Sequence record: ON528737
Source: Shigella phage ESh27
Length of the DNA stretch: 64,000 bases
Direction: 5' to 3' (one strand)
The notes under the pieces: model-generated
Database searches by the model: none
Told to the model about the DNA's origin: nothing
Seen by the model: only the letters and a program-made list of their open reading frames with translations
Position numbers and translations under genes: made by a program
Shown: positions 1-64,000 of the stretch, in pieces
How the letters are laid out: the number at the start of each line of letters is the position of its first letter
How positions within the stretch are numbered: the stretch's first letter is position 1

Positions 1-9
1 GAAACCTCT

Positions 10-204
10 TTGTTAGATGGCTTTTTAGAAAAAAGGTGGTTCAGACATCCGGATTTTGATTGTGCTAATGAAATCTGTGGGTCAACGTGTACATATTGTG
101 AAAGATATTATAAACGTCAATTATCTAAAAATGGGTTAGCAGAAAACTCTATATCTATTATTGATATAACTAACTCTGATGACGCTTTGAGGTACCCGGA
201 ATGA
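10..204 (+). CDS. hypothetical small Cys-rich protein
   Basis: 64 aa ORF upstream of gene 42 with CxxC-type cysteine pairs; no family recognised. Confidence 0.3.
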   Translation: MLDGFLEKRWFRHPDFDCANEICGSTCTYCERYYKRQLSKNGLAENSISIIDITNSDDALRYPE

Positions 205-440
205 TTTCTAGAAAAACTTTTAACCACCAACTTAATGAAGAGATTTTGACTATAAAACTGAACACTAACGAACAAATTCTTAAAAAGGCCCTGATGGGCC
301 TGTTTGAAACTAAAGCGGCTAAAGTGATTAAAGAACCTGTTCAACTAGAATATTATGCTGATGCATTTCTTCATAGTGTTCTTGGAAGTATCGATGCTGA
401 AGCTTTACGTTATATCAACATTGTCAAGAAATTCAAATAA
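201..440 (+). CDS. hypothetical protein
   Basis: 79 aa ORF, same strand as neighbours, 4-nt overlap with upstream ORF. Confidence 0.4.
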   Translation: MISRKTFNHQLNEEILTIKLNTNEQILKKALMGLFETKAAKVIKEPVQLEYYADAFLHSVLGSIDAEALRYINIVKKFK

Positions 441-482
441 GCTTTACGAATTGAGTATATAATAAATTGTATTGAGGTAAAC

Positions 483-1199
483 ATGGGAAAACATAACACA
501 ATGAAATATATCAAAGCCGCAGATTTTCAAACCGCATTTAAAGCAGTCAATCGTGAAATTTTAGAAAACCCGGAATTCGTAACTGATTCTCGTATTGGAC
601 GTTGTAATGAAATTGGGTCTATGACCGTAGTTGTTGACACTCCATCATCATTCAAAATGACCGACCCACGTATTAATCGCATCTCTTATGAATATGCCGA
701 AGACTTCTGGAAGTTTATGATTTCTGGTGGTACCAACGCAGAAGAAGCGTTTAAGGCATATCCTAATGTCGCTAAATTTATTTCTAAACCAAAATCAGAT
801 GTTTTGCCGGCGAACTTCAACACTTTCTATGGTCCTCGCATTGCGGCCCAATTACCAGCTCTTCTCAAAGAACTTAAAGAGAAGCCTAACTCTCGAAGAG
901 TTGTGTTCCAAATTCTAGAAAGTTCTGATCAGGCTTTGCTTGATTCAGACGAAACACTTGAATATCCATGTACTGACTCAGTGACTTATTATATTCGTGA
1001 TGGTAAGCTTTATACACACTGTCATATGCGTTCTCAGAACTGTGCTGTTGTTATGCAGTTGGATTTTTATCTCCAAGGAAAATTACTTCATTATATCGCT
1101 AACGAATGTGGTGTAGAAGTTGGTGATTATACTCATACCATGGTAAGTGCCCATGTGTTTGAACGTGATTTTGATTATGTTAAAGGATTCCTTGACTAA
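483..1199 (+). CDS. 42: dCMP hydroxymethylase (gp42-like, thymidylate-synthase fold)
   Basis: 238 aa; TS-family core pattern incl. candidate catalytic Cys in EYPCTD and DGKL/RSQN block; syntenic with T4 gene 42; a separate bona fide td is at 49191. Confidence 0.8.
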   Translation: MGKHNTMKYIKAADFQTAFKAVNREILENPEFVTDSRIGRCNEIGSMTVVVDTPSSFKMTDPRINRISYEYAEDFWKFMISGGTNAEEAFKAYPNVAKFISKPKSDVLPANFNTFYGPRIAAQLPALLKELKEKPNSRRVVFQILESSDQALLDSDETLEYPCTDSVTYYIRDGKLYTHCHMRSQNCAVVMQLDFYLQGKLLHYIANECGVEVGDYTHTMVSAHVFERDFDYVKGFLD

Positions 1200-2098
1200 T
1201 GGCTATTTTCCGCGTACCAATCTTGAGTATGCGGTCTTATGAAACTGGACAGTATGCTATCCTTAAGGATGGCAACTTCCAACTTCATTTGCACCGTGCT
1301 AATCCAGGCGATGTGATTACATATCCACGTAATGCATCTGATATTAAAGAATGCGAACGTCTTTTCCCGGAATTTAAGTTTGTTCCATTATGGTATAAAG
1401 ATAACGCGTATAACACTCGTAAATATTTCTGGTCTGAAAACGAATTTGTTGTTGATTCATTAATTGCTTATTATGATTGTGATTTTCTAATCACAGATAT
1501 CACTGGATATGACGGCGCTTTTGATGTAGAATTCAATTTCAATATCACTGCAGACCCTAATAAACCACGTTTTTATATTGACGAATTCTTAAAAACCGAC
1601 ATGTTGTCGGTTAATCGTTCACTTCAAACTACTGTGTTGAATGAACGTCAAAAAGAAGTGCTGGTTAACGCAGGTGCAGACGATAATAAGATTATCGTAA
1701 CGCAGAAAGTTATACGTCCTTCCATCATGCAGCGTCTTGTAGGTGATTTGGCTCCTATTCATGTAGATGGTATTTTTCATCCATTTCGAATTAGTGATCC
1801 GTGTTATCATTTTGAACAAGTGGTTGAATGTGCAATTCAATTAGGTCAACCGCTTTATATAACCGATCCAAATAATAGCTTCGACAGAAATAAGTATCCT
1901 GAAGAAGCGCTGATTCGAATTTTTAAACCAACTAAAACTGAGTACTACCAAATTCTTAAAGGACGTCCGAAGATTCAATATTTCGAAAATCCTGAAGAAG
2001 TATTCCATCCAGGTCTTGGTGAGTTCATCTACTTTAATGCTTTAATTTCTTCGCCGTATAATATACCTAAATACGAAGATGTCGTAATCGAGGAATAA
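1199..2098 (+). CDS. hypothetical protein in the beta-glucosyltransferase slot (candidate DNA-modification enzyme)
   Basis: 299 aa; ATG overlaps gene 42 stop (TAATG) and stop abuts next ATG, so translationally coupled; family not recognisable by eye. Confidence 0.6.
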   Translation: MAIFRVPILSMRSYETGQYAILKDGNFQLHLHRANPGDVITYPRNASDIKECERLFPEFKFVPLWYKDNAYNTRKYFWSENEFVVDSLIAYYDCDFLITDITGYDGAFDVEFNFNITADPNKPRFYIDEFLKTDMLSVNRSLQTTVLNERQKEVLVNAGADDNKIIVTQKVIRPSIMQRLVGDLAPIHVDGIFHPFRISDPCYHFEQVVECAIQLGQPLYITDPNNSFDRNKYPEEALIRIFKPTKTEYYQILKGRPKIQYFENPEEVFHPGLGEFIYFNALISSPYNIPKYEDVVIEE

Positions 2099-2099
2099 A

Positions 2100-2648
2100 A
2101 TGGCTAAAATTATTTTAGTAGATGGCCCGGATAATGCCGGTAAAACAACTTTCATTAATGACATAATGGAAATTAGTGAAAGATATGTAAAGATTGATTT
2201 CCCTAAACGAACAGTTGATGGACGTTTCGATGTTAAGTCTCGAAATGAAGTTGGTTGTTTCGAAACGATGTTGAATTATTTAGACCCTACTAAGATTTAT
2301 CTGTTAGACCGTGGATATATTAGTAACTGGGTTTATGGACGTATTCGACAAGATGCGGACTCGGTTCTTGACGTTTATGAACAGGATTATGTTCGTCTTT
2401 GTCAAAACCATGATGTGTTCACAATTATTTTAACACGTAACGAAATGACTGAAAGTTTTGAAGACGACCTTATTACTTTGTCTTCATTCGGTTTTAATAC
2501 AGTCATTTCACATTTTGAAGAGTTTGCAATTCATAACAAAATCCAAACGTATCAATTACTTAATCATGATGGTGCTAACAAAGTTATAGGATTTAATGCA
2601 AGCGAACGTAATGATTTGATTACAGAAATTATCAAATGGGCTCGTTAA
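2100..2648 (+). CDS. P-loop nucleotide-kinase-like protein
   Basis: 182 aa; Walker A GPDNAGKTT and a DRG motif resembling the thymidylate/dNMP kinase DRY/DRS motif. Confidence 0.6.
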   Translation: MAKIILVDGPDNAGKTTFINDIMEISERYVKIDFPKRTVDGRFDVKSRNEVGCFETMLNYLDPTKIYLLDRGYISNWVYGRIRQDADSVLDVYEQDYVRLCQNHDVFTIILTRNEMTESFEDDLITLSSFGFNTVISHFEEFAIHNKIQTYQLLNHDGANKVIGFNASERNDLITEIIKWAR

Positions 2649-2666
2649 GAGCCTGTTTAAAGTTTT

Positions 2667-2694
2667 AAATGCTGTATAACCCTTAGTATATAAT
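2667..2694 (+). promoter_or_regulatory. candidate MotA-dependent middle promoter for uvsX
   Basis: MotA-box-like TGCTGTA 2670-2676 about 12 bp upstream of -10 TATAAT 2689-2694. Confidence 0.4.
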
Positions 2695-2747
2695 CATCTT
2701 ATCTTTTAAACGTGAGTAAAATATAATGATGCCTATGGAAAAATACA

Positions 2748-3920
2748 ATGTCTGATTTAAAATCTCGTCTGATTAAAGCTTCTACTTCTAAAATGACTGC
2801 AGACTTGACTAAGTCTAAGCTGTTTAATAATCGTGATGAAGTCCCTACTCGTATTCCGATGTTGAATATTGCACTAGGTGGTGCTCTGAATGCAGGATTG
2901 CAATCAGGCTTGACTATTTTTGCTGCACCTTCTAAACATTTTAAAACATTGTTTGGACTAACTATGGTTGCAGCGTATATGAAGAAATATAAAGATGCAA
3001 TCTGTTTGTTCTATGATTCGGAATTTGGTGCTTCGGAATCTTACTTCCGTTCGATGGGTGTTGATTTGGACCGCGTAGTTCATACACCAATTCAGTCTGT
3101 CGAACAACTTAAAGTCGATATGACTAATCAGCTTGATGCTATTGAACGCGGTGATAAAGTTATTATCTTTATCGATTCAATCGGTAATACTGCATCTAAG
3201 AAAGAAACCGAAGATGCATTGAACGAGAAAGTTGTAGGTGATATGTCTCGTGCTAAGGCACTTAAATCTCTGTTCCGCATTGTGACTCCTTATCTGACTA
3301 TTAAAGATATTCCGTGTGTTGCAATCAACCATACAGCAATGGAAATCGGCGGACTATATCCTAAAGAGATTATGGGTGGTGGTACAGGTATTCTTTACTC
3401 TGCTAACACTGTATTCTTTATCTCTAAACGTCAGGTTAAAGAAGGTACAGAATTGACCGGTTATGACTTCACGTTGAAAGCAGAAAAATCTCGTACGGTT
3501 AAAGAGAAATCTACTTTCCCGATCACGGTTAATTTTGATGGCGGTATTGACCCATTCAGCGGCTTGTTAGAAATGGCAACTGAAATTGGTTTTGTGGTTA
3601 AACCTAAAGCCGGTTGGTATGCTCGTGAATTCCTTGACGAAGAAACAGGTGAAATGATTCGTGAAGAGAAATCATGGCGTGCTAAAGCTACTGATTGCGT
3701 AGAATTCTGGGGACCGTTGTTTAAACACAAACCTTTCCGAGATGCAATTGAAACTAAATATAAACTAGGTGCTATCTCTTCTATTAAAGAAGTTGATGAC
3801 GCTGTTAACGATCTTATTAATTGCAAAGCAACAACTAAAGTTCCGGTTAAAACTTCTGATGCTCCATCTGCAGCAGATATAGAAAACGACCTTGACGAAA
3901 TGGAAGATTTCGATGAATAA
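2748..3920 (+). CDS. uvsX: UvsX RecA-like recombinase
   Basis: 390 aa; N-terminus MSDLKSRLIKASTSK and acidic C-tail; RecA core with P-loop-like APSKHFKT; matches T4 UvsX length. Confidence 0.95.
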   Translation: MSDLKSRLIKASTSKMTADLTKSKLFNNRDEVPTRIPMLNIALGGALNAGLQSGLTIFAAPSKHFKTLFGLTMVAAYMKKYKDAICLFYDSEFGASESYFRSMGVDLDRVVHTPIQSVEQLKVDMTNQLDAIERGDKVIIFIDSIGNTASKKETEDALNEKVVGDMSRAKALKSLFRIVTPYLTIKDIPCVAINHTAMEIGGLYPKEIMGGGTGILYSANTVFFISKRQVKEGTELTGYDFTLKAEKSRTVKEKSTFPITVNFDGGIDPFSGLLEMATEIGFVVKPKAGWYAREFLDEETGEMIREEKSWRAKATDCVEFWGPLFKHKPFRDAIETKYKLGAISSIKEVDDAVNDLINCKATTKVPVKTSDAPSAADIENDLDEMEDFDE

Positions 3921-4254
3921 TCTCGATGATTTGAATCTAGAAATCGTTGATGAATCCCCTTCTTCGGAAGGGGAAGACATTCGCAAAGAACGAGTGTTTA
4001 ATGAATCTCTTAAAATTATCCGTTCAGCAATGGAAAATGTCATTCAAGAGATTCTGATTACACTTGAAGACGGTTCTCATCATATAGTCTATATTACAAA
4101 ACTAGACTGGGTTGATGGTAAAATCGTAATGGACTTTGCAGTTCTTGACCAGGACAGAAAAGCAGAACTTGCGCCGCATGTTGAAAAATGTGTTACAATG
4201 CAGGTACAACAAGCTTTTAATGAACGAACCAAGAAAAAATTTAAATTCTTTTAA
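3913..4254 (+). CDS. 40: gp40-like head vertex assembly protein
   Basis: Synteny between uvsX and 41; ATG at 3913 overlaps uvsX stop; ORF-track start 3892 is a TTG. Confidence 0.5.
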   Translation: MNNLDDLNLEIVDESPSSEGEDIRKERVFNESLKIIRSAMENVIQEILITLEDGSHHIVYITKLDWVDGKIVMDFAVLDQDRKAELAPHVEKCVTMQVQQAFNERTKKKFKFF

Positions 4255-4263
4255 GGAGTTATC

Positions 4264-5706
4264 GTGGTAGAAATTATTTTGTCTCATCTCGTATATGACC
4301 AGGCTTATTTTTCTAAGGTCTGGCCTTATATGGATTCTGATTACTTTGAGCGTGGACCGGCAAAAAATGTCTTTAAAATTATAAAGAGCCACGTTAACGA
4401 ATATAATGCAATGCCATCCATCAATGCATTAAAGGTGGCTTTAGATAACAGTTCTTTAACTGAAGCCGAATATAAAGGAACTTCAGACCTAATTGAAAAA
4501 TTGGCTGATACTCCTGAAGACCACGAATGGTTGGTTAAAGAAACTGAGAAATATGTCCAGCAAAAAGCGATGTATAATGCCACGTCCAAAATCATTGAGA
4601 TTCAGACTAATGCCGAACTACCTCCAGAACAACGTAACAAGAAAATGCCTGACGTAGGAGCTATTCCTGATATTATGCGTCAAGCACTTTCAATTTCGTT
4701 TGATAGTTATGTTGGTCACGACTGGATGGAAGACTATGAAGCACGCTGGCTTTCTTATCTAAATAAAGCACGTAAGGTCCCGTTCAAATTAAACATTCTG
4801 AATAAAATCACCAAAGGTGGTGCAGAAACAGGTACACTGAACGTTTTAATGGCTGGTGTTAACGTTGGTAAATCTTTAGGCCTTTGTTCACTTGCCGCAG
4901 ATTATCTTCAAACAGGACATAATGTTCTTTATATTTCCATGGAAATGGCTGAAGAAGTTTGTGCTAAGCGTATAGATGCAAACATGCTTGACGTATCACT
5001 CGATGATATCGATGATGGTAACGTATCTTATGCTGAATATAAAGCCAAGATGGAAAAATGGCGTTCAAAATCCACATTAGGACGTTTAGTAGTCAAACAG
5101 TATCCTACTGGTGGAGCTAATGCTAATACATTCCGTGCATTGCTTAATGAATTGAAACTCAAGAAGAACTTTGTGCCGTCTGTAATTATAGTCGATTACT
5201 TAGGTATTTGTGGGTCTTGTCGTATCAGAGTTTACACCGAAAATAGTTACACATTAGTTAAAGCTATCGCAGAAGAACTTCGTGCATTAGCAGTAGAATC
5301 TGAAACAGTTCTATGGACTGCAGCTCAAGTAGGACGTGCAGCATGGGATGCTTCAGACATGAACATGAGTGATATCGCAGAATCAGCAGGTTTACCAGCA
5401 ACGGCAGATTTCATGTTGGCCGTAATTGAAACTGAAGAACTTGCACAAGCTGAACAACAACTTATCAAACAAATCAAATCACGATACGGTGATAAGAATA
5501 AGTGGAACAAGTTCTTGATGGGTGTACGTAAAGGCAATCAGAAATGGGTTGAGATTGAGCAAGAAGGCATGAACACACCTAACACAGTAAATGAAAACGC
5601 AGGTGCTCAGATGCGTCAGGCAGAGGTGAATCGTACGGAACGCGTAGGTAAAGCCAAAGCAACACGTGCTGACCTAGATAGCTTAGCCAATGAGTTAAAA
5701 TTTTAA
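4264..5706 (+). CDS. 41: gp41 replicative DNA helicase (DnaB-like)
   Basis: 480 aa; Walker A GVNVGKS; N-terminus MVEIILSHL; GTG start; T4 synteny. Confidence 0.9.
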   Translation: MVEIILSHLVYDQAYFSKVWPYMDSDYFERGPAKNVFKIIKSHVNEYNAMPSINALKVALDNSSLTEAEYKGTSDLIEKLADTPEDHEWLVKETEKYVQQKAMYNATSKIIEIQTNAELPPEQRNKKMPDVGAIPDIMRQALSISFDSYVGHDWMEDYEARWLSYLNKARKVPFKLNILNKITKGGAETGTLNVLMAGVNVGKSLGLCSLAADYLQTGHNVLYISMEMAEEVCAKRIDANMLDVSLDDIDDGNVSYAEYKAKMEKWRSKSTLGRLVVKQYPTGGANANTFRALLNELKLKKNFVPSVIIVDYLGICGSCRIRVYTENSYTLVKAIAEELRALAVESETVLWTAAQVGRAAWDASDMNMSDIAESAGLPATADFMLAVIETEELAQAEQQLIKQIKSRYGDKNKWNKFLMGVRKGNQKWVEIEQEGMNTPNTVNENAGAQMRQAEVNRTERVGKAKATRADLDSLANELKF

Positions 5707-5710
5707 TAAA

Positions 5711-5734
5711 AAGGAGACTTCGGTCTCCTTTCGG
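5711..5734 (+). terminator. intrinsic terminator after gene 41
   Basis: GGAGAC-TTCG-GTCTCC hairpin 5713-5728 followed by TTT. Confidence 0.6.
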
Positions 5735-5735
5735 G

Positions 5736-5772
5736 GTTTACATCTTCCTCTAGTCATGATATGATGTACTTA
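5736..5772 (+). promoter_or_regulatory. early (sigma70-type) promoter
   Basis: -35 GTTTAC 5736-5741, 18 bp spacer, -10 TATGAT 5760-5765; directly after gene 41 terminator. Confidence 0.5.
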
Positions 5773-5794
5773 CACCAACCAAGAGGAAAACATT

Positions 5795-6169
5795 ATGAAT
5801 ATGTCTCAAGCAATTTTTACTGCAATCACCGAAAACACAACTGTTGAAGTAGTTTCTCCGCTGGCAACCTACGTTATTCTTGCTCCTAAAACTATTGTAT
5901 CTCGTATGGAAAACATGGGCAAACGTATCGTACAAATCGTTGGAGCCGGAAATCAAAAACTTGATTATCTGCGAACCATCAAAGCTTATGAACATTTCCA
6001 ACTAGAAAAAGGTTCTCCCATCCAGGTAGAACTCGTAAATGGTGATATCGTTCGAGCGATGTTCCATCATTTCTACGCATTGAATGACCCATCTAAAGCT
6101 GTTCGTTTAATTGCATACGACGCAAACCAAAACGAAATCAACGCAGATATATCTAAATTACGTTTTTAA
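5795..6169 (+). CDS. hypothetical protein
   Basis: 124 aa ORF with SD (AAGAGGAAAA) after early promoter. Confidence 0.5.
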   Translation: MNMSQAIFTAITENTTVEVVSPLATYVILAPKTIVSRMENMGKRIVQIVGAGNQKLDYLRTIKAYEHFQLEKGSPIQVELVNGDIVRAMFHHFYALNDPSKAVRLIAYDANQNEINADISKLRF

Positions 6170-6205
6170 GTTTACTTCTCCGGTAGTTGTGTTATTATAG
6201 ACCTA
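6170..6205 (+). promoter_or_regulatory. early promoter
   Basis: -35 GTTTAC 6170-6175, 17 bp, -10 TATTAT 6193-6198; followed by AGACCTATCAA. Confidence 0.5.
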
Positions 6206-6224
6206 TCAACTACTGGAGAACAAA

Positions 6225-6542
6225 ATGAAAACCATCGATTGTAAAGCAGAATTTAAGATTTTTTATCACGGTTCAAGTAGTTCAGCTAACATCGAAAACA
6301 TGCTTTGTCCTCCTGAAGAAACAGGAGTTCTGTCTGAAACTGGACGTAAGAAAAACTTGGATCGTGTATTCTTTACTGAAGATATCGGTTTAGCAAAGAT
6401 TTATGCAGGACGAGCAGCACGCTCTTATGGAGGTGAACCACGTCTCTATCGAGTAATTTCTCCGGTAGACGTAGTTCAAATGAATGATACTAAAGGTGCT
6501 ACAGTTTATCACGCTGAATGGGCATTTTGCGAGGAAATATGA
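6225..6542 (+). CDS. hypothetical protein
   Basis: 105 aa ORF with SD GGAG upstream. Confidence 0.5.
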   Translation: MKTIDCKAEFKIFYHGSSSSANIENMLCPPEETGVLSETGRKKNLDRVFFTEDIGLAKIYAGRAARSYGGEPRLYRVISPVDVVQMNDTKGATVYHAEWAFCEEI

Positions 6543-6730
6543 GCAAATTAACTAAAATTACTTTTATTGGCTGGTTTAAAAGCGGTGAGATGTTCACTAA
6601 AGATATCATGTTATCAGGTGATCGTGAAGAAATCGAGTGGGTTACGGTACAACTTGCTGAAGTGAACAACGCATTAGTTAAAGCATTTGTTAATGACGAG
6701 AAAGTTTTTGAAGCAGACTTCAGAGGTTAA
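6539..6730 (+). CDS. hypothetical protein
   Basis: 63 aa; ATG at 6539 overlaps upstream stop (ATGA). Confidence 0.4.
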   Translation: MSKLTKITFIGWFKSGEMFTKDIMLSGDREEIEWVTVQLAEVNNALVKAFVNDEKVFEADFRG

Positions 6731-6731
6731 T

Positions 6732-6944
6732 ATGTATTCAACTGTGTTTAAACCATCAACATACGAATTTGCATCAACTACACAATGGAAAGCTCTTATT
6801 CTGGAAGGATGGGAACTAATGATGGACTGTGAAGCATCTGAAAAGTTTCCACACGGCAAAGTGGACTTCGTTAAATTTGCTGTACGTCCGACTAAACGTC
6901 AGATTCGTCAAGAAAAACGCAAATTTCGCAAAAGTTTAAAATAG
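6732..6944 (+). CDS. hypothetical protein
   Basis: 70 aa; ATG directly after upstream stop. Confidence 0.4.
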   Translation: MYSTVFKPSTYEFASTTQWKALILEGWELMMDCEASEKFPHGKVDFVKFAVRPTKRQIRQEKRKFRKSLK

Positions 6945-6946
6945 CT

Positions 6947-6985
6947 GTTTACAAGCACCACATACTGTGTTACTATCTTTCTATC
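6947..6985 (+). promoter_or_regulatory. early promoter
   Basis: -35 GTTTAC 6947-6952, 18 bp, -10 TACTAT 6971-6976. Confidence 0.5.
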
Positions 6986-7004
6986 AACTACAGAGGAAAT
7001 TGAA

Positions 7005-7373
7005 ATGAAAAAATTAATCGCTTTAGCAATGGTATTTGGATTAACCGGATGTGGTGCTCATGGCTTTATCCCTAATAATGTCGGCCAATTGATTTATAAC
7101 CCGAATGTTAAACAGTACAACCAACCTAAAGTTGAAGTGGAAGACCCGGTTACTGTAGGTAATCGAATGATTCAAGCTGATGCCCATGCTCAACGTTATC
7201 GTGATTCTGATACTGTAGCATTGACAAAAGAACAACGCGTTAAAGAACATTGCTTACAGGCTACCGAAATCGCATTCATTCGCTATGTTGAAACAACTGG
7301 TAAAGAGCCTACCCAGAAACAAATCGCGAATAACTACGTCCAGTGTATTGAACGTTTAAACAAATTTAATTAA
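7005..7373 (+). CDS. putative lipoprotein
   Basis: 122 aa; signal peptide with lipobox LTGC. Confidence 0.55.
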   Translation: MKKLIALAMVFGLTGCGAHGFIPNNVGQLIYNPNVKQYNQPKVEVEDPVTVGNRMIQADAHAQRYRDSDTVALTKEQRVKEHCLQATEIAFIRYVETTGKEPTQKQIANNYVQCIERLNKFN

Positions 7374-7377
7374 TTGG

Positions 7378-7415
7378 TTTACGCCAAAGTTAAAACAAGA
7401 TACTATAAACATAAC
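7378..7415 (+). promoter_or_regulatory. early promoter
   Basis: -35 GTTTAC 7378-7383, 18 bp, -10 TACTAT 7402-7407. Confidence 0.45.
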
Positions 7416-7434
7416 AAATCAAGAGGAAATTAAC

Positions 7435-7683
7435 ATGGAATTATTCGTAGCTAGTTCAGTAGCAGTTTTAATCGCAGGTATTGGTTCAATCATCATTTAC
7501 ATGTTGCCTTGGGTAATCGCACTTATTCGTGGCACAAAAAGCACAACAGCAATCTTCTTTGTATCTTTGCTCTTTAACTGGACGATGGTTGGTTGGATTG
7601 GAACTTTAATTTGGTCTATCGTTGCCGAAAAGAAATCTGCTCAGCAGCCTCAACAAGTAATTATTATTCGCGAAAAAGAATAA
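7435..7683 (+). CDS. small membrane protein
   Basis: 82 aa with two hydrophobic helices. Confidence 0.5.
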   Translation: MELFVASSVAVLIAGIGSIIIYMLPWVIALIRGTKSTTAIFFVSLLFNWTMVGWIGTLIWSIVAEKKSAQQPQQVIIIREKE

Positions 7684-7687
7684 ACTT

Positions 7688-7725
7688 GTTTACATTATAG
7701 ATGGACTATAGTATAGTAGTCCTAT
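7688..7725 (+). promoter_or_regulatory. early promoter within inverted repeat (PeSL-like)
   Basis: -35 GTTTAC 7688-7693, -10 TATAGT 7712-7717 embedded in GGACTAT...TAGTCC palindrome, then TATCAAA. Confidence 0.5.
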
Positions 7726-7746
7726 CAAATCAACTAAGGAGTTAAA

Positions 7747-8040
7747 ATGAAAAAGTTATCATTGGCAGCAATCTTACTTGCAGTATCGTGTGCACCGGCT
7801 CCAGTTACAGCAGGTTATGATAAAGACCTCTGTGAGTGGTCAATGACTGCAAATCAAGAAGATGTTGAACAACAAATCTTCTCTGATATCATGAACATCA
7901 CTAAACGAGACCGTCCTAATATGGTTAATAAAGTTGTTGAACAACTTAAGTCTGGCGGTATCATGCAGTACAACTATGTTTTGTATTGTGACCCTAATTT
8001 CGATAACAAAGATATCATAACCGAAATCACAGGTGAATAA
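7747..8040 (+). CDS. sp: spackle-like periplasmic protein (Sp)
   Basis: 97 aa with cleavable signal peptide; size and position between 41 and 61 match T4 sp. Confidence 0.55.
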   Translation: MKKLSLAAILLAVSCAPAPVTAGYDKDLCEWSMTANQEDVEQQIFSDIMNITKRDRPNMVNKVVEQLKSGGIMQYNYVLYCDPNFDNKDIITEITGE

Positions 8041-8041
8041 T

Positions 8042-8692
8042 ATGATTTATTATATGCACAAAAACGCGCCATTTAAATATGGTAAATTTCCTAATGCACA
8101 ATGTTATAATATAACGCCGAATGAAAATAATAACGGATACCATATTGGTGTAATTTTTGTAATTGTTAAAGATAACGAAATCGTTGCCTGGGCAGATTTT
8201 AAAGGTACAACGTATGACGTTAATCCGGTTCCGTTCACATATTATAATTTAATGGATTTGGCATACGACTATAATTGGTTTACTCATGATACTCTGGCAC
8301 ATGTTGAAGGCGTAGGATTTGACATCTCTTATTCTAGTTATTCATTATGTCCTATGAGCCGAGCTCACGGTAAAGATGTATCATATCTTTCAATTCGGAA
8401 ACGTGTAAACTTCAAACGTAGTACAGAGTATGTTGGTGGACTCTTTGTTAAAGATAATAAAATAACCCGTATTAGTTATCCTTTAAGTGTAGGTCAAAAA
8501 GATGTTGATGTTGATTTAGACTTAACTGAAAATAACATTAATCACATTGCTTCTGTATATTTTGATATCGATGAAAAAATTGTAGTGTGTGGATACGAAT
8601 TACCACCTGAAGAAAAGGCTGAAGCAATTGAAGTCGAATTAGAAATTTCTGTTGATGACCAAATATTTAATGCATTTATGAATCGAGGTTAA
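8042..8692 (+). CDS. hypothetical protein
   Basis: 216 aa; ATG 8042 immediately after sp stop. Confidence 0.5.
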   Translation: MIYYMHKNAPFKYGKFPNAQCYNITPNENNNGYHIGVIFVIVKDNEIVAWADFKGTTYDVNPVPFTYYNLMDLAYDYNWFTHDTLAHVEGVGFDISYSSYSLCPMSRAHGKDVSYLSIRKRVNFKRSTEYVGGLFVKDNKITRISYPLSVGQKDVDVDLDLTENNINHIASVYFDIDEKIVVCGYELPPEEKAEAIEVELEISVDDQIFNAFMNRG

Positions 8693-8693
8693 A

Positions 8694-8891
8694 ATGACTA
8701 CTGCAATTTGCACTGGTTCTAAAATTAGTGTTTTTACAAGTTTTGAAGATTATGAAGTTGTTTCAAAACACCAATGCCATATTAGCGTAAAAGCTAATGA
8801 TGGTGTAATTTGGAATATTCCACACTATGAAGACACTACATATGAAGTCACAGATGCGAACGGTGATAAAGCGATCTTTGTGATTGATTAA
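8694..8891 (+). CDS. hypothetical protein
   Basis: 65 aa; SD GAGG upstream. Confidence 0.4.
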   Translation: MTTAICTGSKISVFTSFEDYEVVSKHQCHISVKANDGVIWNIPHYEDTTYEVTDANGDKAIFVID

Positions 8892-8910
8892 ATATACTCA
8901 GGAGGTACCT

Positions 8911-9378
8911 ATGGGTATTATTAACACTGCAATAGATTCAGTTTATGCATATAAGTTTATTCGACTAATGCAAAAACCTTTTACAGAATGGAAAGCGTAC
9001 GAAGCCAAAATAATCGACGAACGTGGAAGTGTTCTTAAACGTCCTTCTACTCCCGAAGAGAAAGCGGCTTATACACCTTTTCATGCTTCAGTTCGTTCAA
9101 TGAAGCGAATGATGAGCACTGTTCCAGGACTTAATGGAATGGCCTCAATGATGTCTGCCTGGAGTGCTGTAGCATCCCGCTATAACATTACAGAAGAACA
9201 GCAGAAAGAAATATTTAAAGAACTCCCTTTATTTGAGGATATGGTGGCTGGTGATTCAGGTGGCAGTCCTCAAGCTATTGCATCAGGAACAACTACAGGT
9301 GCAGTCGTAAATAAAGGTCCAGAACAAATTCCTTCCAAGAAAAGAAAGCGAATTAAAGTAAATATCAATAAGTTGTGA
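8911..9378 (+). CDS. hypothetical protein
   Basis: 155 aa from ATG 8911 preceded by AGGAGG. Confidence 0.5.
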   Translation: MGIINTAIDSVYAYKFIRLMQKPFTEWKAYEAKIIDERGSVLKRPSTPEEKAAYTPFHASVRSMKRMMSTVPGLNGMASMMSAWSAVASRYNITEEQQKEIFKELPLFEDMVAGDSGGSPQAIASGTTTGAVVNKGPEQIPSKKRKRIKVNINKL

Positions 9379-9417
9379 TATGATGGCCTTATTAATTTAA
9401 GGCCTCTGGAGAATACT

Positions 9418-10440
9418 ATGGCTGAATGGATAGATAATGAATTTGCTTATCGTGCGTTTTCTCACCTCCCTCGTTTTAGACAAATCAATAATTCAAGCAC
9501 ATTTAAATTAACATTTCGTTGTCCAGTTTGTGGCGACTCTCAGACAGATGCAATGAAAGCTCGCGGATGGTATTATGGCGGTACTCCAGGTAATGTGCAT
9601 TGCTATAACTGCCAATATCATAATACGATTTCCGGATACTTAAAAGAGTATGATGAAGAGCTTTATCGCGAATATCTAATGGAAGTACGTAAAGAAAAAG
9701 CTAGAATGGAACCAAAGATTGAAAAGGTTCCTGAACATAAACCAGAACCGGAGAAAAAGACTATAAATTCTTTGCCGTCTTGTTCTCGTCTGGACAAGTT
9801 GCCTGAAGAGCATCCTATTGTGAAATATGTTAAGTCTCGTTGTATTCCTAAAGAATCGTGGAACAGATTATGGTTCACATTAGAATGGCCTAAATTGGTT
9901 AACAAGATTCAACCTGGTACGTATAAGAAAGAGATTCCTGAACCGCGTTTAGTGATACCTATTTTTAATAAAGACGGGAAGGCTGAGTCATTTCAAGGAC
10001 GTGCACTTCGCAAAGATGCTCCTCAAAAATATATCACTATTAAAGCTTTTGAATCTGCAACAAAAATTTATGGTGTTGAACGTGTTAAGGAAGGAGACGT
10101 CTGGGTAATGGAAGGCCCTATTGATAGTTTATTCATACCCAATGCAATCGCTATTACAGGCGGCTCAATAGATTTAGATGTGGTACCATTTAAAGAACGT
10201 CGGGTATGGGTAATGGATAATGAACCTAGGCATCCGGATACTATAGCTCGTATGAAGCGATTAGTAGATGCAGGCGAACGTGTTATGTTCTGGGATAGAG
10301 CTCCATGGAGATCAAAGGATGTGAATGATATGGTAATGAAAGAAAATGCAACACCACAAGAAATTTTAGAATATATGAAACAGAATATTTCAAGTGGGTT
10401 GCATGCTAAAATGAGATTATCTCGTTATTCGAAGATTTAA
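9418..10440 (+). CDS. 61: gp61 DNA primase
   Basis: 340 aa; N-terminal zinc ribbon CPVCGDS...CYNCQYH, TOPRIM-type core; T4 synteny. Confidence 0.9.
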   Translation: MAEWIDNEFAYRAFSHLPRFRQINNSSTFKLTFRCPVCGDSQTDAMKARGWYYGGTPGNVHCYNCQYHNTISGYLKEYDEELYREYLMEVRKEKARMEPKIEKVPEHKPEPEKKTINSLPSCSRLDKLPEEHPIVKYVKSRCIPKESWNRLWFTLEWPKLVNKIQPGTYKKEIPEPRLVIPIFNKDGKAESFQGRALRKDAPQKYITIKAFESATKIYGVERVKEGDVWVMEGPIDSLFIPNAIAITGGSIDLDVVPFKERRVWVMDNEPRHPDTIARMKRLVDAGERVMFWDRAPWRSKDVNDMVMKENATPQEILEYMKQNISSGLHAKMRLSRYSKI

Positions 10441-10634
10441 ACAAGCCCTATAATAGCAAAGGCCAAATCAACTACAGTATCCAACGGAACAGAAGGAACT
10501 ATAACACCATTAGCAACTAACACCGGTGCAATCCCGAAGTTCCATGAAATAATGCCACCTACAACTATTGCAGCGATAGCAGTTTTCTTTTTATTGCCTT
10601 TAATAGCGTTGATTAACGATGGAAGTTTAAACAT
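10437..10634 (-). CDS. small membrane protein (antisense to early block)
   Basis: 65 aa, hydrophobic; strong SD AAGGAG 7 nt upstream of ATG on minus strand; convergent with gene 61. Confidence 0.5.
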   Translation of the reverse strand: MFKLPSLINAIKGNKKKTAIAAIVVGGIISWNFGIAPVLVANGVIVPSVPLDTVVDLAFAIIGLV

Positions 10635-10723
10635 AATATCTCCTTAGTTACCTTATTATTTATTACGCTTTATAAAATTAATGTTAGAATTAACTCTCTT
10701 ATACTGAATTGAAAGGAAAAATA

Positions 10724-11245
10724 ATGGCACACTTTAACGAATGTTCACAACTTATTTCTGGTGTTGATAAAGCAGAAGAAGCTTATTTTAATGCTCTGAT
10801 TCACGAAGATAAAGACCCACTGCAGGTAATGCTTGATATGCAGAAATCTTTACAGGTTCGTCTGGCGAATGACAAGCCTGAACATAACAAACATCCTGAT
10901 GAATTGGCCACTGCTGGCGATGTTGTTGATTGGCTGCGTAATCAGAAAGATTATATTGATGATGAATTCCGTGAACTGCTGACTTCACTTGGTGGTATGA
11001 GCAATGGTGAAAAAGCTGCCAGCAGTGTATGGAAGCCTTGGAAAGCACAACATGCTGAATTCCGTAATCGTCGTATTGATGAGTTGTCTCCTGAAGACCA
11101 GCTCGAAATTAAATTTGAGATGATTGATATCCTGCACTTTGTTCTGAACATGTTCCATGGCCTTGGACTGACTGCAGAAGAAATCTTTAAACTGTATTAC
11201 CTGAAAAACGCCGAGAACTTTGCTCGTCAGGACCGAGGTTATTAA
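10724..11245 (+). CDS. 56: gp56 dCTPase / dCTP pyrophosphatase (MazG-like)
   Basis: 173 aa from ATG 10724 (track start 10709 is TTG); N-terminus MAHFNEC; T4 synteny. Confidence 0.8.
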   Translation: MAHFNECSQLISGVDKAEEAYFNALIHEDKDPLQVMLDMQKSLQVRLANDKPEHNKHPDELATAGDVVDWLRNQKDYIDDEFRELLTSLGGMSNGEKAASSVWKPWKAQHAEFRNRRIDELSPEDQLEIKFEMIDILHFVLNMFHGLGLTAEEIFKLYYLKNAENFARQDRGY

Positions 11246-11526
11246 TGTCTCGTTTAAATAAACGTCAGCTTAAGAAAGCTCGTAAGAAGCATATTAATGC
11301 TATAATTGAAAACGCTAATGTTGAAATCTTTGTAGAACTCTTAGCCAATCAACTAAAAAATTTATCTAAACAAGAAATTGATATGAATACTGAAAATGCT
11401 AAAAATGTAATCGAAACTCATAATGTTTTTGCTCAAGCTACAGCCGAATACATTGCTAATCCTACTGCTGAAAATCTAGCTAAAATGACTGAAGCCAATA
11501 AAGCAGTCCAAGCTGCTAAATTGTAA
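11245..11526 (+). CDS. hypothetical protein
   Basis: 93 aa; ATG overlaps gene 56 stop. Confidence 0.45.
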   Translation: MSRLNKRQLKKARKKHINAIIENANVEIFVELLANQLKNLSKQEIDMNTENAKNVIETHNVFAQATAEYIANPTAENLAKMTEANKAVQAAKL

Positions 11527-11528
11527 GT

Positions 11529-11536
11529 TATAAATA
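11529..11536 (+). promoter_or_regulatory. late promoter (TATAAATA) for soc
   Basis: Exact TATAAATA about 30 nt upstream of soc ATG. Confidence 0.65.
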
Positions 11537-11567
11537 CACCTGTAATTAAACAACAAAGGAGTTTATT

Positions 11568-11804
11568 ATGGGTGGTTTCGTTAATATCAAAACCTTCACG
11601 CATCCAGCTGGTGAAGGTAAAGAAGTTAAAGGTATGGAAGTTTCTGTTCCGTTTGAGATTTATTCAAACGAACATCGGATTGCAGATTCTCATTACCAAA
11701 TCTTTCCATCAGAAAAGGCAGCTTATTCTGATGTCGTTTCTGATGCAGCAACTTGGAAAACTAAGAACGCCGCAATGTTTACCCCTACACCAGTAAGCGG
11801 TTAA
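11568..11804 (+). CDS. soc: Soc small outer capsid protein
   Basis: 78 aa; GFVNIKTF...HYQIFPSEKAAYS resembles T4 Soc; preceded by TATAAATA late promoter, followed by terminator. Confidence 0.8.
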   Translation: MGGFVNIKTFTHPAGEGKEVKGMEVSVPFEIYSNEHRIADSHYQIFPSEKAAYSDVVSDAATWKTKNAAMFTPTPVSG

Positions 11805-11811
11805 ATAATTT

Positions 11812-11838
11812 AAGGAATCCTTCGGGATTCCTTTTTTC
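11812..11838 (+). terminator. intrinsic terminator after soc
   Basis: AAGGAATCC-TTCG-GGATTCCTT hairpin followed by TTTTTT. Confidence 0.7.
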
Positions 11839-11847
11839 GTTTCTAGA

Positions 11848-11885
11848 GTTTACAACCACTAAAAACTGTGTTAAGATATTCTTAC
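11848..11885 (+). promoter_or_regulatory. early promoter
   Basis: -35 GTTTAC 11848-11853, 18 bp, -10 TAAGAT 11872-11877; after soc terminator. Confidence 0.45.
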
Positions 11886-11905
11886 CTACTCAAGAGGAGA
11901 ACAAT

Positions 11906-12133
11906 ATGTTAAATCGTTGGATTAAACCTAATAACACATTAGGTGCTTTGATTGCTCAAGAAGTTTCGTTGAAATACGGTCTTGGATATTACGATGATGT
12001 AGTCGTACACTCATTCATGATGGATGGTGAAGACGTCAAATTTAATGCCGAAATCCGTTGGGATGATGGTGGTGTTCGTTTTGTTCGAGGAACAATTAAT
12101 GCTTACGATACTGAAGAAGTTATTTGCTGTTAA
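11906..12133 (+). CDS. hypothetical protein
   Basis: 75 aa; SD AAGAGGAGAA; after early promoter. Confidence 0.4.
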   Translation: MLNRWIKPNNTLGALIAQEVSLKYGLGYYDDVVVHSFMMDGEDVKFNAEIRWDDGGVRFVRGTINAYDTEEVICC

Positions 12134-12146
12134 ACCAGGCGAAGGT

Positions 12147-12335
12147 ATGATGCCTATTCCTGATACACACGAAAAAAGTTGGGAATACATTGGTGACGGC
12201 ATGATGGAAGAAGTTATTCGTCCTAAGTCTGCTTCAAGCTCTTCAAGTTATAATCATTCATACGTATCGTCTTGGCCTGGTGATTCTGGGACAAGTTATT
12301 CTGATTGTGGTTCAAGCTCAGGGAGCTGTGAATGA
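12147..12335 (+). CDS. hypothetical Ser-rich small protein
   Basis: 62 aa from ATG 12147. Confidence 0.35.
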   Translation: MMPIPDTHEKSWEYIGDGMMEEVIRPKSASSSSSYNHSYVSSWPGDSGTSYSDCGSSSGSCE

Positions 12336-12511
12336 ACAGAATAGTAAAATGGTTTAAAAGCTTGAATGATGGAGTCGGACCGGAAGATTGGTTAGATGTT
12401 TTTGAAGAGAAAATGGTCAAAGAACTCCAGAAACATGAAGAAAAGCTCGTCGAAGATGAAGGCGAACGTATTGTAAAACTTTATATGGGTGAACCATTGA
12501 GGAAATTATAA
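12332..12511 (+). CDS. hypothetical small protein
   Basis: 59 aa; overlaps both neighbours by stop/start codons. Confidence 0.3.
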   Translation: MNRIVKWFKSLNDGVGPEDWLDVFEEKMVKELQKHEEKLVEDEGERIVKLYMGEPLRKL

Positions 12512-12975
12512 TGGATGCTATGTTATTTAAAATGTATTTGCTTGAAGCCAAGTCATTTAAACATATACCAGTAGAAGATAAGACTCCACTAGAAATAGCT
12601 ATTCTCATTAACAAAAGTCTAAATAATCCGCAATATATCGTAGAAGAATTCTGTAAATTGCAGATTCCTAAAGGTTACAAAATTCGTGTAGAGCGAGTTG
12701 GAGCTATTACTCATTCTAAAAATTCTCCATTTAGTCTTGAAGAAGGCATAAAGGATTTAGGGTACGAATCTACAGAAAATGCTGTTTATGTGAATCCTGA
12801 AAAGCGTTTAGACCTGTTTGAAAAGCGAGACCATAAGTATTTTGCCAAAAAATACTTTATTACATCATTAGCAGATTTAACCCATTTGCAACGAGCTATT
12901 TGGAAATTTTTTAAGACAAAAGGTGTAGCACTAGAAACATTCTCTGAACCTGCTAGTTTTTATCTCGGTGAATAA
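12511..12975 (+). CDS. hypothetical protein
   Basis: 154 aa; SD GAGG. Confidence 0.5.
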   Translation: MDAMLFKMYLLEAKSFKHIPVEDKTPLEIAILINKSLNNPQYIVEEFCKLQIPKGYKIRVERVGAITHSKNSPFSLEEGIKDLGYESTENAVYVNPEKRLDLFEKRDHKYFAKKYFITSLADLTHLQRAIWKFFKTKGVALETFSEPASFYLGE

Positions 12976-12976
12976 T

Positions 12977-13156
12977 ATGGACCTTATGAGTATGTTTGAC
13001 GAGCCTGAAGTTGAGGCTCCTAAAGTGCATCGTAGTGAACTTGTTGATGAACTAGATAGTATTATACAACGTCATGGCTTTAGTTTACCATTAGAAGTCC
13101 TGAAAGACCTAGCCTCTTATTATGACGACCCGCCACCATGGAGTCCTTGGAAATGA
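12977..13156 (+). CDS. hypothetical acidic small protein
   Basis: 59 aa from ATG 12977 (track start 12968 is GTG). Confidence 0.4.
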   Translation: MDLMSMFDEPEVEAPKVHRSELVDELDSIIQRHGFSLPLEVLKDLASYYDDPPPWSPWK

Positions 13157-13304
13157 AAGAGCAATTCTTAGTGGAAACCAAGAAAAAGGACTTTGAGATA
13201 TGGTATCGAATGGTGAAAGGGTTGGCATTGCTTCTTAAAGCATCACCATTCATGTTAGAACAACCTGGTCCTGATGGTCCTTTAGTCGGAAAGCTTAAAA
13301 AGTA

Positions 13305-13345
13305 GTTTACAACCCCTCCTCTTATGTTATGATAGACTTATCTTT
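13305..13345 (+). promoter_or_regulatory. early promoter
   Basis: -35 GTTTAC 13305-13310, 17 bp, -10 TATGAT 13328-13333, then AGACTTATC. Confidence 0.45.
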
Positions 13346-13552
13346 AAACGGAGGTCTATCATGACATGTCAATCTGAACAAGAGTACATGGTCTCGGGTA
13401 TCTCTAAATTTGAGATTGTGGAAATTGAAGACTTAGAATATATCCCTTTATCTCGATTATACAAAATCATTCATTTGAAAATGTTGAATTTTTAGTGTAC
13501 AAACTCTTCCGATGATGATACTATACCTTTATCAACCATAGGAGAAACCTAA

Positions 13553-14161
13553 ATGTTTATGCCGTATAACGAGTGTGAAATTGAAGAAATGGTTCGTCGT
13601 GCTCAAAACCCCGAATATCAAGATGTATTGCAGTACGAAATTGATAGTCAATTCAGCGACATTGAACAAAGTATACTGTGGCAGTGTATGGAAAACAAGC
13701 CAGACTGTATTCAACAGGAGTTAAGTTCAATCGTTCGTAGAAATTGGTCGTCTTCTGTTCCTGAGACAATGTATCGTGGAATCTCTAAGAAAACTATGGC
13801 CACACTCGATGATAAAGGCATTGGTAGTATTATTAAATTTGACAGAGTAATGAGCTTCAGCCCAGTGTTTGGTGTAGCACGTAACTTCGCTTCGTATAAT
13901 TTTTATGGAACATTTAATATGTTCTGTATCAAAGATGCACCATTTGCTTTCAACTTCCGTGAACATATGCTTAATATGATTCTGGCTGCGCCATCTTGTG
14001 AGTTCAATGGAGCTTTCCCTGAAGCGACAAGACGGTCTAATGCTAGACTTATATCTGACGAATGTGAATTTATGCTCCCTATAGGGACTACACTGCGTGT
14101 AGATTCTATTATTCAAGATGGAAATTATACAATCTGGAATCTGATTATTGTCAGTTACTGA
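13553..14161 (+). CDS. Mod-type ADP-ribosyltransferase (ModA/ModB-like)
   Basis: 202 aa; R-S-E triad candidates (YRG, SFSP, ECEF); T4 modA/modB position. Confidence 0.6.
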   Translation: MFMPYNECEIEEMVRRAQNPEYQDVLQYEIDSQFSDIEQSILWQCMENKPDCIQQELSSIVRRNWSSSVPETMYRGISKKTMATLDDKGIGSIIKFDRVMSFSPVFGVARNFASYNFYGTFNMFCIKDAPFAFNFREHMLNMILAAPSCEFNGAFPEATRRSNARLISDECEFMLPIGTTLRVDSIIQDGNYTIWNLIIVSY

Positions 14162-14313
14162 CTGGATTGGAATAACCGGATGGAACTCAGAACCATTATA
14201 ACACATAAAAAATTAAAGCATTTTACGAAAAAAGAGTGTACACTACCTGAGGGCATGATATTATAAGCTTATCAGCTAAATGACCTAACGTCCGTAAGAC
14301 AGAGGAAAATATT

Positions 14314-15060
14314 ATGTTATCAAATAATAAAATTAACAAAATCAATCGTCGTCTTGACCACACCAGAGCTTCTGCGAAGAGACGCTCTAAGGATTTTAAC
14401 TTAGACTTTAATTACCTTAAAAACATTCTTGATCAAAAGGTCTGCGCTTACTCAGGTGAATCTTTCAATAACTCTGTTGAAGGTGAGAAATTATCCTTAG
14501 AACGTTTTAATAACGATATCGGCTACATTAAAGGTAATGTTATCCCTGTTAAGAAAAAATATAATACGGCTCGTTCTGATTTAACATTAGAAGAACTTAT
14601 TGAGAAACGTGACGCTATTGCAAGACGTATCGCTAATCCTTCTGTCCGTAAAGTAGAGAAACTTAATCTTGATGAGAAGAAATGGGCCCAAATTAAAAAG
14701 GTTTATGGTACTATTTTAAAAATCCGAGCAAAACGTGAAAATCGTGTTAAGCATATGGCTAACATGATGAAAAATCAACCTTTATCTAACGAATCTAAAC
14801 TTAGAATTGTTGCTTTGAAGGCACGCATTAATGGCTCACATCAAGCGGAAGGCCATGAACTTACTAAACTCAACGTTCTTCTTAAAGGCTCTGACTGGAA
14901 AACTAAAACTAAATTAACTGACGCTGAATCGCTTTTCGATACATATGATAAAGTTATCCAAGGTTTGCAACGTTTTGAAAAGATTGGTTTCATTGGTAAA
15001 TTAAAATTGAAACGTGGCTTACCACTTAGCGCATCATTATTCCAACTGATTAAAGGTTAA
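14314..15060 (+). CDS. hypothetical basic protein (srd position)
   Basis: 248 aa, Lys/Arg-rich; synteny slot of T4 srd; sequence-level assignment not possible. Confidence 0.5.
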   Translation: MLSNNKINKINRRLDHTRASAKRRSKDFNLDFNYLKNILDQKVCAYSGESFNNSVEGEKLSLERFNNDIGYIKGNVIPVKKKYNTARSDLTLEELIEKRDAIARRIANPSVRKVEKLNLDEKKWAQIKKVYGTILKIRAKRENRVKHMANMMKNQPLSNESKLRIVALKARINGSHQAEGHELTKLNVLLKGSDWKTKTKLTDAESLFDTYDKVIQGLQRFEKIGFIGKLKLKRGLPLSASLFQLIKG

Positions 15061-15062
15061 TT

Positions 15063-15374
15063 ATGGTTTATGTATATGCAATAGTTTATCGAGATATGGA
15101 AGGATTTACTGTCCCGGTTCCTCTTGATGAATATCGTCCTGCAGTATTTTTTAGAAAGGATATTGCAGATAAAGTTTTCGATACTTTGAAAACACAGTAT
15201 AAAACAGATTTAAAAATGGGAGTTCTAAGAATGGTTGAAACTCCGCGTAAGTTCTGGTTTAATAAGCTTGAAATGAAACACGTTAAACTAGATGCGGAGA
15301 CGCAAAGATTGTATCAACGAATTCTAGATACCGGCCGTATTGTTAGTATTCCAATTGCAGGGACTTTACGATGA
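15063..15374 (+). CDS. hypothetical protein
   Basis: 103 aa; stop overlaps dda start. Confidence 0.5.
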   Translation: MVYVYAIVYRDMEGFTVPVPLDEYRPAVFFRKDIADKVFDTLKTQYKTDLKMGVLRMVETPRKFWFNKLEMKHVKLDAETQRLYQRILDTGRIVSIPIAGTLR

Positions 15375-16684
15375 CATTTGATGATTTGACTGAAGGCCAG
15401 AAAAACGCCTTCAACGTTGTTATGAAAGCTATTAAAGAAAAGAAACATCACGTAACTATTAATGGACCTGCAGGTACAGGTAAAACAACCCTTACTAGAT
15501 TCATCGTTGAAGCCCTTATTTCTTCTGGAGAATCAGGTATTATTTTAGCAGCACCAACACACGCTGCTAAAAAGGTTCTAAGCAAACTTGCTGGACAAGA
15601 AGCATCGACTATTCATAGCATTCTTAAAATCAACCCAACTACATACGAAGAAAACGTATTATTTGAACAGAAAAAGGTTCCCGACTTAGCCTTGTGTCGT
15701 GTACTGTTATTTGATGAAGCGTCAATGTGCGACCGTTCTCTGTTTAAAATAATGTTAGCTAGTATCCCTAAATGGTGTACAGTAATTGGAATTGGTGACC
15801 GATGTCAGATTCGTCCTGTAGACCCAGGCGAATCAACTGCGTATCTAAGTCCTTTCTTCACTCACAAAGACTTCGTGCAATGCAACCTTACAGAAGTTAA
15901 ACGTAGCAATGCACCAATTATTGATGTTGCGACCGATATTCGTAATGGCAAATGGATTTATGATAAAGTAGTTGACGGGCATGGTGTTCATGGATATACA
16001 GACCTTAAATCGTATATGATGAACTATTTTAATGTCGTTAAAACTCCTGAAGACCTTTTCGAAAATCGAATGATGGCATTCACAAATAAGTCGGTGGACA
16101 AGTTAAATTCAATTATTCGCCGAAAACTTCTTGAAACAGAAAAACCATTTATTAAAGATGAAGTCATTGTTCTACAAGAGCCATTTACTAAGACATATAA
16201 GCTAGATGGTAAAAATATGACCGAAATGCTTTTCAATAACGGGCAATTCGTTCGTATTCGAGATGCTGTAGAAACGTCTACATTCGTTAAAGCACGTGGT
16301 GTTTCTGGCGAATATATGATACGATACTGGAATCTTACAGTAGAAACATATGGGGATGATGAAGAATACGTCCGCGAAGATATAAAGGTTATTTCTTCCG
16401 AAGAAGAGCTTTATAAATTCAATTTGTTTTTGGCTAAGACTGCAGAAACATACAAATTCTGGAATAAAGGTGGTAAAGCTCCGTGGAGTGAATTCTGGGA
16501 TGCTAAACGTATGTTCACTAAGGTGAAGGCACTACCAGTATCAACCTTCCATAAGGCTCAGGGTATGTCTGTTGACACGGCCTTTGTTTATACACCGTGT
16601 ATCCATTATGCCGATTCAGAATTAGCTAAACAGTTATTGTATGTCGGCACAACTCGTGGCCGTTTTGACGTCCATTTTATTTGA
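15371..16684 (+). CDS. dda: Dda SF1B DNA helicase
   Basis: 437 aa; N-terminus MTFDDLTEGQKNAF; Walker A GPAGTGKT. Confidence 0.9.
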   Translation: MTFDDLTEGQKNAFNVVMKAIKEKKHHVTINGPAGTGKTTLTRFIVEALISSGESGIILAAPTHAAKKVLSKLAGQEASTIHSILKINPTTYEENVLFEQKKVPDLALCRVLLFDEASMCDRSLFKIMLASIPKWCTVIGIGDRCQIRPVDPGESTAYLSPFFTHKDFVQCNLTEVKRSNAPIIDVATDIRNGKWIYDKVVDGHGVHGYTDLKSYMMNYFNVVKTPEDLFENRMMAFTNKSVDKLNSIIRRKLLETEKPFIKDEVIVLQEPFTKTYKLDGKNMTEMLFNNGQFVRIRDAVETSTFVKARGVSGEYMIRYWNLTVETYGDDEEYVREDIKVISSEEELYKFNLFLAKTAETYKFWNKGGKAPWSEFWDAKRMFTKVKALPVSTFHKAQGMSVDTAFVYTPCIHYADSELAKQLLYVGTTRGRFDVHFI

Positions 16685-16693
16685 GAGAAAATT

Positions 16694-17371
16694 ATGAGCA
16701 CTGATGTTATTATAGATTTTGAAACATTCGGCAATACATCAAAAGCTGCTGTTATTGACCTTGCGGTTATTGCATATAATTCCGACCCTGAAGTTGTTGA
16801 AACATTTGAAGAACTTGTTCAACGAGGTAAGCGAATTAAATTTAATTTAGCTTCTCAGAAAGGGAAGCGAGTTTTCGCTAAATCCACTATGAAATGGTGG
16901 AAAGAACAATCAGCAGAAGCACGTAAAAACCTGGCTCCGTCTGAAGACGATGTCACTACGCTTGAAGGCATTAAAATCTTTTTAGATTATTGTCGAGCTA
17001 ATAAAGTTGACCAATGGAAATCACAGATGTGGTGCCGTGGTATGAGCTTTGACTTCCCGATATTGGTCGATTTGATTCGTGATCTCTATCGTGATGAAGG
17101 TGTTCTTGAACCAGATATTGATACTGATAAATTAGAACCGGTTAAATTCTGGGCTCAACGCGATATTCGTACGGCAATCGAAGCTTACTCGTTGACACGA
17201 GGATTAAGTATGTGTCCATTACCGATGGGTACGCTAAAAGGATTCGTTGCCCATGATAGTATTCATGATTGTGCTAAAGATATTTTGATGTTAAAATATG
17301 CTCAGCGTTATGCGCTTGGTCTTGAAGATGTCCCTGAGAATCCTGACCCGTTAAGTGTAAAACAGCGATAA
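16694..17371 (+). CDS. dexA: DexA 3'-5' exonuclease A
   Basis: 225 aa; DEDD-type IIDFETFG motif; size and synteny with T4 dexA. Confidence 0.8.
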   Translation: MSTDVIIDFETFGNTSKAAVIDLAVIAYNSDPEVVETFEELVQRGKRIKFNLASQKGKRVFAKSTMKWWKEQSAEARKNLAPSEDDVTTLEGIKIFLDYCRANKVDQWKSQMWCRGMSFDFPILVDLIRDLYRDEGVLEPDIDTDKLEPVKFWAQRDIRTAIEAYSLTRGLSMCPLPMGTLKGFVAHDSIHDCAKDILMLKYAQRYALGLEDVPENPDPLSVKQR

Positions 17372-17376
17372 AATCA

Positions 17377-17415
17377 GTTTACAACCAAGGATGGTTGGAG
17401 TATAATCTTTCTATC
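17377..17415 (+). promoter_or_regulatory. early promoter
   Basis: -35 GTTTAC 17377-17382, 18 bp, -10 TATAAT 17401-17406; spacer carries CCAAGGATGGTTGG palindrome. Confidence 0.5.
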
Positions 17416-17437
17416 TTAACCAAACAGGAAAAACATT

Positions 17438-17932
17438 ATGAATATCAATACTACGGCTACTTACATCCTGAAAGACGAAAAACAAATTAACTGGTATGGT
17501 GCTTCAGTGCGAGCTTACGAAAAGTTTTGTGAAATTTTAGGCACCACTCAAGGTAATAGTTTCACTATTGTTAACTTCATCAAACAAGCTGAAGGCCCTT
17601 GGTTATTCTTAGAAATTAAAAATTCATATGGTACAATTTCCACTACCGCCCTTCCAAGCACAGACTTTGAACTGTTGATTGAAGAAGTAGAACCCGTTAA
17701 AGACATCTGTATTGATATGGATATCGCTTGTATGTACGGTACTCTGATTAAGCCTATTGAGCCTACTGATTTGCTGTGTAAATATGTTTCAATTCGACGC
17801 CCGTTCGCAGGTCCAGTAAATGGATGGGTAACTGACCAGTGGATTGAAGACGGTGTTGAACTTCTGAACGTTGTTCATGCAGGTGATTTTAGTGTAGTTC
17901 CACGTAGTGCTGTGGTTAATATCCTTAATTAA
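17438..17932 (+). CDS. hypothetical protein, tandem paralog 1
   Basis: 164 aa; C-terminal NGWVTDQWIEDGVELLNVVHAGDFSVV block shared with the next two ORFs. Confidence 0.5.
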   Translation: MNINTTATYILKDEKQINWYGASVRAYEKFCEILGTTQGNSFTIVNFIKQAEGPWLFLEIKNSYGTISTTALPSTDFELLIEEVEPVKDICIDMDIACMYGTLIKPIEPTDLLCKYVSIRRPFAGPVNGWVTDQWIEDGVELLNVVHAGDFSVVPRSAVVNILN

Positions 17933-17934
17933 TG

Positions 17935-17972
17935 TTGTACATCCAAGGATGGATGGAGTATAATGAATTCAA
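17935..17972 (+). promoter_or_regulatory. early promoter
   Basis: -35 TTGTAC 17935-17940, 18 bp, -10 TATAAT 17959-17964; near-duplicate of the 17377 promoter. Confidence 0.5.
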
Positions 17973-17994
17973 TTTAAACAAAGAGAGAGAAATT

Positions 17995-18480
17995 ATGAAT
18001 CTTGGTATTATTGGTGAAATCGTTCGCGTATCTAACAAATCTCGTTCTAAAGCCGCAGGAAAATTGGTCGAAGTTGTAAGTATTCAACTTAAAGAAGGCG
18101 TTAAAGATGAAGATTCTGAGGTAAAAGTTCGTATTATTCCTAGTTTTGGGACACAGGAAACCAAATTTGCTTATGTTCGTGCAAAGTTCTTGGAAACGCC
18201 TGTGAGTAGTGCTTTTGCTTCAAGAGAAAAAGTTGAATCCACAGAGCATAATGCACAGTTCAAATGGGCCTTGTGTAAAGGTGTTGAATTCCAGACCGAT
18301 AAAGAATTTGACTTCATCGATGAATATGGTTATCCAAGCAAAACTGATACTATGTGTGGCTTCATTAGTGACCAATGGGTTGAAGATGGTGAAAAGTTAT
18401 ACAATATCGTATTCTTAGGTGACTTCCGAGTTGTTAAAGAATCTGAAATCACTCGCTATGTGTCTCCTCGTAAAGCTTAA
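17995..18480 (+). CDS. hypothetical protein, tandem paralog 2
   Basis: 161 aa from ATG 17995; shares SRSKAAGKLVEV and GFISDQWVEDGEKLYNIVF blocks. Confidence 0.5.
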   Translation: MNLGIIGEIVRVSNKSRSKAAGKLVEVVSIQLKEGVKDEDSEVKVRIIPSFGTQETKFAYVRAKFLETPVSSAFASREKVESTEHNAQFKWALCKGVEFQTDKEFDFIDEYGYPSKTDTMCGFISDQWVEDGEKLYNIVFLGDFRVVKESEITRYVSPRKA

Positions 18481-18489
18481 GGAATTATT

Positions 18490-18909
18490 ATGAATATTGC
18501 AAATCTCTCTATTGGTGATTATGTACACGTATCAGATGCTTCTCGCTCTAAAGTTGCCGGGAAGTTGGTTGAAGTTCTTTCTGTAAGTTGTGGACTCTTT
18601 AGTCCACATCAAGTTAAAGTTCGTGATGCTGATGGCAACATTGGCTACGTCTCAAGCCAATTCATTGAACCAGAAGAAAAAGCGTTCAAATGGGGACTAT
18701 GCAGATCAGTTTCTGTTGAAAAAGACCACGAATTCACTATTGCTGCGGCAACCGATGGAACGCCATGGAAAACTAAGCAAATCGCCGGATTTATTAGCGA
18801 CCGTTGGGTAGAAGATGGTGTTAAGCTTTATAACATCGTTTTCGCTGGTCAGTTCATGGTAGTTCCTGAATTCCAAATTAAAAAATATAGCCCGGCTGCT
18901 TTCGCATAA
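18490..18909 (+). CDS. hypothetical protein, tandem paralog 3
   Basis: 139 aa; shares SRSKVAGKLVEV and GFISDRWVEDGVKLYNIVF blocks. Confidence 0.5.
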   Translation: MNIANLSIGDYVHVSDASRSKVAGKLVEVLSVSCGLFSPHQVKVRDADGNIGYVSSQFIEPEEKAFKWGLCRSVSVEKDHEFTIAAATDGTPWKTKQIAGFISDRWVEDGVKLYNIVFAGQFMVVPEFQIKKYSPAAFA

Positions 18910-18913
18910 AGTT

Positions 18914-18965
18914 GTTTACTTCTCCTCTGGTTTTGATATTATAACCATATCAACCAGAGGAGAAT
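18914..18965 (+). promoter_or_regulatory. early promoter inside 12-bp perfect inverted repeat (PeSL-like)
   Basis: -35 GTTTAC 18914-18919, -10 TATTAT 18937-18942; arms TCTCCTCTGGTT 18921-18932 and AACCAGAGGAGA 18952-18963. Confidence 0.5.
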
Positions 18966-18968
18966 AAT

Positions 18969-19217
18969 ATGTTAGTTTACCGCGTAGAACGTAGTTTTTG
19001 TACTCAACGTGAATCATTACCAGGAATTGCTATTGAAGACGGTAAAGCCGTCAGAATTTGGGAAACCTCTTGGAATAAAGAACCTCGTTCGCCATACGGT
19101 TGGTCGGGCACCGACAACTCTGAAGAAACATGGGAGTTCCTTGATAAACATGGAATACTCTCAGGTAATTTCTACCATCACGGCGACAACTATAATGTCC
19201 CTAATCGTCGAAGATAA
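18969..19217 (+). CDS. hypothetical protein
   Basis: 82 aa; SD GAGGAG. Confidence 0.4.
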   Translation: MLVYRVERSFCTQRESLPGIAIEDGKAVRIWETSWNKEPRSPYGWSGTDNSEETWEFLDKHGILSGNFYHHGDNYNVPNRRR

Positions 19218-19482
19218 ACTCCTTGAACAAAATATCTTAAGATACTATAGAATTGAGCACACATTTGAATTGAGTGAAGATTGGGCTCAAGGGTTCTATT
19301 TTGGATTTGAAAGTGTTGACGCGGTTTATGCATGGTTTGATGACCAGGTAGATGTTGAACTCTTGAAAGCTAAAGGATACTACATCGCGGTCTATGAAGC
19401 ACCTGATTTCATCCTCGGAAGTTGTCAATTAGTGTTCAGACGTTCATTGGCAGAACAAGTTGATTTTATTTTGCTAAAATGA
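19195..19482 (+). CDS. hypothetical protein
   Basis: 95 aa from internal ATG of the 19009 ORF; start uncertain. Confidence 0.3.
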   Translation: MSLIVEDKLLEQNILRYYRIEHTFELSEDWAQGFYFGFESVDAVYAWFDDQVDVELLKAKGYYIAVYEAPDFILGSCQLVFRRSLAEQVDFILLK

Positions 19483-19539
19483 TGTACAACAACTATGGTC
19501 TATGATACTATAGACCTATCAAAACAAGAGGAGAATATT

Positions 19540-19767
19540 ATGAAACGTCAAATCATTAAAAACGTAACTACTGATTCAAACATCGATGAGTTTGAAGATG
19601 TTCTGTTTAATCCTGATTTAGTTGTTGTACAGAAAAACTGGACTGAATTTTTATGCTACACTGAAGTGGTTTACGTTTACGAAAAACTCGGTGATGAAAT
19701 GCCTATCTATGGTATCTTCCGTGAAATCACTGAAAATGGTACAACTTATTGGAAGGAAACTTACTAA
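19540..19767 (+). CDS. hypothetical protein
   Basis: 75 aa from ATG 19540 with SD AAGAGGAGAA. Confidence 0.45.
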
Positions 19768-20177
19768 TGGCTAATAAATTCCGCGTTAACTCATGGTACC
19801 AATTTAAAGATAAACGTGCCCAAGAAGAGTTTATTAAAAACCACACTGATAATGGGATTTATGCACGACGTCTTGGCATGGAACCATTTAAAGTATTAGA
19901 TGTTGACCATCTTGGACGACCTACTAAAATTGTGACATCTACTGGCATGGTTGGATACGCAACTGGTGGTGATATTCTTGATGAAAACTTTATCTGGCTC
20001 TCTACTAGTGAAGCAGAGTTTTTTGATGAAGTTGGAAATCCATATCAAGCGTCTGAAGAGCAAGACTCTGGAGAACTTGATGAATTGTCCGAATTTCCGG
20101 TGATGACGATTACTATCGAAAATAACGACCAGGCATGGTCTTTGTATCAAATGTTGAAAACACATTTTAAGGAATAA
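19767..20177 (+). CDS. hypothetical acidic protein
   Basis: 136 aa from ATG 19767. Confidence 0.5.
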
Positions 20178-20179
20178 TA

Positions 20180-20359
20180 ATGCCGTTATACGACTATAAA
20201 TGTCAATCTGAAGATTGTGGTCATGAATATGAAAAAATTAAAAGGATTTCTGAACGAGAAAACGATGTTTGCCCTGAATGTCATCGTCTGTCTACTCGTC
20301 GGGTTTCTGCTCCTAAACATGTGAACGGTGGTTTTTACGACTTACTTAAGAAGGGATAA
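20180..20359 (+). CDS. zinc-ribbon small protein
   Basis: 59 aa, below the ORF-track cutoff; two CxxC pairs (CQSEDC...CPEC). Confidence 0.5.
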   Translation: MPLYDYKCQSEDCGHEYEKIKRISERENDVCPECHRLSTRRVSAPKHVNGGFYDLLKKG

Positions 20360-20361
20360 TT

Positions 20362-20787
20362 ATGGCTTTTAAAGGTTTTGAAATTGGCAAGAAATACCGT
20401 ATTATCAAAGGTCAAGAAGATAATTTCTTGAGAATTCTTAATACGACTGGTAAACGTCTTAATACTAATCTGCATACTACTTTATTGTCCAAAGATTTTA
20501 TTGTGGAAGAGATGATTGGTTACGGCGTTTCGGTTATTGCTGTAGAAGCCGTAGGCGATTATGGCCGAACTATTCATAGTATGCAAGGTGATATTCTGCT
20601 TTATGGTGCAGAATTTAAATTCTTTGAAGAAGTTTCGGAACCAGATACAGCTGTCGATTTCAAAAAAGGCTCTATAGAATTTGTTGATGGTTCGGTGATC
20701 GTATCAGGCGATGTGGTCATTACAGTTAAAAGTGAACAAGGGCGTTTGGCTGCAATTGATGCACTTCAGAAAATTAAATTTAAATAA
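20362..20787 (+). CDS. hypothetical protein
   Basis: 141 aa; followed by GC hairpin + T-run terminator. Confidence 0.5.
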   Translation: MAFKGFEIGKKYRIIKGQEDNFLRILNTTGKRLNTNLHTTLLSKDFIVEEMIGYGVSVIAVEAVGDYGRTIHSMQGDILLYGAEFKFFEEVSEPDTAVDFKKGSIEFVDGSVIVSGDVVITVKSEQGRLAAIDALQKIKFK

Positions 20788-20805
20788 GGGCTTCGGCCCT
20801 TTTTG
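20788..20805 (+). terminator. intrinsic terminator
   Basis: GGGC-TTCG-GCCC hairpin + TTTTTG. Confidence 0.6.
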
Positions 20806-20850
20806 CTTTAGATTTCGGATGATAGAATACCTTCATAACGAGGAGACAAC

Positions 20851-22668
20851 ATGATTAAAAATGAAATTAAGGTACTGTCAGATGTAGAACATATTAAGAA
20901 ACGTAGTGGTATGTATATTGGTTCTTCTGCTAAAGAAGCACATGAACGTTTTTTGTTTGGTAAATATCAACAAGTTGAATATGTTCCTGGTCTGGTTAAA
21001 TTAATCGATGAGATTATTGACAACTCGGTTGATGAAGCTATTCGTACATCATTTAAGTTTGCAAATAAAATTGATGTGCAAATTAAAAATAATCAAGTTT
21101 CGGTGGAAGATAACGGACGTGGTATTCCTCAAGGTTTAGTTACCGACCAAACGGGTGAACAAATTCCTGGGCCTGTTGCAGCCTGGACTATTCCAAAAGC
21201 CGGTGGTAACTTTGGTGATGACTCTGAACGTAAGACTGGTGGTATGAACGGCGTCGGGAGTAGTTTAACTAATATCTTCTCTACGTTGTTTACAGGCATA
21301 ACGTCAGATGGCGAAAATGAAATCACTGTTAACTGTTCAAACGGGATGGAAAACAAATCATGGTCTTCTAAGAAATCTAAAGGTAAAGGCACTAAAGTAA
21401 TCTTCACTCCTGATTTCACTTCATTTGAAGAGCATAATTTATCTCAAATTTATTTAGATATTACTTTAGACCGACTTCAAACATTGGCAGTCGTTTATCC
21501 TGATATCAAGTTCACATTTAACGGTAAAAAGGTTGATGGTAATTTTAAACGATTTGCTAAACAATTTGGCGAAGATAATATCATTCAAGAAAATGATAAA
21601 GTCTCTATAGCATTCACAACATCACCAGATGGCTTCCGTCATTTAACTTATGTGAATAACATCCATACTAAAAATGGTGGACATCATGTTGAATGTGTAA
21701 TGGACGATATCTGCGAACATCTTTTGCCAGGTATTAAAAAGAAATATAAGGGTATTGAAGTCACTAAAGCTCGTGTTAAAGAATGCCTCACAATGTTGAT
21801 GTTTATTAGAGACATGAGTAACATGCGTTTTGATTCTCAGACTAAAGAACGTTTAACGTCAACATATGGTGATATTCGTAATCATATCCAATTAGATGCT
21901 AAGAAAATTGCTCAGGCACTTCTTAAAAACGAAGCCTTGATTATGCCTATTGTTGAAGCAGCATTAGCTCGTAAATTGGCAGCAGAAAAGGCTGCAGAAA
22001 CTAAAGCAGCTAAAAAGGCCACTAAAGCTAAGGTTCATAAGCATATTAAAGCTAACCAATGCGGTAAAGATGCAGATACGACATTGTTTTTAACAGAAGG
22101 TGATTCGGCAATTGGATATCTCATTGATGTTCGTGACCGTGAACTACATGGCGGATTCCCATTACGTGGTAAGGTGATGAATAGCTGGGGTATGTCATAT
22201 GCTGATATGATGAAGAACAAAGAGCTCTTTGATATCTGTGCTATCACAGGTCTTATTCTTGGTGAAAAAGCAGAGAATACGAACTATCGTAATATTGCAA
22301 TTATGACCGATGCCGATCATGACGGTCTTGGAAGTATCTATCCGGCTTTGCTTGCTTTCTTTAGTAATTGGCCTGAATTGTTTGAACAAGGACGTATTCG
22401 CTTTGTTAAAACGCCTGTAATTATTGCACAAATTGGCAAAACACAAAAATGGTTTTATACTGTAGCTGAGTATGAAGAAGCTAAAGATACACTGCCTAAG
22501 CATAGTATTCGATACATCAAGGGATTAGGCTCCCTTGAAAAGTCAGAATATCGTGAAATGATTCAGAACCCTGTGTACGACGTAGTTAAACTTCCTGAAA
22601 ATTGGAAAGAACTCTTTGAAATGTTGATGGGTGATGATTCAGAACTTCGTAAAGAATGGATGTCCTAA
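20851..22668 (+). CDS. 39: DNA topoisomerase II large subunit (gp39 with gp60 fused)
   Basis: 605 aa continuous; GHKL ATPase motif EDNGRGIP, TOPRIM LTEGDSA; covers both 39 and 60 of T4 in one frame. Confidence 0.9.
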   Translation: MIKNEIKVLSDVEHIKKRSGMYIGSSAKEAHERFLFGKYQQVEYVPGLVKLIDEIIDNSVDEAIRTSFKFANKIDVQIKNNQVSVEDNGRGIPQGLVTDQTGEQIPGPVAAWTIPKAGGNFGDDSERKTGGMNGVGSSLTNIFSTLFTGITSDGENEITVNCSNGMENKSWSSKKSKGKGTKVIFTPDFTSFEEHNLSQIYLDITLDRLQTLAVVYPDIKFTFNGKKVDGNFKRFAKQFGEDNIIQENDKVSIAFTTSPDGFRHLTYVNNIHTKNGGHHVECVMDDICEHLLPGIKKKYKGIEVTKARVKECLTMLMFIRDMSNMRFDSQTKERLTSTYGDIRNHIQLDAKKIAQALLKNEALIMPIVEAALARKLAAEKAAETKAAKKATKAKVHKHIKANQCGKDADTTLFLTEGDSAIGYLIDVRDRELHGGFPLRGKVMNSWGMSYADMMKNKELFDICAITGLILGEKAENTNYRNIAIMTDADHDGLGSIYPALLAFFSNWPELFEQGRIRFVKTPVIIAQIGKTQKWFYTVAEYEEAKDTLPKHSIRYIKGLGSLEKSEYREMIQNPVYDVVKLPENWKELFEMLMGDDSELRKEWMS

Positions 22669-22690
22669 GCTCCTTCGGGAGCTTCATTTT
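22668..22690 (+). terminator. terminator-like hairpin after gene 39
   Basis: AGCTCC-TTCG-GGAGCT hairpin followed by CATTTTAATTTT. Confidence 0.5.
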
Positions 22691-22710
22691 AATTTTAATA
22701 AGGCTTAATT

Positions 22711-23811
22711 ATGAAAGTTATGTTTATCCCATCTCGCGCAGTCCCGTTTAACCCAGAACGTGTACAAGGTGGTCTTGAAGCAGTACATTTAAATGTGTTG
22801 AAATATCTTGTGTCCATCGGTGCTGATATTGATTATATCGGCTTTGATAATGACACGTTTGGTGACTGGAAAGTTACACACCATCCTGTTGGTCATCTGA
22901 CTAAATTCAGTCTAGGTATGAGTTATACTATGGCTCGTAAGATTGTTGAACTAGCCGGCATTAATGAGTACGATTTCGTTGTTACAATGGAACCGACCAA
23001 ACTAACCGTTCAGGCAATTAAAGACGCAGGTCTCTCTAAAGTTCATAAGAATTTTATGGCAACACCATTTGAACCGGTATCTCGTGGCATTGTTCAAATT
23101 TGGGACCAGACTATTCAAATTCATAAGAATGGTGGTAAGAGTTATGCTCCTACTAAAGCCTTCCGTGAATTTGAACGCAAATATTGTTATATGACTTCAG
23201 GACTGACTGACAAAATTGATTATGATTATTGGCGAGCAAATCCGTTGTTTGAAGCCGAAGATTATCCGGTTATTTGTTTGACTGAAAAACCGGAAGTTCT
23301 CCCAGCAACTGATTTGATTATTAGTGCTCAACGTTATGACACTAAGATGCGTCGTACTGATGTTGCTCTTGAAGCGATTAAAGCATTAGGCGAAAATGGT
23401 ATTGGTTATTGTCCAAGCAAATGGGCACCACCAGCTAAGTATCCTGTTATTATTGATGCTCCACACAGTGAAATCATGGAACGTCTTAAAACAGCTAAAG
23501 CACTTATTAATACGTGTCCTGACACGGGTACGGTAGAGAATAGTTCTATTGAAGCCATCTCTAAAGGTGTCCCTGTAATTCAGTTAGTTTTTAAGGATTA
23601 TCCGCATGCGACATTCGAATATGACCCAGATACTGTGCGTGTAGAAATTGATTCCTCTACTCCTAAGAAAGAAGTAGTTGCGCTTTACACAAAAGCTGTA
23701 TTAGAATTCACTGACACGTACGAAGCTCGAGTTAAACGTGCTGAAGCAGTATGGAAGAAGTATAACCGAGATGCAGTTGTTGCAATGTGGGATAAAATCT
23801 TCACAGCGTAA
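22711..23811 (+). CDS. putative GT-B fold glycosyltransferase (candidate DNA sugar transferase)
   Basis: 366 aa; C-terminal TGTVENSSIEAISKGVPVI resembles the GT1/GT4 E-x7-E donor-binding region; sits between 39 and rIIA. Confidence 0.55.
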   Translation: MKVMFIPSRAVPFNPERVQGGLEAVHLNVLKYLVSIGADIDYIGFDNDTFGDWKVTHHPVGHLTKFSLGMSYTMARKIVELAGINEYDFVVTMEPTKLTVQAIKDAGLSKVHKNFMATPFEPVSRGIVQIWDQTIQIHKNGGKSYAPTKAFREFERKYCYMTSGLTDKIDYDYWRANPLFEAEDYPVICLTEKPEVLPATDLIISAQRYDTKMRRTDVALEAIKALGENGIGYCPSKWAPPAKYPVIIDAPHSEIMERLKTAKALINTCPDTGTVENSSIEAISKGVPVIQLVFKDYPHATFEYDPDTVRVEIDSSTPKKEVVALYTKAVLEFTDTYEARVKRAEAVWKKYNRDAVVAMWDKIFTA

Positions 23812-23903
23812 ATCCTGAATCGCCTGAGGCACTATTACACATAAGATGATAGATTATATGGTCTTTAGTAATAGTGCCCTAGGAATCTACTGAAGAGAAT
23901 ATT

Positions 23904-24104
23904 ATGAGAACATATAACGTGGACTTGGAACTTTTTGATAAAGCAGTGCTCCGGGAATTCCGGCTTATCCAAAGATTTTTTGATATCGAGTCAGCAGAGT
24001 TCTTTAAAGAACGCTTTAAAGAAATTCGATATAAAATACAAACCGATACAGCTACTAAAGAAGAACTTCTTGAAGTAGCAGAAATTTTTAAACGTAACTT
24101 GTGA
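23904..24104 (+). CDS. hypothetical protein
   Basis: 66 aa; overlapped by a longer antisense ORF, plus-strand copy preferred by operon direction. Confidence 0.35.
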   Translation: MRTYNVDLELFDKAVLREFRLIQRFFDIESAEFFKERFKEIRYKIQTDTATKEELLEVAEIFKRNL

Positions 24105-24116
24105 TGAGAGAAAAAT

Positions 24117-26330
24117 ATGATTATTGAAACGGCTAAAGAAACGATTATTGGTTCAGGCGGTAAGAGCACAGCATTCACTATTCAAGGCAATAGCAAAGTT
24201 TATAAGATTTTGTCTAATGACCTTTATACAAACAAAGAATTGGCTTGTGTACGTGAATTAATTACAAACTGTATCGATGGACAAATTCTTAATGGTTGCA
24301 CTGATAAGTTTATTGTTCAGGCTCCAGGTCGTTTAGACCCACGCTTTGTAGTTCGAGACTTTGGTCCTGGTATGAGCGATTTCACTATTCGAGGTAATGA
24401 CGAAGAGCCAGGAATCTATAACTCATATTTTGCTTCAACTAAAACATCGAGCAACGATTTCATTGGTGGATTCGGGCTCGGCTCTAAAGCTCCGCTAGCA
24501 TATACCGATACGTTTAACCTTACGTCTTATCACAACGGTGAAGTTCGTGGTTACGTAATCTACCAAGATGACACAGGTCCACAAATTAAGCCGACCTTTG
24601 TAGATAAAATGGGTCCTGATGACCGTACGGGTGTAGAAGTAGTTGTACCGGTTAACCCGGAAGATTTTGAAAAATTCGCATCCGAAATTGCATATGTTAT
24701 GCGTCCTCTAGGTGATATTGCAGAAGTTCGTGGTGTTAAAGATATTAAATACTTCCCAGAATTTGATGATGTATATTTGGCCAAGGAAGCTCCATGGGGT
24801 GAACGTGGTAACATCATGGCTGTTTACGGTGGTATTGTATATCCAATCGGAAGTGTTATTAAAGAACAAACATGGATGATGACGCGATGCACTACAGCTT
24901 ATATTAAATTCCCTATGGGTGAACTAGATGTAGCCCCGTCTCGTGAAGCATTGTCATTTGATAAACGTACAGTAGCAAATATCCATAAACGTGTTGCAGA
25001 AATCGATGCTAAATTGTTCGCTGAAGATTCTAAGAAATGGATTGATTGTAAATACCCACGTCATGTGTTCCGTGAAATTGATTCTCTTGGTTATACCGCT
25101 CGTAAATACATGGAAAAGGCCGGGTCTAATATTGAATCACTGAAATACTCTAAAGAACAACTAACTTATTCTGAGTTGTACAAACGTTTTAAAATGGGAC
25201 CTGAGTGGTGTAATCTTGGTGTCGTATACGATATCGTTGAATCCCCTCGTCTTCGTCGTATTCGTGAAAGTGGTAGCTCATCATCAACCATTTCAATTAA
25301 CAGCCTGATTGGCATTAACATTAAAAACGTTGAAATTGTTATTGACGACGTTAAGGGACGCGTTCCATTAATGCGAGCTCTTAATTCAATTGAAATGTCT
25401 AAAGACGAGGTTAAATTATCCGGTAAAGTTCCACGCGGTTTTGGTAAAAGCGTACTATTCGTTGACCCTACAGACGAAGATGCAATGAAACTTCTGGAAC
25501 GCCTTAAAGTTATCTTTGATGGCGATAGCATTAACATGTACAAGACTTCAGAGCTTTTACAAATCGTTAAGCCATGGATTGAAGTCAGGAAACGGACTAA
25601 TGAGCCTCGTCCTAAATCCCCAAGTGCTCATCGATTCTTTAAGAATGAAAACGATGTTTGGGTATCAGAAGACCTCTTTATTCCGGCAAGTGAAGCAGAT
25701 GAAATCCAAGGTTATGCTATAGTTCGTAATCGTTCTAATGCTGAATGTCTTGACGCAGATAAAGGTTGGTTGAACTATGACTCCAATTTCTTGACCCGTA
25801 TTGCTGATTTGTCAGGTATTAAAGAGTTCACTGTAGTTCGTCCACAGATTGCTAAGAAAGTTCGTAAACTTGGTGAAGTAGAATGTTTGTTTGAAAAATC
25901 AATTAATGACTATATTATGCTAATCGATAAAGTAGATTATGATGAGTATGTATCACCAAGTCGTAGAGCACAGCCTTATTTGAATCATATTACTCGTAAC
26001 GAAGAGCTTAATTTCCTTAGTAAGTATTTTAGCTCTAAGAACAAAGAAATCAGTAAAGACTTTGCAAAACTCTCAACAGTAAATAATCGTTGGGGATGGA
26101 ATCGATTCGCAGGTGCTACTAATACAGACCTGAACAGGAAGTTAGAATTGTGTGCTAAAATTTTCGATAAGCTTAAAGATAATGCTTACGATAATGATGA
26201 TAAAATGGTTATTGAATTCGAAACCAATTATCATATTGTGTCAGAATACATGGGACGACGTGGTACTCTTTCTAAAGAACAAGTCGCTCAAATCGTTAAA
26301 TTCATGAAGGCCGTGGAAGCGGCCAAATAA
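24117..26330 (+). CDS. rIIA: rIIA lysis-inhibition / membrane protector protein
   Basis: 737 aa; N-terminal GHKL-like region (ELITNCIDG, GGFGLGSK); size and position next to rIIB. Confidence 0.8.
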   Translation: MIIETAKETIIGSGGKSTAFTIQGNSKVYKILSNDLYTNKELACVRELITNCIDGQILNGCTDKFIVQAPGRLDPRFVVRDFGPGMSDFTIRGNDEEPGIYNSYFASTKTSSNDFIGGFGLGSKAPLAYTDTFNLTSYHNGEVRGYVIYQDDTGPQIKPTFVDKMGPDDRTGVEVVVPVNPEDFEKFASEIAYVMRPLGDIAEVRGVKDIKYFPEFDDVYLAKEAPWGERGNIMAVYGGIVYPIGSVIKEQTWMMTRCTTAYIKFPMGELDVAPSREALSFDKRTVANIHKRVAEIDAKLFAEDSKKWIDCKYPRHVFREIDSLGYTARKYMEKAGSNIESLKYSKEQLTYSELYKRFKMGPEWCNLGVVYDIVESPRLRRIRESGSSSSTISINSLIGINIKNVEIVIDDVKGRVPLMRALNSIEMSKDEVKLSGKVPRGFGKSVLFVDPTDEDAMKLLERLKVIFDGDSINMYKTSELLQIVKPWIEVRKRTNEPRPKSPSAHRFFKNENDVWVSEDLFIPASEADEIQGYAIVRNRSNAECLDADKGWLNYDSNFLTRIADLSGIKEFTVVRPQIAKKVRKLGEVECLFEKSINDYIMLIDKVDYDEYVSPSRRAQPYLNHITRNEELNFLSKYFSSKNKEISKDFAKLSTVNNRWGWNRFAGATNTDLNRKLELCAKIFDKLKDNAYDNDDKMVIEFETNYHIVSEYMGRRGTLSKEQVAQIVKFMKAVEAAK

Positions 26331-26339
26331 GGAAACATT

Positions 26340-27275
26340 ATGTACAATATCAAATGCTTGTCCCAAGAAGAACAGTTAGAAGCTTACGGCCTGGTTGAAT
26401 CAGGCAAATGGACTCGTAAAGAAATTGCCGATTACTTCGACATTTCAACAGATACTCTTCGTAAGATTGTTAAGAATTTTAAAGCTGAAGAGAAAGCAGC
26501 TGAATTTGAAGACGAAGAACAGATCCCAGAAAATGATGAACCTATTATCGGCGGACATCGTCCAGAAATCGTATGGAACGCGTCATCTAAATTTATTTCA
26601 ATCATTGAAGGACGCGTAGCATACAATGCGACCCCATCAAGTCATGCAAATTTTGAAGAAATTAAAACTAATCTGGTCGCAGGAAACCTTAGTAAAGCTG
26701 TTGAACTTATTAACGTCAAGAAAGCTATTACTAAGTTTGTTGACGGTAATGTTACTATTGAAGGTGGTAGTTTATTTTATCAAGGTATAGAAATTCGTTC
26801 AGGTCTGGTTAATCGTATTATTGATTCCATGGAAAAAGGCGAAGACTTTAAATTCTATCTGCCGTTCCTTGAAAACCTGTTAGAAAACCCGAGCGAAAAA
26901 GCTGTACAACGTTTATTCGACTTCTTGGTTGCAAATGATATTGAAATCACTGAAGATGGGCATTTCTACGCGTGGAAAGTAGTTCGTAAAGATTATTTAG
27001 ATTGCTATAGCGGTACATTTGATAACTCCCCAGGTAAAGTTGTTTCAATGCCTCGTACTCGTGTTAACGATGATGATACACAAACCTGCTCCCGTGGTCT
27101 ACATGTTTGCGCTAAATCATATATTCGTTACTTTGGTTCTAGCTCAGATAAAGTTGTTAAGGTTAAAGTTCATCCGCGCGATGTTGTATCTATCCCGGTT
27201 GACTACGGTGATGCTAAGATGCGTACTTGTCGTTATGAAGTAATTTCAGACGTTACTGAATTATTTGCAGAATAA
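26340..27275 (+). CDS. rIIB: rIIB protein
   Basis: 311 aa; N-terminus MYNIKCL and block GGSLFYQ...LENLLENPS...HVCAKSY; terminator follows. Confidence 0.85.
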   Translation: MYNIKCLSQEEQLEAYGLVESGKWTRKEIADYFDISTDTLRKIVKNFKAEEKAAEFEDEEQIPENDEPIIGGHRPEIVWNASSKFISIIEGRVAYNATPSSHANFEEIKTNLVAGNLSKAVELINVKKAITKFVDGNVTIEGGSLFYQGIEIRSGLVNRIIDSMEKGEDFKFYLPFLENLLENPSEKAVQRLFDFLVANDIEITEDGHFYAWKVVRKDYLDCYSGTFDNSPGKVVSMPRTRVNDDDTQTCSRGLHVCAKSYIRYFGSSSDKVVKVKVHPRDVVSIPVDYGDAKMRTCRYEVISDVTELFAE

Positions 27276-27280
27276 TAATT

Positions 27281-27302
27281 GGGGACTTCGGTCCCCTTTT
27301 TC
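27281..27302 (+). terminator. intrinsic terminator after rIIB
   Basis: GGGGAC-TTCG-GTCCCC hairpin + TTTTT. Confidence 0.7.
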
Positions 27303-27315
27303 TTTAGGGGTAATT

Positions 27316-27603
27316 ATGATTCATCCATTTGACGTATCAGAATCCAAAATTGCTAATCTTCGTGGTCATCATAAGTGTAAATCAGTTTATTGTGCTAAAT
27401 TGGTAAAACATCCTGGTGATGCACACTATGGCTGGTTAGAATGCGACGAAGTTGTTATTGAAATCCCACCGGTAGATGCTAACTATCTTGAAGAAGGAGA
27501 CCGCATTTATTTTGGCGAACTACACATCAGAGGTATCTATGGTAAAGACGAACTTGGGACTGTTGAGACTGAAGAATCTTCCGACATTTATCCTGTCGAA
27601 TGA
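27316..27603 (+). CDS. hypothetical protein
   Basis: 95 aa from ATG 27316, downstream of the rIIB terminator. Confidence 0.4.
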   Translation: MIHPFDVSESKIANLRGHHKCKSVYCAKLVKHPGDAHYGWLECDEVVIEIPPVDANYLEEGDRIYFGELHIRGIYGKDELGTVETEESSDIYPVE

Positions 27604-28096
27604 GTTTTTGACTAGTGAAATGAAAGTGAAGATTGCTGACACTGCTCGGTATTCATTGAGCCAAAATCCAGACCAAAACAAAGAAGATGTAGTTCGACGT
27701 TGTAAGGTTGCAGTCTTTGCAGAGTATGTAGTAGCAAATTGGCTAGACGGATATGTTAATAAAGGTAATGAAGACGTAGAAGACCCGTACACATATGCAT
27801 GGGACGTGTTAGCCCATCCTAAATATTGTGGAATTCGTGTAGAAGTCAAGACACATCAGATGGATTCTAAATGGATTTCTGTTACCACAGGATACAGTGG
27901 TGATTATCCGGGTGGCAACGGAATCAACATAGGGCCATTCCTGAATCATCGAGTTGCAGACTGTATTATTATATTGAATGTCAAAGAAACCTCACCTGAC
28001 GTCTTCTCTTATTCTATAAAGTTCGTGGGAGACCATGAAGACCTAAAGAAAATCGTTCGTAAGAGCAACTACAACGGGTGGTATCTTCAACTTTAA
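27539..28096 (+). CDS. hypothetical protein (DenB-sized; alternative start 27620)
   Basis: 185 aa if started at ATG 27539 (SD AGAGG); overlaps previous ORF by 65 nt; function unassigned. Confidence 0.4.
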   Translation: MVKTNLGLLRLKNLPTFILSNEFLTSEMKVKIADTARYSLSQNPDQNKEDVVRRCKVAVFAEYVVANWLDGYVNKGNEDVEDPYTYAWDVLAHPKYCGIRVEVKTHQMDSKWISVTTGYSGDYPGGNGINIGPFLNHRVADCIIILNVKETSPDVFSYSIKFVGDHEDLKKIVRKSNYNGWYLQL

Positions 28097-28108
28097 TTTC
28101 ATAAAAGT

Positions 28109-28145
28109 GTTTACAACTAAGTAGGACTATGATACAGTAGTCCTA
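28109..28145 (+). promoter_or_regulatory. early promoter within inverted repeat
   Basis: -35 GTTTAC 28109-28114; -10 region inside TAGGACTA...TAGTCCTA palindrome. Confidence 0.45.
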
Positions 28146-28164
28146 TCTAAAAGAGGATAACATC

Positions 28165-28428
28165 ATGAAATTTAAATTTTTCTACGCAAAACATAAAGTG
28201 ACAGGTGAGTTTGTTTCAATGTACAACACCGCAGACGACGAAGGGATGATTTATACCCATTTAGGCCTATCTCGTTGGGACTCGGACGTGCCTTATATGT
28301 CATCTGAAGCCGAAATAACTCGTCTGGTTAATGGACATATGAACGACCATTTTGGTGTTATTCTTTCTAAAGACCTTAAAGAGGTTATCAACAAAGGATA
28401 TATGGAACTCGCGGAAGTTGAGATATGA
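28165..28428 (+). CDS. hypothetical protein
   Basis: 87 aa after early promoter. Confidence 0.45.
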   Translation: MKFKFFYAKHKVTGEFVSMYNTADDEGMIYTHLGLSRWDSDVPYMSSEAEITRLVNGHMNDHFGVILSKDLKEVINKGYMELAEVEI

Positions 28429-28620
28429 GCTCTAAAATGTGGATCGGAATATGGTTGCTTAGTATCCCTATGATTTGTATAATATTTTCAATTGCATTGA
28501 GGTACTTATGAAAAATGCACTTCTTATTGTACTAAAAACAATTTGTGATACGGTTTTTTACATTGCATGTTCTTTCACTGGAACATGGTTGGCTTTAACA
28601 TATTTTAATGTAATTTAATT

Positions 28621-28660
28621 GTTTACATCACGGTACGATTATGGTATAGTAGTCTTATCA
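28621..28660 (+). promoter_or_regulatory. early promoter
   Basis: -35 GTTTAC 28621-28626, 18 bp, -10 TATAGT 28645-28650, then TCTTATCAAAA. Confidence 0.5.
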
Positions 28661-28678
28661 AAACACGAGGAATACAAA

Positions 28679-28879
28679 ATGGCTAAGCTTTTTAAAGATG
28701 TTGAAATTGGTGAAAAATTTGTCCTGAATAATGGTCAGCAGCTTATTCGTGTAGCTTCTATCGCCGGACAAACTCATAACTGTATCGCCCCAACGTGTTG
28801 GACTCGATTCTTTATTGAAGATGACACTGAATGTTTAACTGTTGAAGAGCTTTTTGAACGTTCTGATATGACCGAATAA
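28679..28879 (+). CDS. hypothetical protein
   Basis: 66 aa from ATG 28679 (track start lies inside promoter). Confidence 0.4.
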   Translation: MAKLFKDVEIGEKFVLNNGQQLIRVASIAGQTHNCIAPTCWTRFFIEDDTECLTVEELFERSDMTE

Positions 28880-28881
28880 AA

Positions 28882-28920
28882 TTGTACAAACTCTTGAGAG
28901 CAGAGTATAATGCTCTCATG
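28882..28920 (+). promoter_or_regulatory. early promoter within inverted repeat
   Basis: -35 TTGTAC 28882-28887, 18 bp, -10 TATAAT 28906-28911 flanked by GAGAGCA/TGCTCTC. Confidence 0.5.
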
Positions 28921-28955
28921 GATTACAAAAACATTAATCAATTGAGGAAATTAGC

Positions 28956-29402
28956 ATGACCAAATATTTAACTCGTAAAGACCTTCTGGCCGTTGGCGGT
29001 GAAGTTGTTGCAGTAGTTCGTAATGGTGAATACGGTTCCGAAGTTTCTAAAGAGTTTCGTTCTCGTGAAGGTTTTTACTTCTTTGTTAAAGGTTCATCTG
29101 ACTGGCGACAAGTAGCAGCACGATTCTTTGTAGGACGCCAACGTTCTAAACAAGGGTTAGATGCAATTCTTTCTCACATTCGTCAAGGCCGTTCGCAACT
29201 GGCTCGTACCATGGGCACTAATAATATTGAATATGATGTAATCTTTGTTTCAGCCAAGAACATGAAACCTCTGACTACCGGTTATGGTAAAGGTCAATTG
29301 GCTCTGGCATTCACTCGCAATCATTCATCAGAATATCAAACACTCACTGAAATGAACCGTCTTCTGGCTGATAATTTCAAATTCATTCTGCAGAGTTACT
29401 AA
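28956..29402 (+). CDS. hypothetical protein (Ndd-sized, ndd slot)
   Basis: 148 aa between rIIB and 52; followed by hairpin GGCCTA-TTAAGT-TAGGCC + T-run. Confidence 0.5.
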
Positions 29403-29410
29403 TTTATATA

Positions 29411-29446
29411 GGCCTATTAAGTTAGGCCTTTAATTTATTTTTTGAG
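29411..29446 (+). terminator. terminator-like hairpin
   Basis: GGCCTA-TTAAGT-TAGGCC followed by T-rich run. Confidence 0.45.
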
Positions 29447-29455
29447 GTAATTAAA

Positions 29456-29602
29456 ATGGTAGCATGGATTATTGCATTGCTGTGTTGGTCGTTTTTATTC
29501 GTTAACACTTTAGTTACGGGCGAAACAACAGTATTTCAACAGGCCGTATCACAAGGTACCTTAGCAGTCTTAGCTCTTATTAACGTGTTAAAAGGCGAGT
29601 AA
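29456..29602 (+). CDS. small hydrophobic protein (ac-like position)
   Basis: 48 aa, one TM helix; found by hand-translation. Confidence 0.35.
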   Translation: MVAWIIALLCWSFLFVNTLVTGETTVFQQAVSQGTLAVLALINVLKGE

Positions 29603-29742
29603 TGATTAAGAAAATCTTAACAGGAGCCTTCGGGCTCTTGTTGTTGCTTACGGTTCTGTACTACGGTGTGATGTTTGGACTAATCCAAGTAGTGCTTTTC
29701 ATTTCAGATGTTATAATGGTTATTCGTTCATTAATATGGTGA
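29602..29742 (+). CDS. small hydrophobic protein
   Basis: 46 aa, hydrophobic; ATG overlaps upstream stop. Confidence 0.35.
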   Translation: MIKKILTGAFGLLLLLTVLYYGVMFGLIQVVLFISDVIMVIRSLIW

Positions 29743-29746
29743 AAAT

Positions 29747-31072
29747 ATGCAATTGAATTCTCGTAATCTAAAAAGTATTATTGATAACGAAGCCTTAGCA
29801 TATGCGATGTACACCGTTGAAAACCGTGCAATCCCAAACATGATTGATGGATTCAAGCCGGTTCAACGTTTTGTGATTCATCGTGCGTTAGATTTGGCTC
29901 GTGGTAATAAAGAAAAATTTCATAAACTTGCGTCAATTGCGGGTGGTGTTGCAGATTTAGGTTATCACCATGGTGAATCTTCTGCACAAGATGCAGGTGC
30001 ATTAATGGCTAACACATGGAACAACAACTATCCACTGTTAGATGGTCAAGGCAACTTTGGTTCTAGAACAGTCCAAAAAGCTGCAGCATCTCGTTATATT
30101 TTTGCTCGTGTAAGTAAAAATTTCTATAATGTCTATAAAGATACTGAATATGCTCCAGCTCATGAAGATAAAGAACACGTTCCACCAAAATTCTATCTTC
30201 CTATTATTCCGACAGTTCTTTTGAATGGTGTCTCTGGTATTGCAACCGGTTACGCAACAAATATTCTGCCTCATAGTTTTAAATCAGTCAAAAAGGCCGT
30301 ATTACAAGCTCTTCAAGGTAAAAATGTCACTAAGCCAAAAGTTGAATTCCCGGAATTCCGTGGTGAAGTGCATGAAGTTGATGGGCGATATGAGATTCAT
30401 GGAACATATAAGTTCACATCTCGCACTCAAATGCAGATAACTGAAATCCCATATAAATTCGATCGTGAAACGTATGTGAGTAAGGTTCTTGACCCGTTGG
30501 AAGACAAAGGTCTAATCTCGTGGGAAGACGATTGTGGTGAACACGGCTTTGGGTTTAAGGTGAAGTTCCGTAAAGAGTACTCGCTTCCTGATGATGAAGA
30601 GCTACGTCATGAAAAAATCATGAAAGATTTTAGTCTCATCGAACGTCGTTCACAAAACATCACAGTGATTAATGAAAAGGGTAAATTAGCGGTCTATGAT
30701 AACGTAGTGGACTTAATCAAAGATTTTGTTGAAGTCCGTAAGACTTACGTTCAGAAACGTATTGACAACAAAATCCTTGAATCTGAAAAAGCATTTAAAC
30801 TTGCTTTTGCTAAGGCACACTTCATCAAAAAAGTTATCAGTGGTGAAATTGTGATTCAGGGCAAGACTCGTAAAGCTTTGACTGAAGAGCTAGCACAAAT
30901 CGAAATGTATAAAGAACATGTTGATAAACTGGTAGGTCTTAACATCTTCCATATCACTTCCGACGAAGCACGTAAACTAGCAGAAGAAGCTAAAGCTAAG
31001 AAAGAAGAAAACGAGTATTGGAAGTCTACTGATGTTGTGACAGAGTACACTAAAGACTTGGAGGCACTTTGA
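29747..31072 (+). CDS. 52: DNA topoisomerase II medium subunit (gp52)
   Basis: 441 aa; GyrA-like N-terminal region; T4 synteny. Confidence 0.9.
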   Translation: MQLNSRNLKSIIDNEALAYAMYTVENRAIPNMIDGFKPVQRFVIHRALDLARGNKEKFHKLASIAGGVADLGYHHGESSAQDAGALMANTWNNNYPLLDGQGNFGSRTVQKAAASRYIFARVSKNFYNVYKDTEYAPAHEDKEHVPPKFYLPIIPTVLLNGVSGIATGYATNILPHSFKSVKKAVLQALQGKNVTKPKVEFPEFRGEVHEVDGRYEIHGTYKFTSRTQMQITEIPYKFDRETYVSKVLDPLEDKGLISWEDDCGEHGFGFKVKFRKEYSLPDDEELRHEKIMKDFSLIERRSQNITVINEKGKLAVYDNVVDLIKDFVEVRKTYVQKRIDNKILESEKAFKLAFAKAHFIKKVISGEIVIQGKTRKALTEELAQIEMYKEHVDKLVGLNIFHITSDEARKLAEEAKAKKEENEYWKSTDVVTEYTKDLEAL

Positions 31073-31148
31073 GTGCCCTAGCCTTAGGATTTCTCGGTGC
31101 AATAGCTGCACTAGTGATTTGGCTGTATTGGTTGGACAATCACGATTA

Positions 31149-31180
31149 GGGAGCTTCGGCTCCCTTTGTGCATTTTTTTC
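31149..31180 (+). terminator. intrinsic terminator after gene 52
   Basis: GGGAGC-TTCG-GCTCCC hairpin 31149-31164 then TTTGTGCATTTTTTT. Confidence 0.6.
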
Positions 31181-31190
31181 TCACAAAACA

Positions 31191-31228
31191 GTTTACATGT
31201 GCTTCAAACGTGATATTATAGACCTATC
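31191..31228 (+). promoter_or_regulatory. early promoter upstream of motA
   Basis: -35 GTTTAC 31191-31196, 17 bp, -10 TATTAT 31214-31219, then AGACCTATCAA. Confidence 0.5.
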
Positions 31229-31258
31229 AAAACAAAACAACCAAATTGGAGAAATAAA

Positions 31259-31891
31259 ATGTCTAAAGTTACTTACATCATCAAAGCTTCTGAAAACGCT
31301 CTGAATGAAAAAACTGCGGCAATAATGGTTTATATCATTAAGAACAACTTCACCACTGCTGCCAATGTCCGTGAAGCTCTGGAAGCAGAATACAATGCAT
31401 CAGTTGTTAACTCTAACATTGGTGTATTGATTAAGAAAGGTTTAGTCGAAAAATCCGGTGATGGACTTGTGGCAACCGGCGAAGCAATGGATATTATCCA
31501 AAAAGCTGCAGACCTATTTGCTCAAGAAAATGCTCCAGAACTTCTTCAGAAACGTAACACTAGAAAAGCACGTGGAGTTACTCCTGAAATGCATGAATTA
31601 GCAAACTTTGTTTTTGAAAATATTAAAGATAAAGTTGAAGTTAAAGAAATTGGTGAAAACCGTAGTAACTTGGAAGTTCGATTTGCAAAACGAGTTCTAG
31701 GTATTCGCCAAATTGAAATTCGACGAGATGGCGCTCTTAGAATCTTTGCATACAACATGTCAGAAGCTGAATCAAAGCTGTTTACTTCTCTTGAAAATGA
31801 TGTTAAGATTAAGATCGGTGGTAAATATACTTACATTGACTTCCCTAATGTGTCCAAAGAAATCATTACCCTTGTAACTAACGTACTGTGA
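31259..31891 (+). CDS. motA: MotA middle-transcription activator
   Basis: 210 aa; N-terminus MSKVTYIIKAS and NSNIGVLIKKGLVEKSGDGL block. Confidence 0.8.
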   Translation: MSKVTYIIKASENALNEKTAAIMVYIIKNNFTTAANVREALEAEYNASVVNSNIGVLIKKGLVEKSGDGLVATGEAMDIIQKAADLFAQENAPELLQKRNTRKARGVTPEMHELANFVFENIKDKVEVKEIGENRSNLEVRFAKRVLGIRQIEIRRDGALRIFAYNMSEAESKLFTSLENDVKIKIGGKYTYIDFPNVSKEIITLVTNVL

Positions 31892-31901
31892 GGAATACAT
31901 A

Positions 31902-32246
31902 ATGAATAAGCTGAATATTATTAACGAACTTCGTAAATGTGCAGAACCTACTCAGGAAGGATGGGATATTTGGTACCATGGAGCTTATCTTGGAACTATC
32001 GTTAAAGTTAGAGCTGGGTTATATTTAATTATTCGCGAAAATTCTGAATTCCCTAATGGAGTAGCTCCAGGCGGTGTACGTAAAAACTACATGGCAGCGA
32101 TCAGTTCATTTGTTGATGCAGCTTACGAAATCTATAAAGAAGATTATAAAGAATATCAGCAGTCACAACCGGTTATTCGTTCGATTGGTGTAAATAAACA
32201 AGCACAAAAATCTATTTGGCAACGTATTAAGGAATGGTTTAAATGA
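31902..32246 (+). CDS. hypothetical protein
   Basis: 114 aa. Confidence 0.5.
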
Positions 32247-32704
32247 AATCATTTAAAGAACGCTTAGAGCTATTAGATTTAGCCTTGTCTCGTGAGACTC
32301 CTGAAAGTCTAGCAGAAAAATTCCAGTCCTACGGTTATAATTATTCTGCTGATGATATAATGAATGAAGTTCCTGAAATCTGTTGGCAAACGTGCTATTG
32401 GAACAATGACCAAAAAGTTCAACGTGTTATAGTATGTGCAGCTAATAGGTTTAAATTGAAGAGTGGTGGAACTCTGGTTATTCCTGGAGTTCGTCATTAC
32501 TCTAAAGATATGGCTGAAGTACTTGATATAGTTGGTCCTCAATTAGTCTCGCAACAAGTTTGTGGTGACGACCAAGGCTTTATTGACCAATACTCTAATT
32601 ACTGGACACGTGAAGAAGCAATGATTATTGCAACGTATGCTGGACAGGTATGTATTGAACGTGGCGGAAGTGAGAAAGAACTTTATTCAGAGGACCTTTA
32701 CTAA
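32243..32704 (+). CDS. hypothetical protein
   Basis: 153 aa; overlaps upstream stop. Confidence 0.5.
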
Positions 32705-32985
32705 TGAACCTTAAACAACTCCAGAAAGATGCTATTGAATCACGTATCCAAGATATCAAACGTCTTAATCATATGATGGAAGAAAACTATGGCATGTATG
32801 CTAATCAGCCAGGTTGGGATGCTTTAGATCATCCTTATTTGGTCAATCTATGTAAAGGTGATACATTAGCAATTATTCGTGAAGGGTTAAAACCTTTCTT
32901 GCGTGACATGTATATTAAAATGAACGAAGAAATTATTAGCTCGTTGCAATATCAATTAAGGAAATTAGATGATGAGAATAATTGA
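32704..32985 (+). CDS. hypothetical protein
   Basis: 93 aa. Confidence 0.45.
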   Translation: MNLKQLQKDAIESRIQDIKRLNHMMEENYGMYANQPGWDALDHPYLVNLCKGDTLAIIREGLKPFLRDMYIKMNEEIISSLQYQLRKLDDENN

Positions 32986-33196
32986 TTCTAAAGCAGATTA
33001 TTTTAATTCTGTTAATGATAAGAATAAAGCTTTAATTCGCCACTTTATTACTGAGATGGGTTATACTGACTCTAAAGATTTGAAAGAACACATTATCGAA
33101 TGTTCTGTGGCTAAAAAGTTTTCTTTTACCGATAAATGTTTAAATGAGGTTATAAATCATTATGAACAATCTTGTAGCAAAACACGATTTCAATAA
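32969..33196 (+). CDS. hypothetical protein
   Basis: 75 aa; overlaps upstream ORF by 17 nt. Confidence 0.35.
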   Translation: MMRIIDSKADYFNSVNDKNKALIRHFITEMGYTDSKDLKEHIIECSVAKKFSFTDKCLNEVINHYEQSCSKTRFQ

Positions 33197-33270
33197 GGCT
33201 TCCGTCCATAAGGACAAGAAGAAATCGGAACTTCAATCTAAACGTAAACAAAAACATAAGGGTAAAGACT

Positions 33271-33558
33271 ATGCTTACTAAAATCAAAGAAAATCCTGCC
33301 ACTGAACTTGTTATTCGATGTGAAGAACTTGCAGAGCTTTATCAGGTTAACCGAGAAGTATATCGTAGTGTTGTTGCCGATATGGCAGACGAAGTATGTT
33401 CTCGTATTCCTTTTAGTGTCGATTTCAATCATATGAAGCCTGGTGAAATCACTATCGTATTTGGTTCTGACTATACTGAAGAACGGGCTTTTAATGTCCT
33501 AGAATATGAAATGTCATTCTTTGACATACAGGACTACATTGATAGTTATAAGGAATGA
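33271..33558 (+). CDS. hypothetical acidic protein
   Basis: 95 aa, strongly acidic; lies in the arn/asiA neighbourhood. Confidence 0.45.
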   Translation: MLTKIKENPATELVIRCEELAELYQVNREVYRSVVADMADEVCSRIPFSVDFNHMKPGEITIVFGSDYTEERAFNVLEYEMSFFDIQDYIDSYKE

Positions 33559-33559
33559 T

Positions 33560-33721
33560 ATGAGCCATAATCTTCAGAACGTAGTAGAGGCAGAACGTGA
33601 GCGTGAGGCTTTAGTCTATAATGAACTATTAGCCACGTTCTTGGCCTTACACTCGTATGAACAAGAAGACTACACTGATTACGTTAAAAGTGTAGAAAAA
33701 GCTGTTTACAATCAACACTGA
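33560..33721 (+). CDS. hypothetical small protein
   Basis: 53 aa from ATG 33560. Confidence 0.3.
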   Translation: MSHNLQNVVEAEREREALVYNELLATFLALHSYEQEDYTDYVKSVEKAVYNQH

Positions 33722-33767
33722 TAATGGTACTATAATCGTATCAACCAAATGGAATGAATAAAACGTT

Positions 33768-34040
33768 ATGAATAAAGATATTGAAATTGTACGTGAAATT
33801 ATTACTGTTGCTTCTATTTTGATTAAATTCTCGAGGGAAGATATTGTTGAAGACCGAGCAAATTTCATCGGATTCTTGAATGAGATTGGAATTAAAAAAG
33901 ATGGTCGACAGCTAAATCAGAGTTCGTTCAGAAAACTAATTACAAATTTAACTGCCGAAGAAAAGAAAACACTGATTAGTGAATTCAATGAAGGTTTTGA
34001 AAATATTTATCGCCATTTGACGATGTATTCTAACAACTAA
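33768..34040 (+). CDS. asiA: AsiA anti-sigma70 factor
   Basis: 90 aa; REIITVASILIKFSREDIVE...EFNEGFE block characteristic of AsiA. Confidence 0.85.
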   Translation: MNKDIEIVREIITVASILIKFSREDIVEDRANFIGFLNEIGIKKDGRQLNQSSFRKLITNLTAEEKKTLISEFNEGFENIYRHLTMYSNN

Positions 34041-34700
34041 TTATTTAGCCCGCCCTAATATCCTTGCTGCTTGGTTGCATATTGCAGCCAAGCGTTCTTC
34101 ATTTAACACATCCGACCCCTTATACCAATACATAGAAACAGTTCCAGCATATATGTTATCCAAATTGAAGTAAGGACAACTATACATATATGCCAGTTCC
34201 GGAGTTTTTGATTTGGTAGGTAAGAAAGCAAAATCTGTTTTAGAAGTAAAGTGAAGTCCACTTAAATGGACCGAATACTCTGCTGTCGTTTTATCGACAG
34301 GAAATCCTCCCATAGATTTTTCAGTTACTGTGCTAGGTAACTTACCTTCATACGCAATAAGGTCGACGAAATAATTTAGATTTTTAGGTCTGAAAGAATA
34401 CACCGAACTAAAATCCGCCCTTGATGTGACGTGGACTATTTGTAGTTGTTCTAAAGCCGCAGATTCAAATCGTGTATTTCTTTCTTTTTGAATTACTTCT
34501 GTGTAAGTATCATATTTCGACCTCACGTAATAATCCATAAAAATATTCCCCTTGTACCATATTAGTGCCATTAGGAACAAAAGAACTACAACAGCAACTC
34601 TGGAAATAAGAATATTTCCAGAGGCGTTATCTTTGAAAATGCGGTCTAGCAACCCAAATAAAATATCACTAAGCGAAAATGATATTCTAGGTGCTGCCAT
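34041..34700 (-). CDS. t: holin T
   Basis: 219 aa; N-terminus MAAPRISFS, one TM then large periplasmic domain; C-terminus ARILGRAK; late promoter upstream. Confidence 0.9.
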   Translation of the reverse strand: MAAPRISFSLSDILFGLLDRIFKDNASGNILISRVAVVVLLFLMALIWYKGNIFMDYYVRSKYDTYTEVIQKERNTRFESAALEQLQIVHVTSRADFSSVYSFRPKNLNYFVDLIAYEGKLPSTVTEKSMGGFPVDKTTAEYSVHLSGLHFTSKTDFAFLPTKSKTPELAYMYSCPYFNLDNIYAGTVSMYWYKGSDVLNEERLAAICNQAARILGRAK

Positions 34701-34718
34701 AGACCCTCCTTTTAAGGA

Positions 34719-34726
34719 TATTTATA
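34719..34726 (-). promoter_or_regulatory. late promoter for holin t
   Basis: TATAAATA on minus strand (plus TATTTATA), 19 nt upstream of t ATG; SD AAGGAGGG between. Confidence 0.6.
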
Positions 34727-34745
34727 TGCTGAGAGGTATTACCAT

Positions 34746-35525
34746 TTAAATCCAGGAACCATAGATCGTGCCTGTTGCACCCCATGACGGTGAACTTCCG
34801 AATACTGCTCTGCCAGGAGCACCGCCACCAGATCTAGATAAGTGATTACCCCATCCATCTCCGCCCCGACCTCCAGCATCGCCGCCATTGCCTCCGCCGA
34901 ATTGGGAAGTGTAACCGGCGCCGCCCGGGGCGTCATAACTAGCATTACCACCCGGCCAATTAACACCACCGCCACCGAGACCAAATGGTCTGCCACCGCC
35001 ACCACCAGCTGTAGCATTTGGCGCCCAGCTATTCTGTAATGACACTGCACCACCACCGCCACCGCCTGATGCAATAACGCCATAGTTCCAAATACGAAGT
35101 CTTCCGCCGATATCATTTTGGATTACATCGCCGCCATTTGTGCCTGGGTTTCCGTTTACAGTACCGTTACCACCTCGTCCCCACATATGAACACCGCCGT
35201 GAATATTCAAAGTGACATATTCGTTAGGAGTATCACCATACATGAAGAATAAAGGAACGTCTTTAGAATATGATACCAAATTTCCGGTGATATTAAACAC
35301 TATAGGCGCACTACCTGCCTCAAAACATCTATCTCGGAACCATTGACCATTGAAGTTATGGTCTGCTCCAAGTGTGTGAATAATTTCTCTTGAGCGACCT
35401 GCAAATTGACTCATCCAGCAAGGAACACCCAATCTTAATTGACCAGCTGCTTGACTCATCCAGCGCTGACCCGTTTCATTTACGGCTGAACTTCCAATCC
35501 AGCCAGGAACTCCAACTACTGCCAT
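34746..35525 (-). CDS. 38: gp38 tail-fibre tip adhesin (T2-type, glycine-rich motifs)
   Basis: 259 aa; conserved N-terminus [13 protein letters not shown]; C-terminal half with poly-Gly runs separated by short variable segments. Confidence 0.85.
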
Positions 35526-35561
35526 AATTTATACTCCAAAGGGGGCATTTCCCCCTTGTTG

Positions 35562-38500
35562 TTAGAATTTAAAATATTTACTAATTTTGCGAGCAATTTT
35601 AGTAAAGAGAGGCGTTTTCAATTCTTTAATTTCTTCGCTCATTTCCTGAATGGCCTTAATTAAAAGCGCGTTCACTGCGGAGTTTGAAATTGTTAAAATT
35701 TCTTCTGGGTTATCCTGAGATCCGACACTAGAAGTGCTAACAGCTTCCGGTAATACTTCTTGCAAATCCTGTGCGATAATACCAATCTCATGGCCGATAA
35801 CTTCGCGGTCAGAAAGAGATTTAACTTTATCATAGGTTTTAACTTTGAGTTTATTTACCTTATCCACCGCATTCTCTTCGTAGTCTTCGACATTAATTTT
35901 CAGACGACGGTCAGAACGAATATAAACGTCGTTACAATATACAGCAGCACCAGCAGTAAAATCACCGTTAGATGCAAATGCATAATCACTCCCACCCACA
36001 TGCAATACAACATGAGGATTACCACCGCCAGCATGAACACCCATCGCCGCAAGGTGCTGTTCGCCCCAATGAGTAGCTTTCCAAATGTTATATGCTTGAT
36101 TTCGTGAGTCCTGACAGTCTACCAACAATCCAGCCGGACGGTCTCGCCAGTCTACCCATGCACCACCGGAAATATTACCACGGATAAGAGCGTATTCACT
36201 ATTATATGGAACACGCTCTCCCGCTAGAATCATTGCACCCTGGAAGTGATGACTAAATGAACCACCATGATTATTGTGAATATGTAAAATACCCTCATCT
36301 GTAGCCCAGATAACAGCCTTTTCTGCATCGCTATCATCTCTAAACCAGATATGTCGTGCACCAGTTGAGTTTTTGATGGTTATTCCGTTAGGTCCATGCA
36401 CGGTCAAAGCACCAGCAACATCAAACATCAAACTGTTATCTGTCCTGCGTTCAGCATAGAAGTGATAACCTTTTGAATCGCCGACTTCCAATACTGCCGC
36501 GCGACCAACTTCTGAATTTCCCCAATTGTTGATAGAGAATCGTTCAGAGCTATTATTCATCTGATTTAGGTATAATGTACCATCAGTGAATGTTTCGCCA
36601 AAGAAACGAGTTTTAATTGCACCTGTCGCTAAAGTACGTTCAGTGGAAAAATGAGCGCCTTGACTATCTTCTAACTGGATGATGTTATCACGACCATTAT
36701 TACTATCACCCCAATGGTTAAATTTAAAATAATCTCGTGATCCTAAACGTCCCGGGTCAAAAGTCATCACGCCTTTCATGTTAATATCACCGCTGACCAG
36801 AACGTTATCTGGGAAGTTAACAGTACCGTCTTGATTAAAACGAGACGCATGGCCTTGTGAACCATCTTCTTTCAGATGATGAATAACGAATGTACCTGAT
36901 TCAATTTCGGTACCTAAAGACCAAACGGATTTACCGTTTAAAAACTTCTGTTTAACAATAGGATAATATTTGCTTACAGCGTCATCATCGATTTCCTGGA
37001 AAATAGGAGCCGCTTGAACATATTGAATGTCATAACCGCCGGCACCCGCTCCATGACCAACAAATTTAATATAGCCATTCGCAGCAAACGTATTGTAACT
37101 TGATTGTAAATCTGGAATAGTAACTTTACCGGTATCTAAAGCCATACTAAACGGGCGAAGTGGACCGATATCACCATGTTTACCTTCACCATAAGCAGTT
37201 GGAATAATATGAAGACTGCCTTCTGAACGTCTAAAAATGGCTCCATAATCTGCGTTCCAAATACGAAGAGCATTCACTGCTCCAGATGAAATTTCACCTG
37301 TTGTGTGAACTCCTCTATCTCCAGCAGTAACACCAGATGATTCAAATGAACCATTAACGTTCATTTCTACTTCGCCAGTAGTAAGTCTTTGAATATAGCT
37401 CATCCAGCTAGTTGCATCAGAAATTTCCATAATGTTTTTACGGATACCTCCGCTTGGATCAACAAACGTATTACCCCAAACTTTAATATCCATATTATCA
37501 ACCGAGCTGTATCCTGTTGTGTTGCCTCTAAACATTAGTGTAGAAGAATTATTTCTACCATCTATATTAACAGAACCACCAATAACGTCAATATTACCAG
37601 GAGTAACTAACAAACCGCCATGAGTATTAATGTTTGTGGTACCCTTGCCGCGGAAATAATGATGATAGTTACCGCCTTGATAATATCCTAAAAGAGTTTG
37701 ACCATCGCCGTATGCGTTATTATCATGGTAAGTAACAACAGTGGCCAAAGCATAGTTTTCTGTCGGTGGCGTTGTCATAAGAAGCCCATCTGGAGAATAA
37801 CCCATAACCATTTTTCTAAGGCTTTGTGTTTCCGCAGGACCGTAAATGAAAGTTTTTGTTCCGTTGTTTACTGTATGGAAATATCCATCCTGATGCCACT
37901 TAAATCCGGTATCATTATCACCAAGAACAATTGAGGCCGTTCCTAATTCAGAATATCCTTTTGGACCACCTGGAAGACCTACAGCGATAGAATGACCGGC
38001 TTTCAATCCACCGGACCAGGTAAACGACCAAAGATAAGTGTCTAAGCCATCTCCGGAATACCAGGTTATTCCGTCATTAACATTAACTTCGTGGAAAATA
38101 CCTGCTCCTACAGCATTTCGCATAACACGGAGGTGGTTAATAGCCGTTTCGCTTTCTGCCAATGGAGTGTTATTTGATAATGAATAGATGTCATAATCGC
38201 CTGTCTTCTTCCCATTTGTAATAACTTTGTCGGTCAGAATTTGTGGAGACGAAATAGATTTCCATGCTGATACTTCAGGTGAAGTAAATAGTCCACTGCC
38301 CGAAAATGCATAGGTGCTTTCATCACCAGCGGCGTAGTCTTGAACCCTGATATTAAGTACTTGTGTAGTTAAACCATCATTAGCCGGGGCATAAATGATT
38401 CCACGTTCGCGACTATTGTTATCGAAAAAACGAACATGTGCTGTACCTGAACTTTTTGTAATAAGTTCACCGCCTTCAGTCATAATCTGCCCAGCGGCAA

Positions 38501-38795
38501 TAATATCACGAGTTACTCGAGCAATACCAGTTAAATTAAAATTACCTGTCTGAGTGAAGACACCATTTAAAGTATAATCGCCAGTTTGGTTATAATTACC
38601 TGTATGAATAACATTCCCGTCAATACTACCGCCTTTAGCAAAACCCAGATCAATAATATTTCCTTGGTCATCTTTAGTAAAAAGTACACGGTCTTTTAAG
38701 TTTATAGCCAATTCACCTTCGGCTAATACTGAAGCGGCAGGACGTGCTCCTGCAGTTTTGCTTCTTTTAAATTGTATTTGTTTTAAAGTAGCCAT
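35562..38795 (-). CDS. 37: gp37 long tail fibre distal subunit
   Basis: 1077 aa; N-terminus MATLKQIQFKRSK; C-terminal chaperone-like tail. Confidence 0.9.
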   Translation of the reverse strand: MATLKQIQFKRSKTAGARPAASVLAEGELAINLKDRVLFTKDDQGNIIDLGFAKGGSIDGNVIHTGNYNQTGDYTLNGVFTQTGNFNLTGIARVTRDIIAAGQIMTEGGELITKSSGTAHVRFFDNNSRERGIIYAPANDGLTTQVLNIRVQDYAAGDESTYAFSGSGLFTSPEVSAWKSISSPQILTDKVITNGKKTGDYDIYSLSNNTPLAESETAINHLRVMRNAVGAGIFHEVNVNDGITWYSGDGLDTYLWSFTWSGGLKAGHSIAVGLPGGPKGYSELGTASIVLGDNDTGFKWHQDGYFHTVNNGTKTFIYGPAETQSLRKMVMGYSPDGLLMTTPPTENYALATVVTYHDNNAYGDGQTLLGYYQGGNYHHYFRGKGTTNINTHGGLLVTPGNIDVIGGSVNIDGRNNSSTLMFRGNTTGYSSVDNMDIKVWGNTFVDPSGGIRKNIMEISDATSWMSYIQRLTTGEVEMNVNGSFESSGVTAGDRGVHTTGEISSGAVNALRIWNADYGAIFRRSEGSLHIIPTAYGEGKHGDIGPLRPFSMALDTGKVTIPDLQSSYNTFAANGYIKFVGHGAGAGGYDIQYVQAAPIFQEIDDDAVSKYYPIVKQKFLNGKSVWSLGTEIESGTFVIHHLKEDGSQGHASRFNQDGTVNFPDNVLVSGDINMKGVMTFDPGRLGSRDYFKFNHWGDSNNGRDNIIQLEDSQGAHFSTERTLATGAIKTRFFGETFTDGTLYLNQMNNSSERFSINNWGNSEVGRAAVLEVGDSKGYHFYAERRTDNSLMFDVAGALTVHGPNGITIKNSTGARHIWFRDDSDAEKAVIWATDEGILHIHNNHGGSFSHHFQGAMILAGERVPYNSEYALIRGNISGGAWVDWRDRPAGLLVDCQDSRNQAYNIWKATHWGEQHLAAMGVHAGGGNPHVVLHVGGSDYAFASNGDFTAGAAVYCNDVYIRSDRRLKINVEDYEENAVDKVNKLKVKTYDKVKSLSDREVIGHEIGIIAQDLQEVLPEAVSTSSVGSQDNPEEILTISNSAVNALLIKAIQEMSEEIKELKTPLFTKIARKISKYFKF

Positions 38796-38803
38796 AAGTC
38801 CTC

Positions 38804-39460
38804 TTAATAATAGCCGAAATCTTGAACAGAATCCTTAATAACAATTTGGTCAAATCGTGGAACATGCGAGGGTTGAGATGCAGGATTCTGTGAGAAAAAG
38901 TTTGGGGCTGTTAGAGCGCCGGTCATCGTATCTCCTGAACGGAGTACGCGACTGTTTGCATTAGCATTAACTGTATTTATTTGACTATCAACATAATCTT
39001 TGCGAGTAAGGTCGTAATTATTTAAAGGTGCTAACGTTGTGGCTCTGAATTGAGATGCTTCAATAACGCCTTTAGAACTTATATTACCGGTGCGAGTATC
39101 AATTACAACAGTTCTTTCACCGGTACCTTGAGATGATTTAAACCCAATACCATACCACGAAACAATATCCATGTTTGTTTGGTCGAATGTCGCGGCGTCA
39201 CCACCACCAGAAAAAATACCATTCGTTTGGTCATCTGCTGTTTTGACTGCAACACCTTCGTTAAAGATTACCTTTTTGAGATATGTCCCGCCGTTTGCTT
39301 TAGATACGAAATCGTTATCAGCCGCTTTTGGCTTGTTATATTCAGTGTATAATTTAAATGTTTTATATAGGATGTCATCGCCAGCTGGCATTAAAGGAAA
39401 ATTGCCTTGATGCCATATGACGGAACCACCAACTGTACTTCCGGCTTTTAAATCGGCCAT
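38804..39460 (-). CDS. 36: gp36 long tail fibre hinge/small distal subunit
   Basis: 218 aa; order 34-35-36-37; late promoter upstream. Confidence 0.75.
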   Translation of the reverse strand: MADLKAGSTVGGSVIWHQGNFPLMPAGDDILYKTFKLYTEYNKPKAADNDFVSKANGGTYLKKVIFNEGVAVKTADDQTNGIFSGGGDAATFDQTNMDIVSWYGIGFKSSQGTGERTVVIDTRTGNISSKGVIEASQFRATTLAPLNNYDLTRKDYVDSQINTVNANANSRVLRSGDTMTGALTAPNFFSQNPASQPSHVPRFDQIVIKDSVQDFGYY

Positions 39461-39487
39461 TTCGTGTCTCCTTATTAATATTAAAAG

Positions 39488-39495
39488 TATTTATA
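39488..39495 (-). promoter_or_regulatory. late promoter for gene 36 (and 37-38)
   Basis: TATAAATA on minus strand between gp35 stop/terminator hairpin and gp36 ATG. Confidence 0.6.
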
Positions 39496-39503
39496 CGCGA
39501 AAA

Positions 39504-39519
39504 GGAGACCGAAGTCTCC
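39504..39519 (-). terminator. terminator-like hairpin between genes 35 and 36
   Basis: GGAGAC-TTCG-GTCTCC on minus strand right after gp35 stop, followed by TTTTCG and the gene 36 late promoter. Confidence 0.5.
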
Positions 39520-39520
39520 T

Positions 39521-40645
39521 TTATTCTGTGTACTCTTTAAATTCCTGCCCAAATACCTTACCCGTGTCGTTAGATAACTGAGTAGGCAAGTCCATTATAT
39601 CATTACCGGTTAATGATTCATCGATGTAATTAGCACGAATACCATTTAGGCCAAACTCGGCAGGTTTTGCTATACTTCCGTTACATGATACTTCAGTGAA
39701 AATAACATTTCTTAGTCCACCTTGACCGACTGGGGCCGTACGGTAACAATATACTGTAAAGCCATCGGCTTCAGCTGGTATTTCAACATATTCTTCATAT
39801 AGCTTCCACACCCCGGCAGTTCCGTCAAAGTTTATATCTTTAGATGATATAGGAGAGCTAGATGGAGACTTAAAGAAACGAATTGAAAGTCTTGTGGTTC
39901 CTTCCTCTAGTAATGCTTCATCAGCCATTAATTGAAATTTCAAATAAAGAAAATCTGTAGGCTTTAATCCATAGTTTGCGATAGGAGTAACAAGGGATGA
40001 TGTAGGCACCCTTTTTATTTCGTTGTTAGTTCCTCCAACAGGAGATAAAAACGTTTCTAGAGCTTCATATGTACGTCTAGGATAGCCGGTAGCACCTATA
40101 TCAGCAATAGAGTCATATACAATATCTAATGGAGTTGAGTAATCCGAAATTGTTTTCTTATTACTGTATTTTATGTGTTCTAATGCAATAGTATTTTTAC
40201 CTGAAACATAAAACGCTGAATATGAAATATCAACAAGACTAGCAACTTCAATTGACGGTATAACTGAACTCCCGGCAGCTTTAAACCATTCAATTATTTC
40301 TGGCGGCAAATTAAATTTGTTATTAGAAATAAATGCGAAAATGAAATTATCTGCGTATGTATTAACAAACGAAATAAATGCAGCCGAAGTTGCATTATTT
40401 GTAGGCGCAAAATTGTATAATTTACTATCAACTATAGTTCCATTTTCCGGATTTATTACCCTAACATTTAGTCCAATACCAAAAGACTGCAACCCTAAAG
40501 GCTCGTTTTGGAACAAAATATACGGATTAGTTGTTGAAAGCGGGCATGAACCCGCTATACTTAGTTTAAATCTAACTGAATTGCTTTCCGATAAAAATGG
40601 CGTTTGGACGTATCCCTGTCCAAACCTTGCCATAAATTTTTCCAT
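39521..40645 (-). CDS. 35: gp35 long tail fibre hinge connector
   Basis: 374 aa; position between 34 and 36. Confidence 0.75.
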   Translation of the reverse strand: MEKFMARFGQGYVQTPFLSESNSVRFKLSIAGSCPLSTTNPYILFQNEPLGLQSFGIGLNVRVINPENGTIVDSKLYNFAPTNNATSAAFISFVNTYADNFIFAFISNNKFNLPPEIIEWFKAAGSSVIPSIEVASLVDISYSAFYVSGKNTIALEHIKYSNKKTISDYSTPLDIVYDSIADIGATGYPRRTYEALETFLSPVGGTNNEIKRVPTSSLVTPIANYGLKPTDFLYLKFQLMADEALLEEGTTRLSIRFFKSPSSSPISSKDINFDGTAGVWKLYEEYVEIPAEADGFTVYCYRTAPVGQGGLRNVIFTEVSCNGSIAKPAEFGLNGIRANYIDESLTGNDIMDLPTQLSNDTGKVFGQEFKEYTE

Positions 40646-40653
40646 ATAACCTC

Positions 40654-43600
40654 TTATTCAACCCATATAAATTTAACGGTTTTGTTAACCGGGTCTGGAA
40701 CAATTCTCACATTTCCTAATTGTAAGAAGTCTCGAACAGTAAGGTTTCCAATAACAGCATTATCAGATGGGATAGCACCGACATCGCTAGGTGAAGGCGG
40801 GTTGCCACTATCAAATACCATTGCAAATGAAGTCCAAGCATCTTTATTTTTCTGCCAGGTACGAGTATAACGAATACTACCACCATTTGCACCTGTAGGA
40901 TAACAAATCCAATCCTGATAAAGCGAATCTAAGCTATTACCAAATTGAGTCAAAGTACCAGGATATTTAATTTCTTGGTCACGGTTACCTTTGTTATCAC
41001 GCGTCCAATATCCAGGGAATTGGCTATATACGGCAGAATCGTTAATGTCAATAGACCAAAAACCTACAGTAGAAGCTGTTGGTTTATCGGTATAAACCGT
41101 AGCAGTTTTAACGCCGTTAGAAATAATCCTGTTATTTACAGTTAACCCACCAGTAGTTATTGTTGCACCACTTGTGATTTGAACACCATTGTCAAGACGA
41201 ACTAATCCTGTGGCATTGTTAATCGTGATCGGGCGTAAGTTATTAAACGTCCCGGTCTGGTCACCTGAGTTAGTTAATGCAATATAAGAACTGTTACCGG
41301 CATTATAAAGCATAACACCATAGTTACCGTTAATAGCTCTGAATGCAATAGGAGAACTAGAAACAATTTCGCCTGTAGCACTAATAGGCCCGGTAAAGGT
41401 AGAAACACCTGTAACATTTAATCCATTTGTAGAAACAATGCCTGTTGAATAAAGTGTTCCATTAATATTAAACGATACTTTATTATCAGAAGCGCGCTGA
41501 GAATAGAAATGGTATCCTGTTTCGTCACCAGCTTCAAATATTGTATCACGGGCACCATCTGTAGCGCTATTACCCCATGCTCTAACAACGAAATTCTCTT
41601 TATTACTAAGAGATTGGGTTCCTTTAGTGAAAACTATTTCAGAACCGCTAGAGTCATTAAGAGTTAATCTACGAGTAACAGATGCTTCGGACCCAAAAGA
41701 AGCAGTGCTTGTAGATACTAAAGGAGCACTCAGGTTGGTCTGTTTAGTAAGACTTAAAGAACCATTAACCGTCTGGTCGATGTCTCTACGGATGAACTGA
41801 AGAGAATCTAGACCATCTAACAGATTACTATCTACGGCTTTAGCTTTCAATGGCAAATAGTTAGCAAGTACACGGTTTAATTCATATGGAGATATAGCAT
41901 AGCTATTTTTTTCATATGATTCTAAAGGTTGTGTTGAACCAACTGTATCATTACCAACGAATGTAATTGAACCAGATGAAGTTTTAACAAAACCTCTTAT
42001 TGCAGTAGTAGCAGCCCATGTTGGTTCATTCTGGACAATCCATTTTAAATTCTTAGGAGATACAGCAGTATTAGCAGAAGTTCCTGTTACAGTTTCAGCC
42101 TGAGTAGCAACCTTAATCACGCCTTCAGAAGTTTCAGTGGACTTAGTCCCTAAAAGCTTTTTAGGAGTAATAAGAACATCATCTAAAGTTCCTGCATTAG
42201 ATTCAGCTTGGGTCGCTACACGAAGTGTACCACGTTGTGTTTCATTTGCTTTAGAAATATCAAGAGTATAATGGTTCCACAAGGTTCCTTCTTCAATAAG
42301 TCCGGAATCAGAATTAACACTGGTACGGTCAGAAGAATCAAAATGAGTTTTAATTTTCAGTGGAGACGAGATACGAGTATCGTCAGTTCCAGTATCAAAT
42401 TCAACTTGCGTAGCAATTTCGGCTATGCCGGATAATCCTTCCGTAGCTTTCCTATCATTTAACGTCTTAGGCGTTACTGCTCTAGTATAATCAGTTCCAG
42501 TGTTAGTTTCTGCTTGCGTAGCAATTTCAATTAAACCAATACGCCCATCAGTAGAAGTTTTCTTATGCAGAGTTTCAGGAGTCACTACAGCATTAGCCCA
42601 ACCGGCTTGTGATTCGCCAGCGATAACTTCACTTTCAATAGCAAGAATTACTGCGCCCTGTTGAGTAGGGGTAGCTTTATACTGGTCAAGAGCCTTTGGA
42701 GAAATAGTTAAATTATCTACGGCTTTGTTATAAACGTTAGTCCCAGCATTACCACGAATAGTAGCAGCTGTAGTACCAGACGTAGATGTGTATTTTACAA
42801 TACCAGATAAAACTTCAGAACCTTGACGGGCATCCAATTTCTTAGGAGTAATAATAGTGGTATCATCTGTGCCAGCATTAGTTTCAGCCTGAGTTGCAAC
42901 TTCAGCAACACCTCTACGGGTTTCAGTTGCTGTACGTTCGTTCAATTTCTTAGGAGAAATAATCAAGTCGTCTTGGAATGCAAAATCAGTATTCTGGTTA
43001 ACTTGTGCAGTTGTTGCAATACGAGCAATACCACGACGAGTTTCAGTTGCTGTACGATTTGCTAATGTTTCCGGAGTAATAGCCAGTTCTTTACCAGGAG
43101 CATTTTCTAAATCAACATTTGCTTGCGCTTGAGAAGCAAGAGCAATAACACCTAAACGAGCTCGAGTGGTATTGCTCGATGCATCGACTCGTTCGACGGT
43201 TACGGTGTTTTGTTGAACTACCCAATATTTTGTTTCAGATGAATAATCTTCTATATAAGCTAACTCAAGTACAGGTACATACGAAGTATCACCATTAAAT
43301 TCCAACTCACTAACAGAAACCCATTGTGCATCAGGTGGATACTCCGAACGTTTTGGGAACTGTAATAAAGAAATACTGCTAGCAATTGTATCGCCTTCAG
43401 CAGCTTTAATTTTTACAGTTTGCCCTTTACGCATATAATTCAACGATATTTTAACAGTATCGCCAGACAAAATATCTGTAGGCAAAGTAAGATTTACCGT
43501 CGAGATTGTATCATTATTAGTTCCAAAAACAAGAACTTCTTCATTAGGGTGTAAATCAGTATCATTACGAACTATACGTAAACGAGATTTCTGGTCACCT

Positions 43601-44487
43601 TCCCAAACACGCCATAAGCTATTAGCAGAATCATAAACAAAGAATGCTTCCGCAGTATTACGTCCTTCTGCTACATGAACACCAGCTTCTCGTATAGAAG
43701 TTGTATCATCGTAAGTTTTGACAATTGTGTGATATAATGGGTTTAATTTGTCTAAATCAACTAAATTAATAATATCGCCATTATTAGCATTACGAGGCAA
43801 TGTAATATTAATAGGAGCGGCTGATGTAAAACGTCGAATGATAAAATCATTAGGTTGCGCCTGATATGGCTTAGCAGGAGTTACTGTGACTGCATTACGT
43901 TCGTAATCAGAAACATACATTTGCCATAGGCGGTTGCTAAAAATGAAGACCATTTTAGATTTTGGGTGCGTCATTAAAACTGAACGAACCTGTTGTCCTC
44001 TAAAGTTTACAATACTTTGAGCCTCTGCAGTAATTTGAACTTTTACATAGCCTACTCTACCGCCAATATCAGACAAAATAACTGTATCGCCATCTAAAGG
44101 ATTTTGAGGCAAAGTGAAATTAATATCAGTGCCAGCTGAAGTATCAACCGCGATAGAGTTACCTACTGATAATTGGAAATCTCCGCCTTGAACTGTAATC
44201 CATTCTGCATCTGTACGAGTTGCCTTCCATTTAGCCAAAGAGAAAGGGCCCGCCGGAGCTGGAATATCGTTTAAAGCTTGATAAAAACGATTATCATAAA
44301 GAACAATAAAATCTTTTGTATACGCGCGCGTCTCGTCATAATTCTGTACGGTGTTTTCTTGCACCAAAAAGTCAACGTTCACGCCATCGGTGCCAACTGT
44401 GCGGTCAGCAAGCGCAACGTTAACTATCTTATCACCGCCTGCGTCAAGACCATCTTCGGCCCTGAACTTACGTTTGATGTCAACCAT
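40654..44487 (-). CDS. 34: gp34 long tail fibre proximal subunit
   Basis: 1277 aa; N-terminus KRKFRAEDGLDAGGDKI; internal repeats (ATETRRG..., IATQAE...TPKTL); C-terminus KFIWVE. Confidence 0.9.
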   Translation of the reverse strand: MVDIKRKFRAEDGLDAGGDKIVNVALADRTVGTDGVNVDFLVQENTVQNYDETRAYTKDFIVLYDNRFYQALNDIPAPAGPFSLAKWKATRTDAEWITVQGGDFQLSVGNSIAVDTSAGTDINFTLPQNPLDGDTVILSDIGGRVGYVKVQITAEAQSIVNFRGQQVRSVLMTHPKSKMVFIFSNRLWQMYVSDYERNAVTVTPAKPYQAQPNDFIIRRFTSAAPINITLPRNANNGDIINLVDLDKLNPLYHTIVKTYDDTTSIREAGVHVAEGRNTAEAFFVYDSANSLWRVWEGDQKSRLRIVRNDTDLHPNEEVLVFGTNNDTISTVNLTLPTDILSGDTVKISLNYMRKGQTVKIKAAEGDTIASSISLLQFPKRSEYPPDAQWVSVSELEFNGDTSYVPVLELAYIEDYSSETKYWVVQQNTVTVERVDASSNTTRARLGVIALASQAQANVDLENAPGKELAITPETLANRTATETRRGIARIATTAQVNQNTDFAFQDDLIISPKKLNERTATETRRGVAEVATQAETNAGTDDTTIITPKKLDARQGSEVLSGIVKYTSTSGTTAATIRGNAGTNVYNKAVDNLTISPKALDQYKATPTQQGAVILAIESEVIAGESQAGWANAVVTPETLHKKTSTDGRIGLIEIATQAETNTGTDYTRAVTPKTLNDRKATEGLSGIAEIATQVEFDTGTDDTRISSPLKIKTHFDSSDRTSVNSDSGLIEEGTLWNHYTLDISKANETQRGTLRVATQAESNAGTLDDVLITPKKLLGTKSTETSEGVIKVATQAETVTGTSANTAVSPKNLKWIVQNEPTWAATTAIRGFVKTSSGSITFVGNDTVGSTQPLESYEKNSYAISPYELNRVLANYLPLKAKAVDSNLLDGLDSLQFIRRDIDQTVNGSLSLTKQTNLSAPLVSTSTASFGSEASVTRRLTLNDSSGSEIVFTKGTQSLSNKENFVVRAWGNSATDGARDTIFEAGDETGYHFYSQRASDNKVSFNINGTLYSTGIVSTNGLNVTGVSTFTGPISATGEIVSSSPIAFRAINGNYGVMLYNAGNSSYIALTNSGDQTGTFNNLRPITINNATGLVRLDNGVQITSGATITTGGLTVNNRIISNGVKTATVYTDKPTASTVGFWSIDINDSAVYSQFPGYWTRDNKGNRDQEIKYPGTLTQFGNSLDSLYQDWICYPTGANGGSIRYTRTWQKNKDAWTSFAMVFDSGNPPSPSDVGAIPSDNAVIGNLTVRDFLQLGNVRIVPDPVNKTVKFIWVE

Positions 44488-44521
44488 GGTAGTCCTCTTA
44501 TCATTATGTGTTCTATTTTAC

Positions 44522-44529
44522 TATTTATA
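44522..44529 (-). promoter_or_regulatory. late promoter for gene 34
   Basis: TATAAATA on minus strand about 35 nt upstream of gp34 ATG. Confidence 0.6.
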
Positions 44530-44607
44530 AATGAGTAAAAGACTATTTACGCTTTCGAACTAGTATGTTACTATAGTCCAAGTTGACTAACTGAACAAGA
44601 GGTTCAT

Positions 44608-45525
44608 ATGGATTTAGAAATGATGTTGGATGAGGATTACAAAGAAGGTATTGCACTTGCAGACTTTAGTAACATTGCATTAGCAGCTGCATTAAACAAC
44701 TTTGAAGACGGTGATAAAATTACTGTTCCGATGGTTCGCCATGTAATCTTGAATTCAATTCGTAAAAACGTAGTGATGTTCCGTAAGCAAGGTTATACAA
44801 AATTTGTATTGTGCATGGATAACGCTACTTCCGGGTATTGGCGACGCGACTTTGCTTACTATTACAAGAAAAATCGTAAAACTGATCGTGAAGCTTCAAA
44901 GTGGGATTGGGAAGGATATTTTACTGCACTCCATCAAGTCGTTGATGAGATTAAGAAATATATGCCATACGTTGTAATGGATATTGACAAATACGAAGCG
45001 GATGACCATATCGGTGTATTAACTAAATATTTGTCATTAGCTGGTCATAAGGTGTGTATTGTTGCATCAGATGGTGACTTTACACAATTACACAAATACC
45101 CTAACGTTAAACAGTGGTCGCCACCGCAGAAAAAATGGGTTAAAATTAAGAATGGTTCTGCCGAAATTGATTGCATGACTAAAATTCTTAAAGGCGACCG
45201 TAAAGATGGTGTTGCGTCTGTTCGAGTTCGTGGTGATTTCTGGTTTACTCGAGTTGAAGGCGAACGAACTCCGAGTATGAAAACAACGATTATTGAAGCA
45301 ATTGCTAATGACCGTTCTCAAGCTGAAGTATTATTAAGTGCAGAAGAATATAAACGGTATCAAGAAAATTTGGTTCTCATTGATTTTGATTATATCCCTG
45401 ATAATATTGCTTCAACCATTATAGAGTATTATAACTCATATAAACAACAACCTAAAGGCAAGATTTATTCATACTTTGTAAAATCCGGCCTTTCTAAATT
45501 AACAAGTGTAATTAACGAATTCTGA
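44608..45525 (+). CDS. rnh: RNase H (5'-3' exonuclease, FEN family)
   Basis: 305 aa; size and position divergent from gene 34 as in T4. Confidence 0.8.
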   Translation: MDLEMMLDEDYKEGIALADFSNIALAAALNNFEDGDKITVPMVRHVILNSIRKNVVMFRKQGYTKFVLCMDNATSGYWRRDFAYYYKKNRKTDREASKWDWEGYFTALHQVVDEIKKYMPYVVMDIDKYEADDHIGVLTKYLSLAGHKVCIVASDGDFTQLHKYPNVKQWSPPQKKWVKIKNGSAEIDCMTKILKGDRKDGVASVRVRGDFWFTRVEGERTPSMKTTIIEAIANDRSQAEVLLSAEEYKRYQENLVLIDFDYIPDNIASTIIEYYNSYKQQPKGKIYSYFVKSGLSKLTSVINEF

Positions 45526-45532
45526 GGTAAAC

Positions 45533-45802
45533 ATGGCTAAGAAAGAAGCAGTTGAATTTAATCAAGATGTGCATGGTGAAGAACTGGCTAAACTAGTCAA
45601 GGAAGCTTCCGATAACAAACTTAAAATTTCTGGTTATAATGAACTGATTAAAGACATTCGTACTCGTGCTAAAGAAGAGCTTGGCGTTGATGGAAAAATG
45701 TTTAATCGTTTGTTAGCTCTTTATCATAAAGATGCTCGTGACCAATTTGAAGCTGAAAACGAAGAGGTAGTCGAGCTTTATGACACAGTTTTCACTAAGT
45801 GA
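45533..45802 (+). CDS. dsbA: DsbA dsDNA-binding protein
   Basis: 89 aa; size and synteny (rnh-dsbA-33-59-32). Confidence 0.55.
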   Translation: MAKKEAVEFNQDVHGEELAKLVKEASDNKLKISGYNELIKDIRTRAKEELGVDGKMFNRLLALYHKDARDQFEAENEEVVELYDTVFTK

Positions 45803-46118
45803 TATTAAACCGGTTGATGAGGCCGGTTTATCTGAACAAGAGTTAGCAGTAAAACACGATAAAGATGATATCGCTAAATTGCTTGACCGTCAAGAAAACG
45901 GATTCATTATCGAATCCATGGTTGAACAATTTGGTATGTCTTATTTAGAAGCAACAACTGCTTTCTTGGAAGAAAATTCTATTCCAGAAACACAATTTGC
46001 TAAATTTATTCCTACAGGAATTGTTGAAAAAATTACAAGTGAAGCAATTGACGAAAACATGCTTCGCCCATCAGTTGCTCGTGGTGAAAAAACTAATACG
46101 TTAGATTTCTTATTATGA
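45780..46118 (+). CDS. 33: gp33 late transcription co-activator
   Basis: 112 aa; size and synteny. Confidence 0.55.
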   Translation: MTQFSLSDIKPVDEAGLSEQELAVKHDKDDIAKLLDRQENGFIIESMVEQFGMSYLEATTAFLEENSIPETQFAKFIPTGIVEKITSEAIDENMLRPSVARGEKTNTLDFLL

Positions 46119-46768
46119 TTAAAATACGCATGCCTCCTGATGGAGAACGTTATATTAATGGAAAATCGGTATACAAACTATACTTGATGTGCAAACAACA
46201 TTTTAATGGTCGGTATGACGTAATCAAATATAACTGGTGCATGCGTGTTTCGGATAATGCGTATCAAAAACGCCGAGATAAATATTTCTTTGAGAAACTA
46301 GCAGAGAAATATAAGTTAAAGGAACTCACTTTGATATTCATCAGTAACTTAGTTGCTAACCAAGATGCATGGATTGGTGAGATATCAGACGCTGATGCAT
46401 TAGTTTTCTATAGGGAATATATTGGACGTCTCAAACAGGCCAAGGAGACATTTGCTGAAGATGTACGTAACATCTACTATTTCAGTAAGAAAGTGGAAGT
46501 TAGTGCGCTTCAAGAGATATTTGATTATAATAATAAAGTTCAGTCGAGCTACATATTTAAATTGCTACAAAGCAATATAATTTCGTTTGAAACCTTCTTG
46601 TTGTTGGATTCATTCTTGAATATTATAGATAAGCATGACGAACTTACTGACAATTTAGTCTGGCAAAATTATTCTACCAAATTAAAGGCATATCGAAAAA
46701 TACTTCAAATCGATGGAAATGCTGCTAAGAAATTGTTCATAGAAACAATCAAATCATGTAAGTATTAA
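46115..46768 (+). CDS. 59: gp59 helicase loader
   Basis: 217 aa; size and position immediately upstream of gene 32. Confidence 0.65.
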   Translation: MIKIRMPPDGERYINGKSVYKLYLMCKQHFNGRYDVIKYNWCMRVSDNAYQKRRDKYFFEKLAEKYKLKELTLIFISNLVANQDAWIGEISDADALVFYREYIGRLKQAKETFAEDVRNIYYFSKKVEVSALQEIFDYNNKVQSSYIFKLLQSNIISFETFLLLDSFLNIIDKHDELTDNLVWQNYSTKLKAYRKILQIDGNAAKKLFIETIKSCKY

Positions 46769-46797
46769 GCTTTATTTCTTGTGTGTTAAAATTACTT

Positions 46798-46805
46798 TAT
46801 AAATA
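46798..46805 (+). promoter_or_regulatory. candidate late promoter upstream of gene 32
   Basis: Exact TATAAATA in the 59-32 intergenic region. Confidence 0.4.
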
Positions 46806-46809
46806 AATC

Positions 46810-46884
46810 ATACCAGCTACGAGGTATAAGTGTCGTAGCAACCAACTGTAAATAAATTAAATAATCTAAATAAAGGTAAATATA
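46810..46884 (+). promoter_or_regulatory. gene 32 translational operator-like leader
   Basis: Hairpin GCTACGA 46816-46822 / TCGTAGC 46833-46839 followed by long A/U-rich unstructured stretch up to the gene 32 ATG. Confidence 0.5.
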
Positions 46885-47787
46885 ATGTTTAAACGTAAAT
46901 CTACTGCTGACCTCGCTGCTCAAATGGCTAAACTGAACGGTAACAAAGGTTTCTCTTCAGAAGATAAAGGCGAATGGAAGCTGAAGCTAGATGCATCAGG
47001 TAATGGTCAAGCGGTAATTCGTTTCTTGCCAGCAAAAACTGATGACGCACTACCATTTGCAATTCTTGTTAACCACGGTTTCAAGAAAAATGGTAAATGG
47101 TATATTGAAAATTGCTCTTCTACACATGGTGATTACGACTCTTGTCCTGTATGTCAGTACATTAGTAAAAATGACCTGTACAATACCAACAAAACTGAAT
47201 ATTCTCAACTGAAACGTAAAACTTCTTATTGGGCTAATATTCTGGTTGTTAAAGACCCTCAAGCTCCAGATAACGAAGGTAAAGTATTTAAATATCGTTT
47301 CGGTAAAAAGATTTGGGACAAAATCAATGCAATGATTGCAGTTGATACCGAAATGGGTGAAACTCCAGTTGATGTTACTTGCCCGTTTGAAGGTGCTAAC
47401 TTCGTTCTGAAAGCTAAGCAGGTTTCTGGTTTTAGCAACTATGATGAATCTAAATTCTTGGGTCAATCTGAAATTCCTCGTATTAATGACGAAGCATTCC
47501 AGAAAGAACTGTATGACCAGATGGTAGACCTTACTACTTTGACGGCTAAAGACCAGTTCAAATCCTTCGAAAAATTAAATGAATCTTTCGCTAAGGTTCT
47601 TGGTACTGCGGCTCTTGGTGGTGCAGCAGCCGCAGCAGCTTCTGTTGCAGATAAAGTTGCTTCTGACCTTGATGATTTTGATAAAGACATGGAAGCCTTT
47701 AGTTCTGCAAAAACTGAAGATGACTTCATGAGCTCTACCTCATCCTCTGATGATGGCGACCTTGATGACCTGTTAGCTGGTCTATAA
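46885..47787 (+). CDS. 32: gp32 single-stranded DNA-binding protein
   Basis: 300 aa; zinc motif [13 protein letters not shown], acidic C-tail; AU-rich operator-like leader; terminator follows. Confidence 0.9.
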
Positions 47788-47793
47788 TAAATC

Positions 47794-47816
47794 GGGAGAC
47801 TTCGGTCTCCCTTTTG
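47794..47816 (+). terminator. intrinsic terminator after gene 32
   Basis: GGGAGAC-TTCG-GTCTCCC hairpin + TTTT. Confidence 0.7.
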
Positions 47817-47842
47817 AGTATCTGTAAATTACCGAAAAGGTT

Positions 47843-47880
47843 GTTTACTTCTTCCCTGGATGTGTTAGTATAGACTTATC
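47843..47880 (+). promoter_or_regulatory. early promoter
   Basis: -35 GTTTAC 47843-47848, 17 bp, -10 TAGTAT 47866-47871; after gene 32 terminator. Confidence 0.45.
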
Positions 47881-47900
47881 AACAACATGAGGAAATCAAA

Positions 47901-48293
47901 ATGGAAATCGGAAAATCTTATATCATTAACCCTTTATTTAAAGACGACTTTGTTCAAGAAGCACCACACAATAACGCTAAGATGTTAAAATTGATTGAAC
48001 TCCATGGGCCTAGTTTTGTTGTAAACGGAATGGAACCTGATTATGATAGCGATACGCCAAACGTAGTAAGTGTAACTATGGAAGATGGTACTGTATGTTC
48101 TGCCGCTGGTGAAATTGAAACTTATTTTGAGATTTATCCTGACGAGTTCAAATACTTTACTGAGGTAGATTTAGTAAAGCCTCAACCTACTAACGAAGGT
48201 ATAACTTTAGGTGTAACAAAAATCCATTGTATCGTAGATGAAACCAACGTCGACGAAATCATCGAACTTTTGCAAAAAACTTTTAAAAAGTAG
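47901..48293 (+). CDS. hypothetical protein
   Basis: 130 aa after early promoter. Confidence 0.5.
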   Translation: MEIGKSYIINPLFKDDFVQEAPHNNAKMLKLIELHGPSFVVNGMEPDYDSDTPNVVSVTMEDGTVCSAAGEIETYFEIYPDEFKYFTEVDLVKPQPTNEGITLGVTKIHCIVDETNVDEIIELLQKTFKK

Positions 48294-48355
48294 TGTATAA
48301 TCAGATAGGGTTATGTTATAGTAGCCCTATCAAATCAAAAGTGAAGGAGAATAAA

Positions 48356-48604
48356 ATGAGATTACAACGTCAGAGCATCAAAGATTCTGAAGTTAAAGGT
48401 AAATGGTATTTCAACATCGTTGGTAAAGACGCTGAACTCCTTGAACAAGCTGAAGAAGCTTTACGTGAAATGGGTTGGAATGAAGAATGTGATGGATGTC
48501 CACTCTACGAAGACGGCGAAAGTGCAGGATTCTGGATTCACCACTCTGACGTTGAATCGTTTAAAGCCGATTGGAAAGTTGTTAAGAAAAATCTGAGGAA
48601 ATAA
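48356..48604 (+). CDS. hypothetical protein
   Basis: 82 aa from ATG 48356 with SD GAAGGAGA. Confidence 0.45.
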   Translation: MRLQRQSIKDSEVKGKWYFNIVGKDAELLEQAEEALREMGWNEECDGCPLYEDGESAGFWIHHSDVESFKADWKVVKKNLRK

Positions 48605-48606
48605 AA

Positions 48607-49194
48607 ATGCTTAAATTAGTATTCGCGTGTGCTCCGACTAAAACAGTTGATGATAAACTGGAATATGCTTTTGGATTAGGTGATGGGCTGCCATGGAAGC
48701 ATATCAAACAAGATATGAGTAACTTTGTTGCTCGCACTAAAAACACTGTAATGGTTATGGGTGCTAAGACTTTTGCATCATTACCTCGTCTACTCCCAGA
48801 TCGTACTCATGTGGTTGTCACTGATATGGCCAGAAAACTGCCTAGGACTAAAACTGATGAACTTGCACGGTTCTATATCACCCAAGCAGAATTTATTACC
48901 TTGGTAATGGGTAGTGAAATTAACTTGTTAAGCCCTTCAACCGACGTACCGTTTAAACTTTCTACTGAACATGTCGATGTCTCGGTTATCGGCGGTCCTG
49001 CTCTACTTAAACAAGCATTGCCTTATGCTGATGAAATTGTTATGACTAAAATCATTAAGAAATGTCGTGTTAATTCAGACGTTCAACTTGATAAAGATTT
49101 CATCCAAGATATTATGCTTCAACGTTCTATGGTAGAATCTCATTACTACAGAATCGATGAACTCACCGAAATTACTGAGAGCGTATATAAATGA
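48607..49194 (+). CDS. frd: dihydrofolate reductase
   Basis: 195 aa; DHFR signature GLGDGLPW; adjacent to td. Confidence 0.8.
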   Translation: MLKLVFACAPTKTVDDKLEYAFGLGDGLPWKHIKQDMSNFVARTKNTVMVMGAKTFASLPRLLPDRTHVVVTDMARKLPRTKTDELARFYITQAEFITLVMGSEINLLSPSTDVPFKLSTEHVDVSVIGGPALLKQALPYADEIVMTKIIKKCRVNSDVQLDKDFIQDIMLQRSMVESHYYRIDELTEITESVYK

Positions 49195-50051
49195 AACAAT
49201 ACCAATACCTGATTAATGATATCCTAGAAAATGGCTACGAAACAGACGACCGTACAGGCACAGGAACAATTGCCCTGTTCGGAACTAAATTACGTTGGGA
49301 TCTGACTAAAGGATTCCCTGCAGTAACAACTAAGAAATTAGCATGGAAAGCTTGTATTGCCGAGTTACTGTGGTTCATGTCAGGTTCTACTAATGTTAAT
49401 GAATTACGTCTTCGTACTCATGGTAGTCTAATTGAAGGTAAAACTATTTGGGACGATAATTACGAAAATCAGGCAAAAGACCTTGGTTATCATAGTGGTG
49501 AACTTGGTCCTATATATGGTAAACAATGGCGTGATTTCGGTGGTGTGGACCAATTAGTTGAAACAATCGACCGTATTAAAAAATTACCAACTGATCGCCG
49601 TCAAATTGTTTCTGCCTGGAATCCGGCCGAAATAAATCAAATGGCTCTTCCTCCTTGCCATATGTTCTATCAGTTCAATGTGCGTAATGGTCATCTTGAT
49701 TTACAATGGTATCAACGCAGTGTAGATGTTTTCTTGGGCCTGCCGTTCAACATTGCCTCGTACGCTGCCTTGACGCATATTGTGGCTAAGATGTGTAATC
49801 TTATCCCGGGTGATTTAGTGTTCTCAGGCGGCAATACGCATATCTACAGCAACCACGTAGAGCAATGCAAAGAAGTTTTACGTCGTGAACCTAAAGAGTT
49901 GTGTTCTCTTGAAATTAATTGGCCTAGTAATTTTGAGAATTGGCCTACAAAAATCCAAATGGACTGGGTTACTGGAACGATGACACATTCTGATTTCGTT
50001 CTTAAAAATTACGAATCACATCCAGCTATCAAAGCTAAAATGGCGGTATAA
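49191..50051 (+). CDS. td: thymidylate synthase (uninterrupted)
   Basis: 286 aa; TS motifs ALPPCH and WYQRSVDVFLGLPFNIASYA; single continuous frame. Confidence 0.9.
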   Translation: MKQYQYLINDILENGYETDDRTGTGTIALFGTKLRWDLTKGFPAVTTKKLAWKACIAELLWFMSGSTNVNELRLRTHGSLIEGKTIWDDNYENQAKDLGYHSGELGPIYGKQWRDFGGVDQLVETIDRIKKLPTDRRQIVSAWNPAEINQMALPPCHMFYQFNVRNGHLDLQWYQRSVDVFLGLPFNIASYAALTHIVAKMCNLIPGDLVFSGGNTHIYSNHVEQCKEVLRREPKELCSLEINWPSNFENWPTKIQMDWVTGTMTHSDFVLKNYESHPAIKAKMAV

Positions 50052-50052
50052 A

Positions 50053-50307
50053 ATGATTTTACGTTTTATTAATTCATATGGCACCACAATTTTTGAAATG
50101 AAAAATCCAAGTGAACTGGATATCCCTTCACCAAATAGTGAAATCACAGTTAAAGGTGAACGATTCGTTTGTTATTCACATGAACGAATTTATGAATATC
50201 GTGAATTTTGTGGTGGATTCGGTATGGAAAAAGAACCATTGGTTTATTTCGATATCACGGTCTTGACTCCTAAAGAATACAAAGAAATTATTGCTAAGAA
50301 TAATTAA
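50053..50307 (+). CDS. hypothetical protein
   Basis: 84 aa between td and nrdA. Confidence 0.45.
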   Translation: MILRFINSYGTTIFEMKNPSELDIPSPNSEITVKGERFVCYSHERIYEYREFCGGFGMEKEPLVYFDITVLTPKEYKEIIAKNN

Positions 50308-50394
50308 CGCTTCAGTTTAAAAGTGTATAATAAATTAACGGGATAAATACTATCCCGTTTGGAGTAATGTCTATCAACCTATACCGAGGAATAT

Positions 50395-52650
50395 ATGCAA
50401 GTAACTAAGAGCAGTGGGGTATCCCAAAATTTTGATGCACAGAAAATTATTCAAGTATTAACTTGGCAATGTGAAGGAACACAAATCGACCCATATGAAT
50501 TGTACGAAGAAATTAAGACCCATCTTGTTGACGGGATGAGCACCAAAGATATTCAGAAGATTTGTATTAAAGTTGCAGCCAACTCGATTTCTGTCGAAGA
50601 ACCTGATTATCAATATGTTGCCGCTAAAGGATTAATGTTTGCACTTCGTAAAGATGTGTACGGACAGTTTGAACCTCCTGCTTTTATCGACCATATCTCG
50701 TATTGTGTTAATGAAGGCAAATACGACCCTGAGTTGTTGTCTAGATATTCTGCAGAAGAAATCATTTATCTCGATTCTCAGATTAAACATGAACGAGATT
50801 TTGATCTGACTTATGCTGGTGCTATGCAGCTTAAAGAAAAATACCTGGTTAAAGATAAAACAACTGGGAAGATTTATGAAACTCCACAGTTTGCTATCAT
50901 GGCTATTGGTATGGCCTTACATCAAGACGAAACTCATGACCGTTTGAAACATATTATTCGTTTTTATGATGCTGTTTCTACTCATCAAGTTTCATTGCCT
51001 ACCCCAATTATGGCAGGTGCTCGTACTCCAACTCGCCAGTTCTCTAGTTGTGTAGTTATTGAAGCCGGTGATTCGTTAAAATCTATTAACAAAACTTCAG
51101 CATCAATTATTGAATATATTTCTAAACGAGCTGGTATTGGTATCAACGTTGGTATGCTTCGTGCAGAAGGTTCTAAGATCGGTACGGGTGAAGTTCGACA
51201 TACGGGTGTTATTCCGTTCTGGAAACATTTCCAAACTGCAGTAAAATCTTGTTCTCAAGGTGGTATTCGTGGTGGTGCTGCTACGGCGTATTATCCGATG
51301 TGGCACTTAGAAGTAGAGAACCTGTTGGTTCTGAAAAATAACAAAGGTGTGGATGAAAACCGTATTCGACATATGGACTACGGAATTCAGATTAATGACC
51401 TTATGATGGAACGCCTTGGTAAAAATGATTATATTACTTTATTTAGCCCTCACGAAATGTCAGGCGAACTATATTACTCATTCTTTGAAGATCAAGATAA
51501 ATTCCGTGAGCTTTATGAGAAAGCTGAAAAAGACCCAACAATCAGAAAGAAAAGAATCAAAGCACTAGAACTCTTTGAATTGTTCATGACTGAACGTTCT
51601 GGTACTGCTCGAATTTATCCACAGTTTGTTGATAACACGAATAACTACACTCCGTTTATTCGTGAAAAAGCTCCAATTCGTCAGAGTAACTTATGCTGTG
51701 AAATCGCTATTCCAACTAATGATGTGAATGGTCCTGATGCTGAAATTGGTTTATGTACGCTGTCTGCATTCGTGCTAGATAACTTTGATTGGCAAGACCA
51801 AGACAAAATTAATGAGCTCGCTGAAGTCCAGGTACGTGCATTGGATAATCTATTAGATTATCAAAGCTATCCTGTTCCTGAAGCTCTGAAGGCTAAGAAA
51901 CGTCGTAACTTGGGTGTCGGTGTGACGAACTATGCTGCATGGTTAGCTTCTAACTTTGCTTCATATGAAGACGCTAACGATTTGACTCATGAATTGTTTG
52001 AGAGATTGCAATATGGCCTTATCAAAGCTTCAATCAAACTCGCCAAAGAAAAAGGACCTTGTGAGTATTATTCAGACACTAAATGGTCTAGAGGCGAATT
52101 ACCTATCGACTGGTACAATAAAAAGATTGACCAAATCGCAGCCCCGAACTACGTCTGTGACTGGGAAGAACTTCGAGCTGAACTCAAAGAACATGGAATT
52201 CGTAACAGTACACTTAGTGCTCTCATGCCATGCGAATCAAGCAGTCAAGTCTCAAATAGCACAAACGGTATAGAACCACCTCGTGGACCTGTAAGTATTA
52301 AAGAATCTAAAGAAGGCAACTTCCGTCAGGTTGTTCCTAATATCGAACATAACATGAGTCTTTACGACTACGCGTGGAAACTTGCTAAGAAAGGTAATAA
52401 ACCTTATTTGACCCAAGTTGCTATCATGTTGAAATGGGTGTGCCAATCTGCTTCTGCTAATACTTACTATGACCCGGCAGTATTTGAGAAAGGTAAAGTG
52501 CCAATGTCAGTAATGCTTGACGATCTGCTTTACTTCTGGTACTTTGGCGGAAAAAATCTCTACTATCATAACACTCGTGATGGGTCAGGTACAGATGACT
52601 ATGAATTAGAAACACCTAAAGCCGAAGATTGCTCTGCTTGTAAGCTTTAA
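50395..52650 (+). CDS. nrdA: ribonucleotide reductase large subunit
   Basis: 751 aa; active-site NLCCEIAIP; C-terminal cysteine pair CSACKL. Confidence 0.9.
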   Translation: MQVTKSSGVSQNFDAQKIIQVLTWQCEGTQIDPYELYEEIKTHLVDGMSTKDIQKICIKVAANSISVEEPDYQYVAAKGLMFALRKDVYGQFEPPAFIDHISYCVNEGKYDPELLSRYSAEEIIYLDSQIKHERDFDLTYAGAMQLKEKYLVKDKTTGKIYETPQFAIMAIGMALHQDETHDRLKHIIRFYDAVSTHQVSLPTPIMAGARTPTRQFSSCVVIEAGDSLKSINKTSASIIEYISKRAGIGINVGMLRAEGSKIGTGEVRHTGVIPFWKHFQTAVKSCSQGGIRGGAATAYYPMWHLEVENLLVLKNNKGVDENRIRHMDYGIQINDLMMERLGKNDYITLFSPHEMSGELYYSFFEDQDKFRELYEKAEKDPTIRKKRIKALELFELFMTERSGTARIYPQFVDNTNNYTPFIREKAPIRQSNLCCEIAIPTNDVNGPDAEIGLCTLSAFVLDNFDWQDQDKINELAEVQVRALDNLLDYQSYPVPEALKAKKRRNLGVGVTNYAAWLASNFASYEDANDLTHELFERLQYGLIKASIKLAKEKGPCEYYSDTKWSRGELPIDWYNKKIDQIAAPNYVCDWEELRAELKEHGIRNSTLSALMPCESSSQVSNSTNGIEPPRGPVSIKESKEGNFRQVVPNIEHNMSLYDYAWKLAKKGNKPYLTQVAIMLKWVCQSASANTYYDPAVFEKGKVPMSVMLDDLLYFWYFGGKNLYYHNTRDGSGTDDYELETPKAEDCSACKL

Positions 52651-52705
52651 GACTTTTGATTATAATTTACTCATGGATGAGTTAATAACTAAGTGAGAAA
52701 ATATA

Positions 52706-53881
52706 ATGAGTACAGTTTTTAACACGCAACAAGTCGATGTTTTGAATGAACCGATGTTCTTTGGTTCTGGTCTTGGCCTCGCACGGTATGATATTCAGCG
52801 TCATAAAGTTTTCGAAGAACTTATTGAAAAGCAATTGTCGTTTTTCTGGCGCCCAGAAGAGGTAAACTTGATGTTGGACTCTGCGCAGTTCAATAAGCTT
52901 CCTCAGTTCCAACAGGACATCTTTACAAACAATCTTAAGTATCAATCATTATTAGATTCTATACAAGGCAGGGCCCCATCTGCGGTACTTATGGCACTTA
53001 TTTCTGACCCTTCATTAGATACATGGGTTGCAACATGGACATTCAGTGAAACTATTCACTCTCGTTCATATACTCATATTATGCGAAATCTTTATACCGA
53101 TCCATCTAAGGTATTTGATGAAATTGTATTAGACGAAGCAATCATGAAACGAGCTGAATCAATAGGTAAATATTATGATGATGTTCTAGTCAAGACTCGC
53201 CATTGGGAAAATGCTAAGGAAAATTATGAGTATTCACTAGGCTCATGCCAGCAGAATGATATTGAGATGTACGAAGAAATAATGTTTAACGCCAAGCGTG
53301 AGCTAATGAAATCTCTTTATCTCTGTTTGCACGTTATCAACTCCTTAGAAGCTATTCGTTTTTACGTATCATTTGCATGTACTTTCAACTTCCATAAAAA
53401 TATGGAAATTATGGAAGGCAATGCAAAGATTATGAAGTTCATTGCTCGTGACGAACAACTCCACCTTAAGGGTACTCAGTACATTATCCGTCAACTTCAA
53501 TCTGGTACTGACGGCGATGAGTGGGTTCAAATTGCTAAAGAATGTGAACAAGAAGCAGTTGACATTTTTATGGAAGTAAATAGTCAAGAGAAGGAATGGG
53601 CTGCGCACCTCTTTAAAGACGGTACATGTCCAGGTATAAATACACAGAGTATGTGTGCTTTTGTTGATTACTTGACTGTGTCTCGTATGAAACAGTGTGG
53701 TTTGCCGTGTCCAATTACTGATGCTCCGACCAAACATCCGTATCCTTGGATTCGTGAATATCTGAACTCTGATTTAGTTCAAGCAGCTCCTCAGGAAGTT
53801 GAAATCAGTTCTTATCTTGTTGCACAAATTGATAATGATGTAGACCAAAATGTAATCAATTCATACAAAAAATATTTCTAA
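52706..53881 (+). CDS. nrdB: ribonucleotide reductase small subunit (uninterrupted)
   Basis: 391 aa; di-iron ligand region SETIHSRSYTHI; continuous frame. Confidence 0.9.
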   Translation: MSTVFNTQQVDVLNEPMFFGSGLGLARYDIQRHKVFEELIEKQLSFFWRPEEVNLMLDSAQFNKLPQFQQDIFTNNLKYQSLLDSIQGRAPSAVLMALISDPSLDTWVATWTFSETIHSRSYTHIMRNLYTDPSKVFDEIVLDEAIMKRAESIGKYYDDVLVKTRHWENAKENYEYSLGSCQQNDIEMYEEIMFNAKRELMKSLYLCLHVINSLEAIRFYVSFACTFNFHKNMEIMEGNAKIMKFIARDEQLHLKGTQYIIRQLQSGTDGDEWVQIAKECEQEAVDIFMEVNSQEKEWAAHLFKDGTCPGINTQSMCAFVDYLTVSRMKQCGLPCPITDAPTKHPYPWIREYLNSDLVQAAPQEVEISSYLVAQIDNDVDQNVINSYKKYF

Positions 53882-53883
53882 GG

Positions 53884-53906
53884 ACGGGACTTCGGTCCCA
53901 CTTTAT
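53884..53906 (+). terminator. terminator-like hairpin after nrdB
   Basis: GGGAC-TTCG-GTCCC hairpin, weak T-run. Confidence 0.4.
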
Positions 53907-53907
53907 T

Positions 53908-54318
53908 ATGAAAGATATTGCCGCCGAATATTCCTTTATTAAATATATAGAATTGGAGCTATTAGAAGATGCAACAATTAAAACCATTGATGCCCCTAAT
54001 AAGAAAAATGTCATATACGCTATTGCTATAGATGACGAACTTGTGTATATTGGTAAAACCAAGAATTTAAAGAAACGCATTAACTATTATCGAACAGCCA
54101 TAAATCGAAAAGACCAGACTTCAGATTCAAGAAAATCACTTATGATTTTGGATGCCTTAATGCAAGGCAAAAAGGTTGAATTCTGGGCCCGCCAATGTTT
54201 TGACCTTTCAGTCACTAACGAACTCGGTTCAATGACCATTGCAACAATGGACCTTGAAGAACCGCTTTTTATCAAAAAGTTCAACCCGCCTTGGAATATC
54301 CAACATAAGAAAAAGTAG
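53908..54318 (+). CDS. denA: endonuclease II (GIY-YIG)
   Basis: 136 aa; GIY-YIG-like VIYAIAIDDELVYIGKT; size and position after nrdB. Confidence 0.7.
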   Translation: MKDIAAEYSFIKYIELELLEDATIKTIDAPNKKNVIYAIAIDDELVYIGKTKNLKKRINYYRTAINRKDQTSDSRKSLMILDALMQGKKVEFWARQCFDLSVTNELGSMTIATMDLEEPLFIKKFNPPWNIQHKKK

Positions 54319-54355
54319 TTTACATACCACAAGGATTGTGGTACAATTTAAAAAA
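54318..54355 (+). promoter_or_regulatory. early promoter upstream of rnlA
   Basis: -35 GTTTAC 54318-54323, 18 bp, -10 TACAAT 54342-54347; spacer palindrome CCACAAGGATTGTGG. Confidence 0.45.
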
Positions 54356-54363
54356 CTAACTGA

Positions 54364-55497
<1,134 letters not shown>

Positions 55498-55559
55498 TGG
55501 TTTACAAACACCAAGGAAGGTGTTACTATGGCTTTTATCAACAACACGAGGAGAAAATT

Positions 55560-56060
55560 ATGAATATGCAATTGATTACTAACGATATGGTCGTAACCGC
55601 TTTTGGAGACACAACTGACGGAATCCGAGTCTTTAAGAAAGGACGTCCAGTTGGTTATCTTACTGACCTCCGTGTTACACTGGCCAAAAATCTTAAAAAG
55701 AAAGTAAAACAAAAAGAGTATTCCACCCGATACGCCGAAGAGAAACGCGAAGCGATGCCGGAAGCAGTTAATGCCATGGTAGAATTTCTTCAAAACAATT
55801 TGACTAAATATGACGCTAATGTGTTCATTAATATTAGTCAACCAAACGTACATATCGCAGGTATAAAATTCTACATTATTTGCGACCCTCTTACCGACAA
55901 ATTCAACCGCCTCGGAATTTCAAGCCCGTATCATACAGCAGAAGAGTTGTGTGTATTGTTTGAATCGTACAAAATCCAGTGTGATGGTTTGAAAACCGTT
56001 CTTATCAATGGATTATCCCGAGATGAAATCATTGAGATTATTAAAACATGCTTAAAGTAA
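55560..56060 (+). CDS. alc: hypothetical protein (alc position)
   Basis: 166 aa from ATG 55560 (SD GAGGAGAA); assignment by size/synteny only. Confidence 0.4.
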   Translation: MNMQLITNDMVVTAFGDTTDGIRVFKKGRPVGYLTDLRVTLAKNLKKKVKQKEYSTRYAEEKREAMPEAVNAMVEFLQNNLTKYDANVFINISQPNVHIAGIKFYIICDPLTDKFNRLGISSPYHTAEELCVLFESYKIQCDGLKTVLINGLSRDEIIEIIKTCLK

Positions 56061-56404
56061 ATCCGATTTATGCTATAGTAGCAGCTTTTGCTCTAGCTTC
56101 TACGGTAACAATAGTTGTCTTAAACAACAAAGTTGATTCGTTGAATACTGAATTAGCTTCTGTCAAAGAGACCGCTAAAAACAATGCTAAAGTATTAGAC
56201 GACTTCAAAGTTCAATATCAGTCAATCGAAGAAATGACTTATAAGAACCGTGTTTTAGTTGACCAACTTAAGGCTGAAAATGAAAAGCTCCGTAAGGATT
56301 CGAAGAAGAAGAACGTGGTGGCAAGTAAACCAGGATTGGTTGAAAAACAAATCAACAGGTCCTTCGATTCCTTTGCAGAAGACCTCAGGAAGCTCTCAGA
56401 ATGA
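56048..56404 (+). CDS. putative i-spanin (PseT.3-like)
   Basis: 118 aa; N-terminal TM helix then charged coiled-coil region; overlaps next gene. Confidence 0.55.
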   Translation: MLKVNPIYAIVAAFALASTVTIVVLNNKVDSLNTELASVKETAKNNAKVLDDFKVQYQSIEEMTYKNRVLVDQLKAENEKLRKDSKKKNVVASKPGLVEKQINRSFDSFAEDLRKLSE

Positions 56405-56691
56405 TTAAATTAACCGCAGTTGTATTATCTATTGGCATTTTGGCTGGATGTGCCCAAGATGTGCCCTTAAGCCCTAAAGAAACTTTACATCCGCAATGGC
56501 CTGAATCTATTGTTGAATATAACCAGAAATGGCAGGTAAAGGTTATTGATGGTAATCCATGGGTTGGAATGCCATTTGAAGACTCTCAAGAATTTCGTAT
56601 CTGGTTAAACGACGTAAAAAGATATGTACATGACCAGAAGACTATGTTATGTTATTATCGTAGTGGTTTAAAAGAGGAAAAATGCCAATGA
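56401..56691 (+). CDS. putative o-spanin lipoprotein (PseT.2-like)
   Basis: 96 aa; signal peptide with lipobox LAGC; start overlaps i-spanin stop. Confidence 0.55.
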   Translation: MIKLTAVVLSIGILAGCAQDVPLSPKETLHPQWPESIVEYNQKWQVKVIDGNPWVGMPFEDSQEFRIWLNDVKRYVHDQKTMLCYYRSGLKEEKCQ

Positions 56692-56906
56692 CTAAAGAAC
56701 AGCATGAATACATTAAAGGGCTTATCTATGAATCTGAAATGGCGGCTATGATTTATGGCCGTCTGATTCAACGATTAGAATCTTTGCCTCCGACTAATGA
56801 CCGCTTGTTAGTTCAGTCTCGTGCTAATCTGAAAAATGAATATCAGAACAAGTGGGCAGTAGCGACTAAAGCTCTTCATGAGTATATCGAATCTTTAGTA
56901 AAATAG
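56682..56906 (+). CDS. hypothetical protein
   Basis: 74 aa. Confidence 0.4.
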   Translation: MPMTKEQHEYIKGLIYESEMAAMIYGRLIQRLESLPPTNDRLLVQSRANLKNEYQNKWAVATKALHEYIESLVK

Positions 56907-56945
56907 TTTACAAACTCTCGGGAGCAGAGTATAATGCTCCTATGG
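56906..56945 (+). promoter_or_regulatory. early promoter within inverted repeat
   Basis: -35 GTTTAC 56906-56911, 18 bp, -10 TATAAT 56930-56935 flanked by GGAGCA/TGCTCC; near-copy of the 28882 element. Confidence 0.5.
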
Positions 56946-56963
56946 ATAATTGAGGAAATCTAA

Positions 56964-57262
56964 ATGAAAACATTACTAGAGAATTATATCAAACGGTCAG
57001 ATGAGTATATTGATATCTGCCGTGGAATGTCACTTGTCAATTATGATAAAGATGCAGCAAAGGCCATAGATGAAGCAGGTAAAGCTCTTCGTAAAGCTGC
57101 TAAAGAAAAAGGGTTGGATTTGCAACAACTCAAAAGTCATATGATTAAATTTATTTCTTCAAACGTTAGAAGTACGTCAATTAATAAAAACGTTGCTGAA
57201 ATTAATAAAGACCGGCGCGAACATAACATTCGTATTCTTGAAGCTTTCTTAGGAATAAAATA

Positions 57263-57263
<1 letters not shown>
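56964..57263 (+). CDS. hypothetical protein
   Basis: 99 aa after early promoter. Confidence 0.45.
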
Positions 57264-58349
<1,086 letters not shown>

Positions 58350-58350
<1 letters not shown>

Positions 58351-58541
58351 TGAAACGATTATATGAAGTGATTGAGGCCATCGAACAGCATAAAGAATAT
58401 TTGTTTGTAGCCTGGCCTTTAGTAAATGGACAGTTCGGTATTGATGTGCTGGACTATGAGCATGAAGAACGTTTGGACGGTGGTATATTTGATAACGTCG
58501 ACCAGGCAATTGAATGGTTAAATGAAAATTATGTACGATAA
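58350..58541 (+). CDS. hypothetical protein
   Basis: 63 aa; ATG overlaps pseT stop. Confidence 0.4.
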
Positions 58542-58746
58542 ACATCATGAAATCGAAGATGAAGCATACAAAATGCTTCGTAAACTAGTAGGACTTAATA
58601 TGAGTTCTACATTAATCAACAAGCTTACCGAAATTCGTAACGACCTGAATACTCGTTACAAAGGCGAATATCATGTAGAGTTTGTTCCTGTAGGCGAACC
58701 GACCGAGCAATTTGTTGTTCGAGTTAAAGTAAATACTGTACACTGA
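58522..58746 (+). CDS. hypothetical protein
   Basis: 74 aa (alternative ATG at 58531). Confidence 0.4.
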   Translation: MKIMYDKHHEIEDEAYKMLRKLVGLNMSSTLINKLTEIRNDLNTRYKGEYHVEFVPVGEPTEQFVVRVKVNTVH

Positions 58747-58753
58747 GGTAATT

Positions 58754-59029
58754 ATGTTCCCTAAATATTCTGAAATTGTAAAGGTCGTTTTTAGTCAGAT
58801 TATCGCAAATCATTTCTTTGATAAGCTGGATACTGCTACCGAGCTTAAGGTCCACTCTGAACTACTCTACGTTTTGAATACACTAGTGCCTGACCAAGTG
58901 GATTCTGTGTCTGTTACGTTGTTGCCCAGCTCGGCTCATGTGATTGTTGTGTTTGGTCTTGATGCTGAACTAGTAATTCAGTGTGAAGTTGATTTCGATT
59001 CACAAGAAATTAAATGTTTTGCAATTTAA
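58754..59029 (+). CDS. hypothetical protein
   Basis: 91 aa. Confidence 0.45.
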   Translation: MFPKYSEIVKVVFSQIIANHFFDKLDTATELKVHSELLYVLNTLVPDQVDSVSVTLLPSSAHVIVVFGLDAELVIQCEVDFDSQEIKCFAI

Positions 59030-59068
59030 GTTTACAACACCGTAGAGTTGTGATATGATGACTCTACC
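59030..59068 (+). promoter_or_regulatory. early promoter
   Basis: -35 GTTTAC 59030-59035, 18 bp, -10 TATGAT 59054-59059; flanked by CGTAGAGT/ACTCTAC. Confidence 0.45.
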
Positions 59069-59086
59069 AACAATGAGGAAATTGAA

Positions 59087-59323
59087 ATGCTAAGTGAAAA
59101 TCCAATTACAGTACACGAATTTCAGATTAAAGTAAAAGAATTTGCTCAAGCACTCATCAATAAAGTGTCTGAACGTTTCCAGGATGCAACATTACGAGTT
59201 ATTCAAGAATCTCCACGTTCTTTTCTCATAATCGTTAATCCTAAAGATGGTGACCAAATTACTAATCTTAAATTAGGCAGTGATGGTCTTGTTGAAGCAA
59301 CTCGAGTATATGGAACACTATAA
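59087..59323 (+). CDS. hypothetical protein
   Basis: 78 aa after early promoter. Confidence 0.45.
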   Translation: MLSENPITVHEFQIKVKEFAQALINKVSERFQDATLRVIQESPRSFLIIVNPKDGDQITNLKLGSDGLVEATRVYGTL

Positions 59324-59443
59324 TGAGAGCTATCTCATTACTATCGAGAATGGTCATAAATCTGAGCACTACCAACTTAACCTGTCTAATCCGGTTAAAG
59401 GTATTGTTGAATCAGAATCTGTTTATATCTCCTAAGGATTGTT

Positions 59444-60436
59444 ATGTTACCTGTCGTCGGAAAACTTATTTCTCCAAAAGAACTGGCTGAGATTATTCCT
59501 TTGTCGGAAGCTTACGCATCACAAGTGGCTTCTCATCGCGAACAAGTTAATTCGATTATGAATGGTGAAGACCCACGCAAACTTATTGTTGTAGGTCCTT
59601 GTTCAATTCATGACCCTATTGCTGCTGTTGAATACGGCAAACGTCTGGCTGAACTTCAAACTCGTCTTCCTAATGTTCTGTTAGTGATGCGCGTTTATTT
59701 TGAAAAGCCTCGAACTACCGTAGGTTGGAAAGGTCTTGTAAATGATCCATATCTTGACGGAAGTTTTGATATGAACCACGGTCTTATAGTTGCACGAACA
59801 TTGTGTCGTAAACTTCTACGTATGGGACTTCCATTAGCAACTGAAGTATTAGACCCATTCACGATTAAGTATCTTTCTGGTATTTTCTCATGGGTTGCTA
59901 TTGGCGCCCGTACGACTGAAAGTCAGACACATCGTGAAATTGCTTCAGGTCTACCGATGTGCGTAGGCTTTAAGAACGCAACCAATGGTTCTATTAAAGT
60001 AGCTACAGACGCGATGTATAGTGCCGCCTGGCCTCATCGGTATATGGGTATGGACGTCGATGGTACTGTAGGCATTGTTGAAGCTGAAGGTAATCAGAAT
60101 ACGCATATCGTATTGCGTGGCGGGACCAACGGCCCGAACTATCATTCTTCTGATATTCAAGAAGCTTCTAACAAAGCAAGGGCAGTAGGTCTGAATCATT
60201 ATGTAATGGTTGACTGTAGCCATGCAAACGCTGATGGGCATTATAGCAATCAAATTGGTATTGGTAAAAATTTAGCAGCTAATGATTTGGTCAAAGGAAT
60301 TATGATAGAATCGTTCCTACATGAAGGAAATCAAAAAATTTCTGATAATATGTCCTATGGCGTTTCCGTTACCGATGCGTGCATCAGTTGGGAACAAACT
60401 AAAGAGCTGTTAACTTATATTAATAAGGTTCAATAA
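59444..60436 (+). CDS. 3-deoxy-D-arabino-heptulosonate-7-phosphate (DAHP) synthase, class I
   Basis: 330 aa; long blocks matching bacterial AroG-type DAHP synthase as remembered (GPCSIHDP, MRVYFEKPRTTVGWKGL, GARTTESQ.HRE, GFKN, ESFLHEGNQ). Confidence 0.85.
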   Translation: MLPVVGKLISPKELAEIIPLSEAYASQVASHREQVNSIMNGEDPRKLIVVGPCSIHDPIAAVEYGKRLAELQTRLPNVLLVMRVYFEKPRTTVGWKGLVNDPYLDGSFDMNHGLIVARTLCRKLLRMGLPLATEVLDPFTIKYLSGIFSWVAIGARTTESQTHREIASGLPMCVGFKNATNGSIKVATDAMYSAAWPHRYMGMDVDGTVGIVEAEGNQNTHIVLRGGTNGPNYHSSDIQEASNKARAVGLNHYVMVDCSHANADGHYSNQIGIGKNLAANDLVKGIMIESFLHEGNQKISDNMSYGVSVTDACISWEQTKELLTYINKVQ

Positions 60437-61017
60437 TGAAAGCTAGCACATACCTTCAGATTGCATATCTGATTTCTCAAGAATCAAAATGTTGTTCATG
60501 GAAAGTAGGTGCCGTCATTGAAAAAGATGGACGTATCATTTCTACTGGGTATAACGGTAGCCCGGCAGGTGGTATAAACTGTTGTGACCATGCTACTGAA
60601 CAAGGTTGGTTGAAGAATAAACCAAGCCCGGTCATCGTTGCTGGGCATAAAGAAGGCACTACAGCATTTGGACGGGCCGATAATTTTGTTTTGGCTAAAG
60701 AACATCGGGCTGCTCATAGTGCATGGTCTGCTAATAACGAAATCCATGCGGAACTGAACGCAATTTTGTTTGCAGCTCGTAAAGGTAATTCTATTGAAGG
60801 TGCTACGTTATATACGACGCTTTCTCCGTGTCCTGATTGCACTAAAGCTATTACGCAGTCAGGTATTAAAAAGGTTGTATATGCAGAATTATATGACCGA
60901 TCTCCTGAAAATTGGGCAGACATTCTAAAACAAGCTGGTATTGAAGTAATTCAGTACTCTCGTAATAATCTTCGTTCTCTGAATTGGGAACAAATCCGAA
61001 ACTTTTGTGGTGAATAA
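60436..61017 (+). CDS. cd: dCMP deaminase
   Basis: 193 aa; zinc motifs HAELNAI and PCPDC; T4 synteny. Confidence 0.9.
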   Translation: MKASTYLQIAYLISQESKCCSWKVGAVIEKDGRIISTGYNGSPAGGINCCDHATEQGWLKNKPSPVIVAGHKEGTTAFGRADNFVLAKEHRAAHSAWSANNEIHAELNAILFAARKGNSIEGATLYTTLSPCPDCTKAITQSGIKKVVYAELYDRSPENWADILKQAGIEVIQYSRNNLRSLNWEQIRNFCGE

Positions 61018-61018
61018 T

Positions 61019-61315
61019 ATGATTTTAACTGAACAAGAAACTGTGGTTCTTCGTGAACGTATTAAAACTATTCTGTCTGTAGGCGTTCATTGTGTTGTAT
61101 TTGAAAAGGCTAACGGTGATGTTCGTACGATGTTTGCTTCGCGCGACGAACTTGAAGTCAAATACGAAAATAACAATCCGGCAACAGAAGTTCGTTATGA
61201 ACCTCGTGAATCAGTTCGAGCATTCGATACCAAGTTAGGTCAGTGGCGTTCTTTCCGCCTTGATAAAGTAATTTCGGTTGATGGTACTCCGGTGGAACGT
61301 TTGCTTCTTATGTAA
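61019..61315 (+). CDS. hypothetical protein
   Basis: 98 aa from ATG 61019 directly after cd stop. Confidence 0.4.
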   Translation: MILTEQETVVLRERIKTILSVGVHCVVFEKANGDVRTMFASRDELEVKYENNNPATEVRYEPRESVRAFDTKLGQWRSFRLDKVISVDGTPVERLLLM

Positions 61316-61317
61316 TA

Positions 61318-61342
61318 TGCTTTACGAATAGTATGGTATTAT
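61318..61342 (+). promoter_or_regulatory. candidate MotA-dependent middle promoter for gene 31
   Basis: MotA box TGCTTTA 61318-61324, 12 bp, -10 TATTAT 61337-61342. Confidence 0.5.
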
Positions 61343-61372
61343 TAATCTATCGTCAAACAACAAGGAAATAAG

Positions 61373-61705
61373 ATGTCTGAAGTACAACTCCCAATTCGTG
61401 CTGTTGGTGAATATGTCATTCTGGTTTCTGAACCCGCTCAAGCAGGTGATGAAGAAGTTACCGAATCAGGACTTGTGATTGGTAAACGTGTTCAAGGTGA
61501 AGTTCCTGAACTATGTGTAGTTCATTCTGTAGGTCCTGATGTTCCTGAAGGTTTTGTTGAAGTCGGTGATTTGACTCCACTACCAGTTGGACAAATTCGA
61601 AATGTTCCACATCCATTTGTGGCTTTAGGTCTTAAACAACCTAAAGAAATTAAACAGAAATTCGTAACATGCCACTATAAAGCTATTCCGTGTCTTTATA
61701 AGTGA
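61373..61705 (+). CDS. 31: gp31 GroES-like co-chaperonin
   Basis: 110 aa; block [26 protein letters not shown] and C-terminus [10 protein letters not shown]; middle promoter upstream. Confidence 0.85.
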
Positions 61706-61713
61706 TATAAATA
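61706..61713 (+). promoter_or_regulatory. candidate late promoter upstream of rIII
   Basis: Exact TATAAATA immediately after gene 31 stop. Confidence 0.4.
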
Positions 61714-61829
61714 ACTATATGAAGAGAACACTCTTCTAAGCGGTAGCCTACAACTGAGAGACTTGTCGAAAGAAGGTGAAATTCAGACGAACGTGGCTAC
61801 TAAATATTATCTCGAATTGAGAATTTAAA

Positions 61830-62078
61830 ATGATTAAACAATTACAACACGCTCTTGAACTGCAACGCAACGCATGGAATAATGGCCACGAAAACTACGG
61901 CGCGTCAATTGATGTTGAAGCCGAAGCACTGGAAATCCTGCGATATTTCAAACATCTGAATCCAGCACAGGCCGATCTTCGTGATATCCTGGCTCAGAAA
62001 GATGAATTGAAATATGCTAAGCCTCTGGCTTCAGCAGCTCGTAAAGCAGTTCGTCATTTTGTTATTACCCTGAAGTAA
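61830..62078 (+). CDS. rIII: rIII lysis-inhibition accessory protein
   Basis: 82 aa; size and position downstream of gene 31; TATAAATA upstream. Confidence 0.65.
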   Translation: MIKQLQHALELQRNAWNNGHENYGASIDVEAEALEILRYFKHLNPAQADLRDILAQKDELKYAKPLASAARKAVRHFVITLK

Positions 62079-62448
62079 GTTAAATCGAGGAGCCGTCGAA
62101 TTGTCTGATTATCGATTTGCGAATCGGTATGTTTTAGAAGTACCGCCCCGACAATTTTACGGTGTACCTCTTGAATGTTGTTCTTATAACGGTAAGTGCA
62201 TGCTACCCCGAGGTGATGGCTAATCGGGAGTACGCCTCAAGGCCTATATATCCATCAGTATATATCTTATCCTCGAGAAATCGAACCCGGAACCTTTAAG
62301 CTAACGGTGTGCAACAGATAAGAGTTATAAGGTATGATGACGGGTTTATGGTTATCCTGTCGTTAAATATCCAAAACCTATGTTCCCCTTGAGGGCTTGA
62401 GCAGGCAATGTCAATAAGTCCTGCATTTTCATTTAAAGAGAATTTATA

Positions 62449-62625
62449 ATGGCAAAACAAACTAAAGCAAAGAAAGCAGTTGAAAAGAAAGTCGGTGATT
62501 CTAAACGCGCTGGATACAAGCGTGGGTCGAACTCTCGTATTAATCAAACAGTTGAGAAGATCATGCGCAGAGCACGTGCAGTTCTTCGAGATGATGCTTC
62601 TCGTTTTGGAAAGGTTGTTGCATAA
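62449..62625 (+). CDS. hypothetical small basic protein
   Basis: 58 aa, Lys/Arg-rich; followed by strong terminator; found by hand-translation. Confidence 0.35.
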   Translation: MAKQTKAKKAVEKKVGDSKRAGYKRGSNSRINQTVEKIMRRARAVLRDDASRFGKVVA

Positions 62626-62630
62626 TTTTA

Positions 62631-62654
62631 GGGAGACTTCGGTCTCCCTTTTGT
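62631..62654 (+). terminator. intrinsic terminator
   Basis: GGGAGAC-TTCG-GTCTCCC hairpin + TTTT. Confidence 0.7.
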
Positions 62655-62684
62655 GTGTTTAGGGCAGAAAAAGTTTAAAAAGAT

Positions 62685-62722
62685 GTTTACTCTCCTGTAG
62701 GATGTGTTACTATAGACTTGTA
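62685..62722 (+). promoter_or_regulatory. early promoter
   Basis: -35 GTTTAC 62685-62690, 17 bp, -10 TACTAT 62708-62713. Confidence 0.45.
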
Positions 62723-62755
62723 CCACCTAATCAATAAAACAAACTGGAGAATAAA

Positions 62756-63124
62756 ATGAAAATCAATCTGAACTCATACATCGAATGTAAAGACCACGAC
62801 GGTTATAAAGCTATCGAAATTAAAGAATTCCAGTGGATGTTATACAAAGAGCAATTTGAGATCGTAGGTTGTATGACCCCTGAAGGTCCTTCAAATGATT
62901 TCTCTTGGAAAATTGTGTTAGCAAACTTTTTCACAGGTGACACATACGAATTAAAAACTATTATTACCGGTAAAATTCGTTCAGAAACATATGTTGACGA
63001 AGAAACTGGTTACTCTGAAGATGTTACATGGTATCAAAATGGACGCATTACAGCAGATAACCTTATCGAAAAAATGAAAGCCAAAGGTGTTTTAAATTTA
63101 GACAATTGGATTAAAGTTGCATAA
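62756..63124 (+). CDS. hypothetical protein
   Basis: 122 aa after early promoter. Confidence 0.5.
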   Translation: MKINLNSYIECKDHDGYKAIEIKEFQWMLYKEQFEIVGCMTPEGPSNDFSWKIVLANFFTGDTYELKTIITGKIRSETYVDEETGYSEDVTWYQNGRITADNLIEKMKAKGVLNLDNWIKVA

Positions 63125-63128
63125 AACA

Positions 63129-63165
63129 GTTTACTTTGGTACAGGTTATGTTATTATAGACCTGT
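63129..63165 (+). promoter_or_regulatory. early promoter within inverted repeat
   Basis: -35 GTTTAC 63129-63134, 17 bp, -10 TATTAT 63152-63157 inside GGTACAGG...CCTGTACC. Confidence 0.45.
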
Positions 63166-63198
63166 ACCAACAAACAACTTAAACATCCGGAGAATAAA

Positions 63199-63564
63199 AT
63201 GAACTACATCAACTTCGAACGTAAATATGTTTCTAACGGTATCGCTGGTTCTTCTGAAGTTATTTGCTTATGGAAACACAAAAACGGTACAGTTTGTGAA
63301 ATCGAACAGTGCATGACTCCTAATTACGTTTATATGCGATTTGAAAATGGCATCACGGTTTCAATCACGATGGAAGGTTCTACTTTTAAAATCGCTTTAG
63401 ATGATGATTTCCGTCAACGTGATTTAGGTACTCATCCTTGCTGGAATGGTGTTAATCGTAAACTTCTGGTTAAAACTTGGATTCGTCATATCCTGAGTAA
63501 CCGAGCTAAACCTGAACATCTCGAAGCAATCTTTGATGTAGTTCTTAATGAATTCGATATCTAA
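63199..63564 (+). CDS. hypothetical protein
   Basis: 121 aa after early promoter. Confidence 0.5.
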   Translation: MNYINFERKYVSNGIAGSSEVICLWKHKNGTVCEIEQCMTPNYVYMRFENGITVSITMEGSTFKIALDDDFRQRDLGTHPCWNGVNRKLLVKTWIRHILSNRAKPEHLEAIFDVVLNEFDI

Positions 63565-63571
63565 TTTAACT

Positions 63572-63587
63572 GGGAGCTTCGGCTCCC
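63572..63587 (+). terminator. UUCG-tetraloop hairpin (no T-run)
   Basis: GGGAGC-TTCG-GCTCCC; may be a processing/stability hairpin rather than terminator. Confidence 0.3.
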
Positions 63588-63603
63588 AATTGAGGAAAAT
63601 ATT

Positions 63604-63891
63604 ATGTTTATGACCACTTATTTTGATACCCGCAAAAACTTTTGTGAAGTTGTTTTCTCTAAAGCACCTAAAGACCTTCCGGCCCATTTGCAACCTACTA
63701 GCGAGTCAATTAAACACTATGTCAACGTAGTATGTCCTTTGGAGTTTCGTACAGTAAATGGGCATGATACTTTAGCTATCACTAAACTTAATCGTGAAAT
63801 TGACATCGATCCTTCGATCGCAAGTGAAATTAACATTTCTGATATTGGCGGCGGTAATGTTAAATCACATGGCTTTCAGATGAGGTTCTAA
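63604..63891 (+). CDS. hypothetical protein
   Basis: 95 aa. Confidence 0.45.
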   Translation: MFMTTYFDTRKNFCEVVFSKAPKDLPAHLQPTSESIKHYVNVVCPLEFRTVNGHDTLAITKLNREIDIDPSIASEINISDIGGGNVKSHGFQMRF

Positions 63892-63896
63892 TAAAA

Positions 63897-64000
63897 TGCT
63901 TAAAAAATTAATCAAGAAATTGTTTGGTACGGAAATGATTGAAGTTACTTATCGTGTAACAGACGTTTTTCCATATTATGCAGAAAACCGTTTAGAACCA
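63897..64000 (+). CDS. hypothetical protein, 3'-truncated by window end
   Basis: ATG 63897 opens a frame running off the window. Confidence 0.3.

Follow-up and report, generated by a model that had tools for sequence, protein, structure and literature searches.

An RB69-like three-gene cluster as the probable core of an arabinosyl-5-hydroxycytosine pathway

Background

Which DNA modification could be built by three tightly packed genes that occupy the position held in T4 by the beta-glucosyltransferase gene? An earlier note on this DNA had raised the question for positions 483–2648 of the 64-kb stretch analysed here (the window). Its placement of the genes in the beta-gt slot is right, since the T4 gene order is 42, b-gt, segA, uvsX. 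The note had also proposed a module for a non-canonical hydroxymethyl-pyrimidine modification, of which the non-canonical cytosine hypermodification stands, but with 5-hydroxycytosine as the base instead of a hydroxymethyl pyrimidine. The window is from a Mosigvirus (RB69-like) phage and has 98–99% identity to many sequenced phages, with the region itself showing 98.7% nucleotide identity to Mosigvirus genomes and being covered by 151 records. We conclude, with a probability of roughly 0.88, that the window is from such a phage and that the three genes form the core of an arabinosyl-5-hydroxycytosine pathway.

Mono- and di-arabinosyl-5-hydroxy-dC have been reported in Mosigvirus virion DNA, and the pathway was reportedly published by Mahler in 2025 and He in 2026. 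It was also described by Lee (2026), and because it is in print (2025–2026), the three-gene finding is already known. What the present analysis adds is the conservation of the trio, the fusions of its kinase and one phage having the kinase alone. As the window represents one more Mosigvirus with this pathway, its value lies in the corrected annotation, with 483–1199 being a 5-hydroxy-dCMP synthase instead of gene 42 or thymidylate synthase, 1199–2098 a predicted arabinosyltransferase instead of a hypothetical protein, and 2100–2648 a nucleotide kinase belonging to the modification cluster instead of a thymidylate kinase.

Gene arrangement and neighbourhood

The three ORFs are located on the + strand and encode proteins of 238 aa (483–1199), 299 aa (1199–2098) and 182 aa (2100–2648). 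Judged from their sequences they are real genes, with PHROG matches of E = 7e-47, 7e-156 and 2e-45, respectively, and with 136 database homologues for the 299-aa and 27 for the 182-aa protein. The overlapping and abutting start and stop codons described in the earlier note were confirmed: the ATG of the second gene overlaps the TAA before it by a single base (TAATG), and the third follows after a 1-nt gap (TAAAATG), with GAGGA located 6 nt upstream. Translational coupling of the three genes is predicted from the sequence. Such packing does not stand out in this genome, since overlapping or abutting stop and start codons are common in the window (for example at 17932, 49191/49194, 55497 and 60436).

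The trio is preceded by an intergenic leader (441–482, + strand), where reading by eye revealed AGCTTTA at 440–446 followed 11 nt later by TATAAT at 458–463, a candidate T4-type middle promoter, and a GAGG ribosome binding site is located 6 nt before the ATG of 483–1199. A σ70 scan of the + strand of this leader gave no match. Over the window, the σ70 and terminator scans were uninformative, with fewer sites than in shuffled controls. No tRNA genes were found in the 64-kb window.

Further upstream, a 79-aa ORF at the position of RB69 gp49 (201–440, + strand; phrog_8601, E = 3e-51, function unknown) overlaps the preceding stop codon (ATGA). This stop codon ends a U32-peptidase-like gene, of which the last 67 codons are present (1–204, + strand), differing by one substitution from the C-terminal end of a 386-aa 'peptidase' in phage NRG-P0074. 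Its RB69 counterpart, gp50, is counted in the arabinose/5hoC cluster (PMC13326640), and this cluster, to which the U32-peptidase-like gene belongs, extends leftward beyond the window. A relative with 98.3% identity has as its upstream neighbours an arabinose-5-P isomerase, a 561-aa protein annotated as 'dCMP deaminase' at the position of the RB69 NTP-transferase/kinase, a 124-aa protein annotated as 'phosphoheptose isomerase' at the position of the RB69 HAD phosphatase, and the U32-like protein; the UDP-arabinose genes are outside the window. Within it, a gp56-like dCTPase/dUTPase is encoded at 10709–11245 (+ strand; PF08761 dUTPase_2, E = 3e-6), the counterpart of RB69 gp28, which is listed as dCTPase (PMC13326640). 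This gene supports the pathway, since dCTP is removed and dCMP supplied.

The 238-aa enzyme as a 5-hydroxy-dCMP synthase

The protein encoded at 483–1199, the counterpart of RB69 gp48, has the thymidylate synthase (TS) fold recognised in the earlier note (PF00303, E = 2.3e-15, 56.9 bits versus a cut-off of 24.3). The assignment in that note to gene 42, as a dCMP hydroxymethylase, is contradicted by the Asn at the position of ThyA Asp169 (D169N) and by 98% identity over 238 aa to a crystallised enzyme (PDB 9iqc/9ir2/9iqu). Alignment with E. coli ThyA, for which the reference sequence used in residue numbering was checked against PDB 1aob, showed the presence of C146, L143E, D169N and N177D (the latter denoting dCMP preference), and the loss of W80 and W83, with Ala in the W80 column. 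The diagnostic column 169 reads RSQN in the window, RSCD in ThyA and RSND in T4 gp42, with the latter having 24.8% identity to the window protein. Asn at this position was proposed as the diagnostic residue of 5-hydroxy-dCMP (5hodCMP) synthases, and experiments with RB69 gp48 and other D169N homologues showed production of 5-hydroxy-dCMP that depends on flavin and O2 (PMC13326640). D169N and the identity to PDB 9iqc place the 238-aa enzyme in this family, probably as a flavin/O2-dependent 5-hydroxy-dCMP synthase of the D169N clade, which means that the modification would be built on 5-hydroxycytosine and not on a hydroxymethyl pyrimidine.

Two predicted arabinosyltransferases

Sequence searches of Pfam and PDB gave no match for the 299-aa protein (1199–2098), and only structure prediction, a check proposed in the earlier note, resolved it, with a confident model of a small GT-B/GT4-like glycosyltransferase having two Rossmann domains. 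The protein lacks BLASTP similarity to T4 beta-GT, in agreement with the earlier view that an ordinary beta-glucosyltransferase is absent from this slot. It is a member of phrog_3891 and adjoins a D169N synthase in about 50 loci. Here as in the literature, it is predicted to be arabinosyltransferase 1, which would use UDP-Araf to attach the base-proximal alpha-arabinofuranose (Araf) to 5-hydroxycytosine at its 5-OH. A Thanatos paper reported that a 300-aa protein at the equivalent position has UDP-xylose pyrophosphorylase activity, and Lee et al. found single DLP3 transferases to be inactive on 5hoC DNA, without distinguishing whether the first sugar is added on the mononucleotide or on DNA.

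The gene for a second glycosyltransferase, of 366 aa, is flanked by those for the topoisomerase large subunit and rIIA (22711–23811, + strand; phrog_8302). This transferase corresponds to RB69 gp3/ORF003c and matches the 'phage HY126 glycosyltransferase' (PDB 9iqz/9ir0) at E = 1.6e-248. The protein shows no similarity in sequence to the 299-aa protein, and is predicted to add the second (beta) arabinose.

The 182-aa nucleotide kinase

The thymidylate-kinase-like Walker A and DRG motifs described in the earlier note were found in the 182-aa protein (2100–2648) as GPDNAGKT (residues 9–16) and D70-R71-G72, both invariant in its family, and structure prediction and comparison gave thymidylate kinases as the closest fold. 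The P-loop GxDxxGK(T/S), FPxR, DR(Y/G) and lid Arg motifs are all present; in thymidylate kinase structures, the P-loop Asp, FPxR and DR bind the 3′-OH and 5′-phosphate of the deoxynucleoside monophosphate, and all three are lacking in the DNA kinase M6 gp54. The protein has the thymidylate kinase fold, but by the curated model it is not a member of PF02223, with no match at E ≤ 1, and the family profile reached only E = 0.006 against the PDB. Matches to PDB sequences of RecA and thioredoxin were discarded as P-loop noise, and there was neither sequence nor closest-fold similarity to the T4 gp1 dNMP kinase.

The RB69 counterpart, gp45, was published as "nucleotide kinase" only. Our best guess is that the 182-aa protein acts as a monophosphate kinase on C5-modified dCMP, a substrate that the context would favour over dTMP, which is unlikely to be the main substrate because the gene is located inside a cytosine-modification cluster. 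For 5hodCMP itself the enzyme seems redundant, since the RB69 gp1-type kinase already makes the diphosphate (PMC13326640).

Proposed pathway

In the pathway that we propose, dCMP would be hydroxylated at C5 by the 238-aa TS homologue using flavin and O2, as was shown for close homologues, and the resulting 5-hydroxy-dCMP would be a substrate of the phage gp1-type dNMP kinase, of the 182-aa kinase or of both. Further phosphorylation would then give the modified triphosphate, which the phage polymerase would insert into DNA, with dCTP meanwhile being destroyed by the gp56-like dCTPase. The first alpha-arabinofuranose is predicted to be transferred to the 5-OH by the 299-aa GT-B enzyme, using UDP-arabinofuranose supplied by genes predicted just left of the window, and the second arabinose by the 366-aa transferase, and the resulting DNA would resist restriction enzymes and CRISPR nucleases. 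The pathway matters because arabinosylated 5-hydroxycytosine protects phage DNA against these enzymes and leaves the phage exposed to type IV systems, which bears on phage therapy and phage engineering.

Conservation of the trio and alternative readings

Our survey covered 60 viral loci, identified by means of the transferase, and a 355-kb JGI contig; one of the loci (L004) is a near-copy of the window. About 50 viral loci retain the synthase-transferase-kinase trio. The gene orders were synthase-GT-kinase (37 loci), kinase-synthase-GT (11) and kinase-GT (4), and junctions of ≤5 nt were found in 41/50 and 37/39 cases. Nearly all loci had transferase and kinase as a pair, even where identity was only 24–28%, including loci without an adjacent synthase (L051, L053, L055 and L056), and in two independent contigs they are fused as a single 606-aa protein. 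When examined as candidate divergent synthases, the ORFs upstream of the fusion in L061 proved not to be such enzymes.

The pairing and fusion are consistent with a pathway in which the 299-aa transferase arabinosylates free 5-hydroxy-dCMP, the 182-aa protein serves as dedicated arabinosyl-5-hydroxy-dCMP kinase, the phage polymerase incorporates the sugar-bearing dCTP analogue, and only later sugars are added on DNA. A second substrate is suggested by the presence of a second kinase in these phages, as the gp1-type dNMP kinase already handles 5hodCMP, and the 182-aa kinase retains its dNMP-binding motifs. The inactivity on 5hoC DNA, from which Lee et al. left the question open, and the acidity of the 299-aa transferase (pI 5.05, net charge −12) point in the same direction, although the latter is a weak sign against DNA binding, since T4 alpha-GT is acidic too (pI 6.1). 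Such a route would explain why transferase and kinase are inseparable or fused across distant phages and why the first transferase has never been seen working on DNA, and it would be the first known case of DNA glycosylation before replication. Against this route, all known phage DNA glycosylation is post-replicative. Furthermore, a kinase with 54% identity is present in Morganella phage MP1, with neither the transferase nor a D169N synthase in 150 of its 163 kb; this phage has a TS homologue with N177D. In addition, fusion of neighbouring genes in one pathway is no proof of consecutive steps. Expression of synthase and dNMP kinase alone suffices for 5hodC to enter DNA (PMC13326640), so that a DNA-level transferase would still be needed for full modification. 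We consider glycosylation before replication unlikely.

A different role for the kinase is hinted at by about ten representative proteins in which it is fused to a DNA-glycosylase-like HhH-GPD domain, adjoining D169N synthases, which hints at a link with DNA and parallels phage M6, where PF18748 is paired with a helical domain (PF18723). The 182-aa family also has a remote similarity to M6 gp54 (hhalign 81.6%, E = 1e-5), restricted to 81 columns in the N-terminal half. The enzyme might thus act on DNA like the 5-hmdU DNA kinases, adding phosphate to a hydroxyl group on the modified base or on the attached sugar with the help of a base-flipping partner, and a sugar phosphate would probably escape phosphatase-based nucleoside analyses. 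This seems very improbable, as the 182-aa protein does not match PF18748 (5-HMUDK), which M6 gp54 matches at E = 8e-18, its fold is nearest to thymidylate kinases, and the Asp and the Arg of the DR motif that bind the 3′-OH and 5′-phosphate of a mononucleotide are invariant in its family and absent from M6 gp54. In addition, the window protein has no helical domain, and a phosphate on the phenol-like 5-OH would, on chemical reasoning, provide no useful leaving group for O-glycosylation. The analogy with hypermodification P-loop kinases, drawn in the earlier note, is not borne out at the level of the 5-HMUDK family, and 5-HMUDK-type activation of a hydroxymethyl group was likewise rejected.

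The original idea of a T4-type dCMP hydroxymethylase making hmdCMP, on which the two downstream proteins would build a new hydroxymethyl-pyrimidine modification, draws on the TS fold, on synteny with T4 gene 42 and beta-gt and on the arabinosyl-hmC proposed in a 2018 RB69 paper, but is hardly credible given D169N, the missing ThyA W80/W83-aligned tryptophans, the near-identity to a hydroxylase-family enzyme and low identity to gp42, and is already contradicted by the published chemistry of RB69 and Mosigvirus NP, where 18O2 labelling, NMR and MS revealed a direct C5-O-sugar link. Ordinary glucosyl-hmC was also rejected.

Comparison with known systems

The closest counterparts of the 238-aa protein are RB69 gp48, DLP3 gp80 and the HY126 enzyme (PDB 9iqc), with which it shares length, the residues C146, E143, N169 and D177, and a location upstream of transferase and kinase. 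Only five conservative substitutions distinguish it from PDB 9iqc, with no functional difference visible in the sequence. The protein shares with T4 gp42 the TS fold, dCMP-type N177D, acidic residue 143, catalytic Cys and a syntenic location upstream of uvsX, but gp42 has Asp169 and a W80 equivalent, whereas the window protein has Asn169 and has lost the W80 equivalent, and its family uses flavin and O2 to yield 5-OH and not 5-CH2OH.

The 299-aa protein corresponds to RB69 gp46:47, DLP3 gp79 and Thanatos TH1_063 (phrog_3891), predicted as DNA arabinosyltransferase 1. Its gene is intact in the window and split in the RB69 reference record, where the split is a sequencing error (PMC13326640). 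It is 50–100 residues shorter than the T4 beta- and alpha-glucosyltransferases and structurally closer to bacterial GT4 enzymes, is acidic where T4 beta-GT is basic, and differs in its predicted sugar (arabinofuranose) and acceptor (the ring 5-OH).

Finally, the 182-aa kinase, counterpart of RB69 gp45 and DLP3 gp78, is shorter than the thymidylate kinases (PF02223; vaccinia 2v54, S. tokodaii 2plr) and has 8–19% identity to them. It resembles 5-HMUDK (PF18748; M6 gp54) in being a small P-loop kinase encoded within a pyrimidine-hypermodification cluster, and in having some relatives fused to a DNA-glycosylase-like helical domain.

Gene layout and surroundings

Reading of the open reading frames confirmed three packed genes at 483–2648, all on the plus strand: a 238 aa ORF (gene 1, 483–1199), a 299 aa ORF (1199–2098), whose ATG overlaps the TAA before it by one base (TAATG), and a 182 aa ORF (2100–2648), starting one base past the preceding TAA and with a GAGGA sequence 6 nt upstream. 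Stop/start junctions this tight are common throughout the window, and such packing is a typical trait of T4-like genomes, not a peculiarity of the modification module. The trio is followed by uvsX (2748–3920), gene 40 and the gene 41 helicase, and since the T4 order is 42, b-gt, segA, uvsX, the earlier note had correctly placed these genes in the "beta-gt slot".

The region is covered by approximately 150 records with 95–99% identity (98.7% for Escherichia phage phiC120), which represent Mosigvirus (the RB69 group). To the left of the window, a relative with 98.3% identity carries the genes for DNA polymerase, arabinose-5-phosphate isomerase and a 561 aa protein, followed towards the window by a homing endonuclease, a 124 aa protein and a U32 "peptidase"-like protein. 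The last 67 codons of the U32-like gene (L001:4645–5805, L-numbers denoting the viral loci compared) match window positions 1–204, and encode a Cys-rich C-terminus (CANEICGSTCTYC). The U32-like protein adjoins arabinose genes in distant loci too (L061:9925–11013), and is labelled a putative "sugar or heterocycle reductase" in the literature. A 79 aa ORF of unknown function (phrog_8601, 201–440) lies between this gene and gene 1, overlapping the upstream stop codon; it is kept across Mosigvirus and may be a member of the modification cluster. Separately, a 219 aa protein (8033–8692) matched the AdfA (anti-DarT factor A) Pfam family (E = 1e-119), and is an anti-defence gene of the early region.

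A predicted dCMP 5-hydroxylase and arabinosyltransferase

Gene 1 fits the thymidylate synthase (TS) model in a Pfam profile search, but its identity is just 24.8% to T4 gp42, against 98% (five substitutions) to the 238 aa chain of PDB entries 9iqc, 9ir2 and 9iqu. These entries share a deposition series with 9iqz ("phage HY126 glycosyltransferase"), and we infer that they represent the HY126 enzyme for which Lee et al. cite a flavin-bound structure. Alignment with E. coli ThyA (sequence verified against 1aob) and T4 gp42 showed that Cys146 is kept, that L143E, N177D and D169N are present (ThyA numbering; RSQN at the position-169 motif versus RSND in T4 gp42), and that ThyA tryptophans 80 and 83 are absent. 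D169N was proposed as the diagnostic residue by Lee et al. (NAR 2026, PMC13326640), who showed 18O2 incorporation and a bound flavin; RB69 gp48 and DLP3 gp80, together with nine further homologues carrying D169N, make 5-hydroxy-dC in vivo (PMC13326640). The D169N residue, the missing tryptophans and the 9iqc match rule out the dCMP hydroxymethylase (gene 42) assignment of the earlier note, and gene 1 is, judged by its residues, a predicted dCMP 5-hydroxylase.

The 299 aa protein matched no sequence in Pfam or the PDB, and resembles in sequence neither T4 beta-GT nor the window's second transferase (22711–23811), which is the counterpart of RB69 gp3 and matched PDB 9iqz (E = 1e-248). The 299 aa protein belongs to phrog_3891 (at least 136 phage proteins), a predicted arabinosyltransferase family, in agreement with the published assignment of RB69 gp46:47 as arabinosyltransferase 1 from structure and synteny (PMC13326640).

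Virion DNA of RB69 and Mosigvirus NP contains 5-hydroxy-dC that carries one or two arabinoses through a direct ether link, and this supersedes the arabinosyl-hmC proposed for RB69 in 2018. The suspected non-canonical modification module is real, but its chemistry is that of 5-hydroxycytosine and arabinose, not of a hydroxymethyl pyrimidine. The pathway was published in 2025–2026.

Conservation of the three genes

A search of viral contigs by means of the transferase alignment identified 60 loci, whose ORFs were classed by HMM searches; for gene order, L004 (a near-copy of the window) was left out and a 355 kb JGI contig, with the same gene set plus arabinose genes, was added. The order was synthase-transferase-kinase in 37 loci, kinase-synthase-transferase in 11 and kinase-transferase in four, with junctions of ≤5 nt in 41/50 synthase-transferase and 37/39 transferase-kinase pairs. 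Because many loci are close relatives these are not independent events, but the loci do cover an identity range of 24–99%. The E143/C146/N169/D177 signature was present in 53/57 TS homologues of these loci. Outliers beside a transferase were L052:3615–4307, with Ser at 169, and L060:5028–5879, with ThyA-like L143/D169/N177. Distant synthase-transferase-kinase trios in L057–L059 and L063 (149–156 kb where known), which may be RL38J1-like phages, have the kinase P-loop EGLDRSGKD(S/T), with Asp replacing the usual Ser/Thr after Lys; L057–L059 have a separate gp1-like kinase (GYKNSGKT) upstream. In L050, a 551 aa protein (5452–7107) carries, ahead of its transferase domain, an N-terminal segment that resembles a HAD phosphatase (DFDG motif, by eye); it adjoins a D169N synthase, and no kinase was found within 6 kb.

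Role of the kinase

The thymidylate-kinase-like character noted earlier for the 182 aa protein was borne out, as its P-loop and FPxR motifs line up with vaccinia TMPK in the family profile, and D11, K15, T16, F34-P35-K36, D70-R71 and R113 are invariant in the family. The P-loop Asp and the two Arg motifs are what binds the 3′-OH and 5′-phosphate of the deoxynucleoside monophosphate in TMPK structures, and their retention here points to a mononucleotide substrate.

The counterparts of the 182 aa protein, RB69 gp45 and DLP3 gp78, are listed only as "nucleotide kinase", and 5hodCMP is already phosphorylated by the RB69 gp1-type kinase (PMC13326640). The gp1-type dNMP kinase coexists with the 182 aa type in Straboviridae and more distant loci, and the 182 aa type is a constant pathway partner which is probably not redundant with it. 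We prefer an additional kinase dedicated to C5-modified dCMP, which fits the dNMP-binding motifs and Morganella phage vB_MmoM_MP1 (NC_031020; L082:20500–21030, L084:42020–42859), where a 54%-identical kinase is flanked by DNA polymerase and uvsX. The 150/163 kb of MP1 scanned contained neither a transferase nor a D169N synthase; the sole TS homologue there has L143, D169, N177D and H147V, a combination that under published rules would indicate a dCMP methylase and not a thymidylate synthase.

Phosphorylation of arabinosyl-5hodCMP, with the sugar already attached to the nucleotide, seems unlikely, even though it would fit the pairing and fusion of the kinase with the transferase and the fact that transferase activity on DNA was looked for and not seen. 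The two are also fused into a single 606 aa protein in two contigs (L061:5164–6984, 191 kb; L062:2594–4411, 128 kb, IMG/VR), with the kinase at residues 414–599 (38% identity to a stand-alone L060 kinase); SIS, NTP-transferase and U32 genes lie downstream, and there is no synthase within 6 kb.

A full-library profile search gave approximately ten representatives with a C-terminal HhH-GPD (DNA-glycosylase-like) domain on the kinase (P0179, P0180, P0185, P0187 and about six more; loci L085, L087 and L089), beside D169N-type synthases, flavin reductase and SIS isomerase, and in L087 beside a distant transferase homologue and PolA. Such fusions could suggest action on DNA, which we consider very improbable, as neither the dNMP-binding motifs nor the chemistry fit.

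The fusions recall 5-hmdU DNA kinase, which is paired with a helical partner. The analogy drawn earlier between the 182 aa protein and base-hypermodification P-loop kinases did not extend to membership of the 5-hmdU DNA kinase family: the 182 aa protein had no PF18748 (5-hmdU DNA kinase) match in the Pfam search, whereas M6 gp54 matched at 8e-18, and profile comparison of the two gave 81.6%, confined to the N-terminal half, with the Asp and DR motifs of the 182 aa kinase family absent from M6 gp54.

Follow-up and report, generated by a model that had tools for sequence, protein, structure and literature searches.

The interval between genes 61 and 56 in the DNA examined here holds a single gene, a hydrophobic minus-strand open reading frame (ORF) of 65 amino acids, and dam is absent from it. 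We judge this ORF, with a probability of about 0.8, to be a real gene that is orthologous to T4 dam.1 and lies antisense between 61 and 56 across the enterobacterial Tevenvirinae, here in a lineage that does not carry the accessory gene dam. The window, by which we mean the whole 64,000-nt stretch that was analysed, belongs to an RB69-like (Mosigvirus) T-even phage. It is collinear with RB69 (NC_004928) across 61,125 of its 64,000 nt at 90-97% identity, mapping to RB69 positions 26,695 descending to 1 and then 167,560 to 130,787, and its closest database matches are Mosigvirus phages with ~96-97% identity. The ORF is surrounded by replication and nucleotide genes. It converges with gene 61, and the stop codons of the two genes share the TTAA at 10437..10440. 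An earlier note on this DNA had described a minus-strand hydrophobic ORF of this length with a strong AAGGAG Shine-Dalgarno (SD) sequence, convergent with gene 61, and the description proved correct in every respect, with exact coordinates.

Table 1 Features of the 61-56 region and two DNA-modification-related ORFs, with their positions in the window.
Feature	Position	Strand	Remarks
Gene 42-like ORF	483..1199		Thymidylate-synthase fold
Gene 61, DNA primase	9418..10440	+	phrog_47, E 1e-101; 99% identical to RB69 gp61, 74% to T4 gp61
U-rich tail AUUUUCUUUC	10336..10345	-	Directly after the hairpin
RNA hairpin	10346..10404	-	33 nt past the ORF stop, within the 3' end of gene 61
65-aa ORF	10437..10634	-	ATG start; ortholog of T4 dam.1, RB69ORF029w and phrog_2024; predicted small inner-membrane protein
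Shine-Dalgarno AAGGAG	10640..10645 (CTCCTT on +)	-	5 nt before the ATG of the 65-aa ORF
AATAAATA, T4 late-promoter-like	10657..10664	-	22 nt before the ATG; putative promoter of the 65-aa ORF
Middle-promoter-like element of gene 56	10667..10690	+	MotA-box-like GCTTTA, 12-nt spacer, TAGAAT
Gene 56, dCTPase/dUTPase	10724..11245	+	phrog_173, E 6e-45; Pfam dUTPase_2; 99% identical to RB69 gp56
RB69 ORF003c homolog	22711..23811		Proposed arabinosyltransferase

The dam.1 family between genes 61 and 56

The 65-aa protein matches the profile of phrog_2024 over its full length (residues 1-65 of 65, E 1.6e-26), and is 94% identical to RB69ORF029w (NP_861719) and 55% identical to T4 dam.1. The latter is annotated in the T4T record HM137666 (T4Tp032) as a gene of 66 aa; its strand is that of the window ORF, and its stop likewise overlaps that of gene 61 by 4 nt. 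In T4 the genes are ordered 61, dam.1 (antisense), dam and 56. Antisense orthologs between 61 and 56 were also found in the Tequatrovirus phages AR1 and slur07, in the Gaprivervirus phages VR20, CJ20 and VR25, in Moonvirus Merlin and in Klebsiella phage Roth80, and phrog_2024 was matched by all eight lineage representatives. Searching phage records by tblastn with the window protein returned 692 matching records, and 845 when a Gaprivervirus homolog served as the query. T4 dam.1, RB69ORF029w and the members of phrog_2024 share with the window ORF a length of 63-66 aa, the antisense orientation and a position that abuts the gene 61 stop. The window differs from T4 in the gene that follows dam.1, which is dam in T4 and gene 56 here; otherwise its ORF is another allele of the same gene.

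Pairwise comparisons gave dN/dS values of 0.13-0.35 for the ORF, and substitutions are distributed over the three codon positions at about 30/12/41, position 2 varying least. In the family alignment nine residues (M1, K12, W31, N32, P37, G43, P47, L51 and G63) are invariant down to 27% identity, and all of the family residues for which the window ORF was tested (K12, W31-N32, P37, G43, P47, L51 and G63) are present in it. The family, window ORF included, can be described by the motif K..K-TM(WN[FY]..P)-[HNYQ]G..P..L[DE]. As judged by sequence comparison, the ORF is orthologous to dam.1, syntenic with it and under purifying selection.

When 1.8 billion representative proteins were searched exhaustively with HMMER, the dam.1 family yielded two clusters; by this measure it is restricted to these phages. 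The window protein had no match in sequence searches of Pfam, NCBIfam or the PDB. With its structural model as the query, Foldseek retrieved only the protein's own family from BFVD and one meaningless match from the PDB. A search of one literature library found no mention of dam.1, of ORF029w or of the protein accessions, and did not find a T4 ribosome-profiling paper. Public annotations already show both the gene family and the lack of dam.

Predicted membrane protein and its possible roles

The predicted protein has a GRAVY of 1.24; all five of its K/R residues lie before residue 18, and both of its acidic residues after residue 50. AlphaFold2 models helices at residues 4-13, 15-41 and 51-61 with a Gly/Pro turn between (mean pLDDT 77.6), and a transmembrane (TM) segment is predicted at ~18-41. 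RB69ORF029w has been predicted to have a TM segment at 21-41 and no signal peptide (PMC1524935 Additional File 2). The C-terminal helix is too polar for a confident second TM segment, its summed insertion cost being 5-9 kcal/mol. By the positive-inside rule the basic flank of a TM helix is cytoplasmic and, since the N-terminus is basic, we place it in the cytoplasm.

The product of the ORF is most likely a late-transcribed small inner-membrane protein of roughly 7 kDa, as modelled here. Its basic amphipathic N-terminal helix, with the five K/R residues, would lie in the cytoplasm and would be followed by a single TM helix bearing the invariant Trp-Asn at mid-membrane; the Gly/Pro turn would then lead into a C-terminal helix, short and acidic, that lies on the periplasmic face or beyond it. 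Alternatively, the C-terminal segment could be a second, re-entrant membrane helix. Conserved Asn residues inside TM helices typically drive the helices to associate with one another, and given this behaviour the invariant Trp-Asn suggests that the TM helix associates with another. The protein probably works through oligomerisation or through binding to a second membrane protein. As a guess with low support, it may tune a late envelope function such as the timing or inhibition of lysis, superinfection exclusion or membrane-bound assembly.

The small T-even membrane proteins of the immunity or exclusion type (Imm, Sp, Ac and gp52.1) resemble the 65-aa protein in being short, hydrophobic and accessory, and belong to the same phages. 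However, their genes are early and lie on the early strand, whereas the 65-aa ORF lies on the late strand, and there is no sequence similarity.

A more far-reaching version of the preferred reading would make dam.1/phrog_2024 a real late gene, in T4 as well, that was missed in the reference T4 record. Through its Trp-Asn TM motif the 7-kDa product would act on a membrane partner from the host or the phage, with a measurable late envelope role (lysis timing or inhibition, exclusion or membrane-bound assembly), and late in infection the antisense transcript would in addition reduce the expression of gene 61 somewhat. Taken as a whole, we consider this combination rather unlikely.

Several properties of the protein would also fit a holin or another lysis-pore protein. 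Like phage holins (class II/III, T4 T) it is small, hydrophobic, membrane-embedded and probably expressed late, it has at least one predicted TM domain, and the invariant polar Asn of that domain would suit oligomerisation. Its BFVD match A0A482MZV5 (51% identical) is moreover named 'Holin' in UniProt. This name appears to be an unsupported automatic one, however, and searches of Pfam, NCBIfam and PHROGs matched no holin family. Compared with typical holins, the charges are reversed: the N-terminus is basic, and the hydrophobic C-terminus (...AFAIIGLV) has no charged tail. The gene is not part of a lysis cassette, as no lysis gene is adjacent to it; in RB69, e, t and pseT.2/.3 are found at other places. 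T-even phages, furthermore, already have the T holin under the control of RI/RIII. We therefore regard a pore-forming role in lysis as a doubtful explanation for the 65-aa gene.

Candidate signals upstream and downstream of the gene

An AGGAG sequence is present at the matching place upstream of the gene in all eight lineages compared, and it is extended to AAGGAG(G) in six of them. Farther upstream, AATAAATA matches the T4 late consensus TATAAATA (-13 to -6) at seven of eight positions, the variable -13 position being the one that is changed. At this position T4-like phages are reported to have A or T (Nolan et al., PMC1524935). The first base of the late-like motif differs from that of TATAAATA in every lineage, where it is A, G or C, while NATAAATA is found 12-22 nt before the ATG in seven of the eight lineages and ATTAAATA in Merlin. 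The intergenic sequence around this conserved motif is otherwise unconserved. The orientation of the ORF is that of the late genes (PMC1524935). No sigma-70-like promoter was found on its strand, and upstream of it the minus strand carries no further gene.

The published list of 31 predicted RB69 late promoters does not include the site of ORF029w. Among RB69 sites, 5 of 15 with AATAAATA are on this list, as against 23 of 26 with TATAAATA, so that AATAAATA alone is a weak predictor. Because the site is missing from the published list, we have downgraded the late promoter of the 65-aa ORF to one that we infer.

On the opposite strand, the late-like motif is adjoined by the middle-promoter-like element of gene 56. 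This element is the counterpart of the predicted RB69 middle promoter Pm:16038, with a score of 21.6 (PMC1524935 Additional File 4), and its counterpart in AR1 consists of TTGCTTTA, an 11-nt spacer and TATAAT. In this arrangement the 65-aa ORF would be a small late transcription unit of its own, driven from a gp55-type AATAAATA placed back-to-back with the gene 56 middle promoter; the sequence signals lend moderate support to such a unit.

Downstream of the ORF, an antisense transcript would extend into gene 61 at its 3' end, where it would end at, or be stabilised by, the RNA hairpin that lies within the gene 61 coding sequence. In the window this hairpin has a z-score of -3.46, and none of 200 shuffled sequences folded equally well; its loop is long (22 nt, with an additional internal loop). 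A hairpin occupies the corresponding spot in T4, AR1, slur07, VR20, VR25 and CJ20, and in Merlin as well, there with different nucleotides. Roth80 has no hairpin in gene 61 and carries instead a G+C-rich one in the short spacer between 61 and the ORF. The U-tail is poorer in T4 and Merlin. In every lineage the antisense strand gives a more stable hairpin than the gene 61 mRNA strand does (-22.8 vs -13.8 kcal/mol in VR25 and -20.6 vs -16.9 kcal/mol in T4), owing to G·U pairs.

A consensus terminator scan found none at the locus, and RNAalifold gave no consensus structure for 13 sequences of the gene 61 3' end. Covariation in the hairpin was not significant, with two pairs changed on both sides and 26 of 500 shuffles reaching the observed score. 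A search of Rfam over 9800..11300 identified no family, its single match lying far below the threshold. On account of the strand asymmetry we have nevertheless retained the hairpin, tentatively, as a candidate structure for the 3' end or the termination of the antisense transcript, and a transcript that ends at or is stabilised by this antisense-favouring structure may be proposed with moderate support.

These features could also be read as signs that the RNA itself is the main product, a late antisense transcript that shuts down the primase and dCTPase messages through the gene 61 3' end and the 61-56 read-through mRNA, the peptide being secondary. The overlapping stop codons, which leave no terminator between the convergent genes, would suit such a role, as would the presence of the antisense-favouring hairpin within gene 61 in most lineages. 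Selection has however acted on the protein, as seen from the dN/dS values, from the nine residues that are invariant across homologs 27-55% identical and from the conserved SD sequence. Nor is the overlap with gene 61 conserved, since spacers of 19-204 nt separate the two genes in Roth80, CJ20 and VR20. An RNA as the principal product is for these reasons improbable, although the RNA could have a role of its own besides that of the protein.

Distribution of dam and the annotation of T4

T4 carries dam between 61 and 56, as the earlier note had stated, and the note was also right that the gene is absent from this interval here. T4 Dam is a DNA-(adenine-N6)-methyltransferase that acts on GATC (Pfam MethyltransfD12 class) and has only its map position in common with the 65-aa ORF; in T4 it is located between dam.1 and gene 56, and it is found neither in the window nor in RB69. 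A tblastn search with T4 Dam across the whole 64-kb window gave a best E of 1.5 and no homolog. The methyltransferase motif search that the note had proposed was carried out within the window and agreed with this result: among the long reading frames, [DNS]PP[YFWH] occurred once, as an isolated NPPW in a 159-codon frame without similarity to Dam or other methyltransferase context. The note had named, as what would refute it, a dam homolog at another place in the genome together with GATC-methylated virion DNA, and such a homolog was looked for in RB69. None was present across all 167,560 bp of that genome (the best tblastn match, over 48 residues, had E 0.15, against E 5e-175 for the T4 positive control), and none of the 275 annotated RB69 features is a methyltransferase.

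The distribution of dam among related phages is patchy. T4-type Dam (≥90% identity) was found in 182 phage records, compared with 692-845 that carry the small ORF, or about a quarter. AR1 and slur07, which belong to T4's own genus Tequatrovirus, have no dam at the 61-56 locus, and the locus is also dam-less in Gaprivervirus, in Moonvirus and in a Klebsiella phage. Klebsiella, Enterobacter and Krischvirus-type phages encode more remote Dam homologs (46-60% identical) at loci other than this one. On this comparison of genomes, dam is an accessory gene of the T4/T2 subgroup, situated between dam.1 and gene 56 and missing from most relatives. It appears as an insertion or deletion beside dam.1, which stays the constant neighbour of gene 61.

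GATC depletion was considered as a specific mark of phages lacking Dam and was rejected, as Dam-positive T4 is depleted too (observed/expected 0.37 in T4 vs 0.22-0.23 in the window and RB69).

The DNA of RB69 contains arabinosyl-hmC (Thomas et al. 2018, PMC6024577), and the window encodes a homolog of RB69 ORF003c, the gene 42-like ORF and gene 56. In the earlier note the lack of Dam was taken to fit a different strategy of DNA modification. Such a modification is indeed present in the lineage, but the loss of dam does not track it, as AR1 and slur07 illustrate. AR1, dam-less at the 61-56 locus, carries gene 42 and a glucosyltransferase. Since the dam-less phages include one that bears a glucosyltransferase, the arabinosyl-hmC of the RB69 lineage is unrelated to the loss of Dam.

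The note had further stated that the antisense gene sits in this place instead of dam, and in its full form this reading would have the membrane gene replace dam in the dam slot as a reflection of a switch in DNA-modification strategy. The absence of Dam from the window agrees with it, and so do the modification of RB69-type phages with arabinosyl- rather than glucosyl-hmC (PMC6024577) and the ORF003c homolog in the window. It is refuted by T4 itself, since dam and the ortholog of the ORF stand side by side there, dam.1 being annotated in T4T. In addition, the dam-less order 61/ORF/56 recurs in AR1 and slur07 and in three further lineages, and the 65-aa membrane peptide shows no feature of a methyltransferase. 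We consider replacement to be very improbable.

The 65-aa ORF as a chance reading frame on the intergenic antisense strand, a notion to which the many ORFs of similar length in the A+T-rich window and the unannotated state of the region in reference T4 lend some initial appeal, can be dismissed as refuted, its length, frame, SD sequence and motif being conserved in at least five lineages and >690 genomes, under purifying selection.

Reference T4, NC_000866.4, lacks an annotation for dam.1 and has a 309-nt unannotated gap in its place. This gap probably explains why the earlier note took the antisense gene to stand "instead" of dam, and it also accounts for the listing of RB69ORF029w by Nolan et al. 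2006 (PMC1524935) as one of the ORFs "novel" with respect to T4. A short gene that is found in >690 T-even-type genomes, with purifying selection, a promoter-like motif and a 3' hairpin, is missing from the reference T4 record. To omics work based on NC_000866, dam.1 is therefore invisible. For the biology of DNA modification the present result has little consequence, the absence of Dam being the common state in this phage group. dam.1, on the other hand, offers a cheap and well-defined target for knockout and expression work in the best-studied phage.

Some copies of the family are disrupted or duplicated. In phage a48 the gene is frameshifted, or else the a48 record contains a sequencing error. 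VR25 carries a tandem paralog, and in VR20 a second copy has decayed to a pseudogene. Given the a48 frameshift (or record error) and the decayed second copy of VR20, some phages at least can do without the gene. Duplication and decay of the kind found in VR25 and VR20 are a frequent trait of accessory host-interaction genes.

GATC avoidance and DNA modification genes

Tetranucleotide counts over the whole window gave 47 GATC sites where 213 were expected, an observed/expected ratio (O/E) of 0.22. GATC, the target of the T4 adenine methyltransferase Dam, is the most strongly depleted tetranucleotide by a wide margin, the next lowest in the window having an O/E of 0.63. The whole RB69 genome, which encodes no Dam homolog, has a GATC O/E of 0.23. 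Since Dam-positive T4 is depleted too (O/E of 0.37 in the first 30 kb, positions 1-30000, of T4T), GATC avoidance is general among these phages rather than confined to the Dam-less lineage, and is only somewhat stronger there.

The window also encodes homologs of two RB69 genes, the gene 42-like ORF048c and ORF003c, the latter proposed to be the arabinosyltransferase for ara-hmC (PMC6024577). With both present, the ESh27 phage most likely makes arabinosyl-hmC DNA, as in RB69.

Features of the ESh27 window and of the dam.1 family in related phages
Feature	Position	Strand	Remark
ORF048c homolog, gene 42-like	483..1199	+	thymidylate-synthase fold, Pfam E 2e-15
RNA hairpin	10346..10404	- (RNA)	within final codons of gene 61
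93-aa ORF	11245..11526	+	overlaps gene 56 stop
Perfect TATAAATA	11529..11536	+	~30 nt upstream of soc
soc	11568..11804	+	early-gene strand
RB69 ORF003c homolog	22711..23811	+	counterpart of proposed arabinosyltransferase
Four other [TA]ATAAATA sites	34719, 38974, 39488, 44522	-	map to RB69 predicted late promoters
Class I DAHP synthase (AroG-like), 330 aa	59444..60436	+	Pfam PF00793, E 5e-75
Extra or decayed dam.1-family copies	VR25 607-807; VR20 2196-2405; a48 380-610		positions within stretches compared

Annotation, duplication and decay of dam.1

The T4 ortholog of the 65-aa ORF between genes 61 and 56, dam.1, is annotated in the T4T record (HM137666), unlike in the reference T4 genome, where a 309-nt gap separates gene 61 from dam (NC_000866.4, 16200-19200). 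dam.1 is thus invisible to any study resting on NC_000866.

Extra or decayed members of the family occur in several relatives. The Gaprivervirus VR25 encodes a second tandem paralog of 66 aa, gp032, which is situated between gene 61 and the dam.1 homolog and shares with the latter the motif K..K-LWN..P..G..LP. The second copy is a frameshifted pseudogene in VR20 and is partly deleted in CJ20, while in the Tequatrovirus a48 the sole copy is frameshifted, or the record contains a sequencing error.

The hairpin at the 3' end of gene 61 keeps its position across Mosig-, Tequatro-, Gapriver- and Moonvirus, and the antisense strand consistently gives a higher stability than the gene 61 mRNA. No significant covariation was found in this hairpin.

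Segments differing from RB69 and late-promoter motifs

The DAHP synthase gene just precedes dCMP deaminase and is part of a 1.1-kb stretch with no counterpart in RB69. It is found at ≥95% identity in 139 phage records, annotated as AroG or phospho-2-dehydro-3-deoxyheptonate aldolase. A 281-nt segment absent from RB69 contains the 93-aa ORF, which is named soc.2 in the annotation of some relatives and matches phrog_5782 ('virion structural protein') in its N-terminal half only (E 1e-14). The region 35440..36787 does not align to RB69 and falls within a 1077-aa ORF (35562..38795, minus strand); because this ORF is, by its position, the putative distal long tail fibre gene 37, the region is probably host-range variable.

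The T4-type late-promoter motif upstream of soc is the counterpart of the RB69 predicted late promoter Pl:15279. The RB69 promoters that match the four minus-strand sites are predicted upstream of tail-fibre genes and t.

Follow-up and report, generated by a model that had tools for sequence, protein, structure and literature searches.

The window analysed here, a stretch of 64,000 nt, derives from an RB69-like (Mosigvirus) T-even phage, and the region under study is 95-97.5% identical to phiE142, SF, mobillu, RB69 and approximately 140 other records. The + strand corresponds to the direction of early genes, and the gene order is Dda helicase, DexA exonuclease, three tandem MotB-like paralogues (17438-18909), a hairpin, motB.2, cef, goF, 39.2 and gene 39. 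The features that concern us at this locus are as follows.

17378-17406, + strand: strong early-promoter-like site upstream, TTTACA-17-TATAAT (11 of 12 consensus positions), from which read-through RNA probably crosses the three MotB-like genes into the hairpin
18490-18909, + strand: MotB-like paralogue of 139 aa (phrog_1671, E 6e-51)
18914-18920, + strand: -35 region of a T4-type early promoter, GTTTAC, with the hexamer TTTACT at 18915-18920 (promoter scan; T4 early consensus)
18920-18932, + strand: left (5') arm, TTCTCCTCTGGTT, complementary to the Shine-Dalgarno (SD) sequence (repeat search and fold; covarying columns 7-17 of alignment A3)
18934-18942, + strand: extended -10, TGaTATTAT, with TG at 18934-18935 and TATTAT at 18937-18942 (promoter scan and fold)
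18947-18952, + strand: 3' half of the upper stem, ATATCA, with the predicted transcription start at about 18949 (fold)
18952-18964, + strand: right (3') arm, AACCAGAGGAGAA, containing the SD GAGGAG at 18957-18962 (fold; covarying columns 43-53 of A3)
18959-18969, + strand: RegB/S1-type cleavage motif, GGAGAATAATA, matching 10 of the 11 positions of the strong-site consensus GG*AGRAYARAA (PMC3014915)
18969-19482, + strand: disrupted homologue of motB.2 (dexA.-1) (alignment with phiE142 and mobillu; annotated in RB69 as motB.2)

In related phages motB.2 is a single 525-nt ORF encoding 174 aa. The original prediction, which was made from the sequence alone, took the ORF at 18969 to be the next gene; this gene is not intact, since an 11-nt deletion after 19209 in this genome leaves the remainder in another frame and reduces the ORF to only 82 aa (18969-19217). 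Both halves match phrog_1106 at consecutive profile positions.

The inverted repeat that drew attention to the locus was described as perfect over 12 bp, and both arms, TCTCCTCTGGTT (18921-18932) and AACCAGAGGAGA (18952-18963), were found at these positions. The perfect repeat is longer than was noted, extending to 13 nt per arm (18920-18932 and 18952-18964, one extra base on each side) with a gap of 19 nt. Folded as RNA, it forms a hairpin of 18 bp in total, comprising 12 lower pairs, a 2-nt bulge, six upper pairs (18934-18939 with 18947-18952) and a 7-nt loop. The expectation of a stable fold is borne out by a free energy of -23.9 kcal/mol, compared with -8.0 +/- 2.5 kcal/mol in dinucleotide shuffles (z -6.4), and none of 200 shuffles matched this stability. 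The window contains one perfect inverted repeat of at least 13 nt with a loop of 3-40 nt, compared with a mean of 0.043 per dinucleotide shuffle; such a repeat was seen in 4.3% of 300 shuffled windows, which taken alone is a modest rarity. A chance origin of the hairpin is nevertheless ruled out, because the extension into the upper stem, the intergenic position, and the conservation and covariation presented below all join the rarity of the repeat. A search of positions 17000-21000 with the Rfam covariance models (E <= 1) returned no relevant match.

The arms were also said to enclose a -10 element, and the promoter scan does place TATTAT between them, at 18937-18942, separated from TTTACT by a 16-nt spacer. 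The extended -10 doubles as the 5' half of the upper stem (18934-18939), and the left arm occupies the -35/-10 spacer. The overall layout, GTTTAC-N-TGnTAYTAT-N-TATCAA-N-SD-N-ATG, is that of a T-even early-promoter cassette, GTTTAC being the -35 consensus of T4 early promoters (PMC1524935). Counting seven bases on from the -10 hexamer puts the predicted transcription start at about 18949, with the left arm wholly upstream of it. The RB69 orthologue already appears among the early promoters predicted by Nolan et al. (2006; PMC1524935, additional file 3), as Pe:7443, on the minus strand at 7394-7443 with the remark '1 bp del'. In RB69 the GTTTAC lies at 7429-7424, the 3' end of the promoter model (7394) is the seventh base after TATTAT and thus equivalent to position ~18949 of the window, and the label '1 bp del' agrees with the 16-nt spacer found here. 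Records of the T4 group annotate an early promoter at the orthologous junction between dexA and motB.2, citing GTTTAC(N14)gtggTAttaT; the GenBank and RefSeq records of T4 itself contain no promoter features. The predicted start for T4 motB.2, at about 8182, is a candidate for identity with the T4 early promoter named P8.1 (PMC2988021). With a T4-type early consensus, an extended -10 and an independent prediction in RB69, the promoter is credible on sequence grounds. Control by a late promoter, as in T4 gene e, was rejected, since the late motif TATAAATA is absent from both strands between 18701 and 19100.

The right arm supplies the GAGGAG of the ribosome-binding site, as had been predicted, with six bases between this SD (18957-18962) and the ATG at 18969. 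Since the predicted start is downstream of the entire 5' arm, RNA from the hairpin's own promoter would carry only the 3' arm. The folding comparison of read-through and promoter-initiated leaders, suggested at the outset as a check, has now been carried out and finds the SD buried only in RNA that contains the left arm. In read-through RNA, both the minimum free energy and the ensemble folds bury the SD within the hairpin; opening the ribosome docking site (-18 to +10) would cost 20.9 kcal/mol, and opening the SD alone 19.5 kcal/mol. In the leader that begins at the predicted +1, the docking site requires only 3.3 kcal/mol and structure is no greater than in shuffled sequences (z +0.35), leaving the SD free. 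The corresponding difference in opening energy in other masked cassettes is 15.6 kcal/mol both for a second copy in the window at 6170 and for T4 motB.2, 15.1 for JS98, 16.5 and 10.5 for two PM2-like phages and 5.8 for Phi_KR8, whereas it is only 3.2-4.3 kcal/mol in three unmasked cassettes of the window.

Read-through RNA, the existence and abundance of which are predicted for this phage, is plausible because no terminator-like site was predicted on the + strand between the promoter at 17378 and position 18920. The nearest upstream MotA-box promoter on the + strand lies at a distance of about 6.7 kb. Coupling of motB.2 translation to that of the upstream ORF was considered and judged unlikely. 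The stop codon of the MotB-like gene (18907-18909) ends 10 nt ahead of the left arm (17 nt before the stem in T4), so that a ribosome stopping there would cover no more than one or two base pairs at the foot of the 18-bp helix.

Orthologous motB.2 loci were gathered by means of the MotB.2 protein, without use of the hairpin, and T4 was added. In all of these loci the SD is buried and the -10 lies within or at the 5' arm, and the loci fall into four lineages with unrelated stems. The RB69-like stem is TTCTCCTCTGGTT / AACCAGAGGAGAA, the T4-like stem is CCUCGGU.AGUUGUGGU / ACCAUAGCUACUGAGG (17 bp, -23.7 kcal/mol, z -5.0) and the JS98-like stem is TTCTCCTCATG / CATGAGGAGAA. In PM2-like phages the stem is shifted, begins within the -10 and buries the AUG as well, and in one of these loci, L015, it includes two G.U pairs.

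To look beyond motB.2, the viral collection was scanned with a promoter core that is blind to the stem (GTTTAC-N16-19-TAYTATA-N4-TATCAA), yielding 116 distinct cassettes. In 17 of these (14.7%) the spacer and leader of the same cassette form a duplex of -16 kcal/mol or stronger, compared with 0.64% of cross-paired controls; at a cut-off of -12 kcal/mol the values are 19% for own pairs and 2.9% for cross pairs. Differences between stems beside the anti-SD core are compensated, as in TCTCCTGTAG/CTACAGGAGA, TCTCCAGTAG/CTACTGGAGA, TCTCCATTAG/CTAATGGAGA and CTCCTTTAGTT/AACTAAAGGAG. An alignment of 12 distinct masked cassettes contains a lower stem of 11 pairs in which 95.5% of cells are paired, with double-sided changes in five of the 11 pairs (18 cells). 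Its covariation score of 0.376, compared with 0.10 in shuffles, was not reached in any of 500 shuffles, and registers slid along the alignment gave at most 0.065. These 12 members were selected for strong pairing and are related to one another, and hence the cross-pair control on the 116 cassettes is the less biased measure. Among 45 distinct stems, interior mismatches at a relaxed setting comprise 17 G.T and four A.C, and under a strict mismatch penalty one of each, so the outcome depends on the penalty; the G.T excess is suggestive of selection for pairing in the sense RNA and not for a palindrome in the DNA. The genes that follow masked cassettes belong to at least eight families: motB.2, the RegB endoribonuclease, DenV and phrogs 2274, 2110, 1692, 1764 and 7089. 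In the first 50 kb of T4, which contain about ten cassettes, the only strongly masked one is that of motB.2, a gene that goes unmentioned in the T4 omics paper. In sum, the analysis demonstrates the repeat, the fold, the match to the promoter consensus, the conservation, the covariation and the contrast in accessibility.

The window holds about 18 early-promoter cassettes on the + strand, many of which carry a short stem-loop, either within the -35/-10 spacer or surrounding the -10. Only two cassettes, 18914-18971 and 6170-6227, have stems that reach the SD. In about 16 of the 18 the stem stops short of it, so masking defines a subclass and is not the rule. The second masked copy and the cassette that follows motB.2 are listed here.

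6170-6227, + strand: second SD-masking early-promoter hairpin, TTCTCCGGTAGTTG / CAACTACTGGAGAA, 14 bp with one G.U (-20.8 kcal/mol, z -4.7), preceding a 105-aa phrog_2110 gene
19483-19542, + strand: cassette before cef, whose right half, TATCAAAACAAGAGGAGAATATTATG, is nearly identical to that of the motB.2 cassette (sequence comparison)

The cef cassette forms only a short stem around its -10 (GGTCTAT/ATAGACC) and its SD is unmasked. The motB.2 cassette, taken as a 67-nt element, recurs at 2014 places in 881 phage records, with four to eight places per Mosigvirus genome. Phages phi25-307 and TH58 are without motB.2, and in phi25-307 the junction fuses the left part of the motB.2 cassette with the right part of the cef cassette from the window, which implies, from sequence comparison, that the cef cassette would have been the recombination partner. 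The location of motB.2 with its cassette also differs between lineages, being after dexA in T4 and JS98 and after the motB paralogues in RB69-like phages.

The SD is embedded in the RegB/S1-type motif GGAGAATAATA. The 64 kb contain only six such sites, including those of both masked cassettes; in the predicted folds, the motif at motB.2 is unpaired only in the own-promoter transcript. The regB gene was not found in the window, and RB69 is reported to possess one (PMC3014915). RegB is blocked by secondary structure (PMC1702504; PMC3014915), and 16 RegB-resistant T4 RNAs have their GGAG within stable structures (PMC1702504). The SD motif of T4 motB.2 is one of only two intergenic GGAU sites at which RegB cleaves efficiently in vivo (Durand et al., 2006, PMC1702504), and this cleavage shows that motB.2 RNA with an exposed SD exists during T4 infection.

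We propose that the 5' half and loop of the 18-bp RNA hairpin double as a strong early promoter of the sigma-70 type, so that, as the original prediction held, translation of motB.2 would depend on the origin of the transcript. Transcripts started upstream would hold both arms, fold and hide the ribosome-binding site, leaving motB.2 untranslated, whereas those started at the hairpin's own promoter (~18949) would hold the 3' arm alone and be translated from a single-stranded SD. Because the exposed SD is also a RegB/S1-type site, the productive transcripts would probably be inactivated rapidly, while the masked read-through RNA would be both silent and resistant to RegB. The likely net result is that MotB.2 synthesis would be set by its own promoter alone, as a short immediate-early pulse, irrespective of upstream transcription. 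Taken as a whole, this model, in which a cassette of the promoter-early stem-loop (PeSL) type carries an SD-masking hairpin, allows translation only from its own promoter and confines expression to a RegB-limited early pulse, seems to us reasonably probable. For this phage we infer the start site, the translational block, the coupling to RegB and the temporal consequence. The temporal benefit is less obvious than in the late-promoter cases, since the hairpin's own promoter and the nearest upstream promoters are all early. Given the frameshift in motB.2, the control may be vestigial in this genome; the hairpin promoter would still feed cef and genes farther downstream.

A stable hairpin located just past a stop codon resembles a terminator, the orthologous hairpin is automatically annotated as rho-independent in two GenBank records, and a PeSL stem-loop of phage RB49 cut lacZ expression in a transcriptional-fusion vector approximately as much as rrnB T1 (PMC2839356). 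The stem-loop could on these grounds act mainly as a terminator or attenuator of upstream RNA that prevents additive transcription from tandem early promoters, its overlap with the SD being incidental. However, no U-tract follows the stem (the flank is AAUAAUAUG on the + strand and GUAAACAAC on the - strand), the terminator scan makes no call at the hairpin, all masked cassettes are A-rich in this flank and the RB49 stems that were assayed are G-run/C-run hairpins of a different type. Nor does termination account for the coincidence of the 3' arm with the SD in four lineages (and with the AUG too in PM2-like phages), or for a 5' arm that invariably precedes the start site. An intrinsic terminator was rejected on the missing U-tract and the missing call, and on account of the PeSL reporter data we retain this reading as an unlikely rival. 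Somewhat less probable still is an element that acts on decay of the mRNA, whether as a 3' stabiliser of the MotB-like message, as a shield of the GGAG against RegB or as a target of the RNase III type. The stem of about 18 bp, the 10 of 11 match of the SD to the strong RegB consensus and the inhibition of RegB by structure are all compatible with such a role. This alternative largely collapses into the main model, because pairing of the SD shuts out the ribosome and RegB alike; a stabiliser, for its part, needs neither a 5' arm that is excluded from the proximal transcript nor a 3' arm that is the SD. Furthermore, evidence for RNase III processing of T4 early mRNAs was not found in T4 reviews (PMC3014915), and regB lies outside the window, though RB69 is reported to have one.

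The repeat might alternatively act as DNA, either as a recombination substrate (as in the PeSL mini-circle model), as a cruciform or as an operator for a dimeric repressor of early promoters, and the mechanism by which early promoters are shut off is still unknown (PMC2988021). The multi-copy 67-nt element, the loss of motB.2 from phi25-307 and TH58 with the chimeric junction in the former, and the differing position of motB.2 and its cassette between T4/JS98 and RB69-like phages are in keeping with recombination. Yet recombination requires similarity between cassettes and not self-complementarity within one, and the arms vary between cassettes and change compensatorily, so that there is no common operator sequence. 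The preponderance of G.T over A.C (17:4) and the stems bearing G.U pairs also fit pairing in RNA. We therefore regard a role as DNA as very improbable; cassette shuffling is probably a real evolutionary by-product, yet it leaves the stem unexplained. The reading that we prefer remains a translational one, in which the hairpin masks the SD in read-through RNA.

Whether this extends beyond motB.2 is a more tentative matter. It is possible, although we would not yet call it probable, that SD-masking early-promoter hairpins form a general self-insulating class in T-even phages, amounting to about 15% of early cassettes, in which a portable module confers translation from its own promoter only and a RegB-limited pulse. 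If so, the class would cover motB.2, regB, denV and several genes of unknown function, a gene together with its cassette would be expressed alike wherever recombination places it, and the PeSL shuffling model would gain a functional rationale at the level of translation. If the model is correct, the T4 rule that transcript origin decides translation, established for a few late-promoter cases, would apply to a recurrent group of early genes as well, and part of the PeSL stem-loops would serve to insulate translation and not to terminate transcription. The RegB resistance of many GGAG sites in longer T4 transcripts may also find part of its explanation here. These considerations bear on the restriction of some host-takeover proteins of T-even phages to the opening minutes of infection and on how shuffled gene cassettes maintain an expression level that is independent of context. 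Since the T4 motB.2 leader shares the design, the model is directly testable in T4.

Amongst known systems, the closest in anatomy are the PeSL cassettes of T4-type phages (Arbiol et al., 2010, PMC2839356; Comeau et al., 2014, PMC4122927), to which the motB.2 cassette is assigned on five of the six features that can be judged from sequence. Its promoter, TTTACT-N16-TATTAT with TG at -15/-14, fits the T4/PST consensus TTTACW-N17-TAYWAT (PMC2839356; PMC4122927), apart from a spacer of 16 nt and not 17. PeSL stem-loops lie between the -35 and -10 or overlap the -10, and here the 18-bp hairpin encloses the -10. The cassette has an SD and start codon at its 3' end (GAGGAG at 18957-18962, ATG at 18969), and it belongs to a multi-copy family in variable early regions (about 18 in the window, and four to eight places of the 67-nt element per Mosigvirus genome). 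An association with breakpoints of insertion, deletion or replacement is apparent in the chimeric phi25-307 junction and in the gene order of T4 and JS98 versus RB69-like phages. The feature that differs is AT-richness upstream of the -35, since the 25 nt before GTTTAC, which are coding and form the 3' end of the upstream ORF, are 48% A+T compared with 62% for the genome. The PeSL stems have been read as terminators or attenuators and as recombination sites (PMC2839356), whereas the motB.2 stem lacks a U-tract and supplies the SD itself as its 3' arm; 'translation', 'ribosome' and RB69 receive no mention in the two PeSL papers (PMC2839356; PMC4122927). Masking of the SD by an early-promoter hairpin is not described in the PeSL papers, two T4 reviews in Virology Journal, Nolan et al. 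(2006) or Durand et al. (2006), the literature covered here. In RB69, the type phage of the genus, Pe:7443 is the same promoter at the same locus, and it is listed as a promoter only, the words stem-loop and hairpin being absent from that paper (PMC1524935).

The likeness to RegB/S1 sites (PMC1702504) consists of GGAG followed by an A-rich, C-poor 7-mer, GGAGAATAATA compared with GGAGRAYARAA; such sites are defined as unstructured, and the predicted site at motB.2 is unstructured in the promoter-proximal transcript only. In its mode of action, the hairpin would by analogy work like the leaders of T4 e (lysozyme), soc, 49 and I-TevI, except that its promoter is early. In these leaders the SD and/or AUG is sequestered in transcripts initiated upstream (Uzan and Miller, 2010, PMC3014915), a promoter in or next to the 5' arm gives rise to transcripts that lack this arm and are translated, and the effect of masking in gene e is about 100-fold (PMC3014915). 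At motB.2 the SD is likewise paired in upstream-initiated RNA, according to the folds and the cost of 19.5 kcal/mol for opening the SD, and transcripts from the predicted +1 at about 18949 would lack 18920-18939. The inner promoters of e, soc, 49 and I-TevI are late (TATAAATA) and their purpose is to delay expression to late times, whereas the promoter in the motB.2 hairpin is early, and by this analogy its logic would be the inverse, namely to restrict or insulate early expression.

SD masking recurs in the window: a second early-promoter hairpin, of 14 bp including one G.U pair (dG -20.8, z -4.7), precedes a 105-aa gene (phrog_2110, 6225-6542), and its SD, GGAGAACAAAA, fits the RegB strong-site consensus perfectly. 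Further early-promoter cassettes in the window carry stem-loops that end short of the SD. The cassettes are as follows:

6170-6227, second SD-masking early-promoter hairpin, arms TTCTCCGGTAGTTG / CAACTACTGGAGAA
63130-63199, cassette with an 11-bp perfect repeat flanking the -10 (63136-63146 / 63160-63170)
28883-28956, cassette with a stem around the -10, GAGAGCA..TGCTCTC
56907-56966, cassette with a stem around the -10, GGGAGCA..TGCTCCT
17378, 17936, 54319 and 55501, cassettes whose -35/-10 spacer holds a short hairpin

The -10 stems of the 28883 and 56907 cassettes resemble each other, and all four spacer hairpins have an AAGG(A) loop. TATCAA, the conserved start-region motif of these early promoters (here within 18934-18953, and in the cassettes generally), and the extended -10 (TTGATA) are complementary, so that a short upper stem is inherent in many cassettes, whether or not the SD is masked.

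Masked cassettes also occur in other phages. In JS98-like phages (L039, L041, L061, L091 and L110), SD-masking early-promoter hairpins with arms TCTCCTGTAG / CTACAGGAGA precede both regB and denV; in T4, the SD of regB itself is a known target of RegB autoregulation. Klebsiella phage Phi_KR8 (L005, 1500-1568) has a related two-tier masked cassette in a different context, between the dNMP kinase region and a tRNA cluster, followed by a gene for a 59-aa predicted membrane protein (phrog_1692). The motB.2 gene is absent from Shigella phage phi25-307 (L003, 1692-1795) and from TH58, the latter seen as a truncated match only. At the phi25-307 junction the motB.2 cassette contributes its left half and the cef cassette its right half, fused in a PeSL-type deletion or insertion.

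In the window, the motB.2 homologue (18969-19482) carries an 11-nt deletion after 19209, the missing bases being CTACTGTAAAT in phiE142 and CTACAGTAAAT in mobillu, which leaves an 82-aa ORF with the rest of the gene out of frame. Among the matches listed, the full-length relatives span 1312-1313 bases against 1301 in the query, all of them 11-12 longer. Either motB.2 is truly a pseudogene here or the assembly is wrong at this point.

Two further features of the window are:

17438-18909, three tandem MotB-like paralogues of 164, 182 and 139 aa
20786-20828, bidirectional terminator-like hairpin, AAGGGCTTCGGCCCTT, with a UUCG loop

Directly after the terminator-like hairpin and upstream of gene 39 lies a site resembling a MotA-box middle promoter (TGCTTTAG..TAGAAT), whose position matches that of T4 P39. 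The three MotB-like paralogues share a conserved C-terminal motif, DQWVEDG..LYNIVF.G.F.VV. T4 has a single motB, and the order of the MotB-like genes and motB.2 is inverted relative to T4 and JS98.

Follow-up and report, generated by a model that had tools for sequence, protein, structure and literature searches.

A Probable Second-Sugar DNA Arabinosyltransferase Gene between Gene 39 and rIIA in Shigella Phage ESh27

The gene that follows topoisomerase gene 39 in Shigella phage ESh27 (sequence record ON528737) very probably encodes the chain-extending DNA arabinosyltransferase of Mosigviruses, i.e., an enzyme that attaches the second sugar through a β(1-3) linkage rather than one that modifies the base. 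What we infer here is the second-sugar role, as judged from homology, the phyletic pattern, and published proposals, together with the sugar donor and the precise linkage that the protein forms. By analogy with its better characterized relatives, the protein would transfer arabinofuranose (Araf) from UDP-Araf to arabinosyl-5-hydroxycytosine DNA. The gene itself is not new: its publication dates from 2018 and its annotation from 2021, the name Aat (in Bas46) came later, and the structure of the protein was released in 2025. The value of the present analysis, which covers a window of 64,000 nucleotides (the whole stretch of DNA studied), therefore lies in correct annotation and not in discovery. 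The coordinates of the features discussed are collected in the table.

Features of the window that bear on the putative arabinosyltransferase gene and the base-modification pathway
Feature	Coordinates	Strand	Basis or remarks
Thymidylate-synthase homolog, predicted 5-hydroxy-dCMP synthase, RB69 gp48 ortholog	483..1199	+	Pfam Thymidylat_synt, E=2e-15; ~97% identical to PDB 9iqc/9ir2
299-aa ORF, ortholog of RB69 gp46:47 / DLP3 gp79, proposed first (base-proximal, α) arabinosyltransferase	1199..2098	+	46% identical to DLP3 gp79, E=6e-91
182-aa kinase-like ORF (RB69 gp45 / DLP3 gp78 position), modification module	2100..2648	+	Gene order as DLP3 078-079-080; just before uvsX
Gene 39, topoisomerase II large subunit, one fused 605-aa ORF	20851..22668	+	Pfam DNA_gyraseB/HATPase_c/Toprim; PHROG 543
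Terminator-like UUCG-loop hairpin, directly 3' of gene 39, 27 nt before the aat-like start codon	22667..22684	+	7-bp stem, 4 G-C pairs, T-rich tail
aat-like gene, putative GT-B DNA arabinosyltransferase	22711..23811	+	Ortholog of RB69 ORF003c (RB69p003), Bas47 gp105, HY126 glycosyltransferase (PDB 9iqz/9ir0)
GT4-like nucleotide-sugar-binding segment, codons 265-291 = LINTCPDTGTVENSSIEAISKGVPVIQ	23503..23583	+	Motif scan; degenerate form of E-x7-E
Stable hairpin, located in the spacer of 92 nt that separates the aat-like gene from rIIA.1	23823..23883	+	Folding energy vs shuffles
rIIA.1	23904..24104	+	PF24210, E=7e-30
rIIA	24117..26330	+	Downstream flank of the aat-like gene
rIIB	26340..27275		After rIIA

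The open reading frame starts with ATG, comprises 366 codons, and has a Shine-Dalgarno-like AAGG element 8 nt 5' of its start. Its placement between gene 39 and rIIA, first proposed in a sequence-only reading of this DNA, is correct, rIIA.1 and then rIIA being found downstream; equally, the remark that T4 has no glycosyltransferase at this junction is borne out by the T4 gene order, where the counterpart interval reads rIIA - rIIA.1 - 60 - 60.1 - mobA - 39. The frame is a genuine, intact gene under strong purifying selection. It is not a chance reading frame because, of the 211 matching phage records, 209 show conservation across 80% or more of its length, because its differences from RB69 are mostly synonymous (40 synonymous and 6 non-synonymous codon differences, while only 23% of random single-base changes in the gene would be synonymous), and because a 98%-identical protein has been crystallized. 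A recent foreign insertion was also considered and rejected, as the GC content across the gene (0.39) is the same as that of its neighbors.

The gene is flanked by hairpins. The terminator-like hairpin behind gene 39 has a folding energy of -10.5 kcal/mol (z=-1.5), which alone is not exceptional, and a “terminator” is annotated in the matched region of related GenBank records. The hairpin in the spacer preceding rIIA.1 folds with -28.5 kcal/mol (z=-4.24), a value reached by none of 200 shuffled sequences, and is kept at 97-99% in RB69 and Bas47. An Rfam scan of both flanks, including the spacer hairpin, gave no match, and a scan for sigma-70 promoters near the gene found none above the shuffle expectation.

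At the DNA level, about 150 Mosigvirus (RB69-like) genomes match the region with 97-98% identity. The encoded protein is 98.4% identical to RB69 ORF003c (RB69p003, NP_861693.1), which resides in the same gene order, rIIA - rIIA.1 - ORF003c - 39, and 98% identical to Bas47 gp105, deposited in GenBank as “putative hmC-arabinosyltransferase”. The position between gene 39 and rIIA.1 is thus common to the window, RB69, and Bas47, and it has also been described in the literature (PMC13390438). The match to PHROG 8302 spans residues 1-366 of 366 (E=1e-221). RB69 ORF003c was proposed as an arabinosyltransferase in 2018 on the basis of HMM/HHpred searches and a Phyre2 model of the GT-B type (Thomas et al. 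2018, PMC6024577). The arabinosyltransferase hypothesis formulated from the sequence alone repeats this published one, since it concerns the same gene, and its more general part, a sugar transferase outside the classical a-gt/b-gt loci, is supported. The protein is part of the system by which RB69-like phages modify their DNA with arabinose (PMC6024577).

Sequence profiles disclose little about the fold of the protein. No Pfam family matched at E<=1, Glycos_transf_1 and Glyco_trans_4 included; no NCBIfam family matched either, and the family profile run against PDB sequences found only 9iqz. Since sequence profiles match no glycosyltransferase (GT) family, the relationship to such enzymes is visible by structure comparison only. 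The AlphaFold2 model, based on a 13-sequence alignment built from an exhaustive HMMER search, has a pLDDT of 92.2 and a pTM of 0.88; an earlier model obtained with a 6-sequence alignment was discarded (pLDDT 56). The model consists of two Rossmann-like β/α/β domains separated by a cleft, which is the GT-B architecture. The best Foldseek matches are 9ir0, entitled “phage HY126 glycosyltransferase with UDP”, and 9iqz (TM 0.96, 98% identity), the same chain that was retrieved by a PDB sequence search with the protein as a query (98% identity, 9iqz/9ir0). These are followed by GT-B enzymes of the GT4 type, namely BshA, PimA, MshA, WaaG, and BH4 (tetrahydrobiopterin) glucosyltransferase. The prediction of a GT-B glycosyltransferase is confirmed by the model and the Foldseek matches, and the structure prediction that had been suggested as a check revealed a GT fold, not its lack.

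Binding of a nucleotide(-sugar) donor is likely by analogy with the 98%-identical HY126 ortholog, which was crystallized with UDP according to the title of 9ir0. The putative donor-binding segment at codons 265-291 ends about 75 residues before the C-terminus and contains E276-x4-E281. Within it, N267, T268, T274, E281, A282, G286, and Q291 are near-invariant in the family, as are the donor-site residues E281, R208, R214, and G20/G21. The second Glu of the canonical E-x7-E has its counterpart in E281-A282...G286; the position of the first Glu is occupied by Gly273, which is conserved as Gly in the family. A literal motif scan found no E-x7-E after residue 94; the sole occurrence, E86..E94, belongs to the N-terminal domain, and chance alone would produce about 1.5 pairs of this kind. 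Hence, of the C-terminal segment resembling E-x7-E that had been noticed previously, the GT4-like donor segment stands, but the resemblance is partial and the motif is not literally there. Neither of the two features of CAZy GT4 / Pfam Glycos_transf_1 that were looked for, a profile match and a C-terminal E-x7-E, is found in the protein.

The chemistry of the modified base has been established for related phages. In RB69, MS/MS and NMR identified β-D-Araf-(1-3)-α-D-Araf ether-linked to 5-hydroxy-2'-deoxycytidine, with no hydroxymethyl group (Lee et al. 2026, PMC13326640). The DNA of the Mosigvirus NP contains mono- and di-arabinosyl-dC in a 1:4 ratio (PMC13390438), and RB69 DNA, as in NP, carries both the mono- and the di-arabinosylated base. 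Bas46 and Bas47 have been reported as doubly arabinosylated (PMC12923530), and DLP3 DNA bears a third Araf, in the β configuration, so that it is tri-arabinosylated (PMC13326640). In RB69, NP, and Bas46/47, arabinose is attached to 5-hydroxycytosine, not to hmC (PMC13326640; PMC13390438).

In thymidylate-synthase homologs, 5-hydroxy-dCMP synthases are distinguished by D169N with L143E/N177D (PMC13326640). The homolog encoded in the window, when aligned with canonical ThyA by HMMER without gaps, retains C146, R166, and S167 and carries L143E, D169N, and N177D. A gapped Smith-Waterman alignment to E. coli ThyA, in which the E. coli sequence was checked for length and residue numbering only, was rejected, as its two gaps broke the conserved pair R166-S167. 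PDB 9iqc, ~97% identical to this homolog, is the HY126 enzyme. Because of the L143E/D169N/N177D pattern, the phage is predicted to make 5-hydroxy-C and not hmC, the residues fitting the published rule for 5-hydroxy-dCMP rather than 5-hydroxymethyl-dCMP. The sequence-only reading had named arabinosyl-hmC as one candidate for the modified base; this part has to be abandoned, given the arabinosyl-5-hydroxycytosine of the relatives and the synthase signature in the window.

The 299-aa frame downstream of the predicted synthase has no sequence similarity to the aat-like protein (E=0.89); the role of its orthologs as the first arabinosyltransferase is a published proposal (PMC13326640). The next, 182-aa frame has no Pfam match, its orthologs are annotated as “thymidylate kinase”, and its assignment to the module rests on Table 1 of PMC13326640. 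Both the predicted 5-hydroxy-dCMP synthase and the putative first GT thus co-occur in the window with the Aat-family gene.

The two transferase families differ in distribution. The first GT is present as one copy in each of 348 phage records, which include Klebsiella, Serratia, Enterobacter, Proteus, Yersinia, Dhakavirus, and Shewanella Thanatos phages, while the family of the aat-like gene occurs in only 211 phage records, from Mosigviruses, Acinetobacter phages, and one Tegunavirus record. No Shewanella record is among these 211. Thanatos, with one first GT and no copy of the aat-like family, has mono-arabinosylated DNA (PMC13326640). Mosigviruses (RB69, NP, Bas46/47) combine one first GT with one family member and have mainly two arabinoses. 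Acinetobacter phages have one first GT and two family members, as in DLP1, DLP2, and the DLP3 locus with its paralogs gp76 and gp77, and in DLP3 three arabinoses are found. Wherever the chemistry is known, the family has one copy fewer than there are arabinoses on the base.

Activity in vitro has been described for two homologs from DLP3: over the full length of both, the protein from the window is 42% identical to gp77 (E=2e-108) and 40% identical to gp76. Acting together in vitro, gp76 and gp77 transfer a further arabinose from UDP-Araf onto RB69 DNA; they have no activity on plain 5hoC DNA, and neither of them is active alone (PMC13326640). RB69 gp3, the product of ORF003c, has been assigned as “beta-arabinosyltransferase 2” (Lee et al., PMC13326640). 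The aat-like protein is likely to be chain-extending because the copy number of its family tracks the extra sugars, because the DLP3 homologs extend DNA that is already arabinosylated, and because the first GT is a separate enzyme.

The same observations bear on the older view, held in the 2018 hypothesis on ORF003c and in the sequence-only reading, that this protein is the primary transferase placing the first arabinose on modified cytosine. Such a function now appears improbable: another, unrelated GT adjoins the 5-hydroxy-dCMP synthase and is present in every arabinosylating lineage, Thanatos and Serratia phages possess this first GT without any member of the aat-like family, and the DLP3 homologs are idle on 5hoC DNA. 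The base assumed in that view was hmC, whereas the system uses 5-hydroxy-C. Most likely, then, the aat-like protein does not put a sugar on the base; that role would be filled by the 299-aa transferase, and the aat-like family goes with the second and third arabinose.

It might be supposed that the acceptor is not DNA but, for instance, a small molecule, a virion protein, or LPS or lipid of the host, and that the link with the DNA pathway is incidental, as the closest folds include the LPS, lipid, and small-molecule GT4 enzymes PimA, WaaG, BshA, and BH4 glucosyltransferase, and the gene is about 20 kb away from the remaining arabinose module. This is very improbable. In the phage collection, the family is almost confined to Mosigviruses and Acinetobacter phages, the examined representatives of both lineages carry the 5-hydroxy-C/arabinose module, and both Acinetobacter paralogs are directly within it. 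The DLP3 homologs act on DNA in vitro. Moreover, the family is very small, the exhaustive HMMER search of 1.84 billion representatives having yielded only 11 clusters, which argues against a general cell-surface function.

The mutual dependence of gp76 and gp77 in DLP3 and the missing first Glu of E-x7-E would also be consistent with a non-catalytic or accessory GT-like subunit that requires another transferase as a partner. There is very little likelihood of this either, since Mosigviruses make the disaccharide with one family member, the residues of the donor site (E281, R208, R214, and G20/G21) hardly vary, the HY126 ortholog was crystallized with UDP bound, and the gene is under strong purifying selection. 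A related point counts against the second-sugar role: as the DLP3 paralogs are inactive singly, the lone Mosigvirus copy might, by analogy, need a partner or particular conditions.

With the second-sugar role preferred, the pathway in the window may be pictured as follows. The phage ThyA homolog would produce 5-hydroxy-dCMP, which would be phosphorylated and incorporated in place of dC. The first, unrelated GT would then put α-D-arabinofuranose on the 5-hydroxyl. The 366-aa GT-B enzyme would bind UDP-arabinofuranose in its C-terminal Rossmann domain, in the region of E281 and R208/R214, and attach another arabinofuranose to the DNA-bound first sugar, at its O3, giving β-D-Araf-(1-3)-α-D-Araf-5-hydroxy-dC, which is the major base in DNA of the RB69 type. 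Being bulkier, the disaccharide would be expected to alter the set of nucleases, glycosylases, and CRISPR systems with which the host can act on the genome. As cited in PMC13216743, deletion of aat in Bas46 makes the phage sensitive to a defense system.

Whether a phage is open to attack by a given restriction, CRISPR, glycosylase, or type IV system depends on the sugars that decorate its DNA, and RB69-like phages are common candidates for therapy. Most GenBank records and PHROG 8302 label the family as “hypothetical” or of “unknown function”; other records use the outdated labels “alpha-glucosyltransferase” and “hmC-arabinosyltransferase”. Recognizing the gene lets an annotator predict di-arabinosylated 5-hydroxycytosine in the phage DNA. 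Such DNA resists many restriction enzymes, is poorly base-called in nanopore sequencing, and has a particular profile of sensitivity to defenses. The sequence-only reading was right in kind, as a GT-B DNA sugar transferase is what the gene appears to encode, and outdated in detail with respect to hmC, the first sugar, and E-x7-E.

Among known systems, bacterial GT4 enzymes are the nearest in fold outside phages. The relatives classified in CAZy as GT4 are retaining α-transferases. PimA, MshA, BshA, WaaG, and sucrose-phosphate synthase share 10-15% identity with the aat-like protein, which differs from them in that Glycos_transf_1 and Glyco_trans_4 are unmatched, Gly273 replaces the first Glu, and the acceptor is DNA. 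The linkage attributed to the protein is β, against the retaining course of these nearest structural neighbors, and this, along with the unmatched GT profiles and the degenerate E-x7-E, is a counterpoint to the second-sugar role. As the base-proximal sugar is α and the second β, with UDP-Araf as the single donor for both, one of the phage GTs must take the stereochemical course opposite to that of the other. It is conceivable, albeit rather unlikely, that the aat-like enzyme is inverting on a GT4-like scaffold or that the single copy has acceptor tolerance; either would be a mechanistic oddity, and the latter could be used for designer DNA glycans.

The α- and β-glucosyltransferases of T4 differ in several respects. 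They lie at a different locus and have no sequence-level relationship to the protein (no Pfam match); the idea of an a-gt/b-gt relative was rejected, as no homology to the T4 alpha-GT and beta-GT families was found. The sugar differs, being arabinofuranose in the case of the aat-like protein, and so does the base, which is 5-hydroxy-C and not hmC. The acceptor, too, is most likely a sugar hydroxyl, unlike the base substituent used by the T4 enzymes.

With DLP3 gp77 and gp76, the protein shares the donor segment NTC..TGTVEN.S.EAIS.G.PV.QL. The arrangement is different: in DLP3, which makes a trisaccharide, both paralogs are neighbors within the modification cluster, whereas the phage in the window has one copy about 20 kb away, where gene 39 and rIIA meet, and, judging by homology, would go no further than the disaccharide.

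The closest counterparts are RB69 ORF003c, the Aat proteins of Bas46 and Bas47, and the HY126 GT. The protein from the window differs from those of RB69 and Bas47 by 6-8 substitutions (e.g., E16D, N85H, and T191N), all of them outside the family-invariant columns, and nothing in its sequence suggests a function differing from that of the ORF003c / Aat orthologs. All have the same length of 366 aa, 98-99% identity, and the same locus; the fold (TM 0.96 to the HY126 structures) and the accompanying 5-hydroxy-dCMP synthase and first GT are likewise the same.

The database annotation of the glycosyltransferase (GT) family trails the literature. PHROG 8302 carries the label 'unknown function', most Mosigvirus records give 'hypothetical protein', Acinetobacter records give 'putative DNA alpha-glucosyltransferase', and the Bas47 protein is named 'putative hmC-arabinosyltransferase'; all of these labels are outdated with respect to 5-hydroxycytosine chemistry. 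The family itself is extremely narrow: in 1.84 billion proteins, only 11 clusters defined at 50% identity belong to it. In Acinetobacter phages, two paralogs lie side by side within the modification cluster (3143..5438 of L003, a sequence outside the window), and a single Tegunavirus record in the phage collection bears a homolog with an identity below 60%.

Part of an arabinosylation module is present at the 5′ end of the window: a ThyA homolog bearing L143E/D169N/N177D, the signature of a 5-hydroxy-dCMP synthase; an ortholog of the proposed first arabinosyltransferase; and a kinase-like ORF. The window opens with the 3′ end of a gene annotated as 'peptidase' in related records, in some of them as U32-type. 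Elsewhere, a full-length AdfA (anti-DarT factor A) is encoded. It matches PF23813 (E=1e-119), and its gene is known from T4-like phages, where it serves counter-defence. Two overlapping ORFs directly follow rIIB (27265..28096); the longer one has no match in Pfam and, judged by its position, could be the denB-region gene.

Coordinates of the features in the window
Feature	Position	Size
Gene 3′ end	1..201	
ThyA homolog	within 483..2648	
First arabinosyltransferase ortholog	within 483..2648	299 aa
Kinase-like ORF	within 483..2648	
AdfA	8033..8692	219 aa
Gene 39	20851..22668	605 aa
Hairpin 3′ of gene 39	22667..22684	
Hairpin between the GT gene and rIIA.1	23823..23883	
First ORF 3′ of rIIB	27265..27603	112 aa
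Second ORF 3′ of rIIB	27476..28096	206 aa

A very stable hairpin (-28.5 kcal/mol, z=-4.2) with a perfect 11-bp stem, GGCACTATTAC/GTAATAGTGCC, is located in the spacer that separates the GT gene from rIIA.1. The hairpin is 97-99% conserved in RB69 and Bas47; it is devoid of a T-run, and no match to it has been found in Rfam. On the other side of the GT gene, directly 3′ of the gene 39 stop codon and 27 nt upstream of the GT start codon, there is a hairpin with a UUCG loop and, after it, a stretch rich in T. A 'terminator' is annotated within the matched region in related GenBank records; the hairpin taken alone is statistically unexceptional (z=-1.5).

Gene 39 is represented here by one fused ORF, and the slot directly downstream of it is taken by the GT gene, whereas in T4 the same protein is made in two pieces, 39 and 60, with 60.1 and mobA between them and with translational bypass. 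The gene 39 junction is evidently plastic in T4-like phages.
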